Part shown: positions 1-64,000 of the stretch, piece by piece | How the letters are laid out: every line of letters starts with the position of its first letter | Position numbering within the stretch: the stretch's first letter is position 1 | Assembly: GCA_017463185.1 (NCBI GenBank) | Contig: JAFTPS010000014.1 | Location: 40,514-104,513 of the forward strand | Origin: Alphaproteobacteria bacterium | GTDB lineage: Bacteria > Pseudomonadota > Alphaproteobacteria > Rs-D84 | Length of the DNA: 64,000 bases | Direction of reading: 5' to 3' | Program-made: the position numbers and the translations under genes | Notes under the pieces: model-generated | Databases searched by the model: none | The model's input: only the letters and a program-made list of their open reading frames with translations | Told to the model about the DNA's origin: nothing

Positions 1-27
1 AGGAAGAATACGAAAGCCGTAAATCAT

Positions 28-54
28 AAAAAATGCGCCAATGGCGCATTTTTT
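28..54. terminator. Palindromic intrinsic terminator, family 1 (AAAAAATGCGCCAaTGGCGCATTTTTT)
   Basis: 8-bp GC-rich perfect stem (33..40 / 42..49) flanked by an A-run and a T-run. It abuts the stop of the 53..517 ORF. Near-identical copies lie at 6037..6064 and 12649..12676. Confidence 0.75.
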
Positions 55-517
55 ATTTCCTGTTTTTTCTAAATTCATCCAGCGATACAACCCGCCCCGT
101 ATCTGGCACGGTATCAGGCCGGTCATCCAGTGGCAATTCCATATCATTATTGGCAGAATCCACCTGAGATTTTGGATGAAAAGATAACATAAAATCAACT
201 GACGGGTCCTTAAACTCTACCAACGCGGAAAATGGTACACGGATAAAAAACGGCCGCCCATCAAAAGTCAATTGAACCCCAAATTCTTTGTCCGATACAT
301 GCAGATTATTAAACGAATACTGCAACACAATCGTCATAATATCTGGATAACGCATACGCAGGAAATCTGGCAAAACCACCCCCGCATCGCGTGTTTTGAA
401 TGTGATAAAAAAATGCGTTCCATCCCCCAATCCATTAAACTGAGCATGAATCAAAGCATCCTTGACCACAGATTTTAATGCATTGTCCAATAAAGTTTGA
501 TAATCAATACGTGCCAT
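53..517 (-). CDS. sspB: SspB-like ClpXP adaptor (alphaproteobacterial type)
   Basis: 154-aa ORF with a GGAGA RBS. The start lies 2 nt after the recF stop. Acidic linker and a C-terminal VVSLDEFRKNRK tail resembling the ClpX-binding tail of alpha-type SspB. Confidence 0.7.
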   Translation of the reverse strand: MARIDYQTLLDNALKSVVKDALIHAQFNGLGDGTHFFITFKTRDAGVVLPDFLRMRYPDIMTIVLQYSFNNLHVSDKEFGVQLTFDGRPFFIRVPFSALVEFKDPSVDFMLSFHPKSQVDSANNDMELPLDDRPDTVPDTGRVVSLDEFRKNRK

Positions 518-519
518 AA

Positions 520-1611
520 CTAATTCTCCGGTGCCAGTATATTACTTATTTGCCCATTCTGGCAAGCAACAAATACCGCATTCGGTACATCACGAAATAT
601 TTCCGCATCCAGTCCCGTTGCCCAAACCTGGGCATCCGCCGCCCCCAGTTCGCGAAACAAATTCGCCCGTGCATTTGCGTCCAGGTGGGCAGCAGCCTCG
701 TCCAATAAAATCAACGGACGATAACCAGTTTTTGTATGCACCAGTTTCGCATGTGCCAAAATCAAATCCAATAAAACTGTTTTTTGTTGCCCGGTACTGG
801 TTAAATTCGCCGGCAGGTTCAGTTCTTTATTAAACACCCCAAAATCAGACTTATGCGGTCCATCCAGCATCATTTTATCACCCACCAATTCGCGATTTTG
901 CCGCAGGTATTCCAGATATCCTCGCTCTGCATCGCCGGCACTTAGCCCATCTATTATCATTTTTTCAATCATACCGACAACCGATACCGCACACCGACAC
1001 AAAAAATAATTTAATTCACCCGCATATTGAATACGCGCCGCCGCCACGGCAACCGCGACACCGGCAATTTGGACATCCAGCGCATCCAACCATCGTGCAT
1101 CTGCCCCATTTTTAAGTGCATACGCGCGCTCCGACATCAGTTTAGCCAATCGCGCCGTACGCCCCGCGTGCGCGGCATCAAAACTAGTCGCCAGACGGTC
1201 AAAAAAACTGCGCCGTTCGGCGGCCCCTTCTACAAATAATCTGTCCTCGCGCGGGGTCAGCCAAACGATTCGCATAAAACGCGCCAATTCGGACAAAGGC
1301 GCACTGTCTCCATCTATCCGCGCACGCCGATTCGTGTCACCACCAGCAAAACTGACCGATATTTCGGTATCATCAGCCAGATTTGCAAAAACAGAAAACG
1401 ACCCAACGCCACCAAAACGCGCCACATCCGTCATGGCGGCACCACGCAAACCGCGTTCCCCCGACAGCATTGATACAGCCTCTAACACGGCGGTTTTTCC
1501 CGCCCCATTGGGGCCAGTAATAATAACATTGCGCCGACCGTGCGTCTTTATACGACACATTTCATGATTTCTAAAATCAGTCAGGCTTAGTACTTCTATC
1601 ATATGTCGCAT
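520..1611 (-). CDS. recF: DNA replication/repair protein RecF
   Basis: N-terminal LSLTDFRNH and Walker A GPNGAGKTAVLEA, C-terminal LLDEAAAHLD signature. The start is uncertain: ATGs at 1611 and 1602, and the ORF track begins at a TTG at 1638. Confidence 0.9.
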   Translation of the reverse strand: MRHMIEVLSLTDFRNHEMCRIKTHGRRNVIITGPNGAGKTAVLEAVSMLSGERGLRGAAMTDVARFGGVGSFSVFANLADDTEISVSFAGGDTNRRARIDGDSAPLSELARFMRIVWLTPREDRLFVEGAAERRSFFDRLATSFDAAHAGRTARLAKLMSERAYALKNGADARWLDALDVQIAGVAVAVAAARIQYAGELNYFLCRCAVSVVGMIEKMIIDGLSAGDAERGYLEYLRQNRELVGDKMMLDGPHKSDFGVFNKELNLPANLTSTGQQKTVLLDLILAHAKLVHTKTGYRPLILLDEAAAHLDANARANLFRELGAADAQVWATGLDAEIFRDVPNAVFVACQNGQISNILAPEN

Positions 1612-1652
1612 AATACACCAAGCCCACCAATCCCGCAATATGGATTTTATGT

Positions 1653-1681
1653 TTGATTTTACATATCAAAATTTATACAAT
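1653..1681 (+). promoter_or_regulatory. Sigma70-like promoter TTGATT-17-TACAAT
   Basis: Hexamers at 1653..1658 and 1676..1681 with a 17-nt spacer. Same architecture as the promoter at 61745..61773. Confidence 0.5.
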
Positions 1682-1687
1682 AAAAAC

Positions 1688-1921
1688 TGAAACCATAGGG
1701 ATATGGCTTCGGGACCTTCAAAAGTCCAATATTCAAGGAGCGCACGCGATGTGTGCGTTGATATCCGCGTAATGCGGCGCATTTTGCGCTGCTTTTTATG
1801 ACCCCCGCGTTGTCGGGGTGCTGTGGGGCATATAACAGGGTTCGCCCGAAACCCCACAGGGTCATTTCCTTGAATATGATTTTTGAACACCCCGACCGCC
1901 AAATCTCTGGCGGTCTTTTTT
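1688..1921 (+). ncRNA. Structured 5' leader or sRNA, R-class copy R1, ending in a strong intrinsic terminator
   Basis: 5' hairpin CCATA-GGGA-TATGG followed by CTTCGGGACC (1693..1716). Long-range helix ATTCAAGGA (1731..1739) / TCCTTGAAT (1867..1875). Hairpin CCCCG/CGGGG (1803..1818). Terminator GACCGCC-N8-GGCGGTC-T6 (1894..1921), about 20 nt before the ATG at 1943. Homologous blocks occur at 61780..62009. Confidence 0.55.
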
Positions 1922-1942
1922 AAACTTAGGGGAATAAAATTT

Positions 1943-3163
1943 ATGAAAAAAACAATTGCGATATTTTTATTATCCATAACCACAGCCAATGCAGCCGAAC
2001 TGACCGTCAGCACATCTGTACGAGAAGCATGGGGCAATGCAGAAATGAATTATTGTGGCACAAACAATATTCCAGAGGCCTGTATAGGCGAAGCCGTTAA
2101 CAAAAATTGCGCCAATAAAAAAATTTACAGTGCCAGATATCAAAAAAAAGGTAAATACGATGATGAGTTTGCAAACCTAATAATGATGGCACGCGAAATA
2201 AATGAACACGGTGCATTATTCTGCCCAACACAGGCAGACGGCCAAAACAATGACCAGAAAGGATATACCGCATATTATGAACCCAACGGCAACGATAACT
2301 GTATATGGCTGTGTCAAGCAAAATGGACCGGCGACAGGTGCGCCACATCAACAGAAAATTTTACAGACGCCTGTAATATAGTTCCATTTACACGTAATGA
2401 TTATAACGATGTCACAGCGGTTCATGACATTCACAAAAAAGCCAAAAATAACATAGAAAATCAAATTGAATTTTTCTATATCAACGATTATCAAAAGTGT
2501 TCTTATAAAGACGATGATGGCGACATAAAATCTAAAGCAAGAAATGAACATGATATGGCATTGGTACTAACAAAATTCTTGACCAGTGGCAACGGTGCAT
2601 TTGCCCGTCAAATGATTATCCAATCCCACCGCACAGGAAAAAAATCTTCTGACATATTGATTTACCCAGCATCAAAAAGTATTGAAATACTGGTCTGTAA
2701 AAATGGTTACACACCAAATTTATCCAACACAGACTGTGAACCAATTGATAAAACTAAATGCGACATCGCAATTGCATCAACGAAAATGTGTATCGGCTGG
2801 TCATATTCCAATATGAATCCAGAAATTCACGAACTGACCGAATCAGACAACTGTTATAAATACAGATGTAAACAATCTGGCTATGCATTTAACAGCATAA
2901 CCGACCTATCATGTACTGAATGCCCCAGCAACAAGCGCAGCGGCATACACCCGCGAAATAACACCTGTACAAAATGCGAAACAGGAACTATGTTTAACAA
3001 ATCAACGGGCGAATGCGACAATAATGTTATCGGTTTAAGCAAAACAGATATGATGTATGGTCGCAACAAAACAAAAAATTCACAAAAAAAATTAAACGAC
3101 CAATGTTGGACACAGGCCAACGACCCAGACAAATATAAAAACTGTGTCCTGGGCAAAGAATAA
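1943..3163 (+). CDS. Secreted cysteine-rich protein (CxxGY..C / CxxCP repeats)
   Basis: Start trimmed to MKKTIAIFLLSITTANA (signal peptide, AGGGGA RBS). Many Cys, with repeats such as VCKNGYTPNLSNTDC and CTECPSNKRSG..CTKCETG. AT-rich coding sequence. Confidence 0.8.
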   Translation: MKKTIAIFLLSITTANAAELTVSTSVREAWGNAEMNYCGTNNIPEACIGEAVNKNCANKKIYSARYQKKGKYDDEFANLIMMAREINEHGALFCPTQADGQNNDQKGYTAYYEPNGNDNCIWLCQAKWTGDRCATSTENFTDACNIVPFTRNDYNDVTAVHDIHKKAKNNIENQIEFFYINDYQKCSYKDDDGDIKSKARNEHDMALVLTKFLTSGNGAFARQMIIQSHRTGKKSSDILIYPASKSIEILVCKNGYTPNLSNTDCEPIDKTKCDIAIASTKMCIGWSYSNMNPEIHELTESDNCYKYRCKQSGYAFNSITDLSCTECPSNKRSGIHPRNNTCTKCETGTMFNKSTGECDNNVIGLSKTDMMYGRNKTKNSQKKLNDQCWTQANDPDKYKNCVLGKE

Positions 3164-3185
3164 TCAAAACAGACAATCTATGCCT

Positions 3186-3212
3186 AAAAAAAATCCCCTT
3201 GCGGGGATTTTT
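3186..3212. terminator. Palindromic intrinsic terminator between convergent genes
   Basis: AAAAAAAATCCCCttgcGGGGATTTTT between the 1943..3163 (+) and 3211..4434 (-) genes. Confidence 0.8.
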
Positions 3213-4434
3213 ATCTGGGACCACCCATTGGGCCACCCATACGATTACCACTATTTCTGTTGGCGGATGATACCATACCAATTTTACCAACCACAATTCG
3301 GTCGCCCTGCTCTATTTCATCGGATACAATTTCCGTTTCCGTCGCCGTCACCAGGCCCTTAGAATACGGCACCAGCATTATATCACCATCGCGTTCTATC
3401 GCCAAATGGGTTTTCGGCGTTGCGCCATTTGCATCCGCAATAATTCCATCAAAACTGCGAACCAAAAATGCGGAATTAGACGCTTTCCATACATTATCGC
3501 GTTCGGAAATAATAATCGTCACAAACGCGGTCATTCCTGGCATCAAACGCAAATCTGAATTATCCACATCAATCACCACCGTATAAACTACAACATTAGA
3601 TGTCGTTGTCGGCGACAGGCGCACTTGGCGTACAAAGCCCTCAAAAGTTTCGGTCGGATACGCATCAACGGTAAATGTCACGGTCTGATTATCTTTTATC
3701 ATACCAATGTCAGCCTCTGACACAGATGTTTCAATCTGCATTTTGGTCAAATCCTCGGCAATTTCAAACAAGTCAGGGGTCTGAAAAGACGCTGCAACGG
3801 TTTGACCCTCGTCCACTTTGCGTGAAATAACCGTACCATCCACGGGCGACACAATCGTCGCATACCCCAGATTTGTCACCGCCCGTTCATATTGTGACTG
3901 CATACGATTTACGGATTGTTCGGCCTGTTCATACGTGGTTTGGGATTGTTCCATTTCCGCACGGGAAATAAAACCTTCGTTATACAAAGTCTTGTTGCGT
4001 TGATATTCGGCCTTGGCATAGTTGCGTTGCGATTCGGCACTGACCAATGATGCCTTAGCCTCGTCCACGGACGCTTGCAGAACCGATGGCTCAATTTCTA
4101 ATAAAACATCGCCCTTTTTCACTTTGGTGTTAAAGTCAACATAAAGTTTATCAATAGTTCCCGATACCTGCGAACCAACACTAACTGTATTTAAAGGCTG
4201 AATTTCACCGGTCGCGGTCACAACCTGGCGCAGGTCACCACGAGAAATCTTGACCATTGCAAATTCGGACGGCTTTTTTGCACCACCACCAAACAACAAC
4301 GCCGCCCCACAAACCAAGGCCACCAACAAAATCAGCCACCACTTTTTACGCCATATCCAACCAAAGACGCGACGCAACCACGATTTCTTTTTCACAGTAT
4401 TATTTTGAACTTTTTTGTTATTAGTCTTCCGCAT
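3211..4434 (-). CDS. Efflux periplasmic adaptor (HlyD/MacA-type membrane fusion protein)
   Basis: N-terminal TM anchor, biotinyl-lipoyl-like and coiled-coil hairpin regions (VSGTIDKLYVDFNTKVKKGDVLLEIEP.. / ..TIVSPVDGTVISRKVDEGQTV). Overlaps the tolC stop by 14 nt. Confidence 0.85.
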   Translation of the reverse strand: MRKTNNKKVQNNTVKKKSWLRRVFGWIWRKKWWLILLVALVCGAALLFGGGAKKPSEFAMVKISRGDLRQVVTATGEIQPLNTVSVGSQVSGTIDKLYVDFNTKVKKGDVLLEIEPSVLQASVDEAKASLVSAESQRNYAKAEYQRNKTLYNEGFISRAEMEQSQTTYEQAEQSVNRMQSQYERAVTNLGYATIVSPVDGTVISRKVDEGQTVAASFQTPDLFEIAEDLTKMQIETSVSEADIGMIKDNQTVTFTVDAYPTETFEGFVRQVRLSPTTTSNVVVYTVVIDVDNSDLRLMPGMTAFVTIIISERDNVWKASNSAFLVRSFDGIIADANGATPKTHLAIERDGDIMLVPYSKGLVTATETEIVSDEIEQGDRIVVGKIGMVSSANRNSGNRMGGPMGGPR

Positions 4435-5764
4435 TTTGTTTTCCCTCCTCTATTCCGGCCTTGATTTCACCGACGGCCAATGCCACGGCCGCACGTTTAG
4501 TGAACAAATCATATTTGGCCGCATTATTTTGTTTTTGCGCATCCACCAATTCCGATTGAGCGGTCTGCCAATCCAGCATGGTCGCACGACCAACCTTGTA
4601 CATACCGGCGGTGACACGTTCCGATTCGGTTGCGGATGCCAATAATGTTTCGGTCTGCTTCAAAACGGTCTGGGCCGTCTTATAATTCTGATATGCAGCA
4701 AAGATATCCAACGAAGCATTATCCTGGGCGGCGCGTTCCTGTTCAATGGCACGGTCATATGCAGCCTGGGCCTCGCGCACACCATACATATTTGCAAATC
4801 CCGCAAACAGCGGCATAGACGCACGAATTCCTATACTTCCACTAACTTTATCATTGCCGGCATTAAAAGTCTCCGACGGATTATCATTCCAAGCCAACGA
4901 ACCCGAAGCCGATATAGACGGCAGATTTTTCAGAAAACTGCTGTTTCTACGATGCCAAGCAGCATCCTTGTTTGCTGTTGCCCGCAATAAATCCGGGCGC
5001 GTTTTTTGTGCCTGGGCAAACAAATCATCTAATGATTTTGTTTCCTGGGGCGTACCAAATTCAGATGGCATATCCGCAATTTCTATATTCTGGTCCGCCG
5101 GAAAAGACAGTTTTGTCAGCAAAGTCCCCTTTGCGATTTCACGATTATTTTTTGCCCGCTCTAAATCCAAATCACGACTGGCCAATGTTGTTTCGGCTTT
5201 TAACACATCAGCTTTGGCAACCGAACCCGCACGATATTTTTTCTGGGCGGTATCTTTGGCGGTCTGGGCCACTGTGCGCAAAGCCTCGGCCGATTTCACA
5301 TCCGCATCCGCATTCAACAATTCATAATACGCCCCAATAATACTGTACACATAGTTCTGGACGGATTCATCATAATCAAATCCCGTCGCCCGCCAAGACG
5401 CCGCCGATTGGTTCAAATCAGACAACCGCTTTCCAAAATCAAACAATAAATACGACGCAGACAACGATGCCCCATACGACCAATCGCCCCATTCTTCATT
5501 GCGATATGGCAACGACGCATTTGCCGACGCAGACACACTTGGCAAATAATTTGCATACTGGGCATTTTTGGAAAATCGCGCAGACTCGTACGCTAAATAA
5601 GACGCGGTTGTTTGTGGATTACGGCACAATCCCAAATCAATCACCTGGGGCAAATTTAATCGTTCGGTCGGCACAGTTGTTCGGGTCATACAATCATCCA
5701 CCGTGGCAAAACCGGCACACGGCACGGCGCACAATGCAAATAAAAATAACCTTTTCATAGACAA
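4421..5764 (-). CDS. tolC: TolC-family outer membrane efflux protein
   Basis: 447 aa with a signal peptide and two repeated halves rich in coiled-coil-type sequence (..AQAAYDRAIEQERAAQDNASLDIFAAYQNYKTAQ..). Confidence 0.85.
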   Translation of the reverse strand: MSMKRLFLFALCAVPCAGFATVDDCMTRTTVPTERLNLPQVIDLGLCRNPQTTASYLAYESARFSKNAQYANYLPSVSASANASLPYRNEEWGDWSYGASLSASYLLFDFGKRLSDLNQSAASWRATGFDYDESVQNYVYSIIGAYYELLNADADVKSAEALRTVAQTAKDTAQKKYRAGSVAKADVLKAETTLASRDLDLERAKNNREIAKGTLLTKLSFPADQNIEIADMPSEFGTPQETKSLDDLFAQAQKTRPDLLRATANKDAAWHRRNSSFLKNLPSISASGSLAWNDNPSETFNAGNDKVSGSIGIRASMPLFAGFANMYGVREAQAAYDRAIEQERAAQDNASLDIFAAYQNYKTAQTVLKQTETLLASATESERVTAGMYKVGRATMLDWQTAQSELVDAQKQNNAAKYDLFTKRAAVALAVGEIKAGIEEGKQNAED

Positions 5765-5809
5765 ACTCTCTCTCGGAATAACATTCTTGTAAATTATACA
5801 ATTTTTATG

Positions 5810-5838
5810 TTGAATTACAAATTATTTTTGCGTAATAT
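5810..5838 (+). promoter_or_regulatory. Promoter TTGAAT-17-TAATAT for tRNA-Cys
   Basis: Hexamers at 5810..5815 and 5833..5838. The tRNA 5' end lies 15 nt downstream. Confidence 0.45.
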
Positions 5839-5852
5839 GCCGATACGGTTCA

Positions 5853-5926
5853 GGCCTGGTGGCAGAGTGGTTATGCAGAGGACTGCAAATCCTTGTATGC
5901 CGGTTCGATTCCGACCCAGGCCTCCA
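5853..5926 (+). tRNA. tRNA-Cys (anticodon GCA), CCA encoded
   Basis: Acceptor stem GGCCTGG/CCAGGCC. Anticodon stem GAGGA/TCCTT around the loop CTGCAAA. T-loop TTCGATT. 4-nt variable loop. Short D stem with a G:A pair as in other tRNA-Cys. One C:A mismatch in the T stem. Confidence 0.88.
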
Positions 5927-5936
5927 AAAATAAGAA

Positions 5937-5959
5937 ATACCCTTTCGTGGGTATTTTTT
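5937..5959 (+). terminator. Intrinsic terminator after tRNA-Cys
   Basis: ATACCC-tttcgt-GGGTAT followed by T5. Confidence 0.6.
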
Positions 5960-6036
5960 ATTTATCTAAGAACACCAACTTGTCCCACGAATCGTTTCGC
6001 GAAGTGGGATGCATTATGCTCTATTCTCTATGCCCT

Positions 6037-6064
6037 AAAAAAAATGCGCCAGTGGCGCATTTTA
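6037..6064. terminator. Palindromic terminator, family 1
   Basis: AAAAAAAATGCGCCAgTGGCGCATTTTA. Overlaps the lpxI stop codon. Confidence 0.75.
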
Positions 6065-6889
6065 TTCGTCCATCGCAACTATAAACACCCCTAATTTATC
6101 GGCCTGTTTTATAACCGCGGTTTTATTCACAACAAAGCAAGTCTTGGTATTCACTACTATCCCGCGCAGATTTGCCGCAGCAACAGCATTTACTGTATCC
6201 ACACCAATCGCCGGAATATCAATCCGCAAATCTTGACCCGGTTTTGTCATTTTGGCAAAGACACCACTTTTCTTTTTACGCGACGCACGCATTGCAATCA
6301 CGCGTTCCAGCATTTTTGCCGTACCCTCGGCCGCCTCTACCGCAATAACTTGTTTATCAACAACAACTGATGCACCAATATCCGCCGCACCGATGGTGTG
6401 CGAAACCTCTATGGCGCGTTCAATATTTTTTTTATCCGCCGCCGTTGGTCGGGTCTTGGTCTGGACGCCCGCATTTTCAAACGCCAATTCCGGAGCCAGG
6501 TCCTGGGCCGCCACAATTTCAAACCCCTGTTTTTCCAATACACTATTTAACGCCACCGCCATAGAATCGTACCCCCGTTGATTTTTAAGAATTTTTAACA
6601 ACGTCCAAAACGTCCACCAATCCGGCCGAATATCCGAAAAATTCGGATGTCCCAATGACCCAACCATAGTAATTTTTTTTATCCCACGCCGCTTGAATTC
6701 GCGAATTGCGCGCCCACTGCCCCCCAAACGCACAGTCAAATCAGGATTTAACTTTGGATTCACGAAATTTTTCAGTCCAACAACAAACACATCCCATCCC
6801 GCGCGTTTTAATGCGTCACGCGTAAAGAACGGTAAATCCAGCGCACCCGCCACCAAAGCAATCTTTTTATCAGAACTCTGTTTTTTCAT
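6062..6889 (-). CDS. lpxI: UDP-2,3-diacylglucosamine pyrophosphatase LpxI (DUF1009 family)
   Basis: Start trimmed to MKKQSSDKKIALVAG. The family-like layout runs through ..GTAKMLERV.. and a C-terminal ..PAIGVDTV.. region. Confidence 0.75.
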   Translation of the reverse strand: MKKQSSDKKIALVAGALDLPFFTRDALKRAGWDVFVVGLKNFVNPKLNPDLTVRLGGSGRAIREFKRRGIKKITMVGSLGHPNFSDIRPDWWTFWTLLKILKNQRGYDSMAVALNSVLEKQGFEIVAAQDLAPELAFENAGVQTKTRPTAADKKNIERAIEVSHTIGAADIGASVVVDKQVIAVEAAEGTAKMLERVIAMRASRKKKSGVFAKMTKPGQDLRIDIPAIGVDTVNAVAAANLRGIVVNTKTCFVVNKTAVIKQADKLGVFIVAMDE

Positions 6890-6974
6890 ACTATAAACTG
6901 TACGCACAAAACAGACTGGAATCAAGTCGCAATTTATGATAGAATTTTCATAGCAAATTTAATGGACACAGGAA

Positions 6975-7745
6975 ATGAAAAAAATATCACATATTGCGAT
7001 TATGTTGGCGGCAATCGGCCCGATTGCCGCGCACTCGGCGTATAGCGACGATGCATTTCGTGCCGAAGTTTTAGAGGGTCTGGACCTGATTGGTGCACGC
7101 GCCACAATTGACGAAGTTCCCGAACGCGCCCCCGGCGAATTGGGATTGGAAGTATATGAAATCGCGGATGCGGTCAATACCGATGCGATGAAAGTATATG
7201 TTCCCACATCAATGTATATGCGTATGGGTGGTGGATTATTCTTGGGCTTTGCAATGGACAAAGCGGAATTTAATGGTCGCGAATACGAAAGTTCGGGCAG
7301 TTATAGCACCCAAATCGGCCTGGGGTGGAATTTGTCATCCTATGTTCGCACTGAAATAGATTTTCACGAATCGGTACTGGAATTTTCCGACCTGGACGAT
7401 CACCAAGCCACATACCAAGAAATAGGCAGTATGTTGTACTTTGACCTGGCTCGTCGTTATGTCCAGACCGGCGACATAACCCGCCGTCGCACATTTGTGC
7501 CATTTATGGGATTTGGGGTCAGCGTTGGTGCATATGAATTTGAGGGTGCCAATGGTGCCGACGGAATGTTCATTGCAGCCCCACGCGCGGTTTTGGGATT
7601 CAATGTAATGTTTAACGATTTAATCGGTCTGGATATTGCATATCAATATCAAATGATTATCGGCAACGGATATGGTTGGGGCGTACGCGCCGGTGGCGTT
7701 GATAATTTTAGCAGTATTATGGCATCACTGCGTGTAAATTTCTGA
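6975..7745 (+). CDS. Outer-membrane beta-barrel protein (Omp25/porin-family like)
   Basis: Signal peptide, alternating beta-strand pattern, C-terminal ..MASLRVNF with terminal Phe. Confidence 0.75.
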   Translation: MKKISHIAIMLAAIGPIAAHSAYSDDAFRAEVLEGLDLIGARATIDEVPERAPGELGLEVYEIADAVNTDAMKVYVPTSMYMRMGGGLFLGFAMDKAEFNGREYESSGSYSTQIGLGWNLSSYVRTEIDFHESVLEFSDLDDHQATYQEIGSMLYFDLARRYVQTGDITRRRTFVPFMGFGVSVGAYEFEGANGADGMFIAAPRAVLGFNVMFNDLIGLDIAYQYQMIIGNGYGWGVRAGGVDNFSSIMASLRVNF

Positions 7746-7759
7746 TAGGGGACTAGAAA

Positions 7760-8413
7760 ATGAAAATAAAAATTTTAACGACTTTAATATGCATTCTGCC
7801 ACTTGCGGCAAACGCGGCTATTCCATATCGCGTACAACAGACAAAAATGCCCGCCCCAGAAACACCAACCGGTCAGGATTCTGAGGCCTTGGCCCGTATC
7901 CATCGTTTCTATGTTGGTGGCGCATATAATTTTTCAATGTGGTCAAATTATACTGATGACAAAGATGTACATATCAGCGGCAACAACACATCATCATTTG
8001 AAATTATGGCCGGCATTCGCATTTATGACACATTCAGATTAGAAGCAAACTATTTGCACACAAATGCCAAATGGAATCAATTTTCATTTGATGGCAATAC
8101 TGCATTTGTGAACGCAATATTTGATGCACGCATTGATAATATTTACCGCCTGTTTCACAGCCAAATGATTATTCCATATGTGGGATTGGGTGCTGGTCTG
8201 TCCTGGAACAGTGCCGATGACGGCATAAAAATGGACACCAAAATTACACCTGTGGCGGCGGCCCTGGCGGGGATTGGCGTGGAATTGGGCGAACACTTTG
8301 CATTGGATTTTGGATACAGATATTTTTATATGTTCAATCCAAAATTTGATATTGTATCCGACTATAACCCAACCGCACACCAATTCCGCGTTGGCGCACG
8401 GGTAAATTTCTGA
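7760..8413 (+). CDS. Outer-membrane beta-barrel protein (Omp25/porin-family like), tandem paralog
   Basis: Signal peptide MKIKILTTLICILPLAANA, with YVGGAYNFS.., ..PYVGLGAGLSW.. and terminal ..GARVNF. Confidence 0.75.
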   Translation: MKIKILTTLICILPLAANAAIPYRVQQTKMPAPETPTGQDSEALARIHRFYVGGAYNFSMWSNYTDDKDVHISGNNTSSFEIMAGIRIYDTFRLEANYLHTNAKWNQFSFDGNTAFVNAIFDARIDNIYRLFHSQMIIPYVGLGAGLSWNSADDGIKMDTKITPVAAALAGIGVELGEHFALDFGYRYFYMFNPKFDIVSDYNPTAHQFRVGARVNF

Positions 8414-9336
8414 TGAAAACATGTCCCCTTTTTGGAAAATGCGGTGGATGCAAATTTGATTTTGCGTCCCCAACATATCGTGGGGATAAAATGAGTACCC
8501 TGCCCGCCCTGCCAGTAACAGGGAACGCAATATGGACCGATGCCGGTAATCGCCGGCGGGCCGATTTTTGCTTTGCGGGTCCCCAATTTGGCTTTTATGA
8601 AAGTGGCACAAAAAACATTGTCCCAATAACCAATTGCCCAAACCTGACCCCGGCAATAAATAATATTTTACCAAAACTGGCACAATTGCCCTGGGTGGGG
8701 GCAGGCTCGTGCCTGATAACCGAATGCGACAATGGAATTGATATCGCGATATCATCACCCGTACCCTATATCACACCGGAATTTCGGGCGGCGGCAACAA
8801 AAATTCCCGCTATTCGCATAACCTGGAATGATAACATAATAAATCAAACGGCTACGCCAACAATCACATTTGGGGATAAAACAGTCCCATATCCCACGGG
8901 TGCTTTTTTACAACCAACCCGCCCCAGCGAATCCGCACTGCGCCAATTGGTGGTTGACGCAACATCATCCGCACGACGTGTTGCGGACCTGTTTTGTGGG
9001 TTGGGGTCTTTTACATTTGCAACAAATGCCGACGGATTTGATATCATCGGCACTGGTGTAAAACGCGATCTGTTCAAAAATCCACTGACGGTTGGGATGC
9101 TGAACACATACGATTGTGTAATTATGGACCCACCACGCGCAGGCGCAATGGCACAATGCCATCAATTGGTAAAAAGCACCGTTCCACGTATAGTATATGT
9201 TTCGTGCAATCCACAAACATTCCGCCGCGACGCAAATATTTTAACAAACGGCGGTTATAAATTAACCACCCTTACCCCAGTTGACCAATTCACCGGCAGC
9301 ACCCATTGGGAACTGTTCGCAATATTTGAAAAATAG
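8413..9336 (+). CDS. SAM-dependent RNA (uracil-5)-methyltransferase, TrmA/RumA family
   Basis: N-terminal Cys cluster CPLFGKCGGCKF. SAM motif DLFCGLGSFTFA. ..VIMDPPRAGA.., ..VYVSCNPQTF... The start overlaps the upstream stop (TGATG). Confidence 0.8.
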   Translation: MKTCPLFGKCGGCKFDFASPTYRGDKMSTLPALPVTGNAIWTDAGNRRRADFCFAGPQFGFYESGTKNIVPITNCPNLTPAINNILPKLAQLPWVGAGSCLITECDNGIDIAISSPVPYITPEFRAAATKIPAIRITWNDNIINQTATPTITFGDKTVPYPTGAFLQPTRPSESALRQLVVDATSSARRVADLFCGLGSFTFATNADGFDIIGTGVKRDLFKNPLTVGMLNTYDCVIMDPPRAGAMAQCHQLVKSTVPRIVYVSCNPQTFRRDANILTNGGYKLTTLTPVDQFTGSTHWELFAIFEK

Positions 9337-9442
9337 ATTCAGTAATTAGTATATTATAATACACAAAGCTGGACTATCGCGTTTCACTCGTAATGACAAT
9401 AATATATTTCTTCTACTTACCATTTAAAATGCTCTTTGAAAT

Positions 9443-9470
9443 AAAAAATCCCGCAATTGCGGGATTTTTT
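9443..9470. terminator. Palindromic terminator, family 2 (AAAAATCCCGCAAnnGCGGGATTTTT)
   Basis: AAAAAATCCCGCAATTGCGGGATTTTTT between convergent genes. Similar copies at 21018, 32093, 35535 and 40892. Confidence 0.8.
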
Positions 9471-9654
9471 ATTTCTTTTTCTTGGTATTTTTCTTGGGTT
9501 CTTTTTTCGTATCTTTTTTTGTTTCTTTAATTTCTTTCTTAAAGATGTTTATCCCATTGGCCAGGTTCTTCATCATAGCCGGGATTTTATTAGACCCAAA
9601 TAAAATCAGCACCAATATGATAATTAAAAGTATTTCAGTCCAACCTAATCTCAT
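9469..9654 (-). CDS. tatA: Twin-arginine translocase subunit TatA/E
   Basis: Start trimmed to MRLGWTEILLIIILVLILFGSNKIP (AGGGGG RBS). Lys-rich tail. Confidence 0.8.
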   Translation of the reverse strand: MRLGWTEILLIIILVLILFGSNKIPAMMKNLANGINIFKKEIKETKKDTKKEPKKNTKKKK

Positions 9655-9665
9655 ATTTGCCCCCT

Positions 9666-10454
9666 TTATTTTGCAACATAGCAATCCAAACCATCGGATT
9701 TAGCATTGCGACAGAATCCATTTGCATCGGCTGCTGTCTTGAATGCAACACGCAAACGATATGTCGTTGTTCCATTCTTTAACTGCGCGGCCAGGATAAC
9801 GAATTGTTGTCCTGCAAACAAACTTTGATGCGCGGCACGAATCTGACGCTGGGCATTTTCCGCCAATGCACGTGTACTGTACGAGCCAAACTGAACATAC
9901 CATGCCCCAGCTGGCTGGGCCACAGGCTTTGGTTTTGCGGCCGGCTTTGGCGCAACTTTTTTAACAGCAGGTTTGGCTACTGCATCTTGCTTTTTCGTGA
10001 CAGGTTTTGGCGTGGCCACTTTTGGCGCGGCAGCAGGGTTAAATGTGACATCTTTGCGTTCCTCTACCACACGAACTGGAACACCGGCGGTTGGCTGCAC
10101 AGGTTGAGGCTGCGCAACCGGTTTCGGCTGAACCTGTGGTTTTGGTTGAACCACCGGCTGTGGTGCAACCTGGACCGGTTGGGCCGGTGGCATCACATTC
10201 ATATCAATGGGCGCACCCGCACCATCAACCACAACGGCTGGCGCATCCAAATCAACATCAATAGACGACGAAGATTCACCGCCAACTGTACGAATAATAA
10301 TATAAGTCGCCAAAACGATAACAACCAATCCAATCGTCAACAACAACCAAGGTTTTTTGGGTCGTGGATTGGCAAACGGCGTTGCATCCGGCAATGTATC
10401 CATTGAACCATTATCGTCCAAATCTAATAAATCCAAGTTATTATCATCATTCAT
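9666..10454 (-). CDS. SPOR-domain membrane protein with Pro/Gln/Val-rich linker
   Basis: TM helix, PQPV-type repeats, C-terminal SPOR-like WYVQFGSYSTRALAENAQRQI...TYRLRVAF.. Confidence 0.75.
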   Translation of the reverse strand: MNDDNNLDLLDLDDNGSMDTLPDATPFANPRPKKPWLLLTIGLVVIVLATYIIIRTVGGESSSSIDVDLDAPAVVVDGAGAPIDMNVMPPAQPVQVAPQPVVQPKPQVQPKPVAQPQPVQPTAGVPVRVVEERKDVTFNPAAAPKVATPKPVTKKQDAVAKPAVKKVAPKPAAKPKPVAQPAGAWYVQFGSYSTRALAENAQRQIRAAHQSLFAGQQFVILAAQLKNGTTTYRLRVAFKTAADANGFCRNAKSDGLDCYVAK

Positions 10455-10524
10455 GATAAAATCCCCCTATACTTCGTTACGGATATTATATCATAAAAAA
10501 AACGAATAACCAAACGCATAGAAT

Positions 10525-10555
10525 AAAAAAGAGACATGAAATTCATGTCTCTTTT
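10525..10555 (-). terminator. Intrinsic terminator after the small lipoprotein gene
   Basis: AAAAAAGAGACATGAaattCATGTCTCTTTT perfect hairpin. Confidence 0.7.
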
Positions 10556-10559
10556 GTAA

Positions 10560-10700
10560 TTATTTCGGCATCTGACCAAAATTTGGTGGCACAATCAACT
10601 TGTGATTTTCCGCAACAATTGGTTCCACTTCGCACTTTTTAGCACAGCCCCCCAATACACACGGCATAATCAAAACAACCAACATTATAAGTTTTCTCAT
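10560..10700 (-). CDS. Small lipoprotein (46 aa), not in the ORF track
   Basis: MRKLIMLVVLIMPCVLGGCAKKCEVEPIVAENHKLIVPPNFGQMPK. Lipobox VLGGC, AGGGGGA RBS and its own terminator. The LIVPPNFxxMP motif recalls small alphaproteobacterial envelope lipoproteins. Confidence 0.55.
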   Translation of the reverse strand: MRKLIMLVVLIMPCVLGGCAKKCEVEPIVAENHKLIVPPNFGQMPK

Positions 10701-10715
10701 ATCATCCCCCTATTC

Positions 10716-12449
10716 TTACAATGGTAATTTCACAGCATCTTGCATCATGGCGACAAAATCCGCCAATGGCATGGATTCCTGTTTTTCAACCCCCAGACGA
10801 CGCAGAGTGACCATTTTATCCACCATTTCTTTTTCACCAACAACGGCGATGATTGGCGTTTTTGCCAATGACAATTCGCGGATTTTATAGTTCACCTTTT
10901 CATCACGCAGGTCCGCCCGTGCATACACACCGGCATCGCGCAGGGCCGCGACAATTTCATTTGCATAATCCGCATGTTTTTGTGAAATCGGTGTGACGAC
11001 AACTGGTTCTGGCGACAACCACAGTGGCAAATTACCGCCCGTTGATTCCAGCAAGATACCCATAAAGCGTTCAATAGACCCCAGCATGGCACGATGCAAC
11101 ATAATTGGACGGTGTTTTTCACCATCTTCGCCAACATACGACAGGTCAAAACGTTCCGGCAAATTCATATCCAACTGGACCGTTCCACACTGCCATACGC
11201 GCCCCATTGAATCACGCAGATAGTTATCAATCTTTGGCCCATAGAACGCCGCATCCCCTTCTGCAATCTCGTATTCAATACCATTTGATTCCAGCGCATG
11301 TTTCAATGCCCCTTCGGCCTTGTCCCAAATTTCATCCGACCCGATACGGAATTCAGACTCTTTACGCGTTGCCAATTTCATCGTAATTTTATCAAATCCG
11401 AACTTGCCGTAAATATCCTTGATAAAGCGCAGGATTTTAACAACTTCTTCTTCCAATTGTTCTTCGGTACAGAATATATGCGCATCGTCCTGTGTAAATT
11501 CACGCACACGCATCAGTCCCGACAAACCGCCGGCCGCTTCATAGCGATGCACTTTGCCAAATTCGGCCATATATAATGGCAAATCTTTGTATGAACGAAG
11601 CCCGTGCCCAAACACCAACATCCCGCCCGGACAAGACATCGGTTTAATACAGAACACCTTGCCGTCTTGGGTTTTACCCGAATAGTTATGTTCACCATAC
11701 TTTGCCCAGTGACCACTGCGTTCCCACAGGCAACGGTCCATAACAGCCGGCGTTGAAATTTCTTGATAGCCTGCCAATTCCTGACGATGACGAACATATT
11801 CAATTAAACGACGATAGATTTTATATCCCTTGTCATGCCAGAACACCGAGCCCGGCGCATATTCCGGTTCAAAATGGAACAAATCCATTTCTTTACCCAG
11901 TTTACGATTATCACGCGCCGCTGCTTCTTCTTGCATTTTCAGGAAATTATCCAATTCTTCTTTTGTTGCAAACGCATCAACGTAAATACGTTGCAACATT
12001 TTGTTTTTTGAATCCCCTTTCCAGTACGCACCGGCAACACTGCGAATTTTGAACGCATCCCGTGGCAGGTCTTTGGAACTTTCCACATGTGGCCCACGAC
12101 ACAGGTCAACAAAGTCGCGGAATGTATAGATTGATAAATCCGCGCCCGCCGCATCATATTCATTTAACCATTCCATTTTATATGGCTGCGCGGCAAAAAT
12201 TTCTTTGGCTTCATCTAAACTAACATTACGCTGTTCAAATCGCCCATTAGATTTGATTAAATCCCGCATTTCTTTTTCAATTTTCGCAAAATCGTCTTCG
12301 GAAAAGCGATATTCTGTATCAAAGTCATAATAGAACCCATTTTCAATTGCCGGACCACCCGCGAACTTAACATCTGGGTGTAATTTTTTAACAGCCGCCG
12401 CCATAACATGTGCCAACGAATGACGAATCGTTTCAATCGGATAAGACAT
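10716..12449 (-). CDS. thrS: Threonine--tRNA ligase lacking the N-terminal TGS domain
   Basis: 577 aa. Begins at the editing/second additional domain (IRHSLAHVMAAAV..GPAIENGFYYDFD). Class II motifs and anticodon-binding domain are present. Confidence 0.9.
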   Translation of the reverse strand: MSYPIETIRHSLAHVMAAAVKKLHPDVKFAGGPAIENGFYYDFDTEYRFSEDDFAKIEKEMRDLIKSNGRFEQRNVSLDEAKEIFAAQPYKMEWLNEYDAAGADLSIYTFRDFVDLCRGPHVESSKDLPRDAFKIRSVAGAYWKGDSKNKMLQRIYVDAFATKEELDNFLKMQEEAAARDNRKLGKEMDLFHFEPEYAPGSVFWHDKGYKIYRRLIEYVRHRQELAGYQEISTPAVMDRCLWERSGHWAKYGEHNYSGKTQDGKVFCIKPMSCPGGMLVFGHGLRSYKDLPLYMAEFGKVHRYEAAGGLSGLMRVREFTQDDAHIFCTEEQLEEEVVKILRFIKDIYGKFGFDKITMKLATRKESEFRIGSDEIWDKAEGALKHALESNGIEYEIAEGDAAFYGPKIDNYLRDSMGRVWQCGTVQLDMNLPERFDLSYVGEDGEKHRPIMLHRAMLGSIERFMGILLESTGGNLPLWLSPEPVVVTPISQKHADYANEIVAALRDAGVYARADLRDEKVNYKIRELSLAKTPIIAVVGEKEMVDKMVTLRRLGVEKQESMPLADFVAMMQDAVKLPL

Positions 12450-12590
12450 AATAAAAACCTTTATATTTTATATATTTGATAAACTTGTTTGATTATAGAA
12501 AGTTGTGCGGTCCACCGCAATAGAAATTACACCCCCAAAGGGGTTGTAGTAGTTGTTGTAAAGAAAGAACAAAACAAATTCATACCAGAT

Positions 12591-12619
12591 ATAATACGCC
12601 TATTTCCCAGCAAAATCAA
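12591..12619 (-). promoter_or_regulatory. Promoter TTGATT-17-TATTAT for thrS
   Basis: Hexamers read on the minus strand. They leave a leader of about 135 nt with two short hairpins. Confidence 0.4.
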
Positions 12620-12648
12620 GATATATTAAAACATATTTGCCTGTTGAT

Positions 12649-12676
12649 AAAAAATGCGCCATTGGCGCATTTTTTT
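12649..12676. terminator. Palindromic terminator, family 1
   Basis: AAAAAATGCGCCAtTGGCGCATTTTTTT. Overlaps the stop codon of 12675..13367. Confidence 0.75.
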
Positions 12677-13367
12677 ATTCCGTCCAATAACAATTCCCGG
12701 TATATGTCCCCGAACCTGCATCATCGGAAAAACTTGTTCCCAATGGAATATAACAACTGGTAATACCACCAGATGTTAGCCCAGATGTAGTTCCGGGTTC
12801 TGGACATTCGCTACAGTCACCGTTTTCTAAATAATATCCCTTTGCACAGGCATCGACATAACCATCTATACATCTATACTCTCCTGAACCAACACCATCT
12901 GGTGCACAACGACAAAACGGGTAATTATTATATATCGTCGCCGTTTGTTCCCATTTTTTGCAATCTGTTGGGTCTACTTTAAAATAACACCTATTGTCAT
13001 TACTAATATAGTTAAAAAAACCAACTGTACTTCCATCTGTGCTGCCCAACAAAAAGCCATTTGATGGCGCGACACAAAAACTGGTCCCCAGACATCCAAC
13101 GTACAACGTTGAATATGGCTGTTCAATTCCACCCATGGACAGATTGTTGTACGATGTACAACCCGATATATTACCGCATTTTGCTTGTCCCCCACACGAA
13201 TAACACACACCTGTATCATTATTTTTTATACAGGAAAAATCACTGTTATACGAAATATGCGACAATGCCGATTGGTCCGGCGAAGCAGTTTGGACCCCCG
13301 CCCCCCAACCCAGCCCTAAATACATTTCAAAACAGCAAAAACAAATTATTAAAAAACTAAATTTCAT
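12675..13367 (-). CDS. Secreted Cys-rich protein with conserved C-terminal CxxCP...CY...CYWTE module
   Basis: Signal peptide, 20+ Cys. C-terminus CAKGYYLENGDCSECPEPGTTSGLTSGGITSCYIPLGTSFSDDAGSGTYTGNCYWTE is alignable with the C-termini of 40915..42051 and 42391..42966. Confidence 0.8.
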   Translation of the reverse strand: MKFSFLIICFCCFEMYLGLGWGAGVQTASPDQSALSHISYNSDFSCIKNNDTGVCYSCGGQAKCGNISGCTSYNNLSMGGIEQPYSTLYVGCLGTSFCVAPSNGFLLGSTDGSTVGFFNYISNDNRCYFKVDPTDCKKWEQTATIYNNYPFCRCAPDGVGSGEYRCIDGYVDACAKGYYLENGDCSECPEPGTTSGLTSGGITSCYIPLGTSFSDDAGSGTYTGNCYWTE

Positions 13368-13653
13368 TTCAATCCTCCTGTTGTTTTAGAAAAACAAAAA
13401 CCACTGAAAAAAATTTCAAGTGGTTGGAGGTTCGAAACAATTATAGAGAATTGTGGGCTTATTTATATATATCGCCACCCTCCAACCCAGATGGATTGGC
13501 AGGTTTCAGGCACACACACAAAAAACACACCACTCAGATAACTTGCTTTATCTGGTGGTGTCGAATTTCATATTTATGCCTGTATTTCTATGTTGCACGA
13601 CGCAACATCTCTATAACGGGTTTCGACACCCCGCCTGTGGAATTCCCACCGGC
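13368..13653 (-). promoter_or_regulatory. Structured attenuator-like 5' leader, class-2 copy B
   Basis: P1 GGTTGGAGG (13422..13430) / CCTCCAACC (13479..13487). P0 CCAACCC (13482..13488) / GGATTGG (13493..13499). Terminator-like CCAC..GTGG plus a T-run (13396..13425). Extra internal terminator at 13520..13561. Promoter TTGCGT-17-TATAAT at 13660..13688. Confidence 0.55.
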
Positions 13654-13699
13654 ACAGCAATTATATGAAAAATAATAAATCAACGCAAATATAAAATTT

Positions 13700-13858
13700 G
13701 ATTCTATTTACTGGCTTGCCACCCTTCACTACGTTCGCTCGCAATGACAAAAGTGCTTAATTTTCTAGGAACTAAAAAACTTTGTCATTGCGAGGCGCAG
13801 CCGTGGCAATCCAGTCTAATTAGTTCATCTTTGTCATTGCAATCCAGTAAATAGAATC
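13700..13858. mobile_element. Palindromic MITE (copy 1, with extra outer inverted repeat GATTCTATTTACTGG)
   Basis: ACTGG(C/A)TTGCCAC..CGCTCGCAATGACAAA..TTTGTCATTGCGAGGCG..CGTGGCAATCCAGT. About 110 bp is near-identical to 14175..14289. Partial copies at 35410..35456 and 9369..9403. Confidence 0.75.
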
Positions 13859-13862
13859 CGCT

Positions 13863-14171
13863 TTAACGAACCCAAAACATATCTTGCACACTTAAATCCA
13901 CCCAATCTGGATTTATGCTTTCAATCAAAACCATTTTATACTTTCTTGACTGTGCCTTGATATGCTTTTCGCGTTCAAGCGCATCATTTACATATTGAAA
14001 ATCTTCCCAATAACCCAACTTATCACAATTATAACGTGCTGTGAACGAATCAGGATTTACTTTATTTTTGTGTTCCCAAACACGCCGCACAATATCATCC
14101 GTTACACCAGTGTACAACGCACCATTTCTGCGATTAAACATAATATAAACATAAAATTTATATTCTTTCAT
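13863..14171 (-). CDS. GIY-YIG nuclease superfamily protein (UPF0213-like)
   Basis: KFYVYIMFNRRNGALYTGVTDDIVRRVWEHK.. matches the GIY-YIG / YxGxT...R..H pattern. 102 aa. Confidence 0.8.
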   Translation of the reverse strand: MKEYKFYVYIMFNRRNGALYTGVTDDIVRRVWEHKNKVNPDSFTARYNCDKLGYWEDFQYVNDALEREKHIKAQSRKYKMVLIESINPDWVDLSVQDMFWVR

Positions 14172-14174
14172 TTT

Positions 14175-14289
14175 GATTCCATTACTGGATTGCCACGCTT
14201 CACTACGTTCGCTCGCAATGACAAAAGTGCTTAATTTTCTAGGAACTAAAAAACTTTGTCATTGCGAGGCGCAGCCGTGGCAATCCAGT
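14175..14289. mobile_element. Palindromic MITE (copy 2)
   Basis: Near-identical to the core of 13700..13858. Begins 4 nt from the GIY-YIG start codon. Confidence 0.75.
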
Positions 14290-14304
14290 CTTATGTATTC
14301 CGCA

Positions 14305-14649
14305 TTATCGCAGTTTACTATGCTTGCATGTCTTGCGACACCAATACAAAGCATTCTGGTAAATCATTTTTGCATTACAACCATTAAAACAAACCTCAAT
14401 TCCGGTTGCATAAGGATTCACTCTTGCAACCATAAGCATCTCATATAACTGCTTGTCGCCTACATAAATTACCGGTTTAATAACAAATTTTTGTGAACCT
14501 TTTCTGGGTTTATATTTTTGGTCTTGAACCTGCAAACTCAAAGAAACTTTACATTTTTCATCACATCCATCACAGCACAAATCAGCTGACAACTTTAGGC
14601 ATGTTCTGTCCAAAACATTACCCTTACTTTTTTTATATTCATACGACAT
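14305..14649 (-). CDS. Small Cys-rich cytoplasmic protein, unknown function
   Basis: 114 aa, AGGGGG RBS, no signal peptide. Cys clusters CCDGCDEKC, CFNGC, CRKTC. 12 nt downstream of the hemolysin-III gene. Confidence 0.5.
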   Translation of the reverse strand: MSYEYKKSKGNVLDRTCLKLSADLCCDGCDEKCKVSLSLQVQDQKYKPRKGSQKFVIKPVIYVGDKQLYEMLMVARVNPYATGIEVCFNGCNAKMIYQNALYWCRKTCKHSKLR

Positions 14650-14661
14650 AACGCGCCCCCT

Positions 14662-15399
14662 TTACAAATCCAAAATACATCCGAACAGAACTGCGAAAAA
14701 GAAACACACCGTCCCACCAATTACAAACAGGTGCCAAACACCATGTGAAAACTTCATCCGTCGCCACAGATAAAATATCACACCAATCGTGTACGCCAAA
14801 CCACCCGCCAGAATAAACCACAACCCACGAATCGGAATATTGCGAATCATTGCCGGTAATATAAACAACAACGTCCACCCCATTGCAACATACAACGCAA
14901 CCATCCATTTTGGCTGTTGCCGTGGATTTTTAATCTTCATATACGACCCGAATAACACAATCGCCCACAGGATTCCGAACACCGTCCAACCAACCGCGCC
15001 ACGCAGATTTACCAACAAAAACGGCGTATACGTACCCGCAATCAATGCATAAATCGCAACACTGTCCCAAACCTCAAAAAAGCATTCATGTTTTTTGCCA
15101 ATCGTCGCATGACACATTGTTGAACCAAAGTACAGCGTTATCATTGTGCCCCCAAAAATCGCACACGACACAACCGCCCACGCGTCCCCCTTTAACCCTG
15201 CGAACACGACCAACAACGTCAATGCCGCAATCGCCAAACCAATACCAATTCCATGCGTTAAAATATTTACAACTTCTTCTGCATGTGTGCTGGGCTTTTC
15301 CCAGCGGAACAACCCCGTCGCCCGTAAAACCTTTAACAACCGCGACCCATGTTCATCTTTTTTTACCGCACGCACCCGTGCCCTTTTTTCTTTTGTCAT
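14662..15399 (-). CDS. Hemolysin III / PAQR family membrane protein
   Basis: 7 predicted TM segments with the family-like ..NILTHGIG.. and ..HLFVIGG.. motifs. ATGA overlap with the gltX stop. Confidence 0.85.
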   Translation of the reverse strand: MTKEKRARVRAVKKDEHGSRLLKVLRATGLFRWEKPSTHAEEVVNILTHGIGIGLAIAALTLLVVFAGLKGDAWAVVSCAIFGGTMITLYFGSTMCHATIGKKHECFFEVWDSVAIYALIAGTYTPFLLVNLRGAVGWTVFGILWAIVLFGSYMKIKNPRQQPKWMVALYVAMGWTLLFILPAMIRNIPIRGLWFILAGGLAYTIGVIFYLWRRMKFSHGVWHLFVIGGTVCFFFAVLFGCILDL

Positions 15400-16985
15400 T
15401 TTATTGCCCCTTGAATTCTTTTAACAACTCTATCACCGCCCATAACGGTCATAATTGAATACAGATCTGGTGTATTTGTGCGCCCCGCCAACGCCACACG
15501 CAGGTTCATTGCAACATCACCATTTTTTACACCGCATTTCTCGGCCACGGCGACGATTTTTGCCCACCATGTATCTTTGTCATCTGCCACATTATACGTT
15601 TCCAGAAATGCACGCAATACATCACCATTAAATTCATATTCAGAATTTGGCACAAACAATTCATCCCAGAAAAACGCAACATTTTCCAACGTCTGGGACC
15701 ACGTAATAAAGTCTTTACGTACACGCTTTGGATTATCACGTTCAATCCCCAACACACCGGTCAGATAATCTACATCTGCAACCTGCATCCGATTCATATC
15801 TGTACCATATTCATTTGCCCATTTAACAACACGATTAACCAATTCTGGCACCGGCAGACTGCCAATAAATTCCTTGGCCCACCATTCTAATTTATCTGTA
15901 TTAAACAATGCACTGCTGGTTGGGATTTTTTTAATACGTAATGGATAATTCCAAATTGTTGTGTCCGCCTTTTTATTTTTTTCTTCTTCAAATCCCGACG
16001 CAACAATGTTGTACAGATAATTCAACACCGCCTCAATCGGCCAACCTGCGGTTAAATAGTGCATGGTATTTGCTTCTGGGTCTGTGCGTTTTGACAGTTT
16101 GCGTGAATTACCTGTCTGTTCATCCAACTTATTAATTGTTGCAACATGAACATATTCTGGATTCTGCCATCCCATCATACGGAATAATTGCAAATGCAAA
16201 TTCAACGAAGACAACCATTCTTCACCACGTTGCACCAGTGTTGTACGCATAAAATGATCATCACACAAATGTGCGAAATGATATGTTGGCAACCCGTCAT
16301 TTGATTTTATCAGAACTATATCTTCTTCATTTTCTGGGAACGCCAAGCGACCACGCACTTTGTCATTATAGAAAATTTTATTATCTTTATTTCCCATTGA
16401 GTACAAACGAACAGACGGCACCAAACCACTATCTAAACGCGCAACAATTTCTTCTTCGGTCAAATCCCGGTCACGCGCCCATTCGCCATAGATACCCGTC
16501 CCCCAACCTGCAGCCTTTTGTTTATTACGAATATCTTCCATTTCTTCCGCAGTCAGGAAACAAGGATACGCCAATCCACGTTCCAGTAATTCTGCAACAA
16601 CACTGTGATAAACATCCTTGCGTTCAGACTGATAATATGAACCATAATCGCCACCATATGTTGGACCTTCATCTGGTTGCAACCCAAAGCTATCGGCACA
16701 CTTTAAAATAACATCAACTGCGCCCTGCACTTCACGTTTGGTATCTGTATCTTCTATACGCAACATAAAAACACCATCTGACTGTTGGGCTAATTTTTTT
16801 GCAATCATCATTTGATACAGTGTCCCCAAATGCATAAAGCCTGTTGGGCTGGGGGCAACACGTGTCACCATCGCACCATCGGCCAAATTGCGTGGCGGAA
16901 ACTTTTCTTCTAATTCCGCAATTGTATATTTTGGCGCACCACCCAACACACGTGCAATTAAATCTTTTGATAAACCCGTTCTCAT
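15396..16985 (-). CDS. gltX: Glutamate--tRNA ligase
   Basis: APSPTGFMHLG (HIGH-type), RIEDTD, KLSKR. Start chosen at MRTGLS (GGGAAG RBS) rather than the ORF-track start at 17006. Confidence 0.88.
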   Translation of the reverse strand: MRTGLSKDLIARVLGGAPKYTIAELEEKFPPRNLADGAMVTRVAPSPTGFMHLGTLYQMMIAKKLAQQSDGVFMLRIEDTDTKREVQGAVDVILKCADSFGLQPDEGPTYGGDYGSYYQSERKDVYHSVVAELLERGLAYPCFLTAEEMEDIRNKQKAAGWGTGIYGEWARDRDLTEEEIVARLDSGLVPSVRLYSMGNKDNKIFYNDKVRGRLAFPENEEDIVLIKSNDGLPTYHFAHLCDDHFMRTTLVQRGEEWLSSLNLHLQLFRMMGWQNPEYVHVATINKLDEQTGNSRKLSKRTDPEANTMHYLTAGWPIEAVLNYLYNIVASGFEEEKNKKADTTIWNYPLRIKKIPTSSALFNTDKLEWWAKEFIGSLPVPELVNRVVKWANEYGTDMNRMQVADVDYLTGVLGIERDNPKRVRKDFITWSQTLENVAFFWDELFVPNSEYEFNGDVLRAFLETYNVADDKDTWWAKIVAVAEKCGVKNGDVAMNLRVALAGRTNTPDLYSIMTVMGGDRVVKRIQGAIK

Positions 16986-16987
16986 CT

Positions 16988-17548
16988 TTATCTTCCCTTT
17001 TTCCATTCTGATTTTAATTTTGAATAAACCGCAATATCGTGTACAACGCCATTGGGCAAAACCTCGCCCGCACGTAAAACACCATCCAAATGAAAATTCA
17101 GCCGTTCAGGAATCGCCCGTGACGCCTTATTTTCTGTGGCACAGCGAATTTCAACACGATTTGCCCCACCAATCTCAAAGCACAAATCTTGAACCCTGTC
17201 AACGGCAACCGTCATCAACCCGCGACCATTCGCGGCTTTATCCAACCAGTACCCAATCTCCATGGTCTGATTAGATTTATCATCACGTACCACACCAACC
17301 ATACCACGCAAACGCAAATTTTCATATATCAGATATTTGTTAGTATCCATCCGCACCACAGATTTTGCCACTTCAAATTCATCTTCTGGCGACCTTACAA
17401 AATCCACCCATCCCAACCAAGGTCTGAAAAAATCACGATTTCTGTTGACCACATCATACAAATCACGTGCGACTTGAAACGTCGCGGCCGGCTTGTACAA
17501 ATCAAAGCCATAATTTTCAACATCAATCCGGTGTGGATATTCAGCCAT
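16988..17548 (-). CDS. GNAT N-acetyltransferase (RimJ/RimL-like)
   Basis: ..IGYWLDKAANGRGLMTVAV..RVEIRCATENKASRAIPERLNF.. acetyl-CoA binding pattern. Confidence 0.8.
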   Translation of the reverse strand: MAEYPHRIDVENYGFDLYKPAATFQVARDLYDVVNRNRDFFRPWLGWVDFVRSPEDEFEVAKSVVRMDTNKYLIYENLRLRGMVGVVRDDKSNQTMEIGYWLDKAANGRGLMTVAVDRVQDLCFEIGGANRVEIRCATENKASRAIPERLNFHLDGVLRAGEVLPNGVVHDIAVYSKLKSEWKKGR

Positions 17549-17596
17549 ATCTATATATTCCTTGTGTTTTTAATTACTCAATTCTATACTAAAACT

Positions 17597-18217
17597 ATGG
17601 AAAAACAAGAAATAAGAACATTTGGTCGCCGTCATGGCAAAAAATTATCGTTGCGCCAACAGACATTAATTGACAATCTGTTGCCAACATTGCGTCCCAC
17701 ACACGGGGACATTTTGGAAATTGGCTTTGGCGCGGGCGAACATGTACGCGACCTGGCGCGCGAAAATCCAGACAAAATCATCATTGGCGCAGAACCTTTT
17801 ATGAATGGTGTGGCATCCCTGCTGTCTGCGATAACAGACGAAAAAACAAATTGCATTTTGGATGAATACACCGGCATTCGCATCTGGGCGGATGACGTGC
17901 GTGATTTTCTGCGTGCGACCGATTCGCAGTTTGTTCAAATTTGGATATTGCACCCCGACCCCTGGCCCAAGGCACGCCATGAAAAACGACGCCTGCTGTC
18001 TGCAGATTTTTTGAATTTATTATCAAAATATCTTGCACCAAATGGTGAAATTATCATTGGCACCGACCATTGGGAATACTTTGATTGGATACTGGAACAA
18101 ATAAAAAATACTGACCTGACAGCGTCTATCCCAGACATGGAAATAATCCAAACCCGCTATCAACATAAAAACAAGGCGGGCACTGACGCGCCTAAATATC
18201 TAATCCTCAGACATTGA
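17597..18217 (+). CDS. trmB: tRNA (guanine-N7)-methyltransferase
   Basis: Start trimmed to MEKQEIRTFGRRHGK. EIGFGAGEH and HPDPWPKARHEKRRL motifs. The upstream part of the ORF-track entry is antisense to the GNAT gene. Confidence 0.88.
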   Translation: MEKQEIRTFGRRHGKKLSLRQQTLIDNLLPTLRPTHGDILEIGFGAGEHVRDLARENPDKIIIGAEPFMNGVASLLSAITDEKTNCILDEYTGIRIWADDVRDFLRATDSQFVQIWILHPDPWPKARHEKRRLLSADFLNLLSKYLAPNGEIIIGTDHWEYFDWILEQIKNTDLTASIPDMEIIQTRYQHKNKAGTDAPKYLILRH

Positions 18218-18881
18218 CCCAGATTTTCATATTTTCCGACAATTCGGGACGAATACTTTCAACCAATCGGGTTGCTTGCTCTATACGCATGAAATTCGGG
18301 CCAAATGCAAATTGCAGTGTTCCACGAAATTCATCATCCCAATTATTCAGCATTCCATAAATTCGCCCAACAAAATCCGATTTATCACCCGCGTCCCGTG
18401 TCAACGCAAACAGTACAGATGAAGCATTTATTTTTTTCAGTCCCGCAAAAACATCCCCCCACATATCCACTGCTATATCGCAAACATCCAATCCTATTGT
18501 CAATTCTTTGTTAAAAAATAAATCATCACGAACCATATGTGTCTGTCGCACCAAATCATCCAATGCAGCGGCGCGTAAAAACACCTGGGCACCACTTGCA
18601 CCCTGCTTAAAACTGGCATTTATTTGAACGGTCAAATCCGAAATATCATCAACATCAACCTTGCGCCCATCCAGGTAAAATCGCGATATTATCCGCACAT
18701 TTGTATTTTCCAGCCATGGCCACAACGTTCCAACCGATGCCACACCAACCGACACCATCGGCAAATTTCGCCCAGCTACAAATTCCGCCACACGGGCCAA
18801 ATCACCACTGTCCATATCCGCGCCACACCACGGCACCGCGACATCACCAATTACATCAAAAATAACATCCCTTTCCATCAT
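18207..18881 (-). CDS. Hypothetical protein
   Basis: Long ORF with no family recognised by eye. Start set at the ATGATG (MMERDV). Converges on trmB with an 11-nt overlap. Confidence 0.5.
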   Translation of the reverse strand: MMERDVIFDVIGDVAVPWCGADMDSGDLARVAEFVAGRNLPMVSVGVASVGTLWPWLENTNVRIISRFYLDGRKVDVDDISDLTVQINASFKQGASGAQVFLRAAALDDLVRQTHMVRDDLFFNKELTIGLDVCDIAVDMWGDVFAGLKKINASSVLFALTRDAGDKSDFVGRIYGMLNNWDDEFRGTLQFAFGPNFMRIEQATRLVESIRPELSENMKIWVNV

Positions 18882-18925
18882 TGTACTTTTTACTTTACCA
18901 CAAATATGATACAATAAAAATCATA

Positions 18926-19837
18926 ATGAGAAATAAATTAGACAATATTTTACTTGGCATCCTATGGTTGCTGGCGGTGACCCTGGGAACATCATTTTGG
19001 TTCAATACCCAGTTTGGGTTTAATATATTTTCGTCAGCACACTGGCAGTACCTGGCATATATGCAGGCATCACAAATGCCGGTAAAACCCATGTTTTATG
19101 GGTCTATGTTTGTGATAATGTTCATTGCGATATTCGGCCTGTATTTATTGATACGCCCACGTTTTCGCAAAATAAAATTACCGGTGCGCCATATAACAAA
19201 CACGCCCACCACGCCCCAGTCTGCCCCGGCGGCTTCACCCGCACCAACACCACAACTGGTTGCACAAACAACAATTGCCCCCACCCAAGCGCAACCCACC
19301 CCACAAATACCGGATTCTGGTCCGCGCCCACCACGCCTGAACATTCCAACTATTTCCGCGCGCCCCATTGCCCAGCCAATTGCACAACAGCCATCCCCAA
19401 CACCGGCGCAAAACAGCCCTCAAACCGATTGGCCGGAACTGCGCCAGATTTTTGAGTCCGCTGGATACACGGTCAAAACCGCCCCACACATAGGCACACT
19501 GCAAACATCCCTGTTGGCAATTGGCACAAACGAAACATTATACATCGGTGCCGTTGGCGTACCAACGGCCGCATTGCAAACCGCCATTGAAAAATTGACC
19601 CAGGTATTTTCCGATACCCTGGATGACATAGTGATAAATATAACCGGATTTATAATCGCCGCACCCGATGCGACCACCACAAACACAACGGATATATTAT
19701 TGTTTGACACCCCAGGTGCATTGCGCGAATATATGACCGAACATCCAAATGCGCCATTGCCCGACGACGACGGCGGAAACTTTGACGCATTTTCGGCATA
19801 CATATCAACCGTTATTGACTATATAGGAAAGATTTAA
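18926..19837 (+). CDS. Membrane protein with Pro/Gln/Thr-rich linker and C-terminal globular domain
   Basis: Start trimmed to MRNKLDNILLGILWLL. Two TM helices, a Pro-rich segment of about 90 aa, and an unassigned domain of about 130 aa. Confidence 0.6.
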   Translation: MRNKLDNILLGILWLLAVTLGTSFWFNTQFGFNIFSSAHWQYLAYMQASQMPVKPMFYGSMFVIMFIAIFGLYLLIRPRFRKIKLPVRHITNTPTTPQSAPAASPAPTPQLVAQTTIAPTQAQPTPQIPDSGPRPPRLNIPTISARPIAQPIAQQPSPTPAQNSPQTDWPELRQIFESAGYTVKTAPHIGTLQTSLLAIGTNETLYIGAVGVPTAALQTAIEKLTQVFSDTLDDIVINITGFIIAAPDATTTNTTDILLFDTPGALREYMTEHPNAPLPDDDGGNFDAFSAYISTVIDYIGKI

Positions 19838-20340
19838 TGCAACTGTCCCAGGGCGCAGCCGAAAAAATTATTACTGATTTAGGTATGGATGATATGCCAC
19901 TGACATTGATGCGCCCAGATTGTCGCCCCGTATCACCAAACTGGTACGCACGATATCGTGAATTGTGTCACGAATTTATAATGTCGCTGACCGATTCGGT
20001 TGAAACATTGGCATTTATGAATCTAACCCAGGATGAATTTATGAATCTGATTATGGGAAAATCAGTTCCAAACAATCTGTCTATTCGCTTTCGCACACCA
20101 TTGGTATGGGGTGGAAAATTGGAAACAGATAATCTGTTTATGTGTTGGACATTCCCACACAGCCATAACCTGGACCGATTTATAATAGGTCAAAGTGGGA
20201 ACGAGCAAATATGGTTGCCAAATCCGGCAAAAAAAATCTATCTGCCGGCGCACATGGCGTCTGGTGGTGACGGGGGCAACGCAACATCGGACCGCCTGTC
20301 GCAAATGGCGGCCCAGATTGCCGCCGGCCGTGATATATAA
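19837..20340 (+). CDS. Hypothetical protein with HNH-like beta-beta-alpha signature
   Basis: TAATG overlap with the upstream stop. aa 83-113, IRFRTPLVWGGKLETDNLFMCWTFPHSHNLD, fits ..P...GG.....NL..C....H.H of HNH folds, but RF replaces the usual HH. Confidence 0.45.
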   Translation: MQLSQGAAEKIITDLGMDDMPLTLMRPDCRPVSPNWYARYRELCHEFIMSLTDSVETLAFMNLTQDEFMNLIMGKSVPNNLSIRFRTPLVWGGKLETDNLFMCWTFPHSHNLDRFIIGQSGNEQIWLPNPAKKIYLPAHMASGGDGGNATSDRLSQMAAQIAAGRDI

Positions 20341-20360
20341 CAGTGGGGGTATAAAGTCAA

Positions 20361-20795
20361 ATGACAACTGACGAATTTTTATCCGCAATAAAATCCCGTG
20401 GCGCGATACTTGCGCCCCCCGCCCAGCCAAACCAAGTGGCATTGGCGAATGTTGCATTGCAACAACGCAGATGCGCAATGTTGCCACAATTTATAACGGA
20501 AATTTATGCTAAGACTGGCGGGATAAACCTGGGCAACGGGTACGTATTTGGCCCGACCGAGGCAGCATACAACACACGTTTCCCCGCCCCCAGCATTACA
20601 CAAATCAATGATGAAATTGCCAACAACCCCAAAACGGTTGGCAAAACAATATTTGGCCGTAATGATTTATTCTGGTTTGCATTTGACGCGTTTGGAATAT
20701 GCTATATGCTGGACAACCTGACATTAAACCCATTGCGAAAATACGACGACCCGTATAAAGCGTTGACCGATTGCTTGATTGCGGGTAAAATATAG
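20361..20795 (+). CDS. SUKH (SMI1/KNR4)-like protein, putative immunity protein
   Basis: ..ALANVALQQRRCAMLPQFITEIYAKTGGINLGNGYVFGP.. and ..IFGRNDLFWFAFDAFGICYMLD.. fit the SUKH-1 pattern by eye. Confidence 0.5.
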   Translation: MTTDEFLSAIKSRGAILAPPAQPNQVALANVALQQRRCAMLPQFITEIYAKTGGINLGNGYVFGPTEAAYNTRFPAPSITQINDEIANNPKTVGKTIFGRNDLFWFAFDAFGICYMLDNLTLNPLRKYDDPYKALTDCLIAGKI

Positions 20796-20800
20796 CCAAC

Positions 20801-21019
20801 ATGAAAAAAATATCAGTCTCTTTATCAGGCCACCAAACCAGTATTACCCTGGAACCAGAATTCATAGACGCCCTGCATGCATTGGCCGCACGCGCGGGCA
20901 AGCCTGTGGCACAAATTATAAATGAAATTGACGCAAATCGCGATACAAATACCAACCTGTCATCGGCGGTCCGTGTGTGGGTACTAAATCAAATGATACT
21001 GCGAATCGCCGGAAATTAA
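20801..21019 (+). CDS. Ribbon-helix-helix domain protein (alphaproteobacterial RHH type)
   Basis: KKISVSLSGHQTSITLEPEFIDALHALAARAGKPVAQIINEID..NLSSAVRVWVL is typical of this small RHH family. Confidence 0.7.
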   Translation: MKKISVSLSGHQTSITLEPEFIDALHALAARAGKPVAQIINEIDANRDTNTNLSSAVRVWVLNQMILRIAGN

Positions 21020-21046
21020 AAATCCCGCATGCGCGGGATTTTTTTT
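21018..21046. terminator. Palindromic terminator, family 2
   Basis: AAAAATCCCGCATGCGCGGGATTTTTTTT between convergent genes. Confidence 0.8.
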
Positions 21047-22955
21047 ACATTAGTTTTTCCACAGCATTCAACGTAATGCCACTGGAATTTTTACAACTAT
21101 TTATATCTAATTTTATTTTCACTTTGCGACATGGCGCATAACGCAAATTATTGTCGTTATTATAGTTCGGATTTTTACCCACACATTGCCTGTAATCTAT
21201 ATCATTTTCTTTACCCGTTGGAACCGAACCACTGGCACAACTACACCATATCTCGCCAAAGCCTGAGGCGGTGCTTTCACTACTGATAACATTGCCATTT
21301 TTTGAGGCGGTTAAATAATCTTTTACTGCGTTGGCACGCTGTTCTGATAATGCTTGATTATACTTTTCACTGCCCGTACCATCCGTATACCCAACGATTT
21401 CCAATTTGCATTCCGAAGCACCCGCTTCTTTCAAAGCTGATACAAAAGTATCAAAAGAAGCCTCTGCGGACGGTGTTAAATCAGACTCACTTATTTCAAA
21501 TAACGAATCCGCCGGCAACTCTATTACTTTGATAACTGGCGTGGTCGCTGTCGTCGTAATTGACGTTCCCGACTTTTTCACACATTTTCCATCGCTATCA
21601 ATTGTATGTGTATCGTCATCACACGTGCACGATTGCATATCGCCGCTGATTGTAAATCCATCAATGCAATCACAATCGCAATTATTTTTTACAATCAAAT
21701 GACTGCCATCCGACGGGGTACATTTTGGCGTACACGTGTCCGGTTTTTCAATACACTTTTTCTGGTTCTCGTCCCACAATGGCACATTATCCGGACATTT
21801 GCACGCCCCCCCAACCACGGTCTGTTTATCCGCACACTTATCACACTGCATAGTATCTGTATTATAAATCGCATTACCACTGCATGTGCAATCCGGATGA
21901 TTTGTCCCCGTCGTACCCGATGGGCATTTTTTTACCGCGGGTTTTATTTCCTGAACATCTTTTTCCAGTTTTTCTGATATCTCTTCATACTTTTCATTTA
22001 TCTCGTCGCTGCGTTCCTTGGGCGCATTACGATTCAGAACGATATTTCCAACCGCGCTGCCAATTGCACCAACGGCCGCCAAAATCATACCCTGTTTTTT
22101 CTTGTCGGCGGTCTCTTTCTTTTGTTGTGCCCATGCGGCGGCATCCGCGGATGTATCGTCCATCAATGCACGCGCAACCGATGTGTATGCCCCGCCCGTC
22201 TTGCCGACCGCAACATCATCATACAGGCCAGATTCCGCCTTATCTAATACTACCTCGGCCTCTATCCCCGGGCGCATCCCCAGGGCTTCTTTACGAACTT
22301 TTAAATCTGCCGCCAATGCTTTGTATTCCGTCACCAGTGCCGTCAATTCATTCCCACCGGGTAATTCTATGCCCGTTTCGCCACCTTGAACATTTTTGCC
22401 ACCACCATAATTACATACAAATGTGGACAGGTATGCTTTCATATCGCGTTCGGCATCATCGTCTGCGGATTGTTCGGCTGACGCGGACATAGTCTGCATC
22501 AAACCAATCCCGGTCGCACCAATACCAACCGCACCCAACATTTTATTTGTGGTGGATTGTTCCTTTTCTTTCATTTTTTTGGCGTTATCTTTTAATTCGG
22601 CAATTTTCTTTTCTGAATCCGCCTTTGATAATTTTTTCTTTGCGCCGGATTTCGCCGTATCGGACGAATTATCATCGGAATCAGAATCTTCTTCGTCTGA
22701 TTCTTCATCATCTGATTCTTCTTCATCACCCTGCTCTTCATCTGTTTCTGTGGCATCTTCACCAGTATCATCGGTTTCCGTCCCGTCAGCCTCATCATCG
22801 GATGGCTCGTCCTGTCCGTCGCTCATATCACTATCACTGGACACACCACTATCGGTACTTTCATCCGTGACGGCAACCGCATCAAAAGACACAGAAACAA
22901 TCCCCGCCCCACCAATACACAGGCACATAACAAACATCATAAAAAATTTTAACAT
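21045..22955 (-). CDS. Chimeric surface protein: acidic region, glycine-zipper segments, EGF-like Cys-rich repeats, OmpA-like C-terminal domain
   Basis: Start trimmed to MLKFFMMFVMCLCIGG (GGGGAGAG RBS). D/E/S-rich for about 100 aa. CPSGTTG..CTCSG..CDKC..CKCP.. repeats. ..LEIVGYTDGTGSEKYNQALSEQRANAVKDYL is OmpA/MotB-like. Confidence 0.8.
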   Translation of the reverse strand: MLKFFMMFVMCLCIGGAGIVSVSFDAVAVTDESTDSGVSSDSDMSDGQDEPSDDEADGTETDDTGEDATETDEEQGDEEESDDEESDEEDSDSDDNSSDTAKSGAKKKLSKADSEKKIAELKDNAKKMKEKEQSTTNKMLGAVGIGATGIGLMQTMSASAEQSADDDAERDMKAYLSTFVCNYGGGKNVQGGETGIELPGGNELTALVTEYKALAADLKVRKEALGMRPGIEAEVVLDKAESGLYDDVAVGKTGGAYTSVARALMDDTSADAAAWAQQKKETADKKKQGMILAAVGAIGSAVGNIVLNRNAPKERSDEINEKYEEISEKLEKDVQEIKPAVKKCPSGTTGTNHPDCTCSGNAIYNTDTMQCDKCADKQTVVGGACKCPDNVPLWDENQKKCIEKPDTCTPKCTPSDGSHLIVKNNCDCDCIDGFTISGDMQSCTCDDDTHTIDSDGKCVKKSGTSITTTATTPVIKVIELPADSLFEISESDLTPSAEASFDTFVSALKEAGASECKLEIVGYTDGTGSEKYNQALSEQRANAVKDYLTASKNGNVISSESTASGFGEIWCSCASGSVPTGKENDIDYRQCVGKNPNYNNDNNLRYAPCRKVKIKLDINSCKNSSGITLNAVEKLM

Positions 22956-23163
22956 TGCGACTCTCCCCAATAACGAAGCGTTAAAAACAAAACCACCTGA
23001 TTCATTCAAGTGGCAGGAGATTCGTAACTATCTTAGCAGTAAATAGCATTGCGCTTTCAGTATATGACGCAATTCTCCTGCCTATTTGGACAGGAGTTTT
23101 TTTACGTTCCACGAACGCTGCTAAAACAAGGGTTACGAAGCCCAATACCCAATCCTGGGTATC
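22956..23163 (-). promoter_or_regulatory. Structured attenuator-like 5' leader, class-2 copy C
   Basis: P1 GGCAGGAGA (23012..23020) / TCTCCTGCC (23074..23082). P0 CTCCTG (23075..23080) / CAGGAG (23091..23096). Terminator-like CCAC..GTGG plus a T-run (22985..23013). Extended -10 TGtTATAGT at 23170..23178. Confidence 0.55.
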
Positions 23164-23208
23164 ACAGATACTATAACATTATTTTTTTATTTTAACTAGG
23201 ATAATTTT

Positions 23209-25179
23209 TCAATCACGTCTTTTATCGGCAAATACCAACATCATCAATATTGAAAACACCAGTATTATTGCCATTGTGCGATACATTCCAACCATACGAT
23301 AAATTGTGTCGTGCGCCCCCCAAACGAATCCATCCAACACACCCGACGCACCAACCGGCAAAGCTGATATAACATTTCCATCCGCCCCAACAAATGCACT
23401 TATCCCCGAATAATTCGCACGCACAACCGGCACACCAGATTCTATGGCATAGCGACGCACCATATCTAAATGCTGGTATGTGCCCGGGGTATTGCCAAAC
23501 CAATTATCATTTGTAATATTGATAATTGCATTTGGCGTTGGGGCACCACGCGGAATCAACGAATCGGAAAAAATAATTTCATAACAAATTGCCGGCGCAA
23601 ACATAACATCACCAACCGATATCAATTCTGCCCCCGCCCCACGTGCCAGATTCACTGGTGCCGGCAAAATCCCCAATGGACGATATTCACCAAACGGCAC
23701 CAGGTGCGATTTATTATAAACCTGGGTTATTTCACCATCACCACCCGCCATAATCATAGAATTATAAAACCGACCATCCAAATATGTTGTTGCACCAACA
23801 ACTATATCCACGCCCACCGCGGTCGCCAGTGGCATCTTGTCCCCGTCCACAATCACAAACGGATATGTCGTTTCGGGAAAGATTATTAAATCTGGATTGC
23901 CCGCAACGGTCGCCAAACCAAATAAATTTCGTAAATTATATTCCGCATTTTGTATTGCCGCTTCGCGGTCATGTGTTGCCTTTTGCGTTTGTGATGCGCC
24001 CGGTTGTACCATACGAATAAGTACCCCCGCTTCATCCACACCACGGGACGCAACCGATATATTACGTCCACCCATATATGCACCAAAAATCGCCATTACA
24101 ATAAATACAACAAACGCACCAAAAACCGATTTTGATTTACGATTGACTAAAACCTCAACCACACTGGCAATCAAACCTATAATTATAAATGTTAAACCCA
24201 ATGCCCCCCATACCGACATAGAATTGGCAATCATCGGCCACGGCATAGAAATATTTGCAATCGGATTCCACGGAAACCCCGTAAACACCCATTCCCGCAA
24301 CCATAAAACCAGCGTCCACACGGCCGCAAACAAAAACGCCCTTTGCGCCGGATTCCGGCGTATACACGCATTCGCAACAAACGGCCAACTAAATATCAAC
24401 ACACCACCAATACCAATTCCAATAATTCCCGGCACGGTCCAAATTGCAAATTGCGCGGTCAATTCCGGCACTACATAAATAGAATGTAAAACCCACCAAA
24501 AATTAGCAATCGCATACATCGCACCAAATGGCGCAACGCGCAAAAATGATTTCCAAAAACCACCCAATTTTTTATTCCGCACGGTCAGCCAATACGCCCC
24601 CGCAATACCAATTATGGTCCACCACCATTGATAAAATGGTGCAAATCCAAACACCGCAACCCCACCAAACACTGCGTACAGCGCGTATTGCCAAAAACCG
24701 TTTTCACGAATTTTTAATCGTCTGAACAATGAAAAATCACATGCACACGAATCGAATTCATACGGATTTTTTATCCCCAATCTTTCCAAGATTGCAACCT
24801 CTTTCCTTTCCATTTTATTTGCATCACGATTGTTCAAATGGTCAAATCCCTGTAAATGCAACATCCCGTGTACCACCATATGTGCAGTGTGTTCCGCAAC
24901 CGATATACCGGCGGCCGCGGCCTCGCGAATAACGGTATCTAATGATATATAAATATCACCCAACAAAATATCATCCCCCAATTCAAACGACAAAACATTT
25001 GTTGGTTTGTCCATATTGCGGTACTGTTTATTCAGCGCATGAATTTCCACATCATCGGTCAATATTATAGACACCTCTGAATCGTTGTGTACGGGCAAAA
25101 CCGCCGTACAGGCGATTTTTTCAAAATCAATTTTATATTTTTTCCAACGCTTGTCGTTATAGTTTACATATACTTTCAT
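23209..25179 (-). CDS. ybeY-lnt: Single-ORF fusion of YbeY (rRNA maturation endoribonuclease) and Lnt (apolipoprotein N-acyltransferase)
   Basis: aa 1-140 carry HGMLHLQGFDH. From about aa 150 there are Lnt-like TM helices and a nitrilase-like domain (..IIFPETTYPF.., ..PAICYEIIF..). No stop codon between the two parts. Confidence 0.8.
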   Translation of the reverse strand: MKVYVNYNDKRWKKYKIDFEKIACTAVLPVHNDSEVSIILTDDVEIHALNKQYRNMDKPTNVLSFELGDDILLGDIYISLDTVIREAAAAGISVAEHTAHMVVHGMLHLQGFDHLNNRDANKMERKEVAILERLGIKNPYEFDSCACDFSLFRRLKIRENGFWQYALYAVFGGVAVFGFAPFYQWWWTIIGIAGAYWLTVRNKKLGGFWKSFLRVAPFGAMYAIANFWWVLHSIYVVPELTAQFAIWTVPGIIGIGIGGVLIFSWPFVANACIRRNPAQRAFLFAAVWTLVLWLREWVFTGFPWNPIANISMPWPMIANSMSVWGALGLTFIIIGLIASVVEVLVNRKSKSVFGAFVVFIVMAIFGAYMGGRNISVASRGVDEAGVLIRMVQPGASQTQKATHDREAAIQNAEYNLRNLFGLATVAGNPDLIIFPETTYPFVIVDGDKMPLATAVGVDIVVGATTYLDGRFYNSMIMAGGDGEITQVYNKSHLVPFGEYRPLGILPAPVNLARGAGAELISVGDVMFAPAICYEIIFSDSLIPRGAPTPNAIINITNDNWFGNTPGTYQHLDMVRRYAIESGVPVVRANYSGISAFVGADGNVISALPVGASGVLDGFVWGAHDTIYRMVGMYRTMAIILVFSILMMLVFADKRRD

Positions 25180-25182
25180 TTC

Positions 25183-27021
25183 CTACGCCATATTTCCTTT
25201 GAACTCTTTGCCATACAGAAAAATATCCCGCTTAGCATTTTTCTGATGAATTTCTTTTATTCCGGATTTGAACGCAATTGTTTTACCCTTGCCTTGCTTT
25301 ATCATATTAGACACACGGGTGATATCACGTTGCACACGGCGATTTCCGTTCGCCAGTGCTAATTTATAATTGGCCAATGCTTTCTGTAAACTCCCCATTT
25401 GTTCATACGCAACCCCGGCATTATATTGTGCCGCCCCATATTGCGATTTATCGCCAATGCGATGTAAAACCTCTCGGGATTGTACAACAGCATCATTATA
25501 CCGCCCCAGTTTATTATATGTTGCTGCTAAATCATTTCGCAACAACGCATTATCTGGATATTTCTTTATCATATTTTCATACTTAGTTGCCGCCGTGGCA
25601 AAATCCCCAGACTTATACGCCCCAATCGCCTCAGCATACATTTGGTCATAACCAATAACATATGTTTTGATTTCAATTTCCCGTTGTACATCCGGTACTT
25701 CATATTGAATCGGTTTTGCACCAATCTGACACATACCATTCAAACACTGTGTACGCACGCTTTCCGGCAAATAATCTTTTGTTTTTTTCCAGTGCGCAAT
25801 TGATTCACCTTTGCCATTGACTGGATTTTTCAGCCACTTTTCAAATTCCATCACCATCGCACGATTTGTCTCACGACCATTTTTTGTATCTTTGAACCAA
25901 TTATCGCGGTCTTTACCGACATATGCCCAAAATTGACTCATCCCCTCAACGGGACATTCCAATAATAATTCTGGTTTTATATCACCATTTAACAAACAAG
26001 ATTCCAGCCATCTGCGCCAACGCATTCCACGCCCATCCCCCAGAAAATTCCCCAGGCTATCACCAACCTCTTCCATACTTTTGCCAGACAACCACGCCCC
26101 ACCAAATGACCGTGTCTGATTTACCGGAAATTCGGCAAAACGTTGTTTTACCAGACTATCGGGCAAAGCAAAACCATATTCTTTGAAATCATCACGCAAA
26201 CGCGCAAATCGCTCTTTGGCATTTTTGGAATTTGGGCTTTCTATCAATTTAGAAAAACTGTTATACATAACCGAGCCCATCCCCACCGCAGCCCCGGTTG
26301 TATTTATATCAACATTATCATTTGCAACATCATAACAATACATCCCCCAGTATGTTTCACCTTCTTCCAAATGCCACCGGGCCAGTTCATACGCCTCTTC
26401 TGTGGTAATAGGTGGCGTATTTTTGGTCACGGGTGTACCATCTTTTAACATCGTATTCCCAAAACCAATTGTCCAGACCCCCTTGGAACACAGATATGGT
26501 TTATGCAAACCATCTTCGTTCACACGCACTCCCTCCATAGCGATTAAATCCGCAATCAGATATGGCGTCACACCCTGCAACTGGTCAAAATACGCCGCAT
26601 ATGTTCCGCGTTTTGATTCGGCTATTTGACGTTCTATACGGTTTTCTTCTATACGGTCTGAAACCTTGTCCGCAACAACTGCACCACCAATCACAGACGC
26701 AAACATCATATAATAAATCAAATGCGCAGATAAATTCGGATATTGTTTCATCAGGGATGATAATTTTTTATCCTGGCCTTTTTTATTTTTCCCCACCTGC
26801 ATATCGCGCAAAGTTTGCTCTAATTTACGCAATGCGTGATTATCCAGTGCGATATATTTGGTCGCCCACAATAAAAATTGAAACAATGCGGCCGTTGTCA
26901 TACCGGCCACACGCCCCACTTTTCCGGTTTTAGACGTCGGATTCATTTGACGGATTTTTTCGGTCGCACGCCCAAATGCACGATGTGGTGCATTTACAAT
27001 TTTACGGAATTTTTCAGCCAT
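25183..27021 (-). CDS. Membrane-anchored lysozyme-like (GH24-type) protein with C-terminal TPR repeats
   Basis: ..LIAMEGVRVNEDGLHKPYLCSKGVWTIGFGNT.. resembles phage-type lysozyme. C-terminal ..YKSGDFATAATKYENMIKKYPDN..LGRYNDAV..YEQMGSLQKALANYKLAL.. is TPR-like. The stop lies 3 nt before the ybeY-lnt start. Confidence 0.65.
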   Translation of the reverse strand: MAEKFRKIVNAPHRAFGRATEKIRQMNPTSKTGKVGRVAGMTTAALFQFLLWATKYIALDNHALRKLEQTLRDMQVGKNKKGQDKKLSSLMKQYPNLSAHLIYYMMFASVIGGAVVADKVSDRIEENRIERQIAESKRGTYAAYFDQLQGVTPYLIADLIAMEGVRVNEDGLHKPYLCSKGVWTIGFGNTMLKDGTPVTKNTPPITTEEAYELARWHLEEGETYWGMYCYDVANDNVDINTTGAAVGMGSVMYNSFSKLIESPNSKNAKERFARLRDDFKEYGFALPDSLVKQRFAEFPVNQTRSFGGAWLSGKSMEEVGDSLGNFLGDGRGMRWRRWLESCLLNGDIKPELLLECPVEGMSQFWAYVGKDRDNWFKDTKNGRETNRAMVMEFEKWLKNPVNGKGESIAHWKKTKDYLPESVRTQCLNGMCQIGAKPIQYEVPDVQREIEIKTYVIGYDQMYAEAIGAYKSGDFATAATKYENMIKKYPDNALLRNDLAATYNKLGRYNDAVVQSREVLHRIGDKSQYGAAQYNAGVAYEQMGSLQKALANYKLALANGNRRVQRDITRVSNMIKQGKGKTIAFKSGIKEIHQKNAKRDIFLYGKEFKGNMA

Positions 27022-27023
27022 GA

Positions 27024-27413
27024 TTACTTTCTCCCCAAACCTGTTTTTTTTGCAATTTTTGACCGACGCGCACTGTACCCTGGTGCGACAAACGGATAAT
27101 CATCTGGCAGGCCCCACTTTGCACGATACTGCTCAGGCGTCAAATTAAACCGCCGCTTTATATACCGACGCAGCATAATATGCCATGTGCCATCTTCCAG
27201 GCATTGAATTTTATCGCGTTGAACGGAATCTTCTATCTGTTGTGGGGTAATGGATGTACCACGCAGAATCTCGCGCGCATTATGTACAGCCTCCTCCATA
27301 GTCAATTTTGGATTGGCGGCAATCGCCGCTGCCGCCAAATTTGCCACCGCCAACGTAAATTCAGAATTTTTATTTACCAACTTGCCAATTCCTTTACAAT
27401 TTAATACAATCAA
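27024..27413 (-). CDS. mucR: MucR/Ros-family transcriptional regulator
   Basis: C-terminal ..LTPEQYRAKWGLPDDYPFVAPGYSARRSKIAKKTGLGRK is diagnostic. The start is uncertain (TTG candidates only before M39). Confidence 0.8.
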   Translation of the reverse strand: MIVLNCKGIGKLVNKNSEFTLAVANLAAAAIAANPKLTMEEAVHNAREILRGTSITPQQIEDSVQRDKIQCLEDGTWHIMLRRYIKRRFNLTPEQYRAKWGLPDDYPFVAPGYSARRSKIAKKTGLGRK

Positions 27414-27455
27414 TTATATCACAAATAAAGACTAAATAAAAGCCAAGTAAAACAA

Positions 27456-28727
27456 ATGACACGACCACTTGCTGATTTAATGCGCCCAAACACAATAGAC
27501 GATGTTGTGGGTCAAACAACGTTACTGGGTGAAAACGGTCTGGTCCGTCGTATGGTTGACAATAAAAAATTATCTAATTTAATTTTATGGGGGCCACCTG
27601 GATGTGGAAAAACCACAATTGCACGCGCATTAGCAAACTCGGTTGATATGGATTTTGTTCCAATGTCGGCGGTATTTTCCGGCACAGCGGATATAAAAAA
27701 AGCGATGGATGCCGCCCGTATGAATCGCGACATTGGACGCAGCACATTATTATTCATAGATGAAATTCACCGTTTTAACAAAACGCAACAGGATACTCTG
27801 TTGCCGTATCTAGAAGATGGCACTGTCGTCTTTATGGGCGCAACTACTGAAAACCCCAGTTTTAATTTGAACAACGCGTTATTATCACGTTGCCATATCG
27901 GTGTATTACAACCCCTGGCCACAGAAGACCTGATGACGCTAATAACACGTGCTGAAAATTTTACCAATAAAAAATTACCACTGGACGATGCCGCCCGCAT
28001 TCACTTAGCCCAGATGGCGGACGGTGATGCACGATTTTTATTAAACACGGTTGAATATTTATTCAATGCCAATTTCCGGGAACCATTATCGCCCGACACG
28101 TTGGTTTCCGCCGTACAGAAACGCGCGCCCTTGTCCGACAAACATGGCGATGAACATTATAATCTAATTTCGGCTGTTCACAAATCCCTGCGTGCCAGCG
28201 ATACGGACGCAGCATTATATTGGACTGCCCGTATGATGACATCGGGCCAGGACCCAATGTACATATTCCGTCGTCTAACCCGTTTCGCCGTGGAAGATAT
28301 CGGTCTGGCCGACCCGAACGCCCTGCAAATTGCAATCGCTGCCTGGCAAGCGTATGAAAGATTGGGCAGTCCAGAGGGGGATTTAGCCCTGACGCAACTG
28401 GTTATATATTTGGGCACCGCGCCAAAAAGTGTCGGAAATTACAAAGCGCAAAAAGCGGCCTATGCCACGGCCCGTGAAACAGGCAGCCTGATGCCACCAA
28501 AAAATATATTAAACGCCCCAACAAAAATGATGAAAAATCTGGGGTACAACGCTGGTTATATTTATGAGCCGGACACAGAATCCGGATTTTCCGGTCAAAA
28601 TTGTTTCCCCGAAACCATGGGGCGCGTAAAATTCTATCACCCCGTTGAGCGCGGATTTGAACGCGAAATAAAAAAACGTCTGGAATATTGGGATGGATTG
28701 CGTGCAAAAATAAATAAAAACTCCTAG
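27456..28727 (+). CDS. rarA: Replication-associated recombination protein A (AAA+ ATPase)
   Basis: GPPGCGKTTIARALA, FIDEIHRFNK, and a MgsA C-terminal domain pattern. Confidence 0.9.
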   Translation: MTRPLADLMRPNTIDDVVGQTTLLGENGLVRRMVDNKKLSNLILWGPPGCGKTTIARALANSVDMDFVPMSAVFSGTADIKKAMDAARMNRDIGRSTLLFIDEIHRFNKTQQDTLLPYLEDGTVVFMGATTENPSFNLNNALLSRCHIGVLQPLATEDLMTLITRAENFTNKKLPLDDAARIHLAQMADGDARFLLNTVEYLFNANFREPLSPDTLVSAVQKRAPLSDKHGDEHYNLISAVHKSLRASDTDAALYWTARMMTSGQDPMYIFRRLTRFAVEDIGLADPNALQIAIAAWQAYERLGSPEGDLALTQLVIYLGTAPKSVGNYKAQKAAYATARETGSLMPPKNILNAPTKMMKNLGYNAGYIYEPDTESGFSGQNCFPETMGRVKFYHPVERGFEREIKKRLEYWDGLRAKINKNS

Positions 28728-29689
28728 CGCGAATGTACCAACCAATCGCCAATTTCACGCAACATAACATTTACATTTGCCGATGTATCGGTCTGCCGCG
28801 AAGTGCATCCAACATTCGCACGCTTTATCAGCCCCGTCAACGTTCGCCCCGGCCCCAATTCATAGGCGCGTGTGATATTATATGTTGGGAAAGTTTCCAT
28901 AATATCCAACCAACGCACCCCGTGTGTCATCTGATTACACAACGCATCACGCACATCAATCGGATTAGACATAAAATTCGCAGTCTGATTGGAATACCAA
29001 TTTGTTTTTGGTGCATCAAATTTGATTGTTTCCATACGTGCCCGCAATAATTTTTCCGCACCCGCCATCAACGCACAATGCGCCGGCACCGCAACATTCA
29101 AACGCTTTGCAATTCGTGCACCTTGTTTTTGTGCAGCACCGATAACCGCATCCAGCGCACCTGTTTGCCCACTGACAATAAATTGGTCACGTGCATTATG
29201 ATTTGAAATCTGGGCATAGCCGTGTCCCGCCGCCGCAACCAGACATTGTTCAACCACATCCCGACCCAGCCCTACAATTGCCGCCATACCACCCACACCG
29301 GCAGAATCCTGCATATATGCGGAACGCGCAGATAACATATTCACCGCATCATCCATTCGCATACTGCCCACACAGTGCAACGCCGAATATTGCCCCATTG
29401 AATGCCCGGCCATAGCATATGCTATGGCGTGCAATGGCACGCCATATTCAGCCTCTATCACACGGGCGATTGCAACAGAATGTGCAAATGTCCCCAGTGA
29501 TGTATTTTCCGGCCGATTTAGTTCGGATTCCGGCCCATCAAAACAAATTTTTGCCATATCGCGTTTTGCGATATCAGACACCTGTTCAAAAATATAACGC
29601 GCAGCGGCAAAATCATGAAAAACATCCGCGCCCATACCAACGTATTGCGCACCTTGACCTGGAAAAACAAAAATAATCTTTTCTGCCAT
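28724..29689 (-). CDS. fabD: Malonyl CoA-ACP transacylase
   Basis: Start trimmed to MAEKIIFVFPGQGAQYVGMG. GHSMGQYSAL active-site motif. Confidence 0.88.
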   Translation of the reverse strand: MAEKIIFVFPGQGAQYVGMGADVFHDFAAARYIFEQVSDIAKRDMAKICFDGPESELNRPENTSLGTFAHSVAIARVIEAEYGVPLHAIAYAMAGHSMGQYSALHCVGSMRMDDAVNMLSARSAYMQDSAGVGGMAAIVGLGRDVVEQCLVAAAGHGYAQISNHNARDQFIVSGQTGALDAVIGAAQKQGARIAKRLNVAVPAHCALMAGAEKLLRARMETIKFDAPKTNWYSNQTANFMSNPIDVRDALCNQMTHGVRWLDIMETFPTYNITRAYELGPGRTLTGLIKRANVGCTSRQTDTSANVNVMLREIGDWLVHSR

Positions 29690-29867
29690 AGCAGGAGCTA
29701 TTTTACACAAAAACCACAAATTGTCAACAAATATAAAGCCGCCCCCGCACCTTGCGTAAAAAAATAAATTAAAATGATTTAGATGCGGAACGAACCCAAC
29801 ATCACAGTGTACAGACACTACGTAAGATGTTGGGACCGCCCACAGATGAATTATTATAATTCATTTT

Positions 29868-30596
29868 TCAGAAAAGGATGTTTAGGCTAAACCCAAGCAA
29901 AACATCATCCGATTCAAACTCATACCCCAGATTTCCCACATATTGCGTGCGGCCAAATTGACGCACAACTTTGAAATTCAGCCATTCTTGGTCATAGTCT
30001 TGACCTGTTTGGCGGTCTTTGTTCGTGGCTTTGCGAATGGTCAACCCCGCACCAACACGCCAATTGGGCGCGGTACGAAAATAAGCCTCTGGCATAAAGT
30101 CAATAAATGCCATACCACGTGTATCATCAAAAATCCAACTGGATTTTACTGTCGCAGCCAGGGTCATCCCCGCCCATTGGCGACCAATACGAACACCGGC
30201 ATAATATGTGGAATCGGCATAGTACGGGGTACGCACATGCGAACTGCCCCCGAATTTAAAACCAAATAAAACATCCGATATTATATTGTCCCCCGCCCCC
30301 GACATACGATAAATACCACCGACGTCTATCGCGGAAAATCCGTCCTCGTCACCATTGAAATCATTTTGATAATGAACATTTGCACCAATACTCAGCCGAT
30401 TGTTCATACCATACGACACACCCTGACCCAGGCGCAAAATATGGTCCCAATACGACACATCCGTTTTGGTCAGAATTTCTTCTATGGCCTGTAAATACAA
30501 TGGGTCCGATGTATCATTTGACAAATCATTCGCACGCCCCGCCCCCGGCAATATGGTCGCCACACAAACTAAACATACCGATAAAAATTTATGCAT
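29868..30596 (-). CDS. Outer-membrane beta-barrel protein
   Basis: Signal peptide, amphipathic beta pattern, terminal ..FSLNILF. Confidence 0.7.
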   Translation of the reverse strand: MHKFLSVCLVCVATILPGAGRANDLSNDTSDPLYLQAIEEILTKTDVSYWDHILRLGQGVSYGMNNRLSIGANVHYQNDFNGDEDGFSAIDVGGIYRMSGAGDNIISDVLFGFKFGGSSHVRTPYYADSTYYAGVRIGRQWAGMTLAATVKSSWIFDDTRGMAFIDFMPEAYFRTAPNWRVGAGLTIRKATNKDRQTGQDYDQEWLNFKVVRQFGRTQYVGNLGYEFESDDVLLGFSLNILF

Positions 30597-30648
30597 AATA
30601 AGTCTCTCCGCGGTCCCAGAAAACTGGGACCGTTTTTAATCATAAACA

Positions 30649-31902
30649 TCAGAACTGGAACATAACCTGCAAACCGACACTGGTTTCACCATAGTTATCT
30701 AATTTTGCTGTACCGATTTTGGTCAGGGTACTTAATTCTGAAATTGTTGGTTCATACCAATACAAATCCAACTTTTTATCATCGGCACTATCATAGAACG
30801 CCGTCTTGACATACAGATTCAGCGCGAACCAATCATTTGGCTGCCATCCCAACGCACCACGGACAGATGCCTGGGTATGCCAATCATAATTGCCAAAGAC
30901 CGCTTCCAAATTCAATGTCCAATCCTCGCTCAGCACACTGAACACACCCGCACCACCTTCTATATAAATGGCACTGTCATCACCCACCTGGTACGGGATG
31001 TACATCAACGCATAATTCCCATCGTTGTCCGTACCCTCTATACCATTACCATATGAATTACCATCCAGGCTTAAATACCAACCACGCGCCAAACCATATA
31101 TTGTGGAATTAGATACCTTGTACCCCGCCTTTAAGTCCAGGATAAAGTTATCGGAAACATCATTTTGATGCTGATAGTATGCCGATGCGGTCGCAATCCA
31201 TTTGTCGTTATCAATAAAACGCCATTGCGCCCCCAGCCCGAACAGATTAAATCCATCGTCATCCATTTTATCATCTGGGAAACCATCATCCCATTCAAAT
31301 TTATATTCCGAAGAATCATACTGTGCCATCGCTAAAATTGCGATACGGTCGGTAATACCATAACTGAAATCTTCCTTGACCGCAAATTGCGTCATATCCC
31401 ATTTTCCGCCCAGTCCATTTAATGGCAACGGATTATCCGCAGCAATTTCCAAAGTCTGGTTGATTGTGAAATCATATGAATTCATTGCATATGAAAAATC
31501 CGTCACAGAACCAAAATCGCCCTTTAATGGCTGATAGAACGGATGCGCCAAATAATATTTGCGTTTCATTTTATTTACGACAACTTCGGACCGGGATGTA
31601 CGCACGGTTGTCTTAGATGATTTGGCAGACGAAGAATTTGCACTGTCATACTGTTTGTACAGCGCACTGCGATTTGCGGGTTTGGTATAGTACAAATCAC
31701 CCGCATCCCGTGATTCATATGTCTTGGTTGTTGTGCGGGTCTGATATTTTTCATAATTTACTTTTTCACGCGTACGCGTTGCTGGTGCGCCCGACAAATC
31801 CGCACTGGACCCCGCGCGTGTTCCCCAATTTGTTGCCGCATAGCCCGATGTTGCCCCCAGCAATACCACCGCCCCAACAATAACTGAAATCTGTTTTTTC
31901 AT
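30649..31902 (-). CDS. Outer-membrane beta-barrel protein with Thr/Arg/Ser-rich N-terminal region
   Basis: Start trimmed to MKKQISVIVGAVVLLGATSGYA. Terminal ..GLQVMFQF. Confidence 0.75.
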   Translation of the reverse strand: MKKQISVIVGAVVLLGATSGYAATNWGTRAGSSADLSGAPATRTREKVNYEKYQTRTTTKTYESRDAGDLYYTKPANRSALYKQYDSANSSSAKSSKTTVRTSRSEVVVNKMKRKYYLAHPFYQPLKGDFGSVTDFSYAMNSYDFTINQTLEIAADNPLPLNGLGGKWDMTQFAVKEDFSYGITDRIAILAMAQYDSSEYKFEWDDGFPDDKMDDDGFNLFGLGAQWRFIDNDKWIATASAYYQHQNDVSDNFILDLKAGYKVSNSTIYGLARGWYLSLDGNSYGNGIEGTDNDGNYALMYIPYQVGDDSAIYIEGGAGVFSVLSEDWTLNLEAVFGNYDWHTQASVRGALGWQPNDWFALNLYVKTAFYDSADDKKLDLYWYEPTISELSTLTKIGTAKLDNYGETSVGLQVMFQF

Positions 31903-32040
31903 ATATAATCTCCTTTTGCTAAAAATTATATCACATCCAGCATTTATAAAAAAGAATAAATTACCCCACCAACGACAAATTAAAACTCCCCCCCTGTGAA
32001 TGGGTGGCGCATAGCGACGGGATAACAATAAAGAACATAC

Positions 32041-32115
32041 TAATAACTTTTTATGTATGCCACAATTGAACTTTGAACACTGAACATTGATTAAAATCCC
32101 GCAACGCGGGATTTT
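32041..32115. repeat. About 75-nt duplicate of the 3' flank of gene 35557..36351 (GAACnnT heptamer words plus a family-2 terminator)
   Basis: TAATAACTTTTTAT..GAACTTTGAACACTGAACATTGATTAAAATCCCGCAACGCGGGATTTT versus 35480..35558. Confidence 0.8.
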
Positions 32116-32310
32116 CCCTGCCCCCAGGGCGCAAGCCCGAATGTGGGGCGGGCGGAATTCCCGACGATTTATCGGCGTTGGAATTCCGGGGCGGGGGAAA
32201 GTTTTTTACAAAATTTATAAAGTAAATTTTGTCATCCCTGCGCAGGCAGGGATAGGGTCTATAAAATTTCTTAGACACCGAAACTTATAATATATGGATG
32301 ACAGAAAATT

Positions 32311-32363
32311 GATTCTCAATTTTCTGTTTATAACATCCACCACTAACCACTTACACTAACCAC
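32311..32363. repeat. About 50-bp repeat GATTCTCAATTTTnTGTTTATAACATCCAnCACTA.. (second copy 42286..42335)
   Basis: Both copies lie just 3' of the terminator of a minus-strand Cys-rich gene. Confidence 0.75.
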
Positions 32364-32376
32364 TATTATGCCCTAT

Positions 32377-32401
32377 AAAAACCGCCCAGTAGGCGGTTTT
32401 T
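32377..32401 (-). terminator. Intrinsic terminator of the 32409..34994 gene
   Basis: AAAAACCGCCcagtaGGCGGTTTTT. Confidence 0.75.
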
Positions 32402-32408
32402 ATAACTA

Positions 32409-34994
32409 TCATGTTTGTTCACTTGTTGACTCACTCGCACCTGACTCAAGTTTGCATGTCCCGTCGTTCAAAACATAACCGCTTTCACAATTTGTGAACA
32501 CACATTTTCCCCAAGCGCTACCCCCCCAGGTTTGTGTACCAGCCGTTGCATGATTTAGTGTTAACGTATCTGGATGGCAATCCTGTGTTGCCGCAACACA
32601 CTTATTGCCAGATACGTTATAATTCGGCAGACATTCAACCAATGTGCATTTCGACCATTTACCAGTATTATCCAATGTCATTATTGCAGAGGCTGCATTT
32701 TCAATCGATGTTGTACAATCTGTTTCGTTTGCTACACATTCATTATTTGACAGCGTATAACCCGCATTACATGATTGAATTATACATGTCGAACCACTTT
32801 TAACACCGCTACGCGCATTAACATCAATCGCATACAATTCGCTGACCGTACAACGTGTAGTTTTTGCGCTAGCATCTTCTAATACGCGAGTCCAGTCACG
32901 AATTTCATCAACACCATTTTCCAACATGCACTGTTCACGCATAGCAGCAGATGAACCGGTTTGACCCGCTGCAATATTAGATGGCGCAACACCAGTTCCG
33001 TTCAGGATTTCATTCAATGTCACGATATTGCGACATGTATTTGTTGTGTAATCCTGGGTGTTCAAACAATCCGTCGCATCAGCCTTGTCAATAACGGCCT
33101 TAAACTGTGCCATTGATGGATTACAAATCATTTCCTCATAGCAAGACGGTACATTTGCAACCTGGGCGCAGTACGTTTTGATACGTGTATCAGACCAGTT
33201 TTCCTCAGCACGACGCTGGGTTTCATAACAGTCGTATATTTCGCTTAAACAATTGTTAAAGTTTGTGCCAGCAGCAACCGCATCTGCCAGAATTGTTTCC
33301 TCTTCTTCCTGGGCGAATTCCAGACGCTTTTGTTGCAATGCCTGCTGGGCAGCAACCTTTTGATAGCCAATATTTTGCGCCGTTGCACGCAATTGTTCAC
33401 CATACGCATCACAGTCCGCATTGGCATCCAACGCATATTTTTGCATAATGCTGCGACGCGCGTCCGCAACTGGTTTGCGCAAGTTGGAATACGGGTCGCC
33501 CGACGACGACGAATAACCAAAACAAGTCGCCGAATTTGACGAAGTATATCCAGTATTGGCGGTCACAAAGTTTAATTCATATGTACCACTGTTATTCACG
33601 GAAATCACACTGTTATAATTATACGGACATTGGGACGCCCCATTGCCACACTTGGTCCCAGACGGCGGTGTACCACAGGCCTCGTAAATACCGTTAAAAC
33701 ACGAATCCAGAACACGCGCACACACATTATTATGCGCATATTCAAACAATTCATACCCCCATGTTTCCGCCAACGAATCCGTCAATTCATCCGCGGATGA
33801 TAACGCGCCATCAATCCCGGCCAAGCCACTGACCACAGATGACAGATTATCAAACGCAGATGTCAAACTGTCCGTATCATCGGTCAGGATAGTAATTGTC
33901 TGTTCCTTGGCATCGGCCCATGCCTGCAAAGAAGCCAAAATATCGGAACTGTTGCCATCCAAATTCGTTACATCAAAACCAAAATCATTCCCAGATTCAT
34001 TACAATACGACGGTTTTGTACAGGTTGAAACCGCCCCGCCACTGCCAGTGTTATAAATACCGTGGTCGGAACACCATTCAATCGCCTCGTCCGATGACGC
34101 ACCATATTGATTTGTCACATCCTGCCAGGAAACACAGTTCATAACTTTTTCTGCGTCGGTCAACTTAAATGCATCTGATACATCCTTGCCCTTGTTCGCA
34201 ATCAACAAGGCCAATTCGCCAGACACCTTTATCAATTCTTCATTTGCTGTTTCCAGTGCTGTTTCAGCCTCTGCAAATGCCTTGACACGACCGGCACACG
34301 CACAACGACGCTGGGCCGTATTACGCGCAGTACAGATTTCATCCATACATGTATAATATGATTCCATACAATTATTAAACGCATCATTTGAAATCAATCC
34401 CGTTGTGGAATCAATAATATTTGAATAGTTGCCGGTGTACAGTTTGCTGTTCAAATACGAATATGATGTTGTTGTATTCGTCTTGGACCCACGAATTGCA
34501 CTGCCCTGCAAAGATACACGGGCCGCGGTTGTACCCGAATTTGCCGCCACACGCGAACGCACATTGCGCGTATTGGCCGCCGTACCACGCGAAGAGACCG
34601 CATTGGTTGCCGTACGCGACACAACATTGCGAGACGCGGTGCCACGACCGGTCCCCGCTGTGGTTGTACGACTATTTACCGCTGTTTTAGCACGCGTGGC
34701 CACACCGCGTGATGCGGTTGCCCGACTAGCCGCCGCCGCGGTTGATGTTGCAGTACGCGCAACCGTACGCTGGGTCACACTGTTACGTGGACTGGTCCGC
34801 CCAGATGCACGCACGGCCGCCCCAGCACGGGCCGCCTTGGGTGCGGCAACATAATTTTCATTTACCGGTGCAATTGGGTCTGCAAACACGGCACGAACAG
34901 ATAAAACGGTTGAACAAACAAAAAACGCCCCCGCCAGTAAAAACACCGCCCCCAATGCATTTTTGCAAGAATCCACGATTTTTTGACTTTTCAT
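32409..34994 (-). CDS. Large secreted protein: Arg/Thr/Ser/Ala-rich N-region, Cys-rich coiled-coil core, three C-terminal CxxGY..C repeats
   Basis: Start trimmed to MKSQKIV.. (signal peptide ..LSVRAVFA). Motifs CMESYYTCMDEIC..RCACA. C-terminal SCNAGYTLSNNEC / ECLPNYNVSGNKC / NCESGYVLNDGTC. Confidence 0.8.
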   Translation of the reverse strand: MKSQKIVDSCKNALGAVFLLAGAFFVCSTVLSVRAVFADPIAPVNENYVAAPKAARAGAAVRASGRTSPRNSVTQRTVARTATSTAAAASRATASRGVATRAKTAVNSRTTTAGTGRGTASRNVVSRTATNAVSSRGTAANTRNVRSRVAANSGTTAARVSLQGSAIRGSKTNTTTSYSYLNSKLYTGNYSNIIDSTTGLISNDAFNNCMESYYTCMDEICTARNTAQRRCACAGRVKAFAEAETALETANEELIKVSGELALLIANKGKDVSDAFKLTDAEKVMNCVSWQDVTNQYGASSDEAIEWCSDHGIYNTGSGGAVSTCTKPSYCNESGNDFGFDVTNLDGNSSDILASLQAWADAKEQTITILTDDTDSLTSAFDNLSSVVSGLAGIDGALSSADELTDSLAETWGYELFEYAHNNVCARVLDSCFNGIYEACGTPPSGTKCGNGASQCPYNYNSVISVNNSGTYELNFVTANTGYTSSNSATCFGYSSSSGDPYSNLRKPVADARRSIMQKYALDANADCDAYGEQLRATAQNIGYQKVAAQQALQQKRLEFAQEEEETILADAVAAGTNFNNCLSEIYDCYETQRRAEENWSDTRIKTYCAQVANVPSCYEEMICNPSMAQFKAVIDKADATDCLNTQDYTTNTCRNIVTLNEILNGTGVAPSNIAAGQTGSSAAMREQCMLENGVDEIRDWTRVLEDASAKTTRCTVSELYAIDVNARSGVKSGSTCIIQSCNAGYTLSNNECVANETDCTTSIENAASAIMTLDNTGKWSKCTLVECLPNYNVSGNKCVAATQDCHPDTLTLNHATAGTQTWGGSAWGKCVFTNCESGYVLNDGTCKLESGASESTSEQT

Positions 34995-35141
34995 AAAACT
35001 CTCCCTGGTGGTCCGGGAAGCCCGGTTTCCCATATCTTTGACGATATTATGCGTCCATAATATACATCTATTTTACACAATTATATCAATTTTTTTAAGG
35101 TCTGTAAACAGTTCATTTTCCCCCATTCCCCAAGGCATCAC

Positions 35142-43195: not shown

Positions 43196-43249
43196 AGTCT
43201 GATTATAATCAAATGTTTTCATTTCCGCAAATACTTATATAAATAAAAG

Positions 43250-43334
43250 TTTAGTGGTTAGTGTTTAGTGGAGAGTAGAAGTACTATGATGTGCGGCATT
43301 CGCCGCACACCAAGACTCCCCACTAACCACTAAA
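43250..43334. repeat. 85-bp hairpin-forming element with 14-bp perfect inverted ends (TTTAGTGGTTAGTG)
   Basis: 43250..43263 is the exact reverse complement of 43321..43334. Inner hairpin GTGCGGCattcGCCGCAC. Confidence 0.7.
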
Positions 43335-43360
43335 AAATCCCCCAAACGGGGGATTTTTTT
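43332..43360. terminator. Palindromic terminator
   Basis: AAAAAATCCCCCaaaCGGGGGATTTTTTT. Overlaps the stop of the PAP2 gene. Confidence 0.8.
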
Positions 43361-44039
43361 ATTTCTTCATCAACTGCCATTTTACAATATCGGCAACAAC
43401 CATACCAATAAACGCCCCCAGAATTACATCCGTTGGCCAATGCGCGCCAATCGCAATTCGTGACACCCCAACAATAATCGCCAGTGTCCAGGTCAAAGCC
43501 TTGTACTTTGGCGCCAACATACCAATCATAACCAACCCTGCAAATGTGACCGCCGTATGTCCCGACGGCATAGAATTAAATGCCCATTCGGTTGATGGCG
43601 GAAAAAATCCAGTCATATCCAAGGCCTCAAAAAATATTGGACGGGCACGCCCGATAAACGTCTTTGATACCTTTACCACCAATCCCGTACACAAGATAGA
43701 GCAAAATATAAAAAACGCATAACTGCCCTTTATTTTTACATAAAAATCACGCAAAAACGCGACAAGACTAATCCGATTTCTGTCATTTCTGATTTTTGGT
43801 TTTGATACCAGTGATTTTTTTACATAAAAAACCATTACCGCGACCAGGCCTGCAAAAAACCATACTTTGTCATCAAAAACCACACCAAACCAATACCATA
43901 AATTACAATCTAATTTTCGCAACAATAAATACAGCGGCGCATCCCCCCACGAAATCCCAACCACCAATAAACACGCAACCACCAGGGCCGCAATTTTCAA
44001 TCGCCCCCACAGCATTTTATTATCAGTTGTTAAAAACAT
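43359..44039 (-). CDS. PAP2-family lipid phosphatase
   Basis: KTFIGRARP, PSGH and SRIAIGAHWPTD are the three PAP2 motifs. Multiple TM helices. Confidence 0.85.
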   Translation of the reverse strand: MFLTTDNKMLWGRLKIAALVVACLLVVGISWGDAPLYLLLRKLDCNLWYWFGVVFDDKVWFFAGLVAVMVFYVKKSLVSKPKIRNDRNRISLVAFLRDFYVKIKGSYAFFIFCSILCTGLVVKVSKTFIGRARPIFFEALDMTGFFPPSTEWAFNSMPSGHTAVTFAGLVMIGMLAPKYKALTWTLAIIVGVSRIAIGAHWPTDVILGAFIGMVVADIVKWQLMKK

Positions 44040-44059
44040 ATCAACATCCCCTGTATTTA

Positions 44060-45568
44060 TTATTCTGCAACCAGTCCACTATAAACCTTTTTATCGGTCA
44101 GTATTTTAACCGACACCGCCGTTGCCAAAGCATCCTCGTCCGTGCCACTGGTAATAACGGGGCAGCCACGACGAATGGCGTCCGGGTCAATATCTGGGAC
44201 GCGATTAAAATCCTGGGCATTAAAATCATTATTGATAACATTTAGAAAGAAAGCATTCTGCTGTTGTGATGAACGAATATTAGATAAACAGACAATCGGG
44301 AACACACCACGCCCATCAATGACACGCCCTGCCCCCGTTTTTATGGATTTATTCAGCAATTCCAAAGCCCCACCATTATTTAAATCAATACGCGACGCAA
44401 TTCTGGCAGAACCAGCTGTCGGTGTTCCCACCAACACCCCACGCATATTTTCATAAAATGCTGCCGCCAATGCCTCGGCTGTGCCACGTGTCATATTTGA
44501 CATTAAAACAACCACCGGCGCACTTGTGACTGCATCCCCGCCTGGAACAACCTCTACCTCGTCTTTGGCGGTTTCAACAATGCGCATAACTGGTGTTTTT
44601 CCAATAAATAATCCACCAAATTTCGCGGCGGCAACCTCGTCATCACCGATTGCAGCACGCAAGTCCAACACAATCCCCGACACATCTGGATATCGGGCCA
44701 AGGCCTCGTTCACAATGGATACCGCCCCATTTGAAATACGATGTACAACAATTTCCAACAATCCCCCTGTATCTGGGTCAGACCGATGAACAATATCAGC
44801 ATCCGCCAAAACAATGGTCGCACGCCGCAAAACAACATCTTTGTCCCCCATTGGGGTCAACAACCTGATTTTTGATGTTCCTGAATTAAAACCAGATAAA
44901 ACCCGGGCCAATTCAGCATCATTCATATCCGATACATTGCGCCCATTTATCTCGGCAATCAAATCACCCGCGCGAATCCCAGCAATATCGGCGGGCGAAT
45001 CCTTGTAAATACCATTTACACGAAAATTTCCACGCGCATCCCGCGCGCCTTCCAGTCCAACACTGGTCAAAATACGACCATCTTCGGCGATTTCAGCAGC
45101 CTTGGAAAAAATATAGCGACCATTTTCATCCAGCCCGCCAACCAAACTTGCCACCACAACTTGATACATCTCACTTTCTGACAATTTCCGCAAAGACGCA
45201 TCATTAGCACGCATTTTTAATATCAGTGCGGTTGTAATTTCCCCAAACCCATTCCAATCGTTTGCACTGGGCCGCGGATAGTTCGCAATAATCGCATCAT
45301 CCCAAACCAACACCACCCGTTCATCGGTCGCTGCAATATGTGCCGACGGATTTAATTTTTCAATACTTTCAATTGCAACATTCAGATTTTTCCCCGCCCA
45401 CTTTGCGTTGTCCAGTTTTTCATAAATCTCGGCAAATGTTCTGGACACTTCAAACACGGGCAAACCATCTTGGATTGGCTCATCCTCAAAAAACAGACTT
45501 TCTGCACGCGCACCCGACACCGCCCCCAGGACTAAACACAGCCAAACCAACAGTTTTGATATTTTCAT
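44060..45568 (-). CDS. S41 (C-terminal processing peptidase)-like protein with PDZ domain; catalytic dyad apparently absent
   Basis: PDZ ..GIYKDSPADIAGIRAGDLIAEINGRNV... The S41 core aligns by eye, but GSASASE is replaced by MTRGTAE and TFGKG by TAGSA. Confidence 0.7.
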   Translation of the reverse strand: MKISKLLVWLCLVLGAVSGARAESLFFEDEPIQDGLPVFEVSRTFAEIYEKLDNAKWAGKNLNVAIESIEKLNPSAHIAATDERVVLVWDDAIIANYPRPSANDWNGFGEITTALILKMRANDASLRKLSESEMYQVVVASLVGGLDENGRYIFSKAAEIAEDGRILTSVGLEGARDARGNFRVNGIYKDSPADIAGIRAGDLIAEINGRNVSDMNDAELARVLSGFNSGTSKIRLLTPMGDKDVVLRRATIVLADADIVHRSDPDTGGLLEIVVHRISNGAVSIVNEALARYPDVSGIVLDLRAAIGDDEVAAAKFGGLFIGKTPVMRIVETAKDEVEVVPGGDAVTSAPVVVLMSNMTRGTAEALAAAFYENMRGVLVGTPTAGSARIASRIDLNNGGALELLNKSIKTGAGRVIDGRGVFPIVCLSNIRSSQQQNAFFLNVINNDFNAQDFNRVPDIDPDAIRRGCPVITSGTDEDALATAVSVKILTDKKVYSGLVAE

Positions 45569-45606
45569 TGTTTTGCCCTCCCCCAGACAGACAGTGCCGG
45601 AATAAA

Positions 45607-46473
45607 TTATTTTGAATCACCACGCAAATCAAAGTGATACAGCATAATATTGGAAATATACATACTGGTAAATGTTCCCATAATCACACTGAATCCCATT
45701 GCATACGCAAATTCACGCAGAATTTGACCACCGAATAAAGCCAAACCAATCATCGCCAACAGTGTAGAAACACTGGTCAACATCGTACGACGCAACATTT
45801 CATTTACCGACAAATCAATCAGTTGGCTCATAGGCATTTTATGATACTTTTTTACATTTTCATCAATACGATCATAGTTCACAATCTTGTCATTGATAGA
45901 ATACCCAATCCCGGTCAGAATAACCGCAATTGCTGTTTGGTTAAATTCCAGTCCCGTAACCGAAAAAAATCCAAACATCAACACAAAATCCAAGAACAGT
46001 GAACAAAATGCACCAATCGCATACCCCCCCTTGTACCGAATCCAAACATAGATAGCCATCATCACGAACGCGAACAGAATTGCCAAGATTCCACCACGAA
46101 CCAATTCGCCACCAATTTTTGGACCAACGACCTGAATCTGTTCATACTCAACGTTATTACCCAGAATATCTTTTATTTCGGCCACACGCTGGTTTTGCTG
46201 GACATCTGTTGCCCCCTTTGGCAACCCCAAACGAATCAAAATCGCATTACCGTCCACGGTCTGTAATTCTGGGTTAAACTCATCCAACGCTGTACGCATT
46301 TGTTCAATACCGTAATCTGCGACAATGGGCTTTACCTCCATCGCGATACCACCAGAAAAGTCAATCCCATAATTCAAACCACGCACCAACAAAGATACCA
46401 CCGATAACAGAATAACAAATCCTGAAACGATATACGATATCTTGCGATACTTCATAATTTGCAGTTTCATCAA
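45607..46473 (-). CDS. secF: Protein translocase subunit SecF
   Basis: 288 aa, 6 TM helices, ..GLNYGIDFSGG.., directly downstream of secD. Confidence 0.9.
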   Translation of the reverse strand: MMKLQIMKYRKISYIVSGFVILLSVVSLLVRGLNYGIDFSGGIAMEVKPIVADYGIEQMRTALDEFNPELQTVDGNAILIRLGLPKGATDVQQNQRVAEIKDILGNNVEYEQIQVVGPKIGGELVRGGILAILFAFVMMAIYVWIRYKGGYAIGAFCSLFLDFVLMFGFFSVTGLEFNQTAIAVILTGIGYSINDKIVNYDRIDENVKKYHKMPMSQLIDLSVNEMLRRTMLTSVSTLLAMIGLALFGGQILREFAYAMGFSVIMGTFTSMYISNIMLYHFDLRGDSK

Positions 46474-46488
46474 TATCCCCTTTGATTC

Positions 46489-48057
46489 TTATTTTTTACC
46501 GCCAACAAAACCAATTTTCTTGTTTTTGCCGTTCATATACCAATCAACCAAAACCTTGGTCAGCCATACACATGTGAACAAAGTCGTCAAAATACCAATA
46601 GACAGTGTCACCGCAAACCCACGAATAGGACCGGCCCCAAACTGGAACAACACCAAACCACAAATCAGCGTTGTCAAATTCCCGTCCAAAACAGCCTTCA
46701 TTGCACGATCAAAACCTAAATTAGCCGCACGCAAAGTGGGTGTGCCCGCACGCACTTCATCACGAATTCGCTCAAACGGCAATACATTTGCGTCCACCGC
46801 CATCCCCAGGGTCAACACAATACCAGCAATACCCGGTAATGTCAGCGTTGCGCCAAACAGTGCGGTAAATCCAACAATCATACCCAAATTCACCATCAAT
46901 GAAATTGCCGCAATCACACCAAAACCACGATATACCATAAACAGGAATATAAATATAAACAATACACCAGCCACTGCGCCAATTTTACCGCCGGCAATTG
47001 TATCAGCACCCAAACCAGCACCAACTGTGCGTTCCTCAATAACCGTCAATGGTGCAGGCAAAGCACCCGAACGCAATAATACAGCCAAATCTTTTGCACC
47101 CTGCAATGTAAATCCACCGGAAATCTGACCACGACCACCCGGAATAGGTTCACGAATTGTCGGGGCAGACAAAACCTTGCCATCCAAAACAATTGCAAAA
47201 CGTTCATTTACATGCTCTGTCGTCAATTTTGCAAAACGACGCGCCCCAGACGCATCAAACACAGTCGTCACCACCGGCATATTATTCTGGTCAAAATCCG
47301 CCTGGGAATCTGTCAGGGAATCCCCCGACACTTCTACACGGGAATAAACCGGTATTTTCTGGTCTGGCGCATCAATATACGGCAAAAATTCTGTCCCATT
47401 TGGCGCACGTCCCGCCGCCATTTGTTCGGCGGACACAGATTCATTTACCAAATGGAACGTCATCTTAGCCGTCTGCCCAATCAGTTCCTTGATACGCTCT
47501 GGATTATCCACACCAGGCAATTGCACCAAGATATATTTTCCACCCTGACTTTGAATAGATGGTTCTTTGGTCCCCAGCGCATCAATACGACGACGCACAA
47601 TTTCAATACTGCGCGCCAAAGCATCCTGAACCATTTCCGCTTTTTGCTTTTCGGAATAGGATAATTTAATCACATTACCATCGGACGAGATATCAACGGT
47701 ATTTCCAAACGCACTTTTCAAACGCCCCTTAGCCTTTGACACATCGTCTGCATCACGCACAGTCAGCGACACAACGCCGTCAACATTACGCAAATTAGAA
47801 AAACGTATAACACCCTTGTTCCGGTCAATCAGATTGCTACGCGCCTCATCATACAATTGAGCAGTCTTTTCCTGGAACATAGTAGATGTGTCCACCTCAA
47901 GCAATAACTGTGCCCCACCTTTTAAATCTAATCCCAACTGTACCGGCTGAATCCAAGACGGAAAATACGGCGCCAACTTCGGTGCCATCGTCGGCACCGC
48001 CAACAACACACCAAACACAGCAATAAACACAATTGCCAATTTCTTAAACATACCCAT
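46489..48057 (-). CDS. secD: Protein translocase subunit SecD
   Basis: 522 aa, ..LGLDLKGGAQLLLEV.., C-terminal TM bundle ..GIAGIVLTLGMAVDANV.. Confidence 0.9.
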   Translation of the reverse strand: MGMFKKLAIVFIAVFGVLLAVPTMAPKLAPYFPSWIQPVQLGLDLKGGAQLLLEVDTSTMFQEKTAQLYDEARSNLIDRNKGVIRFSNLRNVDGVVSLTVRDADDVSKAKGRLKSAFGNTVDISSDGNVIKLSYSEKQKAEMVQDALARSIEIVRRRIDALGTKEPSIQSQGGKYILVQLPGVDNPERIKELIGQTAKMTFHLVNESVSAEQMAAGRAPNGTEFLPYIDAPDQKIPVYSRVEVSGDSLTDSQADFDQNNMPVVTTVFDASGARRFAKLTTEHVNERFAIVLDGKVLSAPTIREPIPGGRGQISGGFTLQGAKDLAVLLRSGALPAPLTVIEERTVGAGLGADTIAGGKIGAVAGVLFIFIFLFMVYRGFGVIAAISLMVNLGMIVGFTALFGATLTLPGIAGIVLTLGMAVDANVLPFERIRDEVRAGTPTLRAANLGFDRAMKAVLDGNLTTLICGLVLFQFGAGPIRGFAVTLSIGILTTLFTCVWLTKVLVDWYMNGKNKKIGFVGGKK

Positions 48058-48067
48058 ACCCTTTTGT

Positions 48068-48379
48068 TTACTCTACACTTGCGACGGCGTTCTTATTTAC
48101 CTCTATAACAACGCCTTTGGCAACTTCTAACTCTATTGTTTTTTCATTGATTTTTTTAATAGTACCATAAATACCCGCCGCCATAACACGATTTCCGACC
48201 TGCAAAGAATCCAGCATTTTCTGGTATTCGGCCATACGTCGTTTATTCGGACGCACCATAAACAAATAAATAACACCGAAAATAACGATACAATACAAAA
48301 CCATACCCCACATACTGCCCTGTGGCGCGACCGGCGCGGCTTGCACCGCATTATCAACAACAACTGCTGCTTGTTCCAT
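48068..48379 (-). CDS. yajC: Preprotein translocase subunit YajC
   Basis: 103 aa, a single TM helix, ..RPNKRRMAEYQKMLDSLQVGNRVMAAGIYGTI.. Confidence 0.88.
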   Translation of the reverse strand: MEQAAVVVDNAVQAAPVAPQGSMWGMVLYCIVIFGVIYLFMVRPNKRRMAEYQKMLDSLQVGNRVMAAGIYGTIKKINEKTIELEVAKGVVIEVNKNAVASVE

Positions 48380-48470
48380 ATAATTTCTCCTTATTTATCT
48401 GGCACAATAGTAAATAAGACCAGAAAAGTAAAGAAAAAATAAAGATTTTTATTACACTGTTATTCTTGAT

Positions 48471-48497
48471 AAAAAATCCCCTGGCTTGGGGAAAAGC
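48471..48497 (-). terminator. Intrinsic terminator after mutL
   Basis: On the minus strand, CCCCaagccaGGGG followed by a T-run. Confidence 0.5.
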
Positions 48498-50242
48498 TAT
48501 CTCTCAAACCAACCATCAACTTCGCTCAGTGGTATAAACTTATAAACCGGCCGACCGTGATTACATTGACCGGCACGCTCGGTCCGCTCTATATCACGCA
48601 ACAAAGCATCCATTTGAACCATATCCAGTTTTTGCCCCGCCCGCACAGAATGGTGACACGCATAATTCGCCAATTTCAAATGTAACTTTTCATTCAACTG
48701 CGAGGAATGACCGTTGGCCCGAACCTCGTCCGCGATGGATTTTAAGACCGCCACCCAATCCATATCCCAATCGGCGGGCTTTTCAAATATCGCAATCGCC
48801 GCATCACCAAATGCATCAACAACCAACCCAGACAATTTTAATTCATCACGAATGGACATAATTGCAATCACATCTTCGTCCCGCAGTTTTACAACAATCG
48901 GTGTCAACAAAGGCTGAGTTTTAATTTTATGCCCACGCAATCGTTCATATGTAATCCGTTCATGTGCAGCGTGTTGGTCAATTACAACCAGATTATCATC
49001 CTTTTGCGCGACAATGTATTTATTACCAACCTGGCCAATAACACGCCCCAACGGTAAATCAATAACCGCTGATTCTATAATTGATTCAACTTTTGCTCTT
49101 TGCTCTCTGCTCTCTGCTCTTTGACATGTTTCAAATATCGGCACAGGTTTTACATCATCGCGAATACCAAACGAATCCGCCCGAATTCCAAAATTAAACT
49201 TTACCGGTTCTAGTGTTGCTTTGTGCTCTTTACTTTCAGAACTTTGGTGTGTTGCAACCGATGGTTGCGACAAAGTCTGCGCCAACCTCTCGCGCAGTGT
49301 TTTTACTATAAAAGAACGTACATGTGCGGGTTCCAAAAAATGCACTTCTGTCTTGGCGGGCGACACATTTACATCAACATACTGTGGCGGCAAAGTCAAA
49401 TACAACGCACACAGCGGAAATTCCCGCGCGTGCATTACATCCATATACGCTGCCCGCAACGCACCAACTAAAACCTTGTCCTTTACGGGGCGACCATTTA
49501 CAAACAAATATTGATCTATACTTGACGCGCGTCGCAAAGTCGGCTCTGACACAAAACCAGTCAATCTCATATCCGATGTTGTACGCGACATTGCATCAAC
49601 ATTCAACATACGCCCCGCAACATCATCACCCATAACGGCAACAATTCGTGCATCCATATCCTGATTTTTTGGAAAACGCCACTTGTTATTCAGAACAAAA
49701 CCAACATCTGGTCGCGCCATAGCCAAACGCTTTACAACCTCTAATACAGACATCATTTCCGCCCGGTCACCACGCAAAAACTTTAATCGTGCAGGCGTTT
49801 TTCCGAACAGATTTTCCACCCGTATCCGTGTACCACATTCCCAATCTGATGGCCGTGTCTGACCGGTGGCACAGTCCAAATGCCATCCATTTTCATCCAC
49901 ACCATTACACGTATCAATTGTCATATCGGATACAGATGCAATTGAAGGCAACGCTTCACCACGAAACCCCATAAAATTGATATTTAACAAATCATCCGTC
50001 GGTAATTTAGATGTCGCGTGTCGCGTCACGGCAACGGCCAAATCATCGCGCGACATACCCGAACCATTATCAATAATACTAATCAGTGTACGCCCACCAT
50101 CAACAATATCAATCATAATCTGGTCTGCACCTGCATCCAACGCATTTTCCACCAATTCTTTTACCACACTGGCGGGTCGTTCCACCACCTCGCCAGCGGC
50201 GATTTGATTTACCAAAAAATCAGGCAGAACACGTACAACCAC
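48497..50242 (-). CDS. mutL: DNA mismatch repair protein MutL
   Basis: GTG start. ..NQIAAGEVVERPASVVKELVENALDAGA.. GHKL ATPase and a C-terminal dimerisation domain. The linker contains repeat-word arrays (see findings). Confidence 0.9.
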   Translation of the reverse strand: MVVRVLPDFLVNQIAAGEVVERPASVVKELVENALDAGADQIMIDIVDGGRTLISIIDNGSGMSRDDLAVAVTRHATSKLPTDDLLNINFMGFRGEALPSIASVSDMTIDTCNGVDENGWHLDCATGQTRPSDWECGTRIRVENLFGKTPARLKFLRGDRAEMMSVLEVVKRLAMARPDVGFVLNNKWRFPKNQDMDARIVAVMGDDVAGRMLNVDAMSRTTSDMRLTGFVSEPTLRRASSIDQYLFVNGRPVKDKVLVGALRAAYMDVMHAREFPLCALYLTLPPQYVDVNVSPAKTEVHFLEPAHVRSFIVKTLRERLAQTLSQPSVATHQSSESKEHKATLEPVKFNFGIRADSFGIRDDVKPVPIFETCQRAESREQRAKVESIIESAVIDLPLGRVIGQVGNKYIVAQKDDNLVVIDQHAAHERITYERLRGHKIKTQPLLTPIVVKLRDEDVIAIMSIRDELKLSGLVVDAFGDAAIAIFEKPADWDMDWVAVLKSIADEVRANGHSSQLNEKLHLKLANYACHHSVRAGQKLDMVQMDALLRDIERTERAGQCNHGRPVYKFIPLSEVDGWFER

Positions 50243-50254
50243 AGATTTTCAATC

Positions 50255-50725
50255 CTATTCTTTAAATGTTACTTCTAAAATTTCATATTCTTTTTCACCA
50301 CCTGGCAACTTTACAATACAAGTATCACCAACGCATCGCCCAATCATAGCACGTCCCACCGGCGAAGTACACGAAATAACCGTACGACCATCTGATTCAA
50401 TATCGGATAAAATACGACACTGCATTTTATTGCCATCTTCATCCTCGGCCAGAACCCGTGCCCCAAACACCACACGATTGCCCGACAAAGATTCAACATC
50501 AATTACCGCAGCATTTTCAATCACATTTTCAATAAAGCGAATACGCGCATCAATTTGACGCTGCTTTTCCTTGGCCGCACTATAATCAGCATTTTCAGAC
50601 AAATCCCCCAAAGAACGTGCCCATTGAACCGTTTTCAGGATTTCAGGCCGCTGATTTTCCTTTAAATCTTTTAATTCTTTAATCAGGTTATCAAACCCAA
50701 CACGTGAAATTGGCTTTTTTTCCAT
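50255..50725 (-). CDS. greA: Transcription elongation factor GreA
   Basis: Start trimmed to MEKKPISRVGFDNL. ..DLSENADYSAAKEKQ.. Confidence 0.9.
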   Translation of the reverse strand: MEKKPISRVGFDNLIKELKDLKENQRPEILKTVQWARSLGDLSENADYSAAKEKQRQIDARIRFIENVIENAAVIDVESLSGNRVVFGARVLAEDEDGNKMQCRILSDIESDGRTVISCTSPVGRAMIGRCVGDTCIVKLPGGEKEYEILEVTFKE

Positions 50726-50812
50726 ATTACCTATCCTATTTTTATTTGCCAAATTATACGCATTCATTTTAATTTTGCAATTATCAAATGAACAGGATAT
50801 AGTTTATTTAAT

Positions 50813-51874
50813 ATGTTTAGGCTTACTATCTTATCTAAATTCTTGATGCGCCGTTTTTTTTCCGGCGTTGGTCTGGTTATGCTGGTTGTATGCGGAATTA
50901 TTATTGCCGTGACATTTGTTGAACGTCTGCCGTCTAATCCGGACGCATTATCGGCATTGTATGACGCATGGGTGCGATTACTGGAATATGTACCACTGTT
51001 TTTGCCACTGGCGGTTTTTATGGGAACATTGCTGGCATCATATAATTTAACTAAATCCAGCGAAAGTATTATTGTATCCAGTGCGGGTATGTCCCCCCTG
51101 CAATCGGCGCGACCTTTTCTGGTTGGGGCATTTTTAATTGGTATATTTGCAACAACGGTTATAAACCCATATTCGGTAAATATCAGTGTCCAGAACATAA
51201 CCCCCGAACATCTGCAATTGATTGACGATATGATTTGGCTGCGTGAATCATCGGACGATGGATATATCACGATGAACGCTACAAACATGCATAAAGCCGG
51301 TAATATATTATTGTTTGACGACGCAACCATTTATACCCAGGATAAACATTTCAAACTGACTGGTCGTATATCAGCCGACACGGTATCTTTGTCGGATGCT
51401 GGCCTGTCCGCACACAAGGCAACCAAATGGGGACCCAATGGTGAAATTACCAAACTGCCTGAATGGCACACAGACACAATGCTGACCCCACAAACGGTAC
51501 TGGACCGATACCTGCAACCGGACCAAATTTCATTCTGGGAATTACCGTCATTTATTAAAAAGATGGAAAACATCGGCGTACCTGTCCGTGGACACCGCGT
51601 ACAATTGTGGACTTTGGTTTTTCTGCCACTAACTATGATAGCAATGGCATTGCTGGGCGTTGCTTTTTCCCAGACTAAACAACGTCGCAATTACAGTTTT
51701 GGCACAAAATTCAGTTTGGGGATTATCACGTGCTTTGCGCTATATTTCCTGTTAAATATGTTCAATGCACTGGGGGCGACGGGTGCATTACCACCAATAT
51801 TATCCATAATTGCACCACCATTGATTATAATTGCTGGGGCTGGAATATTTATCACCAGTTTTGACACGATTTAA
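50813..51874 (+). CDS. LPS export ABC permease, LptF/LptG (YjgP/YjgQ) family
   Basis: 353 aa, N-terminal ..ILSKFLMRRFF.. and 6 TM helices with a periplasmic insert. Confidence 0.8.
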   Translation: MFRLTILSKFLMRRFFSGVGLVMLVVCGIIIAVTFVERLPSNPDALSALYDAWVRLLEYVPLFLPLAVFMGTLLASYNLTKSSESIIVSSAGMSPLQSARPFLVGAFLIGIFATTVINPYSVNISVQNITPEHLQLIDDMIWLRESSDDGYITMNATNMHKAGNILLFDDATIYTQDKHFKLTGRISADTVSLSDAGLSAHKATKWGPNGEITKLPEWHTDTMLTPQTVLDRYLQPDQISFWELPSFIKKMENIGVPVRGHRVQLWTLVFLPLTMIAMALLGVAFSQTKQRRNYSFGTKFSLGIITCFALYFLLNMFNALGATGALPPILSIIAPPLIIIAGAGIFITSFDTI

Positions 51875-51888
51875 GGGGACAACACAAA

Positions 51889-52023
51889 ATGCCATTAAAA
51901 CGAAAAAAGAATTCAAAATTTCCAAAAATCATTATGTGGATATTGATAATCGCACTGATTGTGCTGATGATTATCAGTTTCCCCGCAACCCAGCATATGA
52001 CCGAAATCGTGGTGTATCCATGA
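51889..52023 (+). CDS. Small membrane protein (44 aa), not in the ORF track
   Basis: MPLKRKKNSKFPKIIMWILIIALIVLMIISFPATQHMTEIVVYP. Basic N-terminus plus one TM helix. Its stop overlaps the xerD start (ATGA). Confidence 0.4.
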   Translation: MPLKRKKNSKFPKIIMWILIIALIVLMIISFPATQHMTEIVVYP

Positions 52024-52883
52024 ATTATATAGATATATTTTTAGAAGCCTTATCCGCCGAAAAAGGACGTAGCAAAAAAACATTATCAAGCTATGAATCC
52101 GACCTGCGATTGGCCGATAGTGCCATTGACGGCGGATTGATGAAAGCCACCGCCCCAGACATTCAAAAATACCTTGCGTCTTTACCAGACAAACCTTCAT
52201 CGGTCGCACGCAAGGCATCCGCCCTGCGCGGTTTTTATAAATTTTTAATGTTGGAAAAAATTATAACAAAAAATCCAACCGCGAATTTAGAATTACCAAA
52301 ACCGGGTCGTGCTTTGCCCAAATTTTTATCAGCCGATGAAATTGAATTATTGATTTCCAGCGCGGGCGATATCCGTAATGCAACGCGCCTGCGTGCAATG
52401 ATTGAATTACTTTATGCGTCGGGACTGCGGGTATCGGAATTATGCGAATTGCCAATTACCGCTGTTCTTGGTGATAAATTATTGATTCACGGCAAAGGTG
52501 CCAAGGAACGCCTGGTTCCAATGCACGCACAGGCGCAAGACGCCCTGAGCAAATGGCTGTCCATGCGGGACGCGGATGAAAAATCAAAATACGTATTTCC
52601 ATCCCGTGGAAAGACCGGCCATATAACACGCGACGGATTTTTCAAATTATTAAAAAAGTGTGCAGTGCTGGCCGGCATTTCCCCCGAACGCGTCAGCCCG
52701 CACGTCCTGCGACATTCGTTCGCATCACACCTGTTGGCGGGTGGGGCAAACCTGCGCGCAATTCAGACTATGTTGGGACACGAGGATATTTCCACCACCC
52801 AGATTTACACGCACGTAATGCCGGAAAAACTGCGTGAAACCGTTATCCAGCACCACCCATTATCAACGCAAAAGGTAAATTAA
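52020..52883 (+). CDS. xerD: Tyrosine recombinase XerD/XerC family
   Basis: Start trimmed to MNYIDIFLEAL. ..LLYASGLRVSEL.., ..HGKGAKERLVP.., ..HVLRHSFASHLL..LGHEDISTTQIYTHV. Confidence 0.85.
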   Translation: MNYIDIFLEALSAEKGRSKKTLSSYESDLRLADSAIDGGLMKATAPDIQKYLASLPDKPSSVARKASALRGFYKFLMLEKIITKNPTANLELPKPGRALPKFLSADEIELLISSAGDIRNATRLRAMIELLYASGLRVSELCELPITAVLGDKLLIHGKGAKERLVPMHAQAQDALSKWLSMRDADEKSKYVFPSRGKTGHITRDGFFKLLKKCAVLAGISPERVSPHVLRHSFASHLLAGGANLRAIQTMLGHEDISTTQIYTHVMPEKLRETVIQHHPLSTQKVN

Positions 52884-52884
52884 A

Positions 52885-53388
52885 ATGATAAAAAAATGCG
52901 ACCACCCGGGTTGTACCAAGGCCGGAACATGCCGTGCACCCAAAACACGCGATTTGCGTGAATACTGGTTTTTCTGCACTGAACACGCCGCCGAATATAA
53001 CAAGAATTGGAATTACTATGCCGATATGACCCCCGATGAAATAGAGGCCGACTGGGAACGTCAAACTTTCGGCGCACCGTTAAAGGATAAAAATACGGCC
53101 AACACAGACGCAAACGATTATGCAAAATTTATAAATGATTTTATCACAGGTCGCAGTGCATTTGACCGCGTACCGGCAAAAAGCAAACTGCCCACCAATG
53201 TTGTATCCGCGTTAAAGGTATTTGACCTGGGGATTTCCGCCACCTGGCGCGATGTTGGCATTAAATATCGCGCATTAGCAAAAAAATACCACCCCGACAC
53301 CGCCACCGACAAGAAAAATGCAGCAACCGAATTTGCCCGCATTTCCACCGCATACGACATTTTGAAAAAACATTTCGGCAAAAAATAA
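52885..53388 (+). CDS. J-domain protein (C-terminal DnaJ domain, N-terminal Cys/His-rich region)
   Basis: ..YRALAKKYHPDTATDKK..FARISTAYDIL... N-terminal CDHPGCTKAGTCRAP..FFCTEH. Confidence 0.75.
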   Translation: MIKKCDHPGCTKAGTCRAPKTRDLREYWFFCTEHAAEYNKNWNYYADMTPDEIEADWERQTFGAPLKDKNTANTDANDYAKFINDFITGRSAFDRVPAKSKLPTNVVSALKVFDLGISATWRDVGIKYRALAKKYHPDTATDKKNAATEFARISTAYDILKKHFGKK

Positions 53389-53399
53389 AAATTGGGAAA

Positions 53400-53520
53400 A
53401 CGTGCCTGTGGCAATCATGGGCCATATATTGCATATTTACATCGCGGATAACAATTCGCACCGCGAACACTGTACCAAAACAAAGGACTTTCTGAGGCCC
53501 GAACCCACATCCCTATGGGC
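53400..53520 (-). ncRNA. Third, truncated copy (R3) of the R-class leader 5' module, with no downstream CDS
   Basis: The minus strand reads CCCATAGGGATGTGGGTTCGGGCC (53496..53519), versus CCATAGGGATATGGCTTCGGGACC (R1) and CCATAGGGATATGGGTTCGGGGC (R2). It also shares GGTGCGAAtT and TTATCCGCG blocks. No obvious promoter. Confidence 0.4.
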
Positions 53521-53529
53521 AATGTTTGC

Positions 53530-53562
53530 AAAAAAAATACCGGCATCATGTCGGTATTTTTT
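53530..53562. terminator. Palindromic terminator
   Basis: AAAAAAAATACCGgcatcatgtCGGTATTTTTT. Confidence 0.7.
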
Positions 53563-53609
53563 CACGCGTCAATTTGCCCCCCAGATATTTTTATGATATA
53601 ATCAGGTTC

Positions 53610-54290
53610 ATGAAACGTTCCATTTGGTTTTGGCTGTATTTTATAGTTGCCATTATTTTGGCAATATACTTTTCATCACGAATTATTATGACGGGGCTGT
53701 CCCACGGCCAACTATCACGCGTTCACCGTGTTTCTATATCCGCCGACACAGGGGGCAAGGATTTATCCACAATCATCACCGCCGCCGCGGTTGCCCCCGA
53801 CACGGATTCATATTCACTGGACCTGGCGGCGATGAATGCGCGTGTTGGTGCGGTACCGGGCGTACGCGCATCGGCGGTTCGTCGCCTGCCAAATGGTAAT
53901 TTGGCGGTACGCGTATCACTGTATCGGGCGGTCGCCCTGTGGACCGACGGGGAAAATTATTTTCCACTGTCCGCCGATGGCACAATAGTCAATAAACCAA
54001 CTGATACGCGCGATGCGGGCGATGTTGTTTTTCGCGGTCCCCTGCCCCGTGATATATCCCGTATAACCAAGGTTGCACATAATCTGGTTGGTGAAATTGA
54101 TTATTTGGAATGGATTGAAAATCGCCGGTGGAATCTGCACACAACTGGGGGCATAACCGTACTGTTACCCGAATCCAACCCGGATACCGCAATCAGTTCA
54201 TTGATGGTCCTGCAACGCAATCATAAAATTTTACAGCGCGACATAACCGTAATAGATATGCGCGACGATGCGCGTATTTTGGTAAAATAA
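53610..54290 (+). CDS. ftsQ: Cell division protein FtsQ
   Basis: Start trimmed to MKRSIWFWLYFIVAIILAIYF (TM helix). POTRA-like region. Followed by ftsA. Confidence 0.8.
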   Translation: MKRSIWFWLYFIVAIILAIYFSSRIIMTGLSHGQLSRVHRVSISADTGGKDLSTIITAAAVAPDTDSYSLDLAAMNARVGAVPGVRASAVRRLPNGNLAVRVSLYRAVALWTDGENYFPLSADGTIVNKPTDTRDAGDVVFRGPLPRDISRITKVAHNLVGEIDYLEWIENRRWNLHTTGGITVLLPESNPDTAISSLMVLQRNHKILQRDITVIDMRDDARILVK

Positions 54291-54303
54291 AAAAAACAAC
54301 AAA

Positions 54304-56085
54304 ATGAACCTGTATGATTCATCTTTTCTATGCCTGGATATTGGCACACAGTGCGTGCGTGGCGTGGCACATCGTGTGCGCGGTGCGAATATTGACCGTT
54401 CGGCTTTTTTCTCGGTGGAAAGTCATGACACGGTCTTTGCCCTGAAATCTGTAATTGATGAATTGGAAAAACAAATTGGCGCACATTTTGACAGTGCATA
54501 TATTACCGGCAACCTGGGGCAATCACAATTTGAAATGATGGCAAAAAGTACGGTCTGGGGCGGCGAACATAAAATTTCTGCATCCGACATTCGTACCCAG
54601 ATTTCACAAATCACACCCCCCGACGGTTATTTTCCAATGCATATTGTACCATTGCGATATGACACACCATCATCACGCAACATGTTATCACCCGCGGGCT
54701 ACATTGACCGACAATTGATATCTGCATTTGGTGCGATATTTTATTCGCGCGAGGGACTGAATAAAATATATGAAATTTTACGCAGTGCCCATATCCAAGC
54801 CGACGCATTCTATGACCCACAATTTTTACAGAACGCCGCATATCGGCAAAAAAAGCAACCCACAATGTTTATTGATTTTGGTGCCGAATTTACATCTGCA
54901 TCCATTTGGACCGACCGGGGACCGGTATGGCATACAAAAATAAAACTGGGTGGCACAGATATAACGAACGCAATATCAAAAACGCTGAACATAGACTTTG
55001 ATGCCGCAGACCGTATAAAGCGTGCGGTTGCATCCCTGTTACCTAAGGAAATGGACCGCTTTACCCCGGCCGACACAGCATATGATTTTTCCCGGGGCGA
55101 TATAAACGACATAATACTGCCCATACTGGTGGACACTATCGCCCAGATAAAGGACCAATGCCTAACATCATTTACAAAATATCATCCAACAAAAATTATT
55201 ATGACGGGCGGCGGCACAGATATAGAGGGTTTGCGTGATTTCATTGAAAACGCATTTGCCATTACAACCGATGCATTGCCGACCGATTGCACCGTACGTG
55301 CATTATCAACATACATTTGGAATATGGAATCGGCACACCGAAACGCATACATTGCCCGTCGCGAACGCTGGTCACGACGCTTTGAATGGATTGCACGCCC
55401 ATTTCGTCGCCACCCTAAACCGCGTAAACGTTTTATTCCAATTTTACCCAGTACGCTTTGCTTTAATATGAAACGCGCAAATACATATACCCTGTTCCAA
55501 TCGGCGGGCATATCAATGATACATATTGATATTATGGATGGTTTTTATGTTGACCGTATCGCGGGCAGCATTGACCAAATTAAATTTATCCGTGCACATA
55601 CAAACGCACACCTGCATGTGCATTTAATGACCGAAAGCCCCACCATCTGGGCCGCTGACGCAATTGCCGCTGGCGCAGACAGTGTAATTTTATCAACAAA
55701 CACTTCTGGTTTACGTACAGCACTGCGTGCCGTGCGGGCAGCGGGTCGTCGCGCGGGTGTTGCACTAAATCCTGAATCATCTGTATCATTGCTGAAACCA
55801 ATCCTGCGTGAAATAGACGAGGTTATGATTATGTCCGTCGCCCCAGGTGCTGCGGGCCAGGCATTTAACCCAGATTCCCTGCACAAGATTTCGGTCCTGG
55901 CGGCAACACGTAAAAAATATGGATTAAAATTTATAATATCTGTTGACGGTGGCATAAATGAAAAAACCGCCCAACTATGTTGGGACGCAGGGGCTGATAT
56001 GTTGGTCAGTGGTTCATACCTGGCAAAATCGCCTGATTTTCCATTGGCTATCCAAAGCCTGTTAAAGAAAAACACACAAAACTAA
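54304..56085 (+). CDS. ftsA: Single-ORF fusion of FtsA and ribulose-phosphate 3-epimerase (Rpe)
   Basis: aa 1-345 are FtsA-like (LDIGTQ.., ..LGGTDITNAI.., ..IIMTGGGTDIEGL..). aa 350-376 form a basic amphipathic segment RWSRRFEWIARPFRR. aa 378-593 are Rpe-like (..HIDIMDG.., HVHLMTE, ..MSVAPGAAGQ.., ..SVDGGIN..). Confidence 0.8.
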   Translation: MNLYDSSFLCLDIGTQCVRGVAHRVRGANIDRSAFFSVESHDTVFALKSVIDELEKQIGAHFDSAYITGNLGQSQFEMMAKSTVWGGEHKISASDIRTQISQITPPDGYFPMHIVPLRYDTPSSRNMLSPAGYIDRQLISAFGAIFYSREGLNKIYEILRSAHIQADAFYDPQFLQNAAYRQKKQPTMFIDFGAEFTSASIWTDRGPVWHTKIKLGGTDITNAISKTLNIDFDAADRIKRAVASLLPKEMDRFTPADTAYDFSRGDINDIILPILVDTIAQIKDQCLTSFTKYHPTKIIMTGGGTDIEGLRDFIENAFAITTDALPTDCTVRALSTYIWNMESAHRNAYIARRERWSRRFEWIARPFRRHPKPRKRFIPILPSTLCFNMKRANTYTLFQSAGISMIHIDIMDGFYVDRIAGSIDQIKFIRAHTNAHLHVHLMTESPTIWAADAIAAGADSVILSTNTSGLRTALRAVRAAGRRAGVALNPESSVSLLKPILREIDEVMIMSVAPGAAGQAFNPDSLHKISVLAATRKKYGLKFIISVDGGINEKTAQLCWDAGADMLVSGSYLAKSPDFPLAIQSLLKKNTQN

Positions 56086-56088
56086 AAA

Positions 56089-56469
56089 TTACATCGCACG
56101 CAATAAATATCCGCGACGGAACATACATTTGCGATATGCCCCAACGGACCTAGATGTCGTATTTCGTGGCACAGACATTAAACTACGTTGTCCAACATCC
56201 TTGTATTCATTTGATTGAAATGTCACCCACAATCCATCCCAGTCCGGCATCTGATTTGCCTGGTTTGGTGCCAACAATTTTGCGATACGCGAACGCGGCT
56301 GATATGACGGTTTTGTGATACCCAAACACGATTTATGGTCGCGCACAAATTGTTCAGTTGTCACACTTTCATTTTCCCAATTCAGCACCGTAGCATCATC
56401 AATACTGCCCCGATTTACGGATGCACATGAACACAATAATAAAAATAATGCCAGAAATTTTATTCTCAT
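56089..56469 (-). CDS. Lipoprotein, unknown function
   Basis: MRIKFLALFLLLCSCAS lipobox. 126 aa. Confidence 0.6.
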   Translation of the reverse strand: MRIKFLALFLLLCSCASVNRGSIDDATVLNWENESVTTEQFVRDHKSCLGITKPSYQPRSRIAKLLAPNQANQMPDWDGLWVTFQSNEYKDVGQRSLMSVPRNTTSRSVGAYRKCMFRRGYLLRAM

Positions 56470-56546
56470 ACTTTATATTATAATTTAATTGCGTTGGGGG
56501 GGCAATAGTTTTTATAATGCAAAAAAAAGAGAGAAAGGACAACACC

Positions 56547-56870
56547 ATGGCAATATCCGTCCAGGGATTTATAAAATTGGCAAATTATTATAATCAGACC
56601 GCAATGCTGATGTCGGCAATTTGTGTTCAAAAGGGTGGAATTGCAATGGAAAATTATGTGGGCCGTTTCTTTGCGGCAGATGTACTGGAATATATTGTTG
56701 AATACGGTCGTCGCCTGCAAAGTGCCGGTGTGGCAATACCCGCGGAAATCGTGGCGGTAATAAATCGCTTTGCCGCACAGTACGAACGCGTGCGCGATTT
56801 GGCCACACCAACCCAGAAACCCTTTCACGAAATGACATTGGCGGAATTTGAAAAAGTAATGAATATTTAA
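56547..56870 (+). CDS. Hypothetical cytoplasmic protein
   Basis: Start moved to the ATG preceded by AAAGGA. 107 aa. No family recognised. Confidence 0.5.
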   Translation: MAISVQGFIKLANYYNQTAMLMSAICVQKGGIAMENYVGRFFAADVLEYIVEYGRRLQSAGVAIPAEIVAVINRFAAQYERVRDLATPTQKPFHEMTLAEFEKVMNI

Positions 56871-56884
56871 GCGGAGAAAAAAAT

Positions 56885-58219
56885 ATGAACACCATAAAAA
56901 AATTTTTCTATCTGTGCATTATCCCCTATGCCATGTGCATACTGCCGGGCTGCACCCAAACACGCCAACAGGACATTCCTCAATATGACAATATCACCGT
57001 TGTTGACCAATTGGTAATTGATGAAAATTCTGTTCCAATATTTCCGAAAAAGGCGGCATTGACCACGGACACTGCCCGTCGTTTTTCTATTGAATTACCT
57101 AAACGGTGCGAGGTTGACTGGAATAATCAAAATGTTGTATCCGTTGTACCGTCCGAGCATATTGAAATTATCCGCCTGAATACCGGCGACGAATTACCCG
57201 AATTACAGGTATCAGACTATGAATTCAAAGATTTAACCGTACGCCGCGCCCTGGATAAATTACTAGAAGGCACCGATATCGCCGTCGTAGAGGAATCAGA
57301 ATTATACGAAAAAATCACAGGTACCATTACGGCGGGCGAATTGTCTGATGCCGTTGAATTGATGACAAAAATGGGACGCGCATATTATTCATATGATGCG
57401 GCTGCGGGCGAATTGACCCTTAGTCACCGCGCAAAATGGCTGATAAAAATGCCAAAAAACGAAACCATAATTATGGCATTATTGGATGCAATGCACGGCG
57501 CAGATATGCGGAATCTGTTGGTAAACTGGCACGACAAAACCGTTGTATTTGAAGGTAATTATCAAACCGAACGCGAAGTCGCAAAAATCATCTCTGACAT
57601 TTCATCTAAAAAATATATGATTGCCTGGGATATTGATGTATATCGTGTCTATCCCCGTACAGACAACCCAATTGTATGGATGAATATGTTGCCAGCATTT
57701 GGCGATAAAAATATCCGTATGTCAATCCCGGGTGTTGTTGGTCGCGCCCTGGTGGTCAGCCCCGAAATCAACACAAAAACATTACAAGAATTTATGGCAC
57801 AACAAGCTAATGTTGTTTTGATTTCCCAGGGTACATTTGCAATCCCCAACGGCTGGCAATCACGATTTGATATTGGACAATGCGGCAAAGAAGAACGCCT
57901 GGAAACAGATTTAATAATCGGCGCGACTGGCACATATGGGGATTTTGGTGGCACAAATAAAATTGATGCAAAAATAGTCCTGCGTACCAGCCAGGGTGAA
58001 TTATCATCATTTACAATACCATCCAGTATCGGGGACAATTATGTAATAGTAGGTATACCAACCCACTCGTTTGTAACAACCCCTGAAACACTGGTTTCTC
58101 CGTTTGCAGAATTGGTGGTATTTATGTCACCACGTGTAATCTCAATTGCGGACAACGCTGGCATACAACAGTCAAACGAATTGATTGGTGACGCATTACG
58201 TGATTTTTTGAATGACTAA
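56885..58219 (+). CDS. Lipoprotein with secretin-like features (tentative)
   Basis: Lipobox ILPGCT. N-terminal ..DYEFKDLTVRRALDKLLEGTDIAVVEE.. resembles secretin N0/STN domains. The C-terminal ..FAELVVFMSPRVI.. resembles the secretin ..ELLIFITPRIV end. Confidence 0.35.
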   Translation: MNTIKKFFYLCIIPYAMCILPGCTQTRQQDIPQYDNITVVDQLVIDENSVPIFPKKAALTTDTARRFSIELPKRCEVDWNNQNVVSVVPSEHIEIIRLNTGDELPELQVSDYEFKDLTVRRALDKLLEGTDIAVVEESELYEKITGTITAGELSDAVELMTKMGRAYYSYDAAAGELTLSHRAKWLIKMPKNETIIMALLDAMHGADMRNLLVNWHDKTVVFEGNYQTEREVAKIISDISSKKYMIAWDIDVYRVYPRTDNPIVWMNMLPAFGDKNIRMSIPGVVGRALVVSPEINTKTLQEFMAQQANVVLISQGTFAIPNGWQSRFDIGQCGKEERLETDLIIGATGTYGDFGGTNKIDAKIVLRTSQGELSSFTIPSSIGDNYVIVGIPTHSFVTTPETLVSPFAELVVFMSPRVISIADNAGIQQSNELIGDALRDFLND

Positions 58220-58230
58220 GGGAATGATTT

Positions 58231-59484
58231 ATGTTTTCAAAACTGGAACGAAAAATTGCATTTAGATATCTGGGCGCAAAAAAACGTGGATTTGGTTCTG
58301 TAATTTCTTGGGTGTCCCTGATTGGAATTATGTTGGGTGTTGCGACACTGATTGTTGTAATGTCCGTTATGGGCGGCTTTCACGACACACTATTGGGCCG
58401 CATTGTCGGAATGAATGGTCATGTTGTTGTCTACCACCAGGATGGCGCGATATCAGATTTTGATTTTCTGATTGATAAAATGAAACAAAATAAAATTGTC
58501 GCCACACATGCAACCGATATTGTCCCCATTGCAGAAGGTCAAGTTATGGCCACAGCCAACGGCAATAATACTGGCGCAATTGTACGTGGAATCCGTATGT
58601 CCGACCTGGCAAAAAAGACAAAAACTGGCACACGCATCTATGGCAAAGATTTAACCGCTATTACCGACGGTGAATTAGTCGCGGGAAATTCCCTGACCCG
58701 TACATTACGCGTCACAATGGGCGATAAAATATCACTGGTTTCGGCCAGTGGCGCAACCCCAACCCCATTTGGCACTATGCCACGCATTATGTCATATCCG
58801 GTAATGTCATCATTTTTTATGGGAATGTATGAATATGACTCGGGCTATATATTTATGCCATTGGAAACCGCACAAAAATATTTGAACATTGGCAATGCGG
58901 TCACACACATAGACCTGTTCCTGACCAACCCAGAAGATACCACCGTCGTCGTGAACGCGCTGACCACCCTGTTGCCGGATGGATTTGTTGTACGCGATTG
59001 GCGCGATTTGAATCGCGGATTTGTCGGCGCATTACAGGTTGAATCAAATGTTATGTTTTTAATCCTGCTGCTGATTGTAATCGTTGCGGCATTTAACATA
59101 GTGTCCAGTCTGGTTATGTTGGTCAAGGATAAAAACAAAGATATCGCAGTCCTGCGAACATTTGGTGTATCGCGTCGGTCCATGATGAAAATATTTGTGT
59201 TATCGGGAACACTAATCGGTATCATTGGTGCATTTTTTGGAACAATCTTTGGCGTACTGATTGCAATTTATATTGAACCTATACGCCAATTCTTTCAATG
59301 GTTGACCGGCCGAGACCTGTTTCCGGCGGAATTGTATTATTTATCGGAACTGCCGTCTAAGTTGGTATGGACCAATGTTCTGGGCATTGCGTTGATTGCA
59401 ATATTATTAGCATTTCTGGCAACATTGTATCCAGCCTGGAAAGCCGCCAACACTGACCCAGTGGAAGTTTTGCGCAATGAATAA
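58231..59484 (+). CDS. lolC: Lipoprotein-releasing system permease LolC/LolE family
   Basis: 417 aa with a MacB/FtsX-type topology. ..FRYLGAKKRGFGSVISW.. followed by lolD. Confidence 0.88.
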   Translation: MFSKLERKIAFRYLGAKKRGFGSVISWVSLIGIMLGVATLIVVMSVMGGFHDTLLGRIVGMNGHVVVYHQDGAISDFDFLIDKMKQNKIVATHATDIVPIAEGQVMATANGNNTGAIVRGIRMSDLAKKTKTGTRIYGKDLTAITDGELVAGNSLTRTLRVTMGDKISLVSASGATPTPFGTMPRIMSYPVMSSFFMGMYEYDSGYIFMPLETAQKYLNIGNAVTHIDLFLTNPEDTTVVVNALTTLLPDGFVVRDWRDLNRGFVGALQVESNVMFLILLLIVIVAAFNIVSSLVMLVKDKNKDIAVLRTFGVSRRSMMKIFVLSGTLIGIIGAFFGTIFGVLIAIYIEPIRQFFQWLTGRDLFPAELYYLSELPSKLVWTNVLGIALIAILLAFLATLYPAWKAANTDPVEVLRNE

Positions 59485-59496
59485 AGGATGTAATAA

Positions 59497-60207
59497 ATGA
59501 CGAATATTCTAAATTCTTTATCAAAAATAACCCCTGGCGACATTGTTATGTCGGTACGCGACATAAAAAAAACTTTTATAGAGGGCGGTCAACCCCTGCA
59601 CATCCTGCGTGGTGGTGGTTTTGATTTACACCGCGGTGAAATTATCGCATTGGTCGGACCATCGGGTTCGGGCAAGTCAACATTATTACAATGTGTGGGA
59701 TTATTGGATAAACCCAGCGCGGGCAGTATTCTTATCGGTGGTGCCGCCGTCCAAAAAATGGACGAAGATATGCGCACAAACATTCGTCGCAAAAAAATTG
59801 GATTCGTGTACCAAAAGCATAATCTGCTTGCTGATTTTACCGCACTGGAAAATGTTATGTTACCAATGCTGGCCAACGGTATGGATGAAATCAGCGCACG
59901 TGCACGTGCAATGAAATTATTAAAATCCGCAAATGTTGCGCATCGCGCATCCCATCACCCCGGTGAAATGTCGGGCGGCGAACAACAGCGCACCGCCGTC
60001 GCACGCGCCCTGGCAAATAATCCGGATATTTTATTGGCGGACGAGCCAACCGGCAGTCTGGACCCACAACACGCAATGACAGTATTTGATTTATTATTGG
60101 ATTTAGTACGCAGAAATAAAATGGCAATGTTATTTGTGACGCACGATATGAACCTGGCCCAGCGCGCAGATAAAAAGATTACCATTACAAATGGAATTGT
60201 GGAATAA
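59497..60207 (+). CDS. lolD: Lipoprotein-releasing system ATP-binding protein LolD
   Basis: GPSGSGKST, MSGGEQQRTAVARAL, LLADEPTG. Confidence 0.9.
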   Translation: MTNILNSLSKITPGDIVMSVRDIKKTFIEGGQPLHILRGGGFDLHRGEIIALVGPSGSGKSTLLQCVGLLDKPSAGSILIGGAAVQKMDEDMRTNIRRKKIGFVYQKHNLLADFTALENVMLPMLANGMDEISARARAMKLLKSANVAHRASHHPGEMSGGEQQRTAVARALANNPDILLADEPTGSLDPQHAMTVFDLLLDLVRRNKMAMLFVTHDMNLAQRADKKITITNGIVE

Positions 60208-60228
60208 TATATAAAAAGGAGAGAGCCA

Positions 60229-60774
60229 ATGCCAAAACAAACAAAAAAAGTACAGGTTGTTCACACCACCTCCCAACGCATCTGGGGCATAATCGCACTG
60301 ATTGGATTATTTATCTGTGGGGTTATGTTGGGCTGGGGATTAAATTCACGCCGCGCCGCGCCAGTTTCTGAACTCGAACAAATCACCGCACCCGCCCCCC
60401 AGGTTACCCATGCTGGGCCTAAATCCACCTGTGCCGAGATAGAAGCCCTATTACTGGAACGCATAAACGAGCCTATGAATCCACAATACCAAGATACACA
60501 CATTTATCGTGCAAAAATCTATGCAAATCTGTCCGAGCGTGGCTGTCCAGAAAACAGTGAAAAATATGTCACCCTGGCAAAACAGGAATTGGAAATTGCA
60601 CGCGCACTTGCGGATGATGAGTTTGCAGACGAAGAAACCATAGAAATGGTTGAAACATACAAACGATTAAATATGCAAGCCGCCGCCCAGGAAATTTTTG
60701 AAACCGCAAAAAAACTGACCGACCCCGCCATAGATTTTATTCTGGAAGTAGAAAAAATCATAAACGAACAATAG
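60229..60774 (+). CDS. Membrane-anchored hypothetical protein
   Basis: One N-terminal TM helix and an acidic helical C-terminal region. GGAGAGAG RBS. Confidence 0.55.
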   Translation: MPKQTKKVQVVHTTSQRIWGIIALIGLFICGVMLGWGLNSRRAAPVSELEQITAPAPQVTHAGPKSTCAEIEALLLERINEPMNPQYQDTHIYRAKIYANLSERGCPENSEKYVTLAKQELEIARALADDEFADEETIEMVETYKRLNMQAAAQEIFETAKKLTDPAIDFILEVEKIINEQ

Positions 60775-60783
60775 GAACATATC

Positions 60784-61341
60784 ATGAGACCGCTTATCGC
60801 ATTATTGGGATTTTTATGGGCATTTCCAATTATCGCAGACGAAGTCCCTGCGGACACCACGGCAAACACAGAAACAGTTGCCGCAACGGTGCGCGAACGT
60901 CTGTCGTGTGATGAATTGACGGCAAAAATTGCGGAACTGTCCGCTATTACCGAACCAGACACCATAACGATTGACGAATTGACATCGTACAAATCCGAAC
61001 ATCGTCGCAATTGTTCTAAATCAATGGGGGCTCGTCGCACAAACTTTACCCGTGCAAGTTCCGCCCCCGCAATCGCAACAGCGGACACCACGCCCGTACA
61101 ACCGGAAACAACAGATACAAATACCGAGGCCGCTACCGAACCAGTGGTTGCCGACCCCACGCCTAAACCCGAATTGACCGCCGAACAAATTACGGAAAAC
61201 ATCAATGCGGGCCTGTGTGCCGATGGCAGCGAACCAAACAAATTCGGTTGTTGCGGCGATGAAAAATTCAAAGATTTGGGTAATACAGTATTTGCCTGTT
61301 GTCCACCAGACGGCGGCGATTGCTTCCCCCCACTGCGGTAA
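60784..61341 (+). CDS. Secreted protein with Thr/Pro/Glu-rich spacer and C-terminal Cys knot (..FGCCGDEKF..FACCPPDGGDC..)
   Basis: Signal peptide MRPLIALLGFLWAFPIIA. 185 aa. Confidence 0.6.
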   Translation: MRPLIALLGFLWAFPIIADEVPADTTANTETVAATVRERLSCDELTAKIAELSAITEPDTITIDELTSYKSEHRRNCSKSMGARRTNFTRASSAPAIATADTTPVQPETTDTNTEAATEPVVADPTPKPELTAEQITENINAGLCADGSEPNKFGCCGDEKFKDLGNTVFACCPPDGGDCFPPLR

Positions 61342-61347
61342 AAAAAT

Positions 61348-61737
61348 ATGAAAAAACCCGAAAAAAATTTTACATTTCCCCAATCCGCGTCGGTTATAAA
61401 ATATATTCGTAAAAAGTACACGACCGAACCAGAATTTCTGTGGAAAAAATTTCCACGATATGCAATCTGGCGATATGAAAAAAATAATAAATGGTATGGG
61501 GTAATAATGTCAATTCCGCGCATAAAATTGGGATTGTCGGGCGATGATATGATTGAAATTCTGGACCTGCGAATAGATACAAACGAAATACCATTGGCAA
61601 TTGACAACAAACATTATTTTCCTGGCTGGCATATGAATAAAAATCATTGGATAACAATAATCCTGGATGGCTCGGTTGCCCTATCCGAAATATACCACCG
61701 AATTGATAACAGTTATCAAATCACCACCAATAAATAA
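61348..61737 (+). CDS. MmcQ/YjbR-family DNA-binding protein
   Basis: ..PEFLWKKFPRYAIWRYEKNNKWYGVIM.. and ..PGWHMNKNHWITIILDGSV.. Confidence 0.75.
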   Translation: MKKPEKNFTFPQSASVIKYIRKKYTTEPEFLWKKFPRYAIWRYEKNNKWYGVIMSIPRIKLGLSGDDMIEILDLRIDTNEIPLAIDNKHYFPGWHMNKNHWITIILDGSVALSEIYHRIDNSYQITTNK

Positions 61738-61744
61738 CCATACC

Positions 61745-61773
61745 TTGATTCTGGAAAATCAAACTGATATAAT
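61745..61773 (+). promoter_or_regulatory. Consensus-like promoter TTGATT-17-TATAAT
   Basis: Hexamers at 61745..61750 and 61768..61773. Confidence 0.55.
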
Positions 61774-61779
61774 ACACTT

Positions 61780-62009
61780 GAATCCATAGGGATATGGGTT
61801 CGGGGCTGTAGCAAGCCTGTCTTATCCGGTGCGAAATCAGGTGCGTCGTTAATCCGATACACTGTCCATAATTTTGCATCGTTATTTATCCCTGACTTAA
61901 TAAGTCGGGGGGCTGTTCGCCATACAACAGGACTATTCCAAAAGCAACAGAATCAACGATAAGACGATTTGCTAACTCCCCGACCGTCATTCCTGTGGCG
62001 GTTATTTTT
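61780..62009 (+). ncRNA. Structured 5' leader or sRNA, R-class copy R2
   Basis: 5' module CCATAGGGATATGGGTTCGGGGC (61784..61806). Hairpin CCCTGACTT-aat-AAGTCGGGG (61890..61910). Conserved GCTGT..CATAnAACAGG block. Terminator GACCGTC-N8-GGCGGTT-ATTTTT (61982..62009), 20 nt before the ATG. Confidence 0.55.
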
Positions 62010-62028
62010 ATTATATTGGGGGGCCACA

Positions 62029-62727
62029 ATGAAGAAAATATTTATACCGCTATTATGCCTATCAACAATTGATGCAACGGCACACACAGAATTTACAAGA
62101 AAAGTTTCTGACATAAACTTTGCAATACGAAACCTGTGTACAGAAATGCAACTTTACGCCAATGAAAATAATTTAAGTATTATTGCTAACTCATCTAATA
62201 CTGAGTGGATTCCTTCTTCGCGTGAATTTAACTTAAACACCATTGATTGTAATAAGACCGAGCTTGCGGACCTTGTGTATCTAAACTTCGCATTTTCAAC
62301 CCTAATCCCAGAAGCAAAATCTGACAATACATCACCTGCAAAATCATCAACCAATCAATCAACCACAACAAATGATACAAACGATGAAATAATATATCTG
62401 GCTAAAAATTATTGCCGTTTATACAGAAATAGAGAAATCTCTTCAAAAACTGTTCAACAAGGATACAACAAAATAAAAACACAATATGCCGAATGCGAAA
62501 AAATAGACGACAAAAATTTACGTTGTGTTGAATCAACATTATTTTCAAACAAACAAAACCAAACACGAATGTATGGTAAATGTTGCTTGATACAAAACAA
62601 TGGAAAACAAAGCGACGGTGCTTACAGTATGTCTATGCCCCGCCACAGCCAACTTCATATGTTTAATAATTCAACACAAACAATGACACTTGATGATTTT
62701 GATACAAATTGCCAAAGCTTACGATAA
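62029..62727 (+). CDS. Secreted Asn/Thr-rich, Cys-containing protein (AT-rich gene)
   Basis: Start trimmed to MKKIFIPLLCLSTIDATA (GGGGGG RBS). 232 aa. No family recognised. Confidence 0.65.
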   Translation: MKKIFIPLLCLSTIDATAHTEFTRKVSDINFAIRNLCTEMQLYANENNLSIIANSSNTEWIPSSREFNLNTIDCNKTELADLVYLNFAFSTLIPEAKSDNTSPAKSSTNQSTTTNDTNDEIIYLAKNYCRLYRNREISSKTVQQGYNKIKTQYAECEKIDDKNLRCVESTLFSNKQNQTRMYGKCCLIQNNGKQSDGAYSMSMPRHSQLHMFNNSTQTMTLDDFDTNCQSLR

Positions 62728-62908
62728 GCCTCAGACCCTCCCCGTATTGCTCCGCAATCCACCCCTCCGACGGCGGGGGGGGATAGCACGCAGTGCCAGG
62801 AAAGGTTATTATTAAAATAAAAGATAATGATATAGATAAACGGGTTGGAAATAGCGTAGCGTACAGAAATAAGCCATTACCAACCCGCCTTAGATATGCC
62901 ATTAGATT

Positions 62909-63679
62909 TTATTTTAACTCTAACATTACCCCACAATGGTCCGTCGGCTTATCCGCCAATCGCGGTTCCAAATCAATTTCGCAATTCTTTACCATTGGTG
63001 CCGCTGTTTTATTACACAGGAAATAATCCAATCGCAGCCCCTGTTTATTGCCAACGGTATCACGCCCACGATACCCATACCATGTATAATCTATATCATC
63101 AGGATGCAACTTACGCCACGCATCTGTCCATCCCACCCCCAACCATTGATTCATTATATCGCGTGCGGCCGGTGCAGAAATTGCAATACCTTGATAATTT
63201 TTAGGATTCCAGATATCACGGTCTTCTATTGCGACATTAAAGTCCCCAGCAATAATAACAGGTTCTGGGCTGTCTATATATTGTGAAATATAATCGGTAA
63301 ACGCACGCATCCATTCCAATTTATACGGAAATTTTGGCGATTCCACCGTATCGCCATTTGGCATATACACATTTATCAATCGCACGCGCCCATCAACCAC
63401 ACATTCCAAGAATCGCGCATTTACATCCGCATAATTCGGCAGACCAAATACCGTATCTTCAATAGAATACTTTGAAAAAGTCGCCACCCCATTCCAGGAT
63501 TTTTGCCCAAAAACCTTGATATTATAACCAAACTCGTCAAACAACATATGTGGAAAATTTGCATTTTCAACTTTCAGTTCTTGAACCATAATTGTATCAT
63601 ATTCCCCCCGTCGCAGAATATCCATAAAACTTTCCACATGGGCACGAATAGAATTGATATTTAATGTAAGAATTTTCAT
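62909..63679 (-). CDS. xthA: Exodeoxyribonuclease III
   Basis: Start trimmed to MKILTLNINSIRAH. ..IMVQELK.., ..IIAGDFNV.., ..DHCGVMLEL. Confidence 0.9.
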   Translation of the reverse strand: MKILTLNINSIRAHVESFMDILRRGEYDTIMVQELKVENANFPHMLFDEFGYNIKVFGQKSWNGVATFSKYSIEDTVFGLPNYADVNARFLECVVDGRVRLINVYMPNGDTVESPKFPYKLEWMRAFTDYISQYIDSPEPVIIAGDFNVAIEDRDIWNPKNYQGIAISAPAARDIMNQWLGVGWTDAWRKLHPDDIDYTWYGYRGRDTVGNKQGLRLDYFLCNKTAAPMVKNCEIDLEPRLADKPTDHCGVMLELK

Positions 63680-63749
63680 ATTTGCTTTCCTTGTTTTAAT
63701 AAGTATAATATCCACAGTCCAATATAAAAACAACAAGGATTTTTATACT

Positions 63750-64000
63750 ATGAATATGTATCAATTATTGGAACGCGCCGCACAAACTTGGCCGGATAAT
63801 TTGTATCTGGTACGCGAAGGTGTTTCATATTCTAAATTTATTGAATTGGTACGCGCACGCGCCACATCATTGGATGCCCAAGGCATCAAAAAAGGTGACG
63901 TTATCGGTATTTTATCGCATAACATCCCAGAATTCCCAATCACACTGTTTGCTATTTGGTATCTGGGTGGTACGGTATTATTGCTGGACACAAACTTGAC
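63750..64000 (+). CDS. AMP-dependent synthetase/ligase (acyl-CoA synthetase family), 5' fragment running off the window
   Basis: MNMYQLLERAAQTWPDNLYLVREGVSYSKFIELVRARATSLDAQGIKKGDVIGILSHNIPEFPITLFAIWYLGGTVLLLD.. is typical of the N-terminus of adenylate-forming enzymes. Not in the ORF track because there is no stop in the window. Confidence 0.7.
   Translation, partial: MNMYQLLERAAQTWPDNLYLVREGVSYSKFIELVRARATSLDAQGIKKGDVIGILSHNIPEFPITLFAIWYLGGTVLLLDTNL

Follow-up and report, generated by a model that had tools for sequence, protein, structure and literature searches.

Introduction

The closest described counterparts of the leader analysed here are antisense-RNA cassettes of phage immunity regions. 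C4 RNA and its a1/b1 and a2/b2 targets belong to the immI operon of phages P1 and P7 (Citron & Schuster 1990, as cited in PMC8198154). The phage P1 record gives the order a1, b1, c4, a2, b2, icd, ant; C4 blocks translation of icd through a2/b2, with a secondary effect on transcription of ant. C4 is processed by RNase P. Rfam holds C4 (RF01695) and c4-a1b1 (RF03163) in clan CL00128, and phage P1 itself scores 68.8 and 51 bits with the two models. IsrK of Salmonella Gifsy-1 (RF01394), a short RNA made of an a1b1 region and a terminator, stands upstream of an anti-repressor operon; the Rfam isrK model overlaps a1b1 in phage P1 (35 bits, under its gathering score of 50) and adjoins the C4 RNA of phage phi330, where the match is cut off by the locus edge and falls just under the gathering score (49.6 bits). 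Northern blots in Xanthomonas showed sRNA-Xcc1 (RF02221) as a distinct RNA of 88 nt (PMC2996969), and its genuine members are found in phages, plasmids and integron cassettes, before anti-repressor, BRO or symE-type genes (bioRxiv 10.1101/2025.06.18.660453).

A further point of comparison is the terminator/antiterminator leader, a type that includes classical attenuators as well as 'ON' riboswitches, of which the pbuE adenine riboswitch is an example. Here we describe R1, a 5' leader in a 64,000-nt stretch of an alphaproteobacterial genome (contig JAFTPS010000014.1, positions 40,514 to 104,513; hereafter the window), and compare it with both kinds of system.

Results

R1 and its relatives form a multi-copy leader family

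Relatives of R1 were retrieved by searching with a 21-nt motif from its 5' end, which occurs three times in the window (0.02 expected). The search returned 93 loci, nearly all in Ca. Enterousia and related gut alphaproteobacterial metagenome-assembled genomes (MAGs), and R1-type leaders are present in several copies per genome in about 60 MAGs. R2, a second type-A copy on the plus strand (61745-62030, 90 bits with the covariance model), precedes a 232-aa ORF with a signal peptide (ATG at 62030) and repeats the arrangement of R1, as the initial annotation had stated. The second leader class with shared logic, also claimed there, was found at three minus-strand sites (23190-22955, 13650-13366 and 43250-42965). 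R3-type loci consist of the 5' half only and have no downstream gene; RNAalifold on their alignment gave hairpins P1 and P2a only, with no compensatory changes. No partner for the a1/b1-like strands of R3 was found within the window.

R1 has its own promoter and precedes a secreted Cys-rich protein

R1 is chromosomal and lies on the plus strand between recF and a gene for a Cys-rich secreted protein. Its sigma-70 promoter, annotated as TTGATT-17-TACAAT, was recovered by sequence reading and by a promoter scan (9/12), with the -35 element TTGATT at 1653-1658, a 17-nt spacer and the -10 element TACAAT at 1676-1681. Across 65 distinct upstream regions of family members a -35 element (TTkACa), an extended -10 (TG) and a -10 element (TAnAnT) are conserved in position, and because of this conserved position transcription is predicted to start at G1689, the first base of the 5' hairpin. 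The leader is followed by a ribosome-binding site (AGGGGA, 1928-1933) and an ORF on the same strand (1943-3163, ATG at 1943) encoding 406 aa with the signal peptide MKKTIAIFLLSITTANA and 22 Cys, which agrees with the secreted Cys-rich product proposed earlier; this protein matched no Pfam family at threshold. There is no space between the leader and the ATG for a separate promoter. Leader-peptide attenuation was rejected, since the sole ORF within the leader (1798-1923) is missing from R2 and the relatives and no leader ORF is conserved.

The leader is a chain of conserved, covarying helices

The segment 1688-1945 folds with a minimum free energy (MFE) of -103.1 kcal/mol, against -75.6 ± 5.1 kcal/mol for dinucleotide shuffles (z = -5.4; 0/200), and the leader of about 255 nt carries every feature that the initial annotation had listed. 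In an alignment of 71 distinct copies, pairing holds in 95.4% of cells and 34/59 pairs show compensatory changes, counts of covarying cells that are not counts of independent events because the sequences come from related genomes. The covariation score was 0.344, compared with 0.148 in shuffles (0/500) and 0.04-0.07 in slid controls. Unpaired nucleotides are nearly invariant in the family, while all helices drift through compensatory change.

Hairpin P1 (1689-1710), GAAACCAUA-GGGA-UAUGGCUUC with a GNRA loop, starts at the predicted transcription start and is paired in the MFE fold; the CCAUA-GGGA-UAUGG noted earlier (1693-1706) sits within it, and GGGACC comes next. It is paired at 99.4% in the 71 copies, a figure conditioned by the search, as the P1 motif was part of the pattern required for retrieval, and its covariation is scarcely informative because the sequence is almost invariant. 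What we take to be a resemblance to CsrA-type GGA hairpins was set aside, since GGA is absent from some of the 5' hairpins in other leader classes.

P2a (1712-1727) is a small hairpin, GGAC/GUCC, with the loop CUUCAAAA (L, equivalent to a1); it is 92% paired, with compensatory changes at two pairs. Its loop (1718-1722) pairs with 1882-1886 to form the helix PK (98% paired), in which four of the five pairs covary in 30-47 of the 71 copies. The adjacent strand AAUAUUCAAGGA (1728-1739, equivalent to b1) is the 5' side of P2b, which joins 1729-1739 with 1867-1877 and contains the long helix AUUCAAGGA (1731-1739)/UCCUUGAAU (1867-1875) of the initial annotation. P2b shows compensatory changes at all eight aligned pairs, both sides being changed in 9-44 of the 71 copies, and together with PK it has the strongest covariation among the family's helices. 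An RNAalifold pairing of GGG 1711-1713 with CCC 1891-1893 was rejected, as it lacks independent covariation and the competing P2a covaries. Next come hairpin P3 (1740-1758; 97% paired, four of five pairs covarying, present in the MFE fold) and the terminator-like internal hairpin P4/T1 (1774-1797), GCGGCGCAUUUUGCGCUGC followed by UUUUU, at which the terminator scan predicts termination. T1 occupies the position of the hairpin and U-run that follow a1b1 in phage Xcc1 loci and in phage P1.

The 3' part begins with segment B (CCCCG, 1803-1807), the local partner of segment C (GUCGGGGUG, 1812-1820, including GUCGGGG at 1812-1818). P6 (1821-1859) is a hairpin CUGUGGGG/CCCCACAG with a conserved internal loop, CAUAUAACA ... 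GAAA, around an inner GGG-UUCG-CCC hairpin; it is 94-99% paired and nine of its ten pairs covary. P7 (1860-1881; GGUCA/UGAUU) holds in its loop (1865-1876, equivalent to b') the 3' strand of P2b; it is 95.9% paired in type-A copies and its stem covaries between leader classes (AUUCA/UGAAU, AGUUC/GAACU, GCUAU/AUAGU). Since U1877 is common to P7 and P2b and no linker separates them, we reason that the two helices cannot both be complete. The junction strand J/L' (UUUGAA, 1882-1887, equivalent to a') supplies the pairing partner of the P2a loop, and segment D (CACCCCGAC, 1888-1896, with CCCCGAC at 1890-1896) is the distal partner of C. The final GAC of D (G1894, A1895, C1896) provides the first three bases of the stem of the intrinsic terminator T2 (1894-1921), which consists of GACCGCC (1894-1900), eight nucleotides, GGCGGUC (1909-1915) and U6 (1916-1921). 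T2 is 99% paired, with compensatory change at three pairs and a median hairpin ΔG of -12.5 kcal/mol. At least five T occur in the next 9 nt in 68/71 copies; in 41/71 the stem is not followed within 2 nt by the start of a four-T run, which begins 3-5 nt downstream in 37 copies and is missing from the first 12 nt in seven.

Two mutually exclusive helices are both maintained

The initial annotation gave GUCGGGG two alternative partners, the distal one overlapping the terminator. Both helices are present and both covary: B:C is 91.5% paired in the family with compensatory changes at four pairs, and C:D (GUCGGGGUG with CACCCCGAC) is 99.4% paired with its three outer pairs covarying in 7-9 copies each. 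The two are mutually exclusive. In other leader classes B, C and D change in concert (CUCCUGUC/GGCAGGAG/CUCCUGCC and CCAAUCC/GGUUGGAGG/CCUCCAACC). The three-way-junction fold is 97% paired, with covariation in C:D, P6 and the inner hairpin. Covariation of both alternative helices is the best computational support possible for a switch.

The nested closed fold, with terminator, was 15-23 kcal/mol more stable than the fold in which C:D was enforced, so termination should be the default in this energy model. C:D shares only three of the seven terminator-stem bases, which makes attenuation plausible, not secure; C:D may be a weak antiterminator, because the terminator could displace the three GAC bases.

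R1 resembles terminator/antiterminator leaders in several respects. As in these, a structured leader lies close to the promoter, an intrinsic terminator just before the ribosome-binding site may be in competition with a stem that closes a three-way junction, and there is a third segment able to sequester the antiterminator strand. R1 has its own promoter and a hairpin with a U-tract directly before the ribosome-binding site, as expected of an attenuator. It differs in having no conserved leader peptide, a terminator overlap of 3 nt, and an 'anti-aptamer' that is a 20-nt, copy-variable strand 130 nt upstream; no Rfam riboswitch matched R1. (Weak Rfam matches to leaders of the Phe, Leu and Thr type, in terminator-rich spacers at other places in the window, lay far under threshold and were dismissed.) The anatomy first proposed is right as to promoter, terminator and alternative helices; the attenuator logic is partly supported, the overlap being limited to 3/7 stem bases.

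Kinship of the 3' half with sRNA-Xcc1

A match to a known RNA in Rfam had been named beforehand as a finding that would refute the initial interpretation, and what the scan returned goes half of that way: the whole leader scored below all Rfam gathering scores, while its 3' half (1812-1904) gave a sub-threshold, reciprocal match to sRNA-Xcc1. Against a gathering score of 53 bits and scores of 63-78 bits for genuine members, full-length alignment to RF02221 (model positions 1-87) gave 40.9 bits for R1, 28.2 for R2, and 43.2, 38.4 and 31.8 for the relatives L010, L006 and L018. Reciprocally, a covariance model built from 48 Enterousia 3' domains matched three genuine Xcc1 RNAs (L094, L096 and L095) with 48.4, 34.7 and 31.1 bits (E from 1e-10 to 2e-6). 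Judged by these sequence and structure scores, the 3' half of R1 is a divergent relative of sRNA-Xcc1.

Both RNAs have a three-way junction closed by a 9-bp stem (GUCGGGnnn/nnnCCCGAC), whose 5' strand is segment C in the alignment; a first hairpin in which the common motif AUAYAAnA ... GAA forms an internal loop round a small GC hairpin; a second hairpin with a large variable loop; and a U-rich junction strand ending in AAC. In both, an upstream small hairpin loop and the strand beside it are complementary to the junction strand and to the loop of the second hairpin, a B:C-type hairpin often lies just 5' of the stem, and an ORF begins 40-50 nt downstream, which in genuine loci is an Ant or BRO gene and in R1 an exported-protein gene. 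Peculiar to R1 are an intrinsic terminator that is fused to the stem, one additional hairpin at the 5' end, and downstream genes for exported proteins. After D, several phage Xcc1 RNAs carry an RCCA tail where R1 has CGCC. At genuine Xcc1 loci a second copy of the target flanks the Shine-Dalgarno sequence, and to this flank the P7 loop is complementary in 7/7 loci (-10.4 kcal/mol vs non-cognate -5.4 ± 1.5), a complementarity that is our own reading of these seven loci and not a published criterion. R1 has none, and in Enterousia the copy-specific strand showed no enrichment of pairing with its own translation-start region (own -5.2, other -5.7 kcal/mol). An identity of sRNA-Xcc1 as a bridge or seek RNA of IS110/IS1111 type was considered and rejected, since the seekRNA, bridge-RNA, IS110 and IS1111 literature searched makes no mention of sRNA-Xcc1 and no transposase gene is adjacent.

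The order of R1 is also that of the C4 cassette: promoter, a1 in a hairpin loop, b1, a hairpin with a U-run, a structured RNA, and a gene. The structured RNA likewise consists of a long closing stem and two hairpins, and the junction strand is the partner of a1, the loop of the second hairpin that of b1, in a geometry identical to that of phage P1, whose c4 precursor also has a B:C-like alternative hairpin. At the level of model scores the two are distant: the Rfam C4 and c4-a1b1 models found nothing in R1 (1500-2100) at E <= 10 or in the whole window at E <= 1, and the Enterousia covariance model gave 6 bits on phage P1 c4. R1 also differs in output, as it lacks a2/b2: no such targets were visible near its start codon (1897-1960), and the known output of C4, translational repression, therefore cannot apply. 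The format of IsrK recurs in the 5' half of R1 as far as T1, and in R3-type loci, although the Rfam isrK model had no match in the window.

The phage P1 c4 precursor also has the B:C / C:D alternative, and so do 4-5 of the seven phage Xcc1 loci; none of these has a terminator after D, and the alternative therefore did not evolve for attenuation. The 'long helix' and the 'antiterminator' of the initial annotation both exist; they are not specific to attenuators, corresponding to the a1b1:a'b' pairing and to the C4/Xcc1-type closing stem, elements that occur in phages without any terminator.

The leaders precede genes for exported proteins

In nearly all copies an ATG follows CCCCGAC by 45-58 nt and the terminator by about 20-30 nt. 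Hydrophobic, export-type N-termini were predicted in 49/55 downstream ORFs, against 36% of background ORFs (p = 1e-13), and the products include autotransporters, lipoproteins and proteins of no known family. One leader variant may stand before different genes in different genomes. The address sequences (a1b1) of all 31 copies in 12 genomes are unique within their genome; selection for such uniqueness was rejected, since random assortment yields it with P = 0.33. The variable strands had no match to other leaders of the same genome.

The idea that the present copies are a mobile element or phage was also rejected. Among 72,556 plasmid records blastn found no match, among 50,697 phage records only chance 30-nt matches, and 2.9 million viral contigs lacked the motif. 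No anti-repressor gene lies downstream of R1-type leaders.

Discussion

We propose, with a probability of roughly 55%, that R1 is a lineage-specific, multi-copy 5' leader, a chromosomal derivative of a cassette of the P1 C4/sRNA-Xcc1 type, in which the balance between two folds sets read-through into the downstream gene. What the analysis shows is the set of parts and how well they are conserved, that both folds covary, that the leader is akin to sRNA-Xcc1 and that it is associated with exported proteins; the most likely mechanism that we infer is a two-state read-through leader. The transcript from G1689 would comprise the 5' hairpin, the a1-loop hairpin, the b1 strand, two hairpins (the second with a U-run) and the C-rich segment B, then an Xcc1-type three-way junction (C:D, P6, P7) and an intrinsic terminator that has three bases in common with D; some 10-20 nt beyond, the exported-protein gene has its ribosome-binding site. 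In the closed fold, the junction strand and the P7 loop would be engaged by a1/b1, and C would pair with B, leaving D free so that the terminator forms, a terminated RNA of about 230 nt is produced and the gene is off. In the open fold, P7 and C:D would make the three-way junction, the GAC of the terminator would be occupied and read-through would rise. By analogy with C4 systems, the balance would be shifted by RNA-RNA competition or by processing 5' of C, and not by a metabolite.

The near-invariance of the unpaired nucleotides amid drifting helices, and the recurrence of one core before many unrelated exported-protein genes, could also point to a sensor-type attenuator, whose conserved junction (P6 loop AUAYAACA...GAAA plus junction strands) would bind a common small molecule or protein, stabilise C:D and suppress the terminator, the exported-protein regulon being co-induced. 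The copy-specific a1b1 excludes a common RNA regulator for that part, and any shared factor would have to bind the conserved core. We find this doubtful: the core has its homologues in phage antisense RNAs, and the partners known for these are RNAs; the energy favouring the closed fold exceeds the usual contribution of ligand binding; the terminator overlap is only 3 nt; and no candidate ligand or protein was identified. An unlikely alternative, in our judgement, is that R1 is mainly an sRNA gene, its stable product of about 230 nt acting in trans, perhaps after being processed into two halves, the a1b1 one of about 110 nt and the C4-like one of about 90-110 nt, with the ORF expressed by constitutive leak-through, as icd/ant behind c4 in P1. 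The good terminator of most copies, the internal terminator-like site T1, the discrete 88-nt sRNA-Xcc1 on the Xanthomonas blots (PMC2996969) and the R3-type loci would all fit; on the other side, no trans target was found among own translation-start regions or same-genome leaders, and in nearly every copy the ATG lies at a fixed short distance from the terminator and the ORF has no promoter of its own, so that the ORF depends on the leader.

mRNAs are known to be stabilised by a hairpin right at their 5' end, as in the ompA leader. With this precedent for P1, and with 41/71 copies having no four-T run starting within 2 nt of the stem, the family could be read as passive 5' UTRs, in which a strong promoter and a stabilising leader were copied before highly expressed envelope genes and the 'terminator' is a structural hairpin. 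Two exclusive helices are both kept by compensatory change across several leader classes, which a static scaffold would not require, and we regard this passive reading as very improbable. That the leaders are inert, left over from prophage immunity regions or from a repeat element and doing nothing for the host, would agree with the homology to a phage cassette and with identical variants before different genes. This seems to us extremely unlikely, given the lack of matches in viral, phage and plasmid sequences, the lack of anti-repressor genes, the covariation and strong purifying selection seen in about 60 MAGs, and the fixed register with promoter and start codon.

Beyond the two-state read-through leader lies a wider, speculative reading that we think unlikely. 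Ca. Enterousia may have domesticated a phage immunity antisense-RNA cassette as an RNA-only control of its surface and secreted proteome, in which each exported-protein gene would have a private a1/b1 address drawn from a small recombining set of variants and read-through would be set by its own leader RNAs, or by leaders and stand-alone R3-type a1b1 RNAs sharing the address. Such an addressable RNA-RNA network would be analogous to phage heteroimmunity, used for host gene regulation.

The R1 family is a well-supported structured RNA family that lies below every Rfam 15 gathering score, in an uncultured gut lineage with a reduced genome (0.75-1 Mb in Ca. Enterousia), and the exported proteins that it precedes are a likely interface with host or partner cells. 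The comparison also bears on sRNA-Xcc1, filed as a trans-acting sRNA of unexplained mechanism: it has the a1b1 - RNA - a2b2 layout of P1 C4, before anti-repressor genes, and thereby gains a testable mechanism. If the two-state model is true, R1 would be a case in which a host has re-used a phage antisense-RNA scaffold and rewired it, transcription termination taking the place of translational repression as the output.

Anatomy of the R1 leader

The R1 feature (1689-1921, plus strand) is real: its region folds at -103.1 kcal/mol, against -75.6 ± 5.1 kcal/mol for shuffled sequence (z -5.4), and the anatomy described in the initial annotation was recovered throughout. The promoter TTGATT-17-TACAAT lies at 1653-1681, where a promoter scan finds the same site; the GNRA-capped hairpin CCAUA-GGGA-UAUGG (1693-1706) is nested in a longer 5'-terminal hairpin (hairpin P1, 1689-1710); and the strands of the proposed long helix, AUUCAAGGA (1731-1739) and UCCUUGAAU (1867-1875), are read opposite each other in the sequence. 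GUCGGGG (1812-1818, in segment C) has both alternative partners proposed for it, CCCCG (segment B, 1803-1807) and CCCCGAC (1890-1896, in segment D), and the terminator GACCGCC-N8-GGCGGUC-U6 occupies 1894-1921. The secreted, Cys-rich gene was also confirmed, with an ATG at 1943 and a 406-aa product carrying a signal peptide and 22 cysteines. R2 (61745-62030, plus strand) is built as R1, as had been claimed; the third proposed copy, R3, has only the 5' part in common with them and lacks B, C, D, and the terminator. The regulatory part of the earlier reading proved plausible but incomplete.

Distribution and covariation

The window contains the 21-nt 5' motif CCATAGGGATRTGGNTTCGGG three times (0.02 expected), and a search with it of a species-representative genome collection returned 93 loci, nearly all of them in metagenome-assembled genomes (MAGs) whose names are Candidatus Enterousia or gut Alphaproteobacteria; no MAG had more than five loci. 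The Candidatus Enterousia lineage corresponds to the order Rs-D84, with genomes of ~0.75-1.0 Mb (PMC12306168). No leader matches were found in plasmids, phages, or viral contigs. Three leader-bearing contigs (L052, L076, L069) are binned in MAGs labelled Muribaculaceae and Acutalibacteraceae; since the leader is otherwise strictly confined to genomes of the Enterousia kind, the three contigs probably reached those bins as contaminants. At three loci of MAG OH_HBB_125 (L010, L075, L090) the leader terminator is followed by further conserved sequence (UUUUCAUUGGGAAAC...) in place of an ORF; a class-2 copy is also present in this MAG, on the minus strand of L010 (5975-5760).

Seventy-five of the 93 loci were of the R1/R2 type, giving 71 distinct sequences for alignment after removal of duplicates. 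Of the 54 pairs predicted by RNAalifold, 32 showed compensatory changes; in our curated structure 95.4% of cells were paired, with both-side changes in 34 of 59 pairs. The covariation score of the latter was 0.344, compared with 0.148 in shuffles (0/500) and 0.04-0.07 when partners were slid by 1-3 columns. Covariation was strongest in two long-range helices: PK, in which the loop of P2a, a small hairpin at 1712-1727, pairs with the strand 1882-1886, and P2b (1729-1739 with 1867-1877), which is the long helix of the initial annotation. Pairing in the local B:C hairpin reached 91.5%, and four of its pairs showed compensation. An alternative structure, consisting of C:D plus P7 (1860-1864 with 1877-1881), was 97% paired, its C:D helix reaching 99.4% with three covarying pairs. 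B and D are mutually exclusive partners of C and, by our reasoning, P7 and P2b cannot both be complete at once, having bases in common and no linker; both folds thus appear, from these alignments, to be under selection. In nested-fold energies, the fold containing P2b and B:C along with the terminator was 15-23 kcal/mol more stable than the C:D-enforced fold.

Searching the window with a covariance model of the leader 3' domain revealed three more elements on the minus strand (23083-23007, 13487-13418, and 43099-43016), presumably the class-2 leaders to which the initial annotation had attributed the same logic as R1. The corresponding leaders span 23190-22955, 13650-13366, and 43250-42965, upstream of signal-peptide ORFs with ATGs at 22954, 13367, and 42965, respectively. 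Each has a promoter-like region, 5' hairpin, P2a hairpin, loop and strand complements, terminator, and ribosome-binding site, and their three-way junction is without the inner hairpin of P6 (P6 as a whole spans 1821-1859 in R1). Their B, C, and D segments differ in sequence from those of R1 yet match one another, and this joint change across classes independently supports both pairings of C. More leader variants are present in other MAGs.

Kinship with sRNA-Xcc1 and a layout shared with phage P1 C4

No Rfam family reached its gathering score on R1; below threshold, sRNA-Xcc1 (RF02221), run in E-value mode, aligned over its full length to 1812-1904 with 40.9 bits (gathering score 53). The same family scored 28.2 bits on R2 and 32-43 bits on relatives, compared with 63-78 bits for genuine Xcc1 RNAs fetched from plasmids and temperate phages. 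The similarity is reciprocal, since the Enterousia 3'-domain model in turn matched all three genuine Xcc1 RNAs tested (31-48 bits). Common to both are the stem GUCGGGnnn/nnnCCCGAC, a small GC hairpin enclosed by the internal loop AUAYAAnA ... GAA, a large and variable loop on the second hairpin, and a U-rich junction strand with AAC at its end. Elsewhere in the window, matches to Phe, Leu, and Thr leader families (43236-43363, plus strand, and 9416-9490), at 28-36 bits, were far under thresholds and probably spurious; they sit on spacers with bidirectional terminators (AAAAAATCCC...GGGATTTTTT).

In Rfam, sRNA-Xcc1 is a free-standing sRNA that does not belong to the C4 clan; published descriptions put it in front of symE in integron cassettes of Xanthomonas and in front of an ORF6N protein in the APSE phage (10.1101/2025.06.18.660453; 10.1101/2020.03.17.996009). 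By our own analysis of seven loci, every genuine Xcc1 RNA is followed after 40-50 nt by an ORF; those ORFs that are annotated encode an anti-repressor (Ant), a BRO family protein, or a hypothetical protein. In all seven, the second-hairpin loop is complementary to sequence flanking the Shine-Dalgarno element downstream (cognate duplexes -10.4 kcal/mol, non-cognate -5.4 ± 1.5). On the 5' side, a small hairpin, GAGG-yGUCGAAA-CCUC, has a loop complementing the junction strand; next come another copy of the complement to the second-hairpin loop and then a hairpin with a U-run. In the 13.6-kb window copy, the P2a loop, UGUCGAAA, matches GUCGAAA in the equivalent loop of three phage Xcc1 loci.

This layout is the same as that of the phage P1 record, in which the order is promoter, a1, b1, c4 RNA, a2, b2, icd, and ant (immI operon), Rfam recognises C4 and c4-a1b1, and a1 lies in a hairpin loop matching a junction strand while b1 matches a second hairpin loop. 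In phage phi330, a true C4 precedes one anti-repressor gene and Xcc1 another. The full a1 b1 - RNA - a2 b2 layout, the anti-repressor and BRO genes, and the Shine-Dalgarno-flank complementarity suggest that Xcc1 is a C4-type immunity RNA. An alternative hairpin like B:C is predicted in the phage P1 c4 precursor and in 4-5 of the seven Xcc1 loci.

The elements of R1 map onto this cassette: the P2a loop corresponds to a1, the P2b 5' strand to b1, the junction strand to a', the P7 loop to b', and C:D to the closing stem of the antisense RNA. P4/T1 (1774-1797), an internal terminator-like hairpin (GCGGCGCAUUUUGCGCUGC) followed by U5, sits where the terminator hairpin and U-run follow a1b1 in the phage loci and phage P1, and could yield a ~110-nt RNA; its U-run is weaker in most other copies (UGAUUUAU). 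Unlike the phage loci, R1 lacks a2/b2 near the start codon, carries an additional conserved 5' hairpin, has after D a good intrinsic terminator sharing GAC with D, and precedes genes for exported proteins rather than anti-repressors. No sequence similarity to C4 itself was detectable in R1. The element is most probably a previously undescribed, lineage-specific form of the C4/Xcc1 type of antisense-RNA cassette that serves as a 5' leader for exported-protein genes.

R3 (53388-53524, minus strand) consists of the P1 hairpin with GAUGUGG, UUCGGG, P2a, and a CAGUGYUCGC...GCGAAU...UAUCCGC stretch, with the 3' end AACAGGCACnUUUUCCCA, and extends into a convergent J-domain ORF at that ORF's 3' end. 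The type recurs in twelve other MAGs, apparently once per genome, and most of these copies have a conserved TTGCAAACAATGC box upstream together with a plausible -10; in the window copy ~35 nt between box and hairpin are missing. R3 may represent a free-standing RNA of the a1b1 (IsrK-like) type, for which the window yielded no partner.

Proposed regulation and downstream genes

In 65 distinct upstream regions the -35 (TTkACa), 17-nt spacer, TG, and -10 (TAnAnT) occupy fixed positions, so that transcription is predicted to begin with the first nucleotide of the 5' hairpin. For the terminator hairpin the median dG is -12.5 kcal/mol, and the nine bases that follow it include five or more T in 68 of 71 copies. 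The start codon lies 45-58 nt beyond CCCCGAC in nearly all copies, leaving no room for a promoter of the gene's own. The comparative data show two maintained alternative folds, in one of which the terminator is predicted to be free; the downstream gene is predicted to rely on read-through.

The closed fold (a1b1:a'b', B:C, and terminator) would be the default, giving a terminated RNA of ~230 nt, and the three-way-junction fold would allow less termination. We favour a shift between them by RNAs with a matching address, or by processing beside C, over a metabolite, because the scaffold derives from an RNA-RNA system. The variable strands are copy-specific (self duplex -16.3 kcal/mol, -5.1 for other copies in the same genome); leader copies within a genome are all unique, but at P 0.33 this lacks significance. 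The almost invariant unpaired nucleotides mean that a protein or ligand common to all copies may act on the leader as well. Two points weaken the proposed mechanism: the C:D/terminator overlap is only 3 nt, and the B:C/C:D alternative is older than the terminator.

The downstream ORFs are mutually unrelated, and apart from two autotransporter beta-domains hardly any Pfam family was recognised in them. Of 55 such ORFs, 49 have an N-terminus that is hydrophobic or carries a signal peptide, lipobox, or membrane segment, compared with 36% of background ORFs (p 1e-13). The commonest leader variant (a1 AUCUCAA with b1 AGCGUAUU; 12 of 71 copies, at L003, L012, L014, L034, L044, L047, L063, L082, and others) stands before different ORFs in different genomes, and a1 and b1 variants recur in differing combinations. 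These patterns suggest either that the conserved leader recombines internally or that gene cassettes are shuffled downstream of it.

Follow-up and report, generated by a model that had tools for sequence, protein, structure and literature searches.

What lies between the stop codon of a ybeY-lnt fusion gene (23209) and the gene for an OmpA-domain protein (21045-22955) on a contig of Rs-D84, and how might it act on the second gene? Ca. Enterousia/Rs-D84 are uncultured gut and rumen Alphaproteobacteria with genomes of less than 1 Mb, and their biology is almost unknown; the Enterousia host clade lacks the TCA cycle and the respiratory chain (PMC12306168). The window analyzed here is the whole 64,000-nucleotide stretch of that contig. 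A sequence-only reading had placed one of three copies (A, B and C) of a switching leader in the interval, with copy C at 22956-23198 on the minus strand, and all the sequence features described there are present.

The OmpA-like gene and its start codon

The gene that the leader would regulate and its translation signals are as follows.

21045-22955, minus strand: regulated gene, 636 aa, product putatively secreted, combining an acidic low-complexity stretch and a Cys-rich region with an OmpA domain at the C-terminus
22953-22968, minus strand: SD-like GGGGAGAG (22961-22968) and start ATG (22953-22955), the SD lying 6 nt upstream of the ATG

The OmpA domain (PF00691) covers residues 485-568 with E = 1.4e-16 and 61.1 bits, against a Pfam cut-off of 27.2. 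Translation from ATG 22955 gives an N-terminus, MLKFFMMFVMCLCIGGAG..., that resembles a signal peptide. This ATG, with its ribosome binding site and signal peptide, had been proposed as the true start in place of a TTG at 23009, and the comparison with an ortholog bears this out: the homologous ATG is the called gene start in locus L086, where the neighboring YbeY-Lnt protein is 93% identical. The reading frame from TTG 23009 is open in the window, which could suggest that the region encodes the N-terminus of the OmpA-like protein. However, the U-run of L086 is shorter by 1 nt, which puts the TTG out of frame and brings a TGA into the ATG frame. A 1-nt indel in so close an ortholog breaks the TTG frame, so the 23009 start is spurious, as had been suspected. 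The TTG is part of a leader motif, CUUGAA, that is invariant in the family and also precedes unrelated genes. In copy B the same motif supplies a spurious TTG start at 43017. For annotation this means that the invariant CUUGAA generates false TTG starts, in the window at 23009 and 43017.

Architecture of the copy C leader

The elements of copy C, in the order in which they would be transcribed, are listed below.

23170-23178, minus strand: extended -10-like promoter element TGTTATAGT, a consensus match
23144-23163, minus strand: Pa, the 5'-terminal hairpin GAUACCCA-gga-UGGGUAUU, pairing kept and sequence variable between copies
23130-23143, minus strand: 5h module GGGCUUCGUAACCC (GGG-CU-UCGUAAC-CC), a local GGG/CCC stem whose loop carries LR5
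23132-23139, minus strand: LR5, UUCGUAAC in the 5h loop, pairs with LR3
23118-23128, minus strand: LR2 5' strand UGUUUUAGCAG, pairs with 23029-23039
23105-23117, minus strand: Pb hairpin CGUUC-gug-GAACG, followed by an A-run at 23097-23104
23089-23096, minus strand: X, the P1 5' arm CUCCUGUC (anti-antiterminator strand), followed by a 6-nt loop
23074-23082, minus strand: Y, the shared switching strand GGCAGGAGA, P1 3' arm and P0 5' arm
23048-23073, minus strand: P2 hairpin AUUGCGU...GCGCAAU with the conserved AU-rich loop AUAUAYUGAAA
23029-23047, minus strand: P3, namely its 5' arm (CUAU), its loop and a portion of its 3' arm; the closing G of that arm follows at 23028
23029-23039, minus strand: LR2 3' strand CUGCUAAGAUA, spanning the P3 loop and part of the P3 3' arm
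23021-23028, minus strand: LR3 GUUACGAA, pairs with the 5h loop (LR5), immediately 5' of X'
23012-23020, minus strand: X', the P0 3' arm (antiterminator) UCUCCUGCC, whose last two C also form the base of the terminator stem
22983-23013, minus strand: intrinsic terminator CCACUUGA-augaa-UCAGGUGG with U-run UUUUGUUUUU, from a terminator scan

Nearly every family member carries a TATAAT-like box on the 5' side of Pa, at constant spacing, and transcription is predicted to start about 6-8 nt downstream of the -10 box, at the base of Pa. The resulting leader RNA has a length of about 180 nt and ends in the intrinsic terminator, a 9-pair stem (23014-22992) followed by TTTGTTTTT, which is likewise found in nearly all members. 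P1 closes on GGCAGGAG after the loop that follows X. The strand Y is complementary both to X upstream (P1, 8 bp) and to X' downstream (P0, 9 bp). Folded as a single sequence, copy C has a z-score of -4.3.

According to the sequence-only reading copy C keeps the geometry of A and B, and this is the case: Y and X' are separated by 46 nt in copy A, 60 nt in copy B and 51 nt in copy C.

Distribution of the leader family

Three occurrences of the exact core CTCCNNCCNCTTGAA lie in the window (13415, 23005 and 43013), all on the minus strand and each preceding a minus-strand gene whose product is secreted. A scan of a species-representative genome collection with the pattern GGAG-N(38-68)-GAAYCTCCNNCCRCTTGAA returned 81 loci. 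At 41 of these a segment upstream is complementary to X', and these loci come from Candidatus Enterousia or from gut and rumen Alphaproteobacteria MAGs. The remaining loci are chance matches, and many are the reverse complement of tRNA genes. The matches with NN = GA in Anaerolineae and other taxa, which might have suggested a link to T-boxes or tRNA, are also reverse-complemented tRNA genes and not leaders. The single pattern match in viral contigs (L090) is not a family member.

The family is defined here by two features, a GGGG-YG-UCNNNNC-CC module whose loop is complementary to the 6-7 nt directly 5' of X', and the triple complementarity of X, Y and X' with an intrinsic terminator immediately after; copy C has both. 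A covariance model, R1, was built from 26 members and trimmed to 155 positions, with Pa left out. In the window it detects three members and no others, with copy B scoring 113 bits, copy C 104 bits and copy A 81 bits. Copy C is part of the training set; two C-type sequences from outside that set, L086 and L152, score 101 and 108 bits, so that the covariance-model check called for earlier supports the assignment of copy C to the family. Fifty R1 members lie in 43 Enterousia-type genome loci, tandem arrays included, and 17 in JGI metagenome contigs. A first metagenome scan was limited to P2 loops reading TGAAW and to a pyrimidine as the first N, and gave no match; the constraint was too strict, since L152 carries CGAAA. 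In all, about 70 members are known, from Ca. Enterousia/Rs-D84 genomes and from rumen and gut metagenomes.

Among the 4227 models of Rfam 15, only a tRNA (5853-5923) was matched in the whole window, and a search of 22900-23260 at E ≤ 10 returned only snoRNA and RyhB noise of 11-16 bits. The literature searched contained no RNA elements from Enterousia or Rs-D84. The leader family is apparently undescribed so far.

The leader is present in every sampled relative, mostly ahead of genes for secreted Cys-rich proteins. For most copies a same-strand SD and ATG follow after 15-50 nt, and the genes that follow mostly encode Cys-rich proteins with signal peptides, an N-terminal hydrophobic stretch being found in 27 of 40. 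The secreted Cys-rich proteins resemble variant surface proteins. Small non-secreted proteins are encoded after some copies and were considered as trans-acting factors, but they belong to unrelated groups and have no homolog in the window.

Some copies occur in tandem or as orphans (L018, three copies; L048, two; L067, three; L163, two), each with its own -10 box and terminator and without a gene directly after. Such copies suggest that the terminated RNA may have an independent function. One could go further and regard the terminated transcript of about 180 nt as a trans-acting sRNA, working for instance through the exposed CCUCC-containing X' or the GGAGG-containing Y, with attenuation secondary. 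Pairing of X' with the SD that follows is indeed possible (-8.8 kcal/mol for copy C). As secondary roles, X' could serve as an anti-SD and, in view of the orphan and tandem copies, the terminated leader as an sRNA. As a general explanation we consider a trans-acting sRNA very unlikely, because most copies stand directly ahead of a same-strand SD and ATG and because the private X/Y/X' code of copy C, described below, argues for selection on pairing in cis.

Compensatory changes in the leader helices

The structure was evaluated in an alignment, A1, of 39 non-redundant members. Over the full structure, paired cells make up 93.5%, and both sides have changed in 19 of 35 pairs, values not reached in any of 500 shuffles; pairing fell to 32-47% when partners were slid by 1-3 columns. 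P2 and LR2 were tested sequence by sequence, as MAFFT columns put these variable helices out of register.

A long-range pairing (LR) joins the 5h loop to LR3. The UCNNNNC heptamer of the 5' module is always complementary to a GNNNNGA heptamer directly 5' of X'. LR is 100% paired in the 39 sequences, with changes on both sides in five of its six pairs and four pair types at one position. Twelve different heptamer pairs occur, all of them complementary, and the match is perfect in 43 of 49 instances. The 5h stem covaries as well (GGGG/CCCY, GAGG/CCUC, GGAG/CUCC, UAGU/ACUG, GGGA/UCCC). The second long-range helix, LR2, joins the linker 3' of 5h to the P3 loop and 3' arm; it measures 6-14 bp and is found in every member, in sequences that are unrelated to one another. 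The longest helix has a median of 8.5 for strands of the same leader versus 4.5 for non-self pairs, and only 2.4% of the non-self pairs reach the self median. The layout is thus reciprocal, the 5h loop pairing with the 3' flank of P3 and the P3 loop with the 3' flank of 5h.

Local helices show the same behavior. Six of seven pairs in Pa change on both sides; P3 pair 270:288 occurs as U-A (23 sequences) or as A-U (15 sequences); P2 pair 93:134 of the RNAalifold alignment is GC in 9, UA in 7 and CG in 5; and terminator pair 306:328 covaries between A-U and G-C. Inspection of the alignments places a hairpin at the Pb position in most copies, with differing stems (GUCC/GGAC, GUCU/AGAC, GUUGC/GCAAC). 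When no structure was supplied, RNAalifold recovered LR, P1, P2 and the terminator, together with an extension of LR in which the GGG of 5h pairs with the CUC of X'.

The decisive covariation is in LR, LR2, Pa, 5h, P2 and P3, all of them helices that the sequence-only reading had not described. That reading had concluded that copy C is structured RNA, neither a DNA repeat nor coding sequence, and changes on both sides in six helices, the long-range ones included, lead to the same conclusion by another route. A conserved structured domain with covariation, as found in riboswitches, is present. At the level of DNA the X, Y and X' arms are inverted repeats, and, like the open frame from TTG 23009, they could be explained without any RNA element, as repeats or operator sites or as the N-terminal coding region of the OmpA-like gene. 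In view of the compensatory changes, the frame-breaking indel and in-frame TGA of L086, the presence of the TTG-containing motif ahead of unrelated genes, and loop indels that are not multiples of three, such an explanation is scarcely credible.

The switching strands and the C-type code

In the family as a whole X, Y and X' hardly vary (CUCCAAYC, GGUUGGAGG and CCUCCAACC). Copy C departs from this in all three strands, and the concerted changes keep both P1 and P0; the claim that its arms are altered in a compensatory way is therefore correct. The C-type code (CUCCUG, GGCAGGAGA, UCUCCUGCC) has CA/UG instead of UU/AA with the same pairing logic, and it was found in only four sequences: the window, L086, L027 and L152. 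The orthologous locus, with its ybeY-lnt flank, is shown for the first three; L152 is a metagenome contig. As the carriers whose flanks were examined are confined to one locus lineage, the swap counts as a single evolutionary event. On this sequence comparison the swap is old and maintained, yet it is one event, and the weight that had been put on it as the main argument for RNA structure has to be withdrawn.

The alignment leads to the same view. P1 is 97% paired in the 39 sequences, but at pairs 202:217 and 203:216 only the window copy and L027 show a change of both bases. P0 is 100% paired, in part by selection, instances having been kept only if an upstream Y was complementary, which makes part of the perfection of P0 and P1 a selection criterion. 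The ninth P0 pair (222:297) played no part in choosing the instances and is G-C in 36 sequences, A-U in 3, U-A in L042b and G.U in L083. Because X, Y and X' are almost invariant, P1 and P0 offer little independent covariation, essentially the C-type event and this ninth pair. A possible extension of Y into the terminator, UGGUUGG/CCAACCA, is present in about 30-40% of copies, which is close to chance. Recognition by a protein or by a second RNA may be another way to account for the invariance of the three strands.

Orthologous loci

Within the C lineage the leader has diverged in the manner expected of a folded RNA. L027 is syntenic and its YbeY-Lnt neighbor is 61% identical. Its Pa stem is entirely different from that of the window copy and is still complementary, and its LR pair is UCAGAAC/GUUCUGA versus UCGUAAC/GUUACGA (core CAGA/UCUG versus CGUA/UACG). 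A C-G pair of P2 in the window is U-A in L027, and LR2 is AGCAG/CUGCU in the window versus AACGG/CCGUU in L027, within the strands UAUUUUAACGG/CCGUUAAGAUA. Indels between the two are confined to loops.

Four ybeY-lnt orthologs were compared, and both leader and OmpA gene occur only in L086. L087 and L089 have neither, ybeY-lnt being followed directly by a convergent RHH gene, and L088 has a different OmpA gene and no leader. By this comparison of loci, the OmpA-like gene and its leader appear as an insertion relative to some relatives.

A model for the control of the OmpA-like gene

We regard copy C as probably a structured leader of about 180 nt through which transcription attenuation would control the downstream surface-protein gene, by way of a P1/P0/terminator switch and a doubly pseudoknotted sensor. 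The model builds on the following energies and folds.

P1 and P0 are mutually exclusive, since both use Y. The P0 duplex has a predicted energy of -16.5 kcal/mol and the P1 hairpin -11.6 kcal/mol. P0 and the terminator overlap only in the two basal C (23012-23013), and without the two basal G-C pairs the terminator stem weakens, its energy changing from -9.4 kcal/mol to -3.5 kcal/mol, and loses its direct contact with the U-run. The energy of P0 is close to that of P1 plus the terminator gain of -5.9, which makes the switch roughly balanced, and with two states so close in energy a stabilizing effector would decide the outcome. An overlap of 2 nt is smaller than that in most characterized riboswitches, and P0 and the terminator could simply stack rather than compete.

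The default state would be OFF, in the nested fold of LR/LR2 helix, P1 and terminator that RNAfold and RNAalifold predict, and transcription would end at 22983-22992. In the ON state, 5h and P3 would be closed, their loops making the LR and LR2 contacts of a double pseudoknot. Y would leave X for X', P0 would stack on LR through the continuous strand 23028-23012, and the two basal terminator G-C pairs would be taken up by P0, so that RNA polymerase would read into the OmpA-like gene. An effector that stabilizes the knotted fold would thus cause read-through. The case for two folds comes from 5h and P3, which covary yet are absent from the nested fold, suggesting that a second, knotted fold is under selection. 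LR and LR2 fit both states, so that their role in switching belongs to the model and not to observation.

The opposite polarity is quite unlikely, to our mind. An effector would here stabilize the P1 fold and cause termination, and Y would pair with X' and leave the gene on when the effector is absent. Most terminator-type riboswitches have the strand shared with the antiterminator in a helix of the aptamer, as Y is in P1, and RNAalifold predicts P1 inside a junction closed by LR/LR2. Yet the minimum-energy nested fold of all three window copies, a long LR/LR2 helix with P1 and the terminator, already contains P1 and the terminator without assistance, and the covariation of 5h and P3 outside it argues for a knotted fold that has been selected.

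For the ON switch that we favor, we lean towards a small ligand or ion as the effector, with an RNA-binding protein as the alternative; the downstream genes have no common metabolic theme that would point to a ligand. The sequence invariance of X/Y/X', of the P2 loop and of CUUGAA keeps a protein effector in consideration. In its explicit form the alternative is protein antitermination, in which a dedicated RNA-binding protein would recognize the GGUUGGAGG/CCUCCAACC helix or the P2 loop and stabilize P0. The RNA would then serve as a regulon tag and not sense a metabolite, and copy C would evade this protein or depend on another. Sequence conservation exceeds the needs of pairing in X, Y, X', CUUGAA and the P2 loop AUAUAUUGAAUAAG, and many copies are present per genome of about 0.9 Mb, ahead of functionally related surface proteins (PMC12306168). 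No candidate protein emerged, however, and the small proteins encoded after some copies vary from locus to locus and have no counterpart in the window. In size and knotting the RNA goes far beyond the antiterminator targets known to bind proteins, and paired hexaloops of the ANTAR type are absent, P1 loops having 4-10 nt. These points leave protein antitermination a doubtful reading.

Implications

Judged from sequence comparison, the family is a candidate for a new and well-supported orphan cis-regulatory RNA, a riboswitch-like attenuator with an unusual fold and an unusual regulon. The leader is a plausible main control point for surface presentation in Enterousia-type cells, and copy C, as a natural orthogonal variant, amounts to a ready-made compensatory-mutation experiment.

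A more far-reaching proposal, which we put forward as speculative and rather improbable, is that the leaders form a new riboswitch class whose knotted aptamer senses a signal of the gut or host and switches on the Cys-rich surface repertoire, that they cross-talk in trans, and that the code of copy C insulates the OmpA-like gene. Cross-talk among terminated leaders is conceivable as nearly all copies share one X/Y/X' code. If the proposal is true, an RNA-based system would coordinate surface variation in a bacterium with a genome of less than 1 Mb.

Comparison with known regulatory RNAs

The same window contains a second class of leaders, the R-class.

1675-1880 and 61763-61968, plus strand: R-class leaders; further copies perhaps at 53421-53535, and at L014:6191-6446

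The R-class resembles the family described here in having multi-copy leaders in the same genome and a -10 box followed by a hairpin and a GGNUUCG...CC element, and the 5' module of copy C had been taken as a link between the two. This link is not supported: 2.3 chance matches per window are expected for the 12-mer at 2 mismatches, so the resemblance does not exceed chance, and with the family model the R-class region reaches no more than 11 bits (E = 0.2). The module also occurs in copy A (13618-13631) and copy B (43159-43172) and pairs with the 3' half, and is therefore integral to the leader family. In the R-class the 5' hairpin has a conserved sequence (CCAUAGGGAUAUGG), in contrast to the variable Pa, and the CUCCAACC/GGUUGGAGG elements and the U-run terminator of the leader family are absent. 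A loop-to-3' pairing is found in R-class copies R1 and R3 and not in R2.

An ANTAR target has a pair of hairpins in tandem, each with a hexaloop (A1, G4), and the second hairpin overlaps with the terminator. Copy C is no such target, as the P1 loops of the family are not conserved and no second hexaloop hairpin occurs at the terminator.

With T-boxes the leaders share a large multi-helix architecture that is, by inference, OFF by default and in which an effector would stabilize the antiterminator; more loosely, GGAGGGUGGUGA after Y resembles the T-box GGGUGGUAC. A T-box was rejected, since RF00230 is not matched and the downstream genes encode surface proteins rather than aminoacyl-tRNA synthetases or amino-acid functions. 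Neither a specifier loop nor a UGGN bulge was identified in the leader.

The three-way competition of X:Y, Y:X' and X'-terminator follows the 1:2, 2:3, 3:4 logic of trp-type attenuators. Unlike these, the leader has about 50 nt with two hairpins between segments 2 and 3, and a large additional sensor domain at its 5' end. A leader peptide of the trp type was also rejected: the copies have no ORF in common, the ORFs after Y differ in frame and length, and indels in the loops break the frame.

The closest parallel is with the ZTP/pfl, fluoride/crcB, c-di-GMP-II and preQ1-III riboswitches, which combine pseudoknotted aptamers with intrinsic-terminator platforms. Like these pseudoknotted transcriptional riboswitches, the leader is a 5' UTR directly after the promoter, with a conserved multi-helix fold that covaries, long-range pairings between loops and strands that adjoin the expression platform, one strand common to two mutually exclusive helices, and a terminator followed by SD and ATG. 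It differs from known riboswitches in that its antiterminator overlaps the terminator by 2 nt and matches no Rfam model, in its reciprocal architecture, each hairpin loop pairing with the 3' flank of the other hairpin, and in the genes that follow it, which encode variable Cys-rich surface proteins instead of a metabolic or transport pathway.

Organization and variants of the leaders

In A-type copies, hairpins Pb and P1 are separated by an insertion of about 85 nt that forms a long hairpin of its own (CAGGCAUAAAUAUG...CACACACAAAAAACAC...); in the other leaders Pb adjoins P1. Besides the window copy, A-type members are present at loci L016, L024, L028, L044 and L070.

13520-13600 (window), minus strand, A-type insertion

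Leaders can also follow one another in tandem, as arrays of two or three copies. All arrayed copies carry a -10 box and a terminator of their own; those lying upstream are therefore orphans, from which no more than a short terminated RNA would arise. In L068 a complete leader is immediately followed by a degenerate partial copy (GGUUGGGAUGUGUGAAUAUAUUGAAUAAGCACA...), which suggests that duplicated leaders undergo decay.

L018:2339-3000, minus strand, tandem array
L048:3902-4236, minus strand, tandem array
L067:4334-4881, plus strand, tandem array
L042:5140-5500, minus strand, tandem array
L163:4712-5048, plus strand, tandem array
L068:1000-1130, minus strand, degenerate partial copy

The mechanical ORF start of the gene behind leader copy B, 43017 (minus strand), is a TTG within the leader's CUUGAA motif, an annotation trap identical to the TTG at 23009. 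The true start is the ATG at 42966, which has AAAGGAGG ahead of it.

A second leader family with several copies is the R-class of the sequence-only reading. Its members have a -10 box followed by a conserved 5' element, CCAUAGGGAUAUGG-NUUCGGGR, and lack a U-run terminator. They are recognized neither by Rfam nor by the leader-family covariance model.

1675-1880 (window), plus strand, R-class copy
61763-61968 (window), plus strand, R-class copy
53421-53535 (window), minus strand, possible R-class copy
L014:6191-6446, R-class copy

Genomic setting and downstream proteins

The window has a GC content of 44% and a strong strand asymmetry (C 16,573 versus G 11,660 on the plus strand), and most of its genes are on the minus strand. 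Comparison with L087, L088 and L089 reveals that the OmpA-like gene and its leader (window 21045-23198) vary in presence by species. The variable site is flanked by ybeY-lnt on one side and by a convergent RHH_4 gene on the other; one species has another OmpA gene (CarbopepD_reg_2 plus OmpA) at this site, without a leader. The ybeY-lnt product is a single 656-aa protein that fuses the YbeY endoribonuclease to apolipoprotein N-acyltransferase (Lnt); all 120 of the best 120 among 851 homologs (E <= 1e-50) share this three-domain architecture (YbeY, LNT_N, CN_hydrolase).

23209-25179 (window), minus strand, ybeY-lnt fusion

Many proteins under predicted leader control are small, secreted and Cys-rich, including those encoded by ORFs downstream of leaders in L007, L014, L016, L023, L043, L044 and L084.

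12675-13367 (window), minus strand, small Cys-rich secreted protein
42391-42966 (window), minus strand, small Cys-rich secreted protein

These small proteins have a common C-terminal motif, ...CP..G.T.G....T.CY.P.GT.FSD..G.G.Y...CYY.., and look like a family of variable surface proteins; one matches Ephrin_rec_like weakly.

Follow-up and report, generated by a model that had tools for sequence, protein, structure and literature searches.

The R2 locus raises the question of what a structured RNA of about 230 nt does between a strong promoter and the gene of a secreted protein. The window referred to below is the whole 64,000-nt stretch of DNA that was analysed. The initial annotation had proposed that the RNA is a leader, one of two full copies in the window (the other being R1), with a switch built around its terminator. 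The preferred reading, held here at a probability of roughly 0.6, is that R2 is the 5' leader of the mRNA of the secreted protein encoded at 62029-62727 and acts in cis as a transcription attenuator on an sRNA-Xcc1-like domain, terminating by default and responding to an activating signal that remains unidentified. This reading is inferred from sequence alone, there being no expression, termination or probing data. R2 likely belongs to a lineage-specific family of structured leaders, each about 230 nt long, which is an inference of the same kind.

The R2 locus and its parts

R2 occupies the entire 291-nt intergenic gap between the stop codon of the upstream gene (61737) and the ATG at 62029. 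The neighbourhood consists of a chromosomal 129-aa gene on one side and an orphan secreted protein on the other, with lolCD and ftsQA nearby. The leader position claimed in the initial annotation was upheld, and the arrangement recurs in dozens of genomes. The promoter, the 5' module and 5' hairpin, the CCCUGACUU/AAGUCGGGG hairpin, the AUACAACAGG block shared with R1 and the terminator were all confirmed at the coordinates originally assigned to them. The parts of the locus are as follows.

61745-61773, + strand: sigma-70-type promoter, TTGATT (61745-61750), 17-nt spacer, TATAAT (61768-61773)
61780-61801, + strand: P0, 9-bp hairpin at the 5' end (61780-61788 with 61793-61801), GAAUCCAUA-GGGA-UAUGGGUUC with a GNRA-type tetraloop
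61784-61806, + strand: 5' module CCAUAGGGAUAUGGGUUCGGGGC, partly inside the P0 hairpin
61802-61805, + strand: z, a GGGG run that would pair with CCCC (61978-61981) in the ground state or sit in P1' in the alternative state
61803-61818, + strand: P1', alternative local hairpin GGGCU...AGCCU, its loop holding the 5' strand of outer P2
61809-61826, + strand: 5' strand of P2, outer UAGCAAG (61809-61815) and inner UGUCUUAUC (61818-61826)
61827-61881, + strand: P3/P4 domain, P3 61827-61837 with 61871-61881, P4 61840-61848 with 61855-61863
61890-61898, + strand: a, CCCUGACUU, proposed anti-antiterminator, partner of b
61902-61912, + strand: b, AAGUCGGGGGG, the strand common to both helices (61902-61910 with a, 61904-61912 with c)
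61912-61932, + strand: GCUGU..CAUACAACAGG block, present in R2
61913-61950, + strand: P5, hairpin with a conserved internal loop CAUACAACA / AAAA, equivalent of sRNA-Xcc1 hairpin 1
61951-61969, + strand: P6, alternative hairpin AAUC-N11-GAUU, corresponding to Xcc1 hairpin 2, its loop being the inner 3' strand of P2
61958-61974, + strand: 3' strand of P2, GAUAAGACG (61958-61966) and UUUGCUA (61968-61974)
61976-61984, + strand: c, CUCCCCGAC, pairing with b (proposed antiterminator, the Xcc1-like closing stem) or, via CCCC, with z
61982-62009, + strand: intrinsic terminator, stem 61982-61990 with 61995-62003, followed by AUUUUU
62018-62727, + strand: Shine-Dalgarno sequence GGGGGG (62018-62023) and open reading frame (ATG 62029, stop 62727)

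The promoter matches the consensus at 10 of 12 positions and has a TG preceding the -10 element; transcription is predicted to start near G61780. The terminator (-12.3 kcal/mol) lies 20 nt upstream of the ribosome-binding site. The open reading frame encodes 232 aa beginning with MKKIFIPLLCLSTIDATA, has a signal-peptide-like N-terminus, and matched no Pfam family over 62029-62727. The minimum free energy of the R2 region is -87.4 kcal/mol, compared with -59.1 +/- 4.5 kcal/mol for dinucleotide shuffles (z = -6.3), and none of 200 shuffles was as stable.

The main structural feature is P2, a long-range helix of roughly 16-20 bp formed by 61809-61826 and 61958-61974 and strongly backed by covariation. 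In 69 of 71 copies the region of its 3' strand is matched by a perfectly complementary stretch of 7 nt or more in the 5' strand, about 3 such copies being expected from shuffles. P2 was absent from the initial annotation, as were the resemblance of the 3' half to sRNA-Xcc1 and a shorter stand-alone relative elsewhere in the window. The internal loop of P5 (CAUACAACA at 61921-61929, AAAA at 61940-61943) contains the conserved AUACAACA. The tip of P5 is GGGG-GNRA-CCC in most family members; that of R2 itself is GGA-CUAU-UCC, which is not a GNRA loop.

The P0 stem covaries in copies that were found without P0 as the search anchor (CCAAU/AUUGG, CCAAA/UUUGG, CCACA/UGUGG), and its loop is GGGA in most copies and GAGA in one (L232). 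Three readings of P0 were rejected. A DNA operator palindrome is ruled out by the G-U-compatible or compensatory changes. A CsrA/Rsm site, which calls for several GGA motifs in hairpin loops including one at the Shine-Dalgarno sequence, is unsupported: only the P0 loop (A-GGGA-U) fits, and the GAGA loop of L232 is without GGA, as are most of the Shine-Dalgarno regions. The suggestion that P0 is invariant, and so bound by protein, was withdrawn: its invariance in alignment A2 was forced by the search pattern, and the stem varies in the scan anchored elsewhere.

Competing helices around the terminator

The initial annotation had claimed that GUCGGGG can alternatively pair with CCCCGAC, overlapping the terminator arm, and that this forms a switch. 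Both claims held. The pairing covaries and has a full length of 9 bp (61904-61912 with 61976-61984). The b strand has two partners supported by covariation, CCCUGAC upstream (a) and CCCCGAC downstream (c), and the b:c stem overlaps the 5' arm of the terminator by GAC(C), the shared GAC of R2 being 61982-61984. As an isolated hairpin a:b has an energy of -13.6 kcal/mol, and the b:c duplex one of -18.5 kcal/mol.

The covariation was read from 40 representative sequences, with as many as four Watson-Crick pair types occurring at a single position. For a:b, column pair 135/147 is UA20 UG8 CG5 AU2, and 132/150 has one GC-to-AU double change. For b:c there are compensatory changes at three column pairs: 154/257 (GC34 UA2 UG2 AU1 GU1, never unpaired), 155/256 (AU16 GU16 UA4 GC2) and 156/255 (GC36 UA3). 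Copy L035 links the two helices, as a C-to-U change in b is matched by a G-to-A change in a and is tolerated as a G-U pair with c. Elsewhere in the fold, column pair 33/250 of P2 is UA15 AU12 CG10 GC2, 57/115 of P3 is GC16 AU13 GU11, 27/36 of P1' is CG24 UA3 UG3 GC2, and six of the seven P5 pairs show double changes. Compensatory support was absent for P6 and for z:c in these 40 sequences. The P6 helix is conserved with no double change, so that its support is weak. In z:c (columns 23-26 with 257-260) three pairs are invariant and the fourth is unpaired in 4 cases; the pairing of column 257 with z is broken in 4 of the 40 sequences, whereas its pairing with b is never broken.

The RNAalifold prediction has 49 pairs, and compensatory changes are seen in 27 of these. 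When the ground-state fold described below is imposed on the 40 representatives, 94.3% of the cells are paired, compared with 38-48% when the partners are slid, and 29 pairs show double changes; none of 500 shuffles reaches the observed values. The shuffle control ignores phylogeny. The slid-partner control keeps relatedness, but the structure itself was derived from the same sequences. These results bear on the claim that the resemblance of R1 and R2 reflects functional conservation and not a recent duplication, which also held: the sequences of R1 and R2 diverge across the middle, with the helices kept by compensatory changes. The family offers a clear case in nature of a switch whose two alternative helices are both backed by compensatory changes.

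The proposed mechanism has two states. In the ground state P2 would form, the 5' GGGG would pair with the CCCC of c, a would pair with b, and the terminator would fold, stopping transcription and leaving an RNA of about 230 nt. In the alternative state the 5' strand of P2 would be held in the local hairpin P1', and the 3' half would fold like sRNA-Xcc1, closed by b:c; the terminator would then lose its base, and RNA polymerase would read into the gene. In calculations of co-transcriptional folding P1' (-7.3 kcal/mol) appears in each transcript prefix up to a length of 198 nt, and the minimum-energy folds of the growing RNA all retain it until c has been made. The b:c state lies about 20 kcal/mol above the ground state, and the alternative state therefore needs kinetic trapping or a stabilising factor. 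The preferred guess for such a factor is a protein, a small molecule being less likely, that would recognise the P0/P1' module or the Xcc1-like core. The shorter relative in the window, class B, has the same 5' module and could then compete for the factor. P2 and b:c have no nucleotides in common and might coexist as a pseudoknot, a possibility under which only z:c and a:b versus b:c would switch. Genes of the OmpA/Pal-like type found downstream are usually constitutive and fit poorly to a device that is off by default, which counts against the attenuator reading.

An alternative is that the RNA does not switch at all, and that the 5' hairpin and the P2 duplex protect the mRNA or direct its cleavage by RNase III or RNase P, the terminator being a leaky attenuator that sets the expression level. 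Precedents are the stabilising 5' UTR of ompA and the processing of phage c4 RNA by RNase P. In favour of this explanation, a hairpin stands exactly at the 5' end of R2, P2 has roughly the size of an RNase III substrate (~16-20 bp), abundant outer-membrane proteins are among the regulated genes, and c4 antisense RNA, whose architecture is common to canonical Xcc1, appears in papers on RNase P (judged from titles and term counts). It leaves unexplained the compensatory upkeep of two mutually exclusive b helices and the overlap of c with the terminator, and is considered very improbable.

Two further candidates were discarded. For attenuation by a leader peptide, as in trp, L003/L004-type copies have a 12-codon AUG...UGA frame ending inside a; it has no Shine-Dalgarno sequence, and by eye L005 and R2 have it out of frame or not at all. 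For antiterminator hairpins of the ANTAR or PRD type, no fitting loop motifs were seen by eye.

Distribution of the family and relatives in the window

About 80 full copies turned up in a scan of genomes, nearly all of them from Candidatus Enterousia and related gut Alphaproteobacteria that are uncultured (order Rs-D84, genomes near 1 Mb). In total there are 93 loci, nearly all from metagenome-assembled genomes (MAGs) of Enterousia or Rs-D84; all sequence evidence for the family comes from MAGs. The census of the window and of the loci used nhmmer profiles. The gut bacteria of Enterousia and of Rs-D84 at large are uncultured, their genomes measure ~0.75-1.0 Mb and their lifestyle is unknown (PMC12306168). 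Nearly all copies have a promoter equivalent to that of R2. Terminator hairpins were present in each of the 67 copies evaluated, with a median energy of -12.5 kcal/mol and at least four U within the 8 nt that follow. The U run is spaced 15-25 nt from the Shine-Dalgarno sequence. Short variants, termed class C, keep P1', P2, a, b, P5, c and the terminator and are without P0 and P3/P4.

Copies unlinked to the 5' ends of genes would have refuted the leader reading in the initial annotation. Such a pattern was not found: 65 of the 77 copies that include the 3' part have a Shine-Dalgarno sequence and a start codon on the same strand, 45-66 nt past CCCCGAC. Among 55 different proteins encoded downstream, 46 have a signal-peptide-like N-terminus, a lipobox occurs in 14 and multiple transmembrane segments in 7; Autotransporter and OmpA domains are represented. 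The family points to a set of genes that meet host or partner cells, and a multi-copy 230-nt leader before outer-membrane, lipoprotein and secreted genes would be among the few regulatory devices visible in Enterousia/Rs-D84 genomes.

One near-identical allele, including the promoter and the Shine-Dalgarno-ATG region, lies upstream of at least eight different genes in 14 MAGs. It is inferred that leader, promoter and ribosome-binding site behave together as one portable cassette for the expression of envelope and secreted proteins. Putative mobile promoters are homologous promoter regions upstream of unrelated genes. They are similar in that an identical promoter-leader-Shine-Dalgarno-ATG unit precedes unrelated genes; unlike them, the leader unit contains a terminator as well as a large covarying RNA structure and is thus more than a promoter. 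The occurrence of this allele, together with the many family matches at contig ends, as is usual for repeats, might suggest a generic dispersed repeat or mobile promoter without any function at the RNA level. That explanation is all but excluded. The orientation and the distance to the downstream start codon are fixed, extensive compensatory substitution keeps the helices, a covariation that largely refutes it, and the G-U-compatible changes argue for selection on RNA and not on DNA.

Within the window a profile search found three copies only, R2, R1 and class B, and the exact 14-mer CCATAGGGATRTGG occurs three times. The two relatives of R2 are as follows.

1653-1921, + strand: R1, full copy; promoter TTGATT-17-TACAAT (1653-1681), RNA 1689-1921, terminator 1894-1915 followed by a U run
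53355-53518, - strand: class B relative, shorter, with an uncertain 3' end (~53355)

R1 is followed by the gene of a 406-aa signal-peptide protein (ATG 1943), and its structure has a z of -6.95 relative to dinucleotide shuffles. The class B RNA has P0 (loop region GGGAUGUGG), P1' and the next ~55 nt in common with R1 and R2. It is without b, P5, c and the terminator, and no same-strand open reading frame lies downstream. P1' is also found in class C. Class B occurs once per MAG in 13 MAGs, and its comparison with Rfam gave only chance-level matches. Pairing of class B with R1 or R2 in trans was tried and rejected, the duplex energy being only about -1 to -2 standard deviations relative to shuffles and not clearly better; the whole-length duplex method was uninformative for this comparison.

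Comparison with sRNA-Xcc1, c4 RNA and other systems

RNA of the R2 type is absent from Rfam 15 and from the literature searched. At the gathering score Rfam finds only a tRNA in the whole window, and ARAGORN found no tmRNA. At E <= 10 the sole credible match in the R2 and R1 regions is sRNA-Xcc1 (RF02221), with 28.2 bits for R2 (E = 6e-3) and 40.9 bits for the 3' half of R1 (E = 6e-6). The gathering score is 53, which no RF02221 match reaches either in the window or among 18 Enterousia loci; true members score 59-87 bits. R2 is nevertheless likely to be a distant relative of sRNA-Xcc1, its 3' half resembling the family below the cut-off, as inferred from the sequence. The segment 61903-61993 aligns to the whole model (positions 1-87). 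In both RNAs a closing stem of 9-10 bp (GUCGGGG.../...CCCCGAC, b:c in R2) encloses two hairpins. The first has an asymmetric internal loop AUACAAYA / GAA(A) and, in most members of the leader family, a 3-bp tip capped by a GNRA loop; the second hairpin and the single-stranded joiner vary freely in sequence. Both RNAs lie ~40-50 nt upstream of a same-strand open reading frame.

The differences lie in context and in added parts. Canonical copies are ~87 nt long and are found in prophages, integron cassettes and plasmids before ant, BRO, ORF6N or symE, whereas R2 is chromosomal. In the leader family the domain sits in a 230-nt RNA with an added anti-antiterminator and intrinsic terminator, and genes of envelope proteins lie downstream.

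Another alternative is that R2 is a stand-alone trans-acting sRNA gene of the Xcc1 type with an extra 5' domain, its terminator being a constitutive 3' end and the next gene merely adjacent or reached by incidental read-through. R2 does have its own promoter and a good terminator, its ground-state fold terminates, the closest family is described as trans-acting, and the class B relative does stand alone. Against this, the U run is only 15-25 nt from the Shine-Dalgarno sequence and in 65 of 77 copies c lies at a fixed distance of 45-66 nt from the start codon, so that room for a second promoter is lacking. Each copy pairs its variable recognition segments in cis with its own 5' strand, and these segments differ between copies, with no common exposed seed, and the extra element a makes sense only as part of a switch. 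This explanation is judged unlikely.

A classical riboswitch, in which the P3/P4 junction or the internal loop of P5 would bind a metabolite that chooses between terminator and antiterminator, is less likely still. The complex conserved fold, the GNRA loops, the conserved unpaired nucleotides (AUACAACA, GAAA) and the terminator/antiterminator expression platform speak for it. However, the regulated genes are alike in localisation and not in metabolism, the short variants do without P0 and P3/P4, P5 of R2 has no GNRA cap, and the Xcc1-like core elsewhere appears to act by base pairing and not by ligand binding; a riboswitch is therefore thought very unlikely.

The attenuator reading preferred here places R2 beside the three-helix attenuators of the trp type and riboswitch platforms (1:2 / 2:3 / 3:4), which have the same chain of mutually exclusive helices (a:b, b:c and c with the terminator). 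Promoter, leader, terminator, Shine-Dalgarno sequence and open reading frame are likewise on one strand, with the terminator directly upstream of the Shine-Dalgarno sequence. Unlike those systems, the leader family has no conserved leader peptide, no sensor ligand, tRNA or protein has been identified, and a long-range helix of 16-20 bp from the 5' end takes part in the choice.

The c4 antisense RNA of the immI region of phages P1/P7 (RF01695; Citron & Schuster 1990, cited in PMC8201110; the c4-a1b1 motif is listed in PMC2864571) is the other relevant comparison. The c4 system is known for its a1b1, a'b' and a2b2 segments. c4 resembles the leader in being a structured RNA with two short variable recognition segments complementary to an upstream target copy (a1b1) in the same transcription unit, and P2 of R2 corresponds to the a1b1:a'b' pairing made in cis. 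RF01695 itself gave no match at E <= 10 in 61700-62100 or 1600-2000. The leader differs in having the upstream partner (P2) without a second target at the downstream ribosome-binding site (a2b2), in its proposed output, which is intrinsic termination and not a block to translation, and in a context that is not phage immunity. The long-range "address" helix P2 differs between copies in one genome. A bolder reading, offered only as a possibility, takes R2 for a phage-type immunity RNA that has become domesticated. A gut symbiont with a reduced genome would have captured an antisense domain of the Xcc1/c4 type, and the domain would have been rewired onto its own transcript, where self-pairing would gate an intrinsic terminator. 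The promoter-leader-RBS-ATG-AAA unit would have spread as a portable cassette before surface and secreted genes, giving an RNA-based regulon of surface proteins in which each copy has an orthogonal address helix and class B is a common trans regulator or a decoy for the factor.

The comparison also bears on sRNA-Xcc1 itself. Annotations in many phages and genomes of pathogens present it as an sRNA that acts in trans, is linked to virulence and has an unknown target. In 77 of 94 prophage copies the variable hairpin-2 loop and joiner of the canonical RNA find a perfectly complementary stretch of 7 nt or more at the downstream ribosome-binding site, compared with ~12 copies expected; this feature was derived here from those 94 copies and is not in the Rfam description. 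In Enterousia leaders the match of the variable segments to the downstream ribosome-binding region is near the shuffled background, the few longer matches being scattered and A/T-rich, and the segments pair with the upstream strand of their own leader instead. The comparison suggests that sRNA-Xcc1 should be recast from a trans-acting sRNA toward an RNA acting locally, in the manner of c4, on the ribosome-binding site of the adjacent gene, often a phage antirepressor. The canonical Xcc1 RNAs in prophages look like antisense RNAs of the phage P1 c4 type.

The R2 leader and related RNAs in the window

R2 belongs to a real, previously undescribed family of structured leader RNAs. The initial annotation had placed between 61745 and 62028 a promoter, a hairpin, a block shared with the other full copy (R1), a terminator and an alternative pairing of GUCGGGG with CCCCGAC. 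All of these elements are present and were correctly positioned. The promoter TTGATT-17-TATAAT (61745-61773) has 10/12 matches in a consensus scan. The single terminator-like site in the scan has its stem at 61982-62003, followed by ATTTTT. The RNA (61780-62012) folds at -87.4 kcal/mol, compared with -59.1 +/- 4.5 kcal/mol for dinucleotide shuffles (z = -6.3), none of 200 shuffles being equally stable. R2 takes up all of the intergenic space from the stop codon of the preceding gene (61737) to the ATG at position 62029, which opens a 232-aa ORF whose product starts with MKKIFIPLLCLSTIDATA. Just 5' of this region, 60784-61341 (+) encodes a further predicted secreted protein (MRPLIALLGFLWAFPIIADE...) without a leader copy, so that only some exported-protein genes carry the leader.

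The 14-mer CCATAGGGATRTGG has exactly three matches in the window, at 1693 (+), 61784 (+) and 53505 (-). Searches of the window with family-built profiles returned the same three sites and nothing beyond.

Family RNAs and tRNA in the window
1689-1921, plus strand: R1, architecture as in R2 (shuffle z = -6.95)
61780-62012, plus strand: R2
53518 to about 53355, minus strand: class B RNA, between a DnaJ-domain gene (52885-53388) and ftsQ (53526-54290)
5853-5926, plus strand: tRNA-Cys (GCA), the sole window RNA at Rfam gathering score

The gene directly 3' of R1 encodes a 406-aa signal-peptide protein. Class B is a shorter, stand-alone relative, whose homology to R1 and R2 is confined to its first ~75-90 nt: the 5' hairpin P0 (loop region GGGAUGUGG), the alternative local hairpin P1' and ~55 nt more. 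Its 3' end is the conserved CAACAGGCACnUUUUCCCA; in the window it is followed by neither a terminator nor a same-strand ORF, and a comparison with Rfam gave no credible match. Thirteen MAGs carry it, each as a single copy, and a tsaE-like gene is often convergent with it.

Family distribution and downstream genes

Searching one genome for each bacterial species with CCATAGGGATRTGGNTTCGGG yielded 93 loci, nearly all in MAGs named Candidatus Enterousia or unclassified gut Alphaproteobacteria. Their hosts include sheep, goat, buffalo, chicken and human, among others. These MAGs fall within Rs-D84, an uncultured order whose genomes measure about 0.75-1.0 Mb (PMC12306168). All evidence is sequence-only and derived from MAGs. 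Two loci (L052, L076) are in bins labelled Muribaculaceae and one (L069) in a bin labelled Acutalibacteraceae, both from unrelated phyla; this is probably binning error or contamination.

Full-type copies (class A) account for 81 of the hits; the 3' part is present in 74 of these, and the RNA is mostly 220-242 nt long. A hairpin (median -12.5 kcal/mol) with a U-rich tail after it is retained in all 67 copies evaluated. A Shine-Dalgarno sequence (SD) and start codon lie 45-66 nt 3' of the CCCCGAC element in 65/77 copies. A hydrophobic N-terminal segment typical of signal peptides is present in 46 of the 55 distinct downstream products; 14 have a lipobox and seven are multi-span membrane proteins. 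When ten products were scanned against Pfam, an autotransporter beta-domain was found in one and an OmpA domain in another; the remainder, including the 232-aa product of R2, gave no significant family.

An alternative explanation is that the element is a plain repeat, and the initial annotation had proposed that copies unlinked to gene 5' ends would show this. The copies do associate with the 5' ends of genes. By that test a leader is clearly favoured over a repeat; the link to envelope-protein genes is established.

Because the exact 21-mer misses diverged copies, copy number per genome exceeds the pattern count. Diverged full-type copies (e.g. CCAAAUGGGAUAUGG, CCAAAGGGAUUUGG) were seen in L072 at 3404-3625 (+), L011 at 7814-7996 (+) and L044 at 1401-1612 (+). 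The L072 copy lies only about 190 nt 3' of a class B RNA.

The sequence of the long-range helix P2 differs within one genome, both between R1 and R2 and between copies in several MAGs. Yet a single allele is found before at least eight different genes in 14 MAGs (L003, L012, L014, L034, L044, L047, L074, L078, L082, L084 and others), its copies being identical or near-identical from about -57 up to and including the SD and ATGAAAAA. These genes are unrelated, encode exported proteins and occur in different MAGs. Numerous family hits fall at the ends of contigs, a pattern that suggests identical repeats interrupting assembly. Given the recurrence of one allele and the contig-end hits, the promoter-leader-SD unit behaves as a portable expression cassette, besides its proposed regulatory role.

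Conserved helices and the proposed switch

Covariation was evaluated in a MAFFT-based alignment (A2) of 40 representatives with mutual identity below 92%, in which the inner domain P3/P4 is poorly aligned. RNAalifold gave 49 pairs, with compensatory changes in 27. In the structure made up of the named helices, 94.3% of cells are paired, compared with 38-48% when the partners are slid by 1-3 columns, and both-sided changes occur at 29 pairs. None of 500 shuffles matched any observed pairing measure, although this control ignores phylogeny. The dominant feature is P2, formed in R2 by 61809-61815 with 61968-61974 and 61818-26 with 61958-66. Single P2 positions show all four Watson-Crick types (31/252: CG17 GC12 AU4 UA4; 33/250: UA15 AU12 CG10 GC2). 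Covariation is also found in P3 and in the hairpin P5.

P0 looks invariant in A2 only because the search pattern was itself located in P0. In 13 loci from a metagenome scan anchored on P5 and strand c, the P0 stem varies in a compensatory manner (CCAAU/AUUGG, CCAAA/UUUGG, CCACA/UGUGG, CCAA/UUGG) and the loop is GGGA, once GAGA. These variants mark P0 as an RNA hairpin capped by a GNRA-type loop.

No Rfam family was reached at gathering score by the leader elements in the window and in 18 family loci. Under relaxed thresholds, R1 and R2 each give an end-to-end alignment of their 3' half with RF02221, scoring 40.9 bits for R1 (E = 6e-6) and 28.2 bits for R2 (E = 6e-3). The cut-off is 53, and genuine sRNA-Xcc1 members fetched as a comparison score 59-87 bits. 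The likeness extends to the closing stem (b:c in the leaders), a first hairpin with internal loop AUACAAYA / GAA(A) and GNRA-capped tip, the second hairpin and the single-stranded joiner. Since the scores are below the cut-off yet specific features are shared, the 3' half is treated here as an Xcc1-like domain rather than a member of the family.

Strand b (GUCGGGG + 2-3 nt) has two possible partners, upstream strand a (CCCUGAC...) and downstream strand c (...CCCCGAC), and compensatory changes are found in both helices. For a:b, columns 135/147 have UA20 UG8 CG5 AU2, 128/154 have CG32 GU4 UG2, and 132/150 include one GC-to-AU double change. For b:c, 154/257 have GC34 UA2 UG2 AU1 GU1 with zero unpaired cases, 155/256 have AU16 GU16 UA4 GC2 and 156/255 have GC36 UA3. 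P2, P3, P5, a:b, b:c and P0 are under selection. A ground-state rival for c is the 5' GGGG run z; three z:c pairs are invariant and the fourth is broken in 4/40 sequences. In R2, c (61976-61984) overlaps the terminator 5' arm, which starts at 61982; formation of b:c thus takes away the base of the terminator. The chain a:b / b:c / c-terminator is that of a classical attenuator.

We interpret the leader as a terminator/antiterminator attenuator built on the Xcc1-like domain; the reading of the initial annotation is supported. The switching is inferred from sequence alone, and no effector is known. Rival readings, namely a stand-alone sRNA, a metabolite riboswitch and a processing or stability element, were weighed individually, as was the plain repeat. 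P1' (61803-61818), which has modest covariation support, ties up z together with the 5' strand of outer P2, and it forms the minimum-energy fold of each transcript prefix until c is transcribed. At equilibrium the terminator-permissive fold is favoured by about 20 kcal/mol (-87.4 vs -67.1 with b:c forced), so that termination would be the default and read-through would depend on either kinetic trapping or a factor. In the attenuator model, b:c would be the antiterminator, and read-through would require a persisting P1' or a stabilised Xcc1-like fold. The stabiliser might, speculatively, be a protein recognising the P0/P1' module or the P5 core, for which the single-copy class B RNA, having P0 and P1', might compete. 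As P2 and b:c have no nucleotides in common, their coexistence cannot be excluded; conceivably both form together in a pseudoknot, leaving z:c plus a:b versus b:c as the sole switching choice.

In L003, L004 and similar loci, a 12-codon ORF (AUG UCA UUC CUG UGG UUU UGU GUC GUG AUU UAU CCC UGA) runs from ~40 nt upstream of a into a, with its UGA stop within a. It lacks an SD, is out of frame or absent in R2 and L005, and is probably coincidental.

Canonical sRNA-Xcc1 copies compared with the leaders

In the searchable literature Xcc1 is a trans-acting sRNA of unknown target, reported before symE in Xanthomonas integron cassettes, before an ORF6N gene in phage APSE and in tandem in a Xylella island. 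We sampled 94 distinct prophage copies from IMG/VR (L098-L217), as well as L094-L097 and L218. In 77/94 copies the next ~110 nt contain a perfect complement, 7 nt or longer, to the hairpin-2 loop or the joiner, compared with ~12 copies in the shuffle expectation. For loci viewed individually, this complement generally stops at the SD of the next gene (e.g. CTTTGAAG vs CTTCAAAG|GAGG), which is often ant, BRO or KilA-N-like. The element of phage Aaphi23 is flanked by q and ant, the antirepressor gene, and on a Pseudomonas plasmid the element lies 5' of a BRO-family gene. A second complement, of at least 8 nt, is present 100-135 nt upstream in 55/94 copies; in the loci inspected, this site is followed by its own hairpin and T run.

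The immI region of phages P1 and P7 consists of a1b1, then c4 RNA with a'b', then a2b2 at the RBS. Canonical Xcc1 loci have the same layout of upstream site, RNA and RBS-proximal site. The c4 RNA and the regulation of ant are cited in PMC8201110, and the c4-a1b1 motif is listed in PMC2864571; no paper tying Xcc1 to antirepressor control was found in the literature searched. This analogy suggests that Xcc1 acts on its neighbouring gene as an antisense regulator of c4 type and is not a free trans-acting virulence sRNA.

Whereas the canonical variable segments match the SD region of the next gene, those of the Enterousia leaders pair upstream in cis with their own 5' strand, a complement of at least 7 nt being present in 69/71 copies. 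Their matches to the downstream RBS region are at background level, the few longer ones being scattered and A/T-rich. Element a and the intrinsic terminator are present in these leaders, whereas neither was seen in canonical copies inspected by eye. Enterousia genomes also contain short leaders (class C).

Class C short leaders
L024, 6110-6270, plus strand
L045, 7750-7900, plus strand
L067, 1940-2090, plus strand
L010, 5930-5760, minus strand

Class C retains P1' (its loop pairing with the joiner), P2, a and b (a:b), the two Xcc1-type hairpins P5 and P6, c, the terminator, and the SD with start codon. Because it dispenses with P0 and the P3/P4 domain, the core of the proposed switch is the Xcc1-like domain together with its cis partner.
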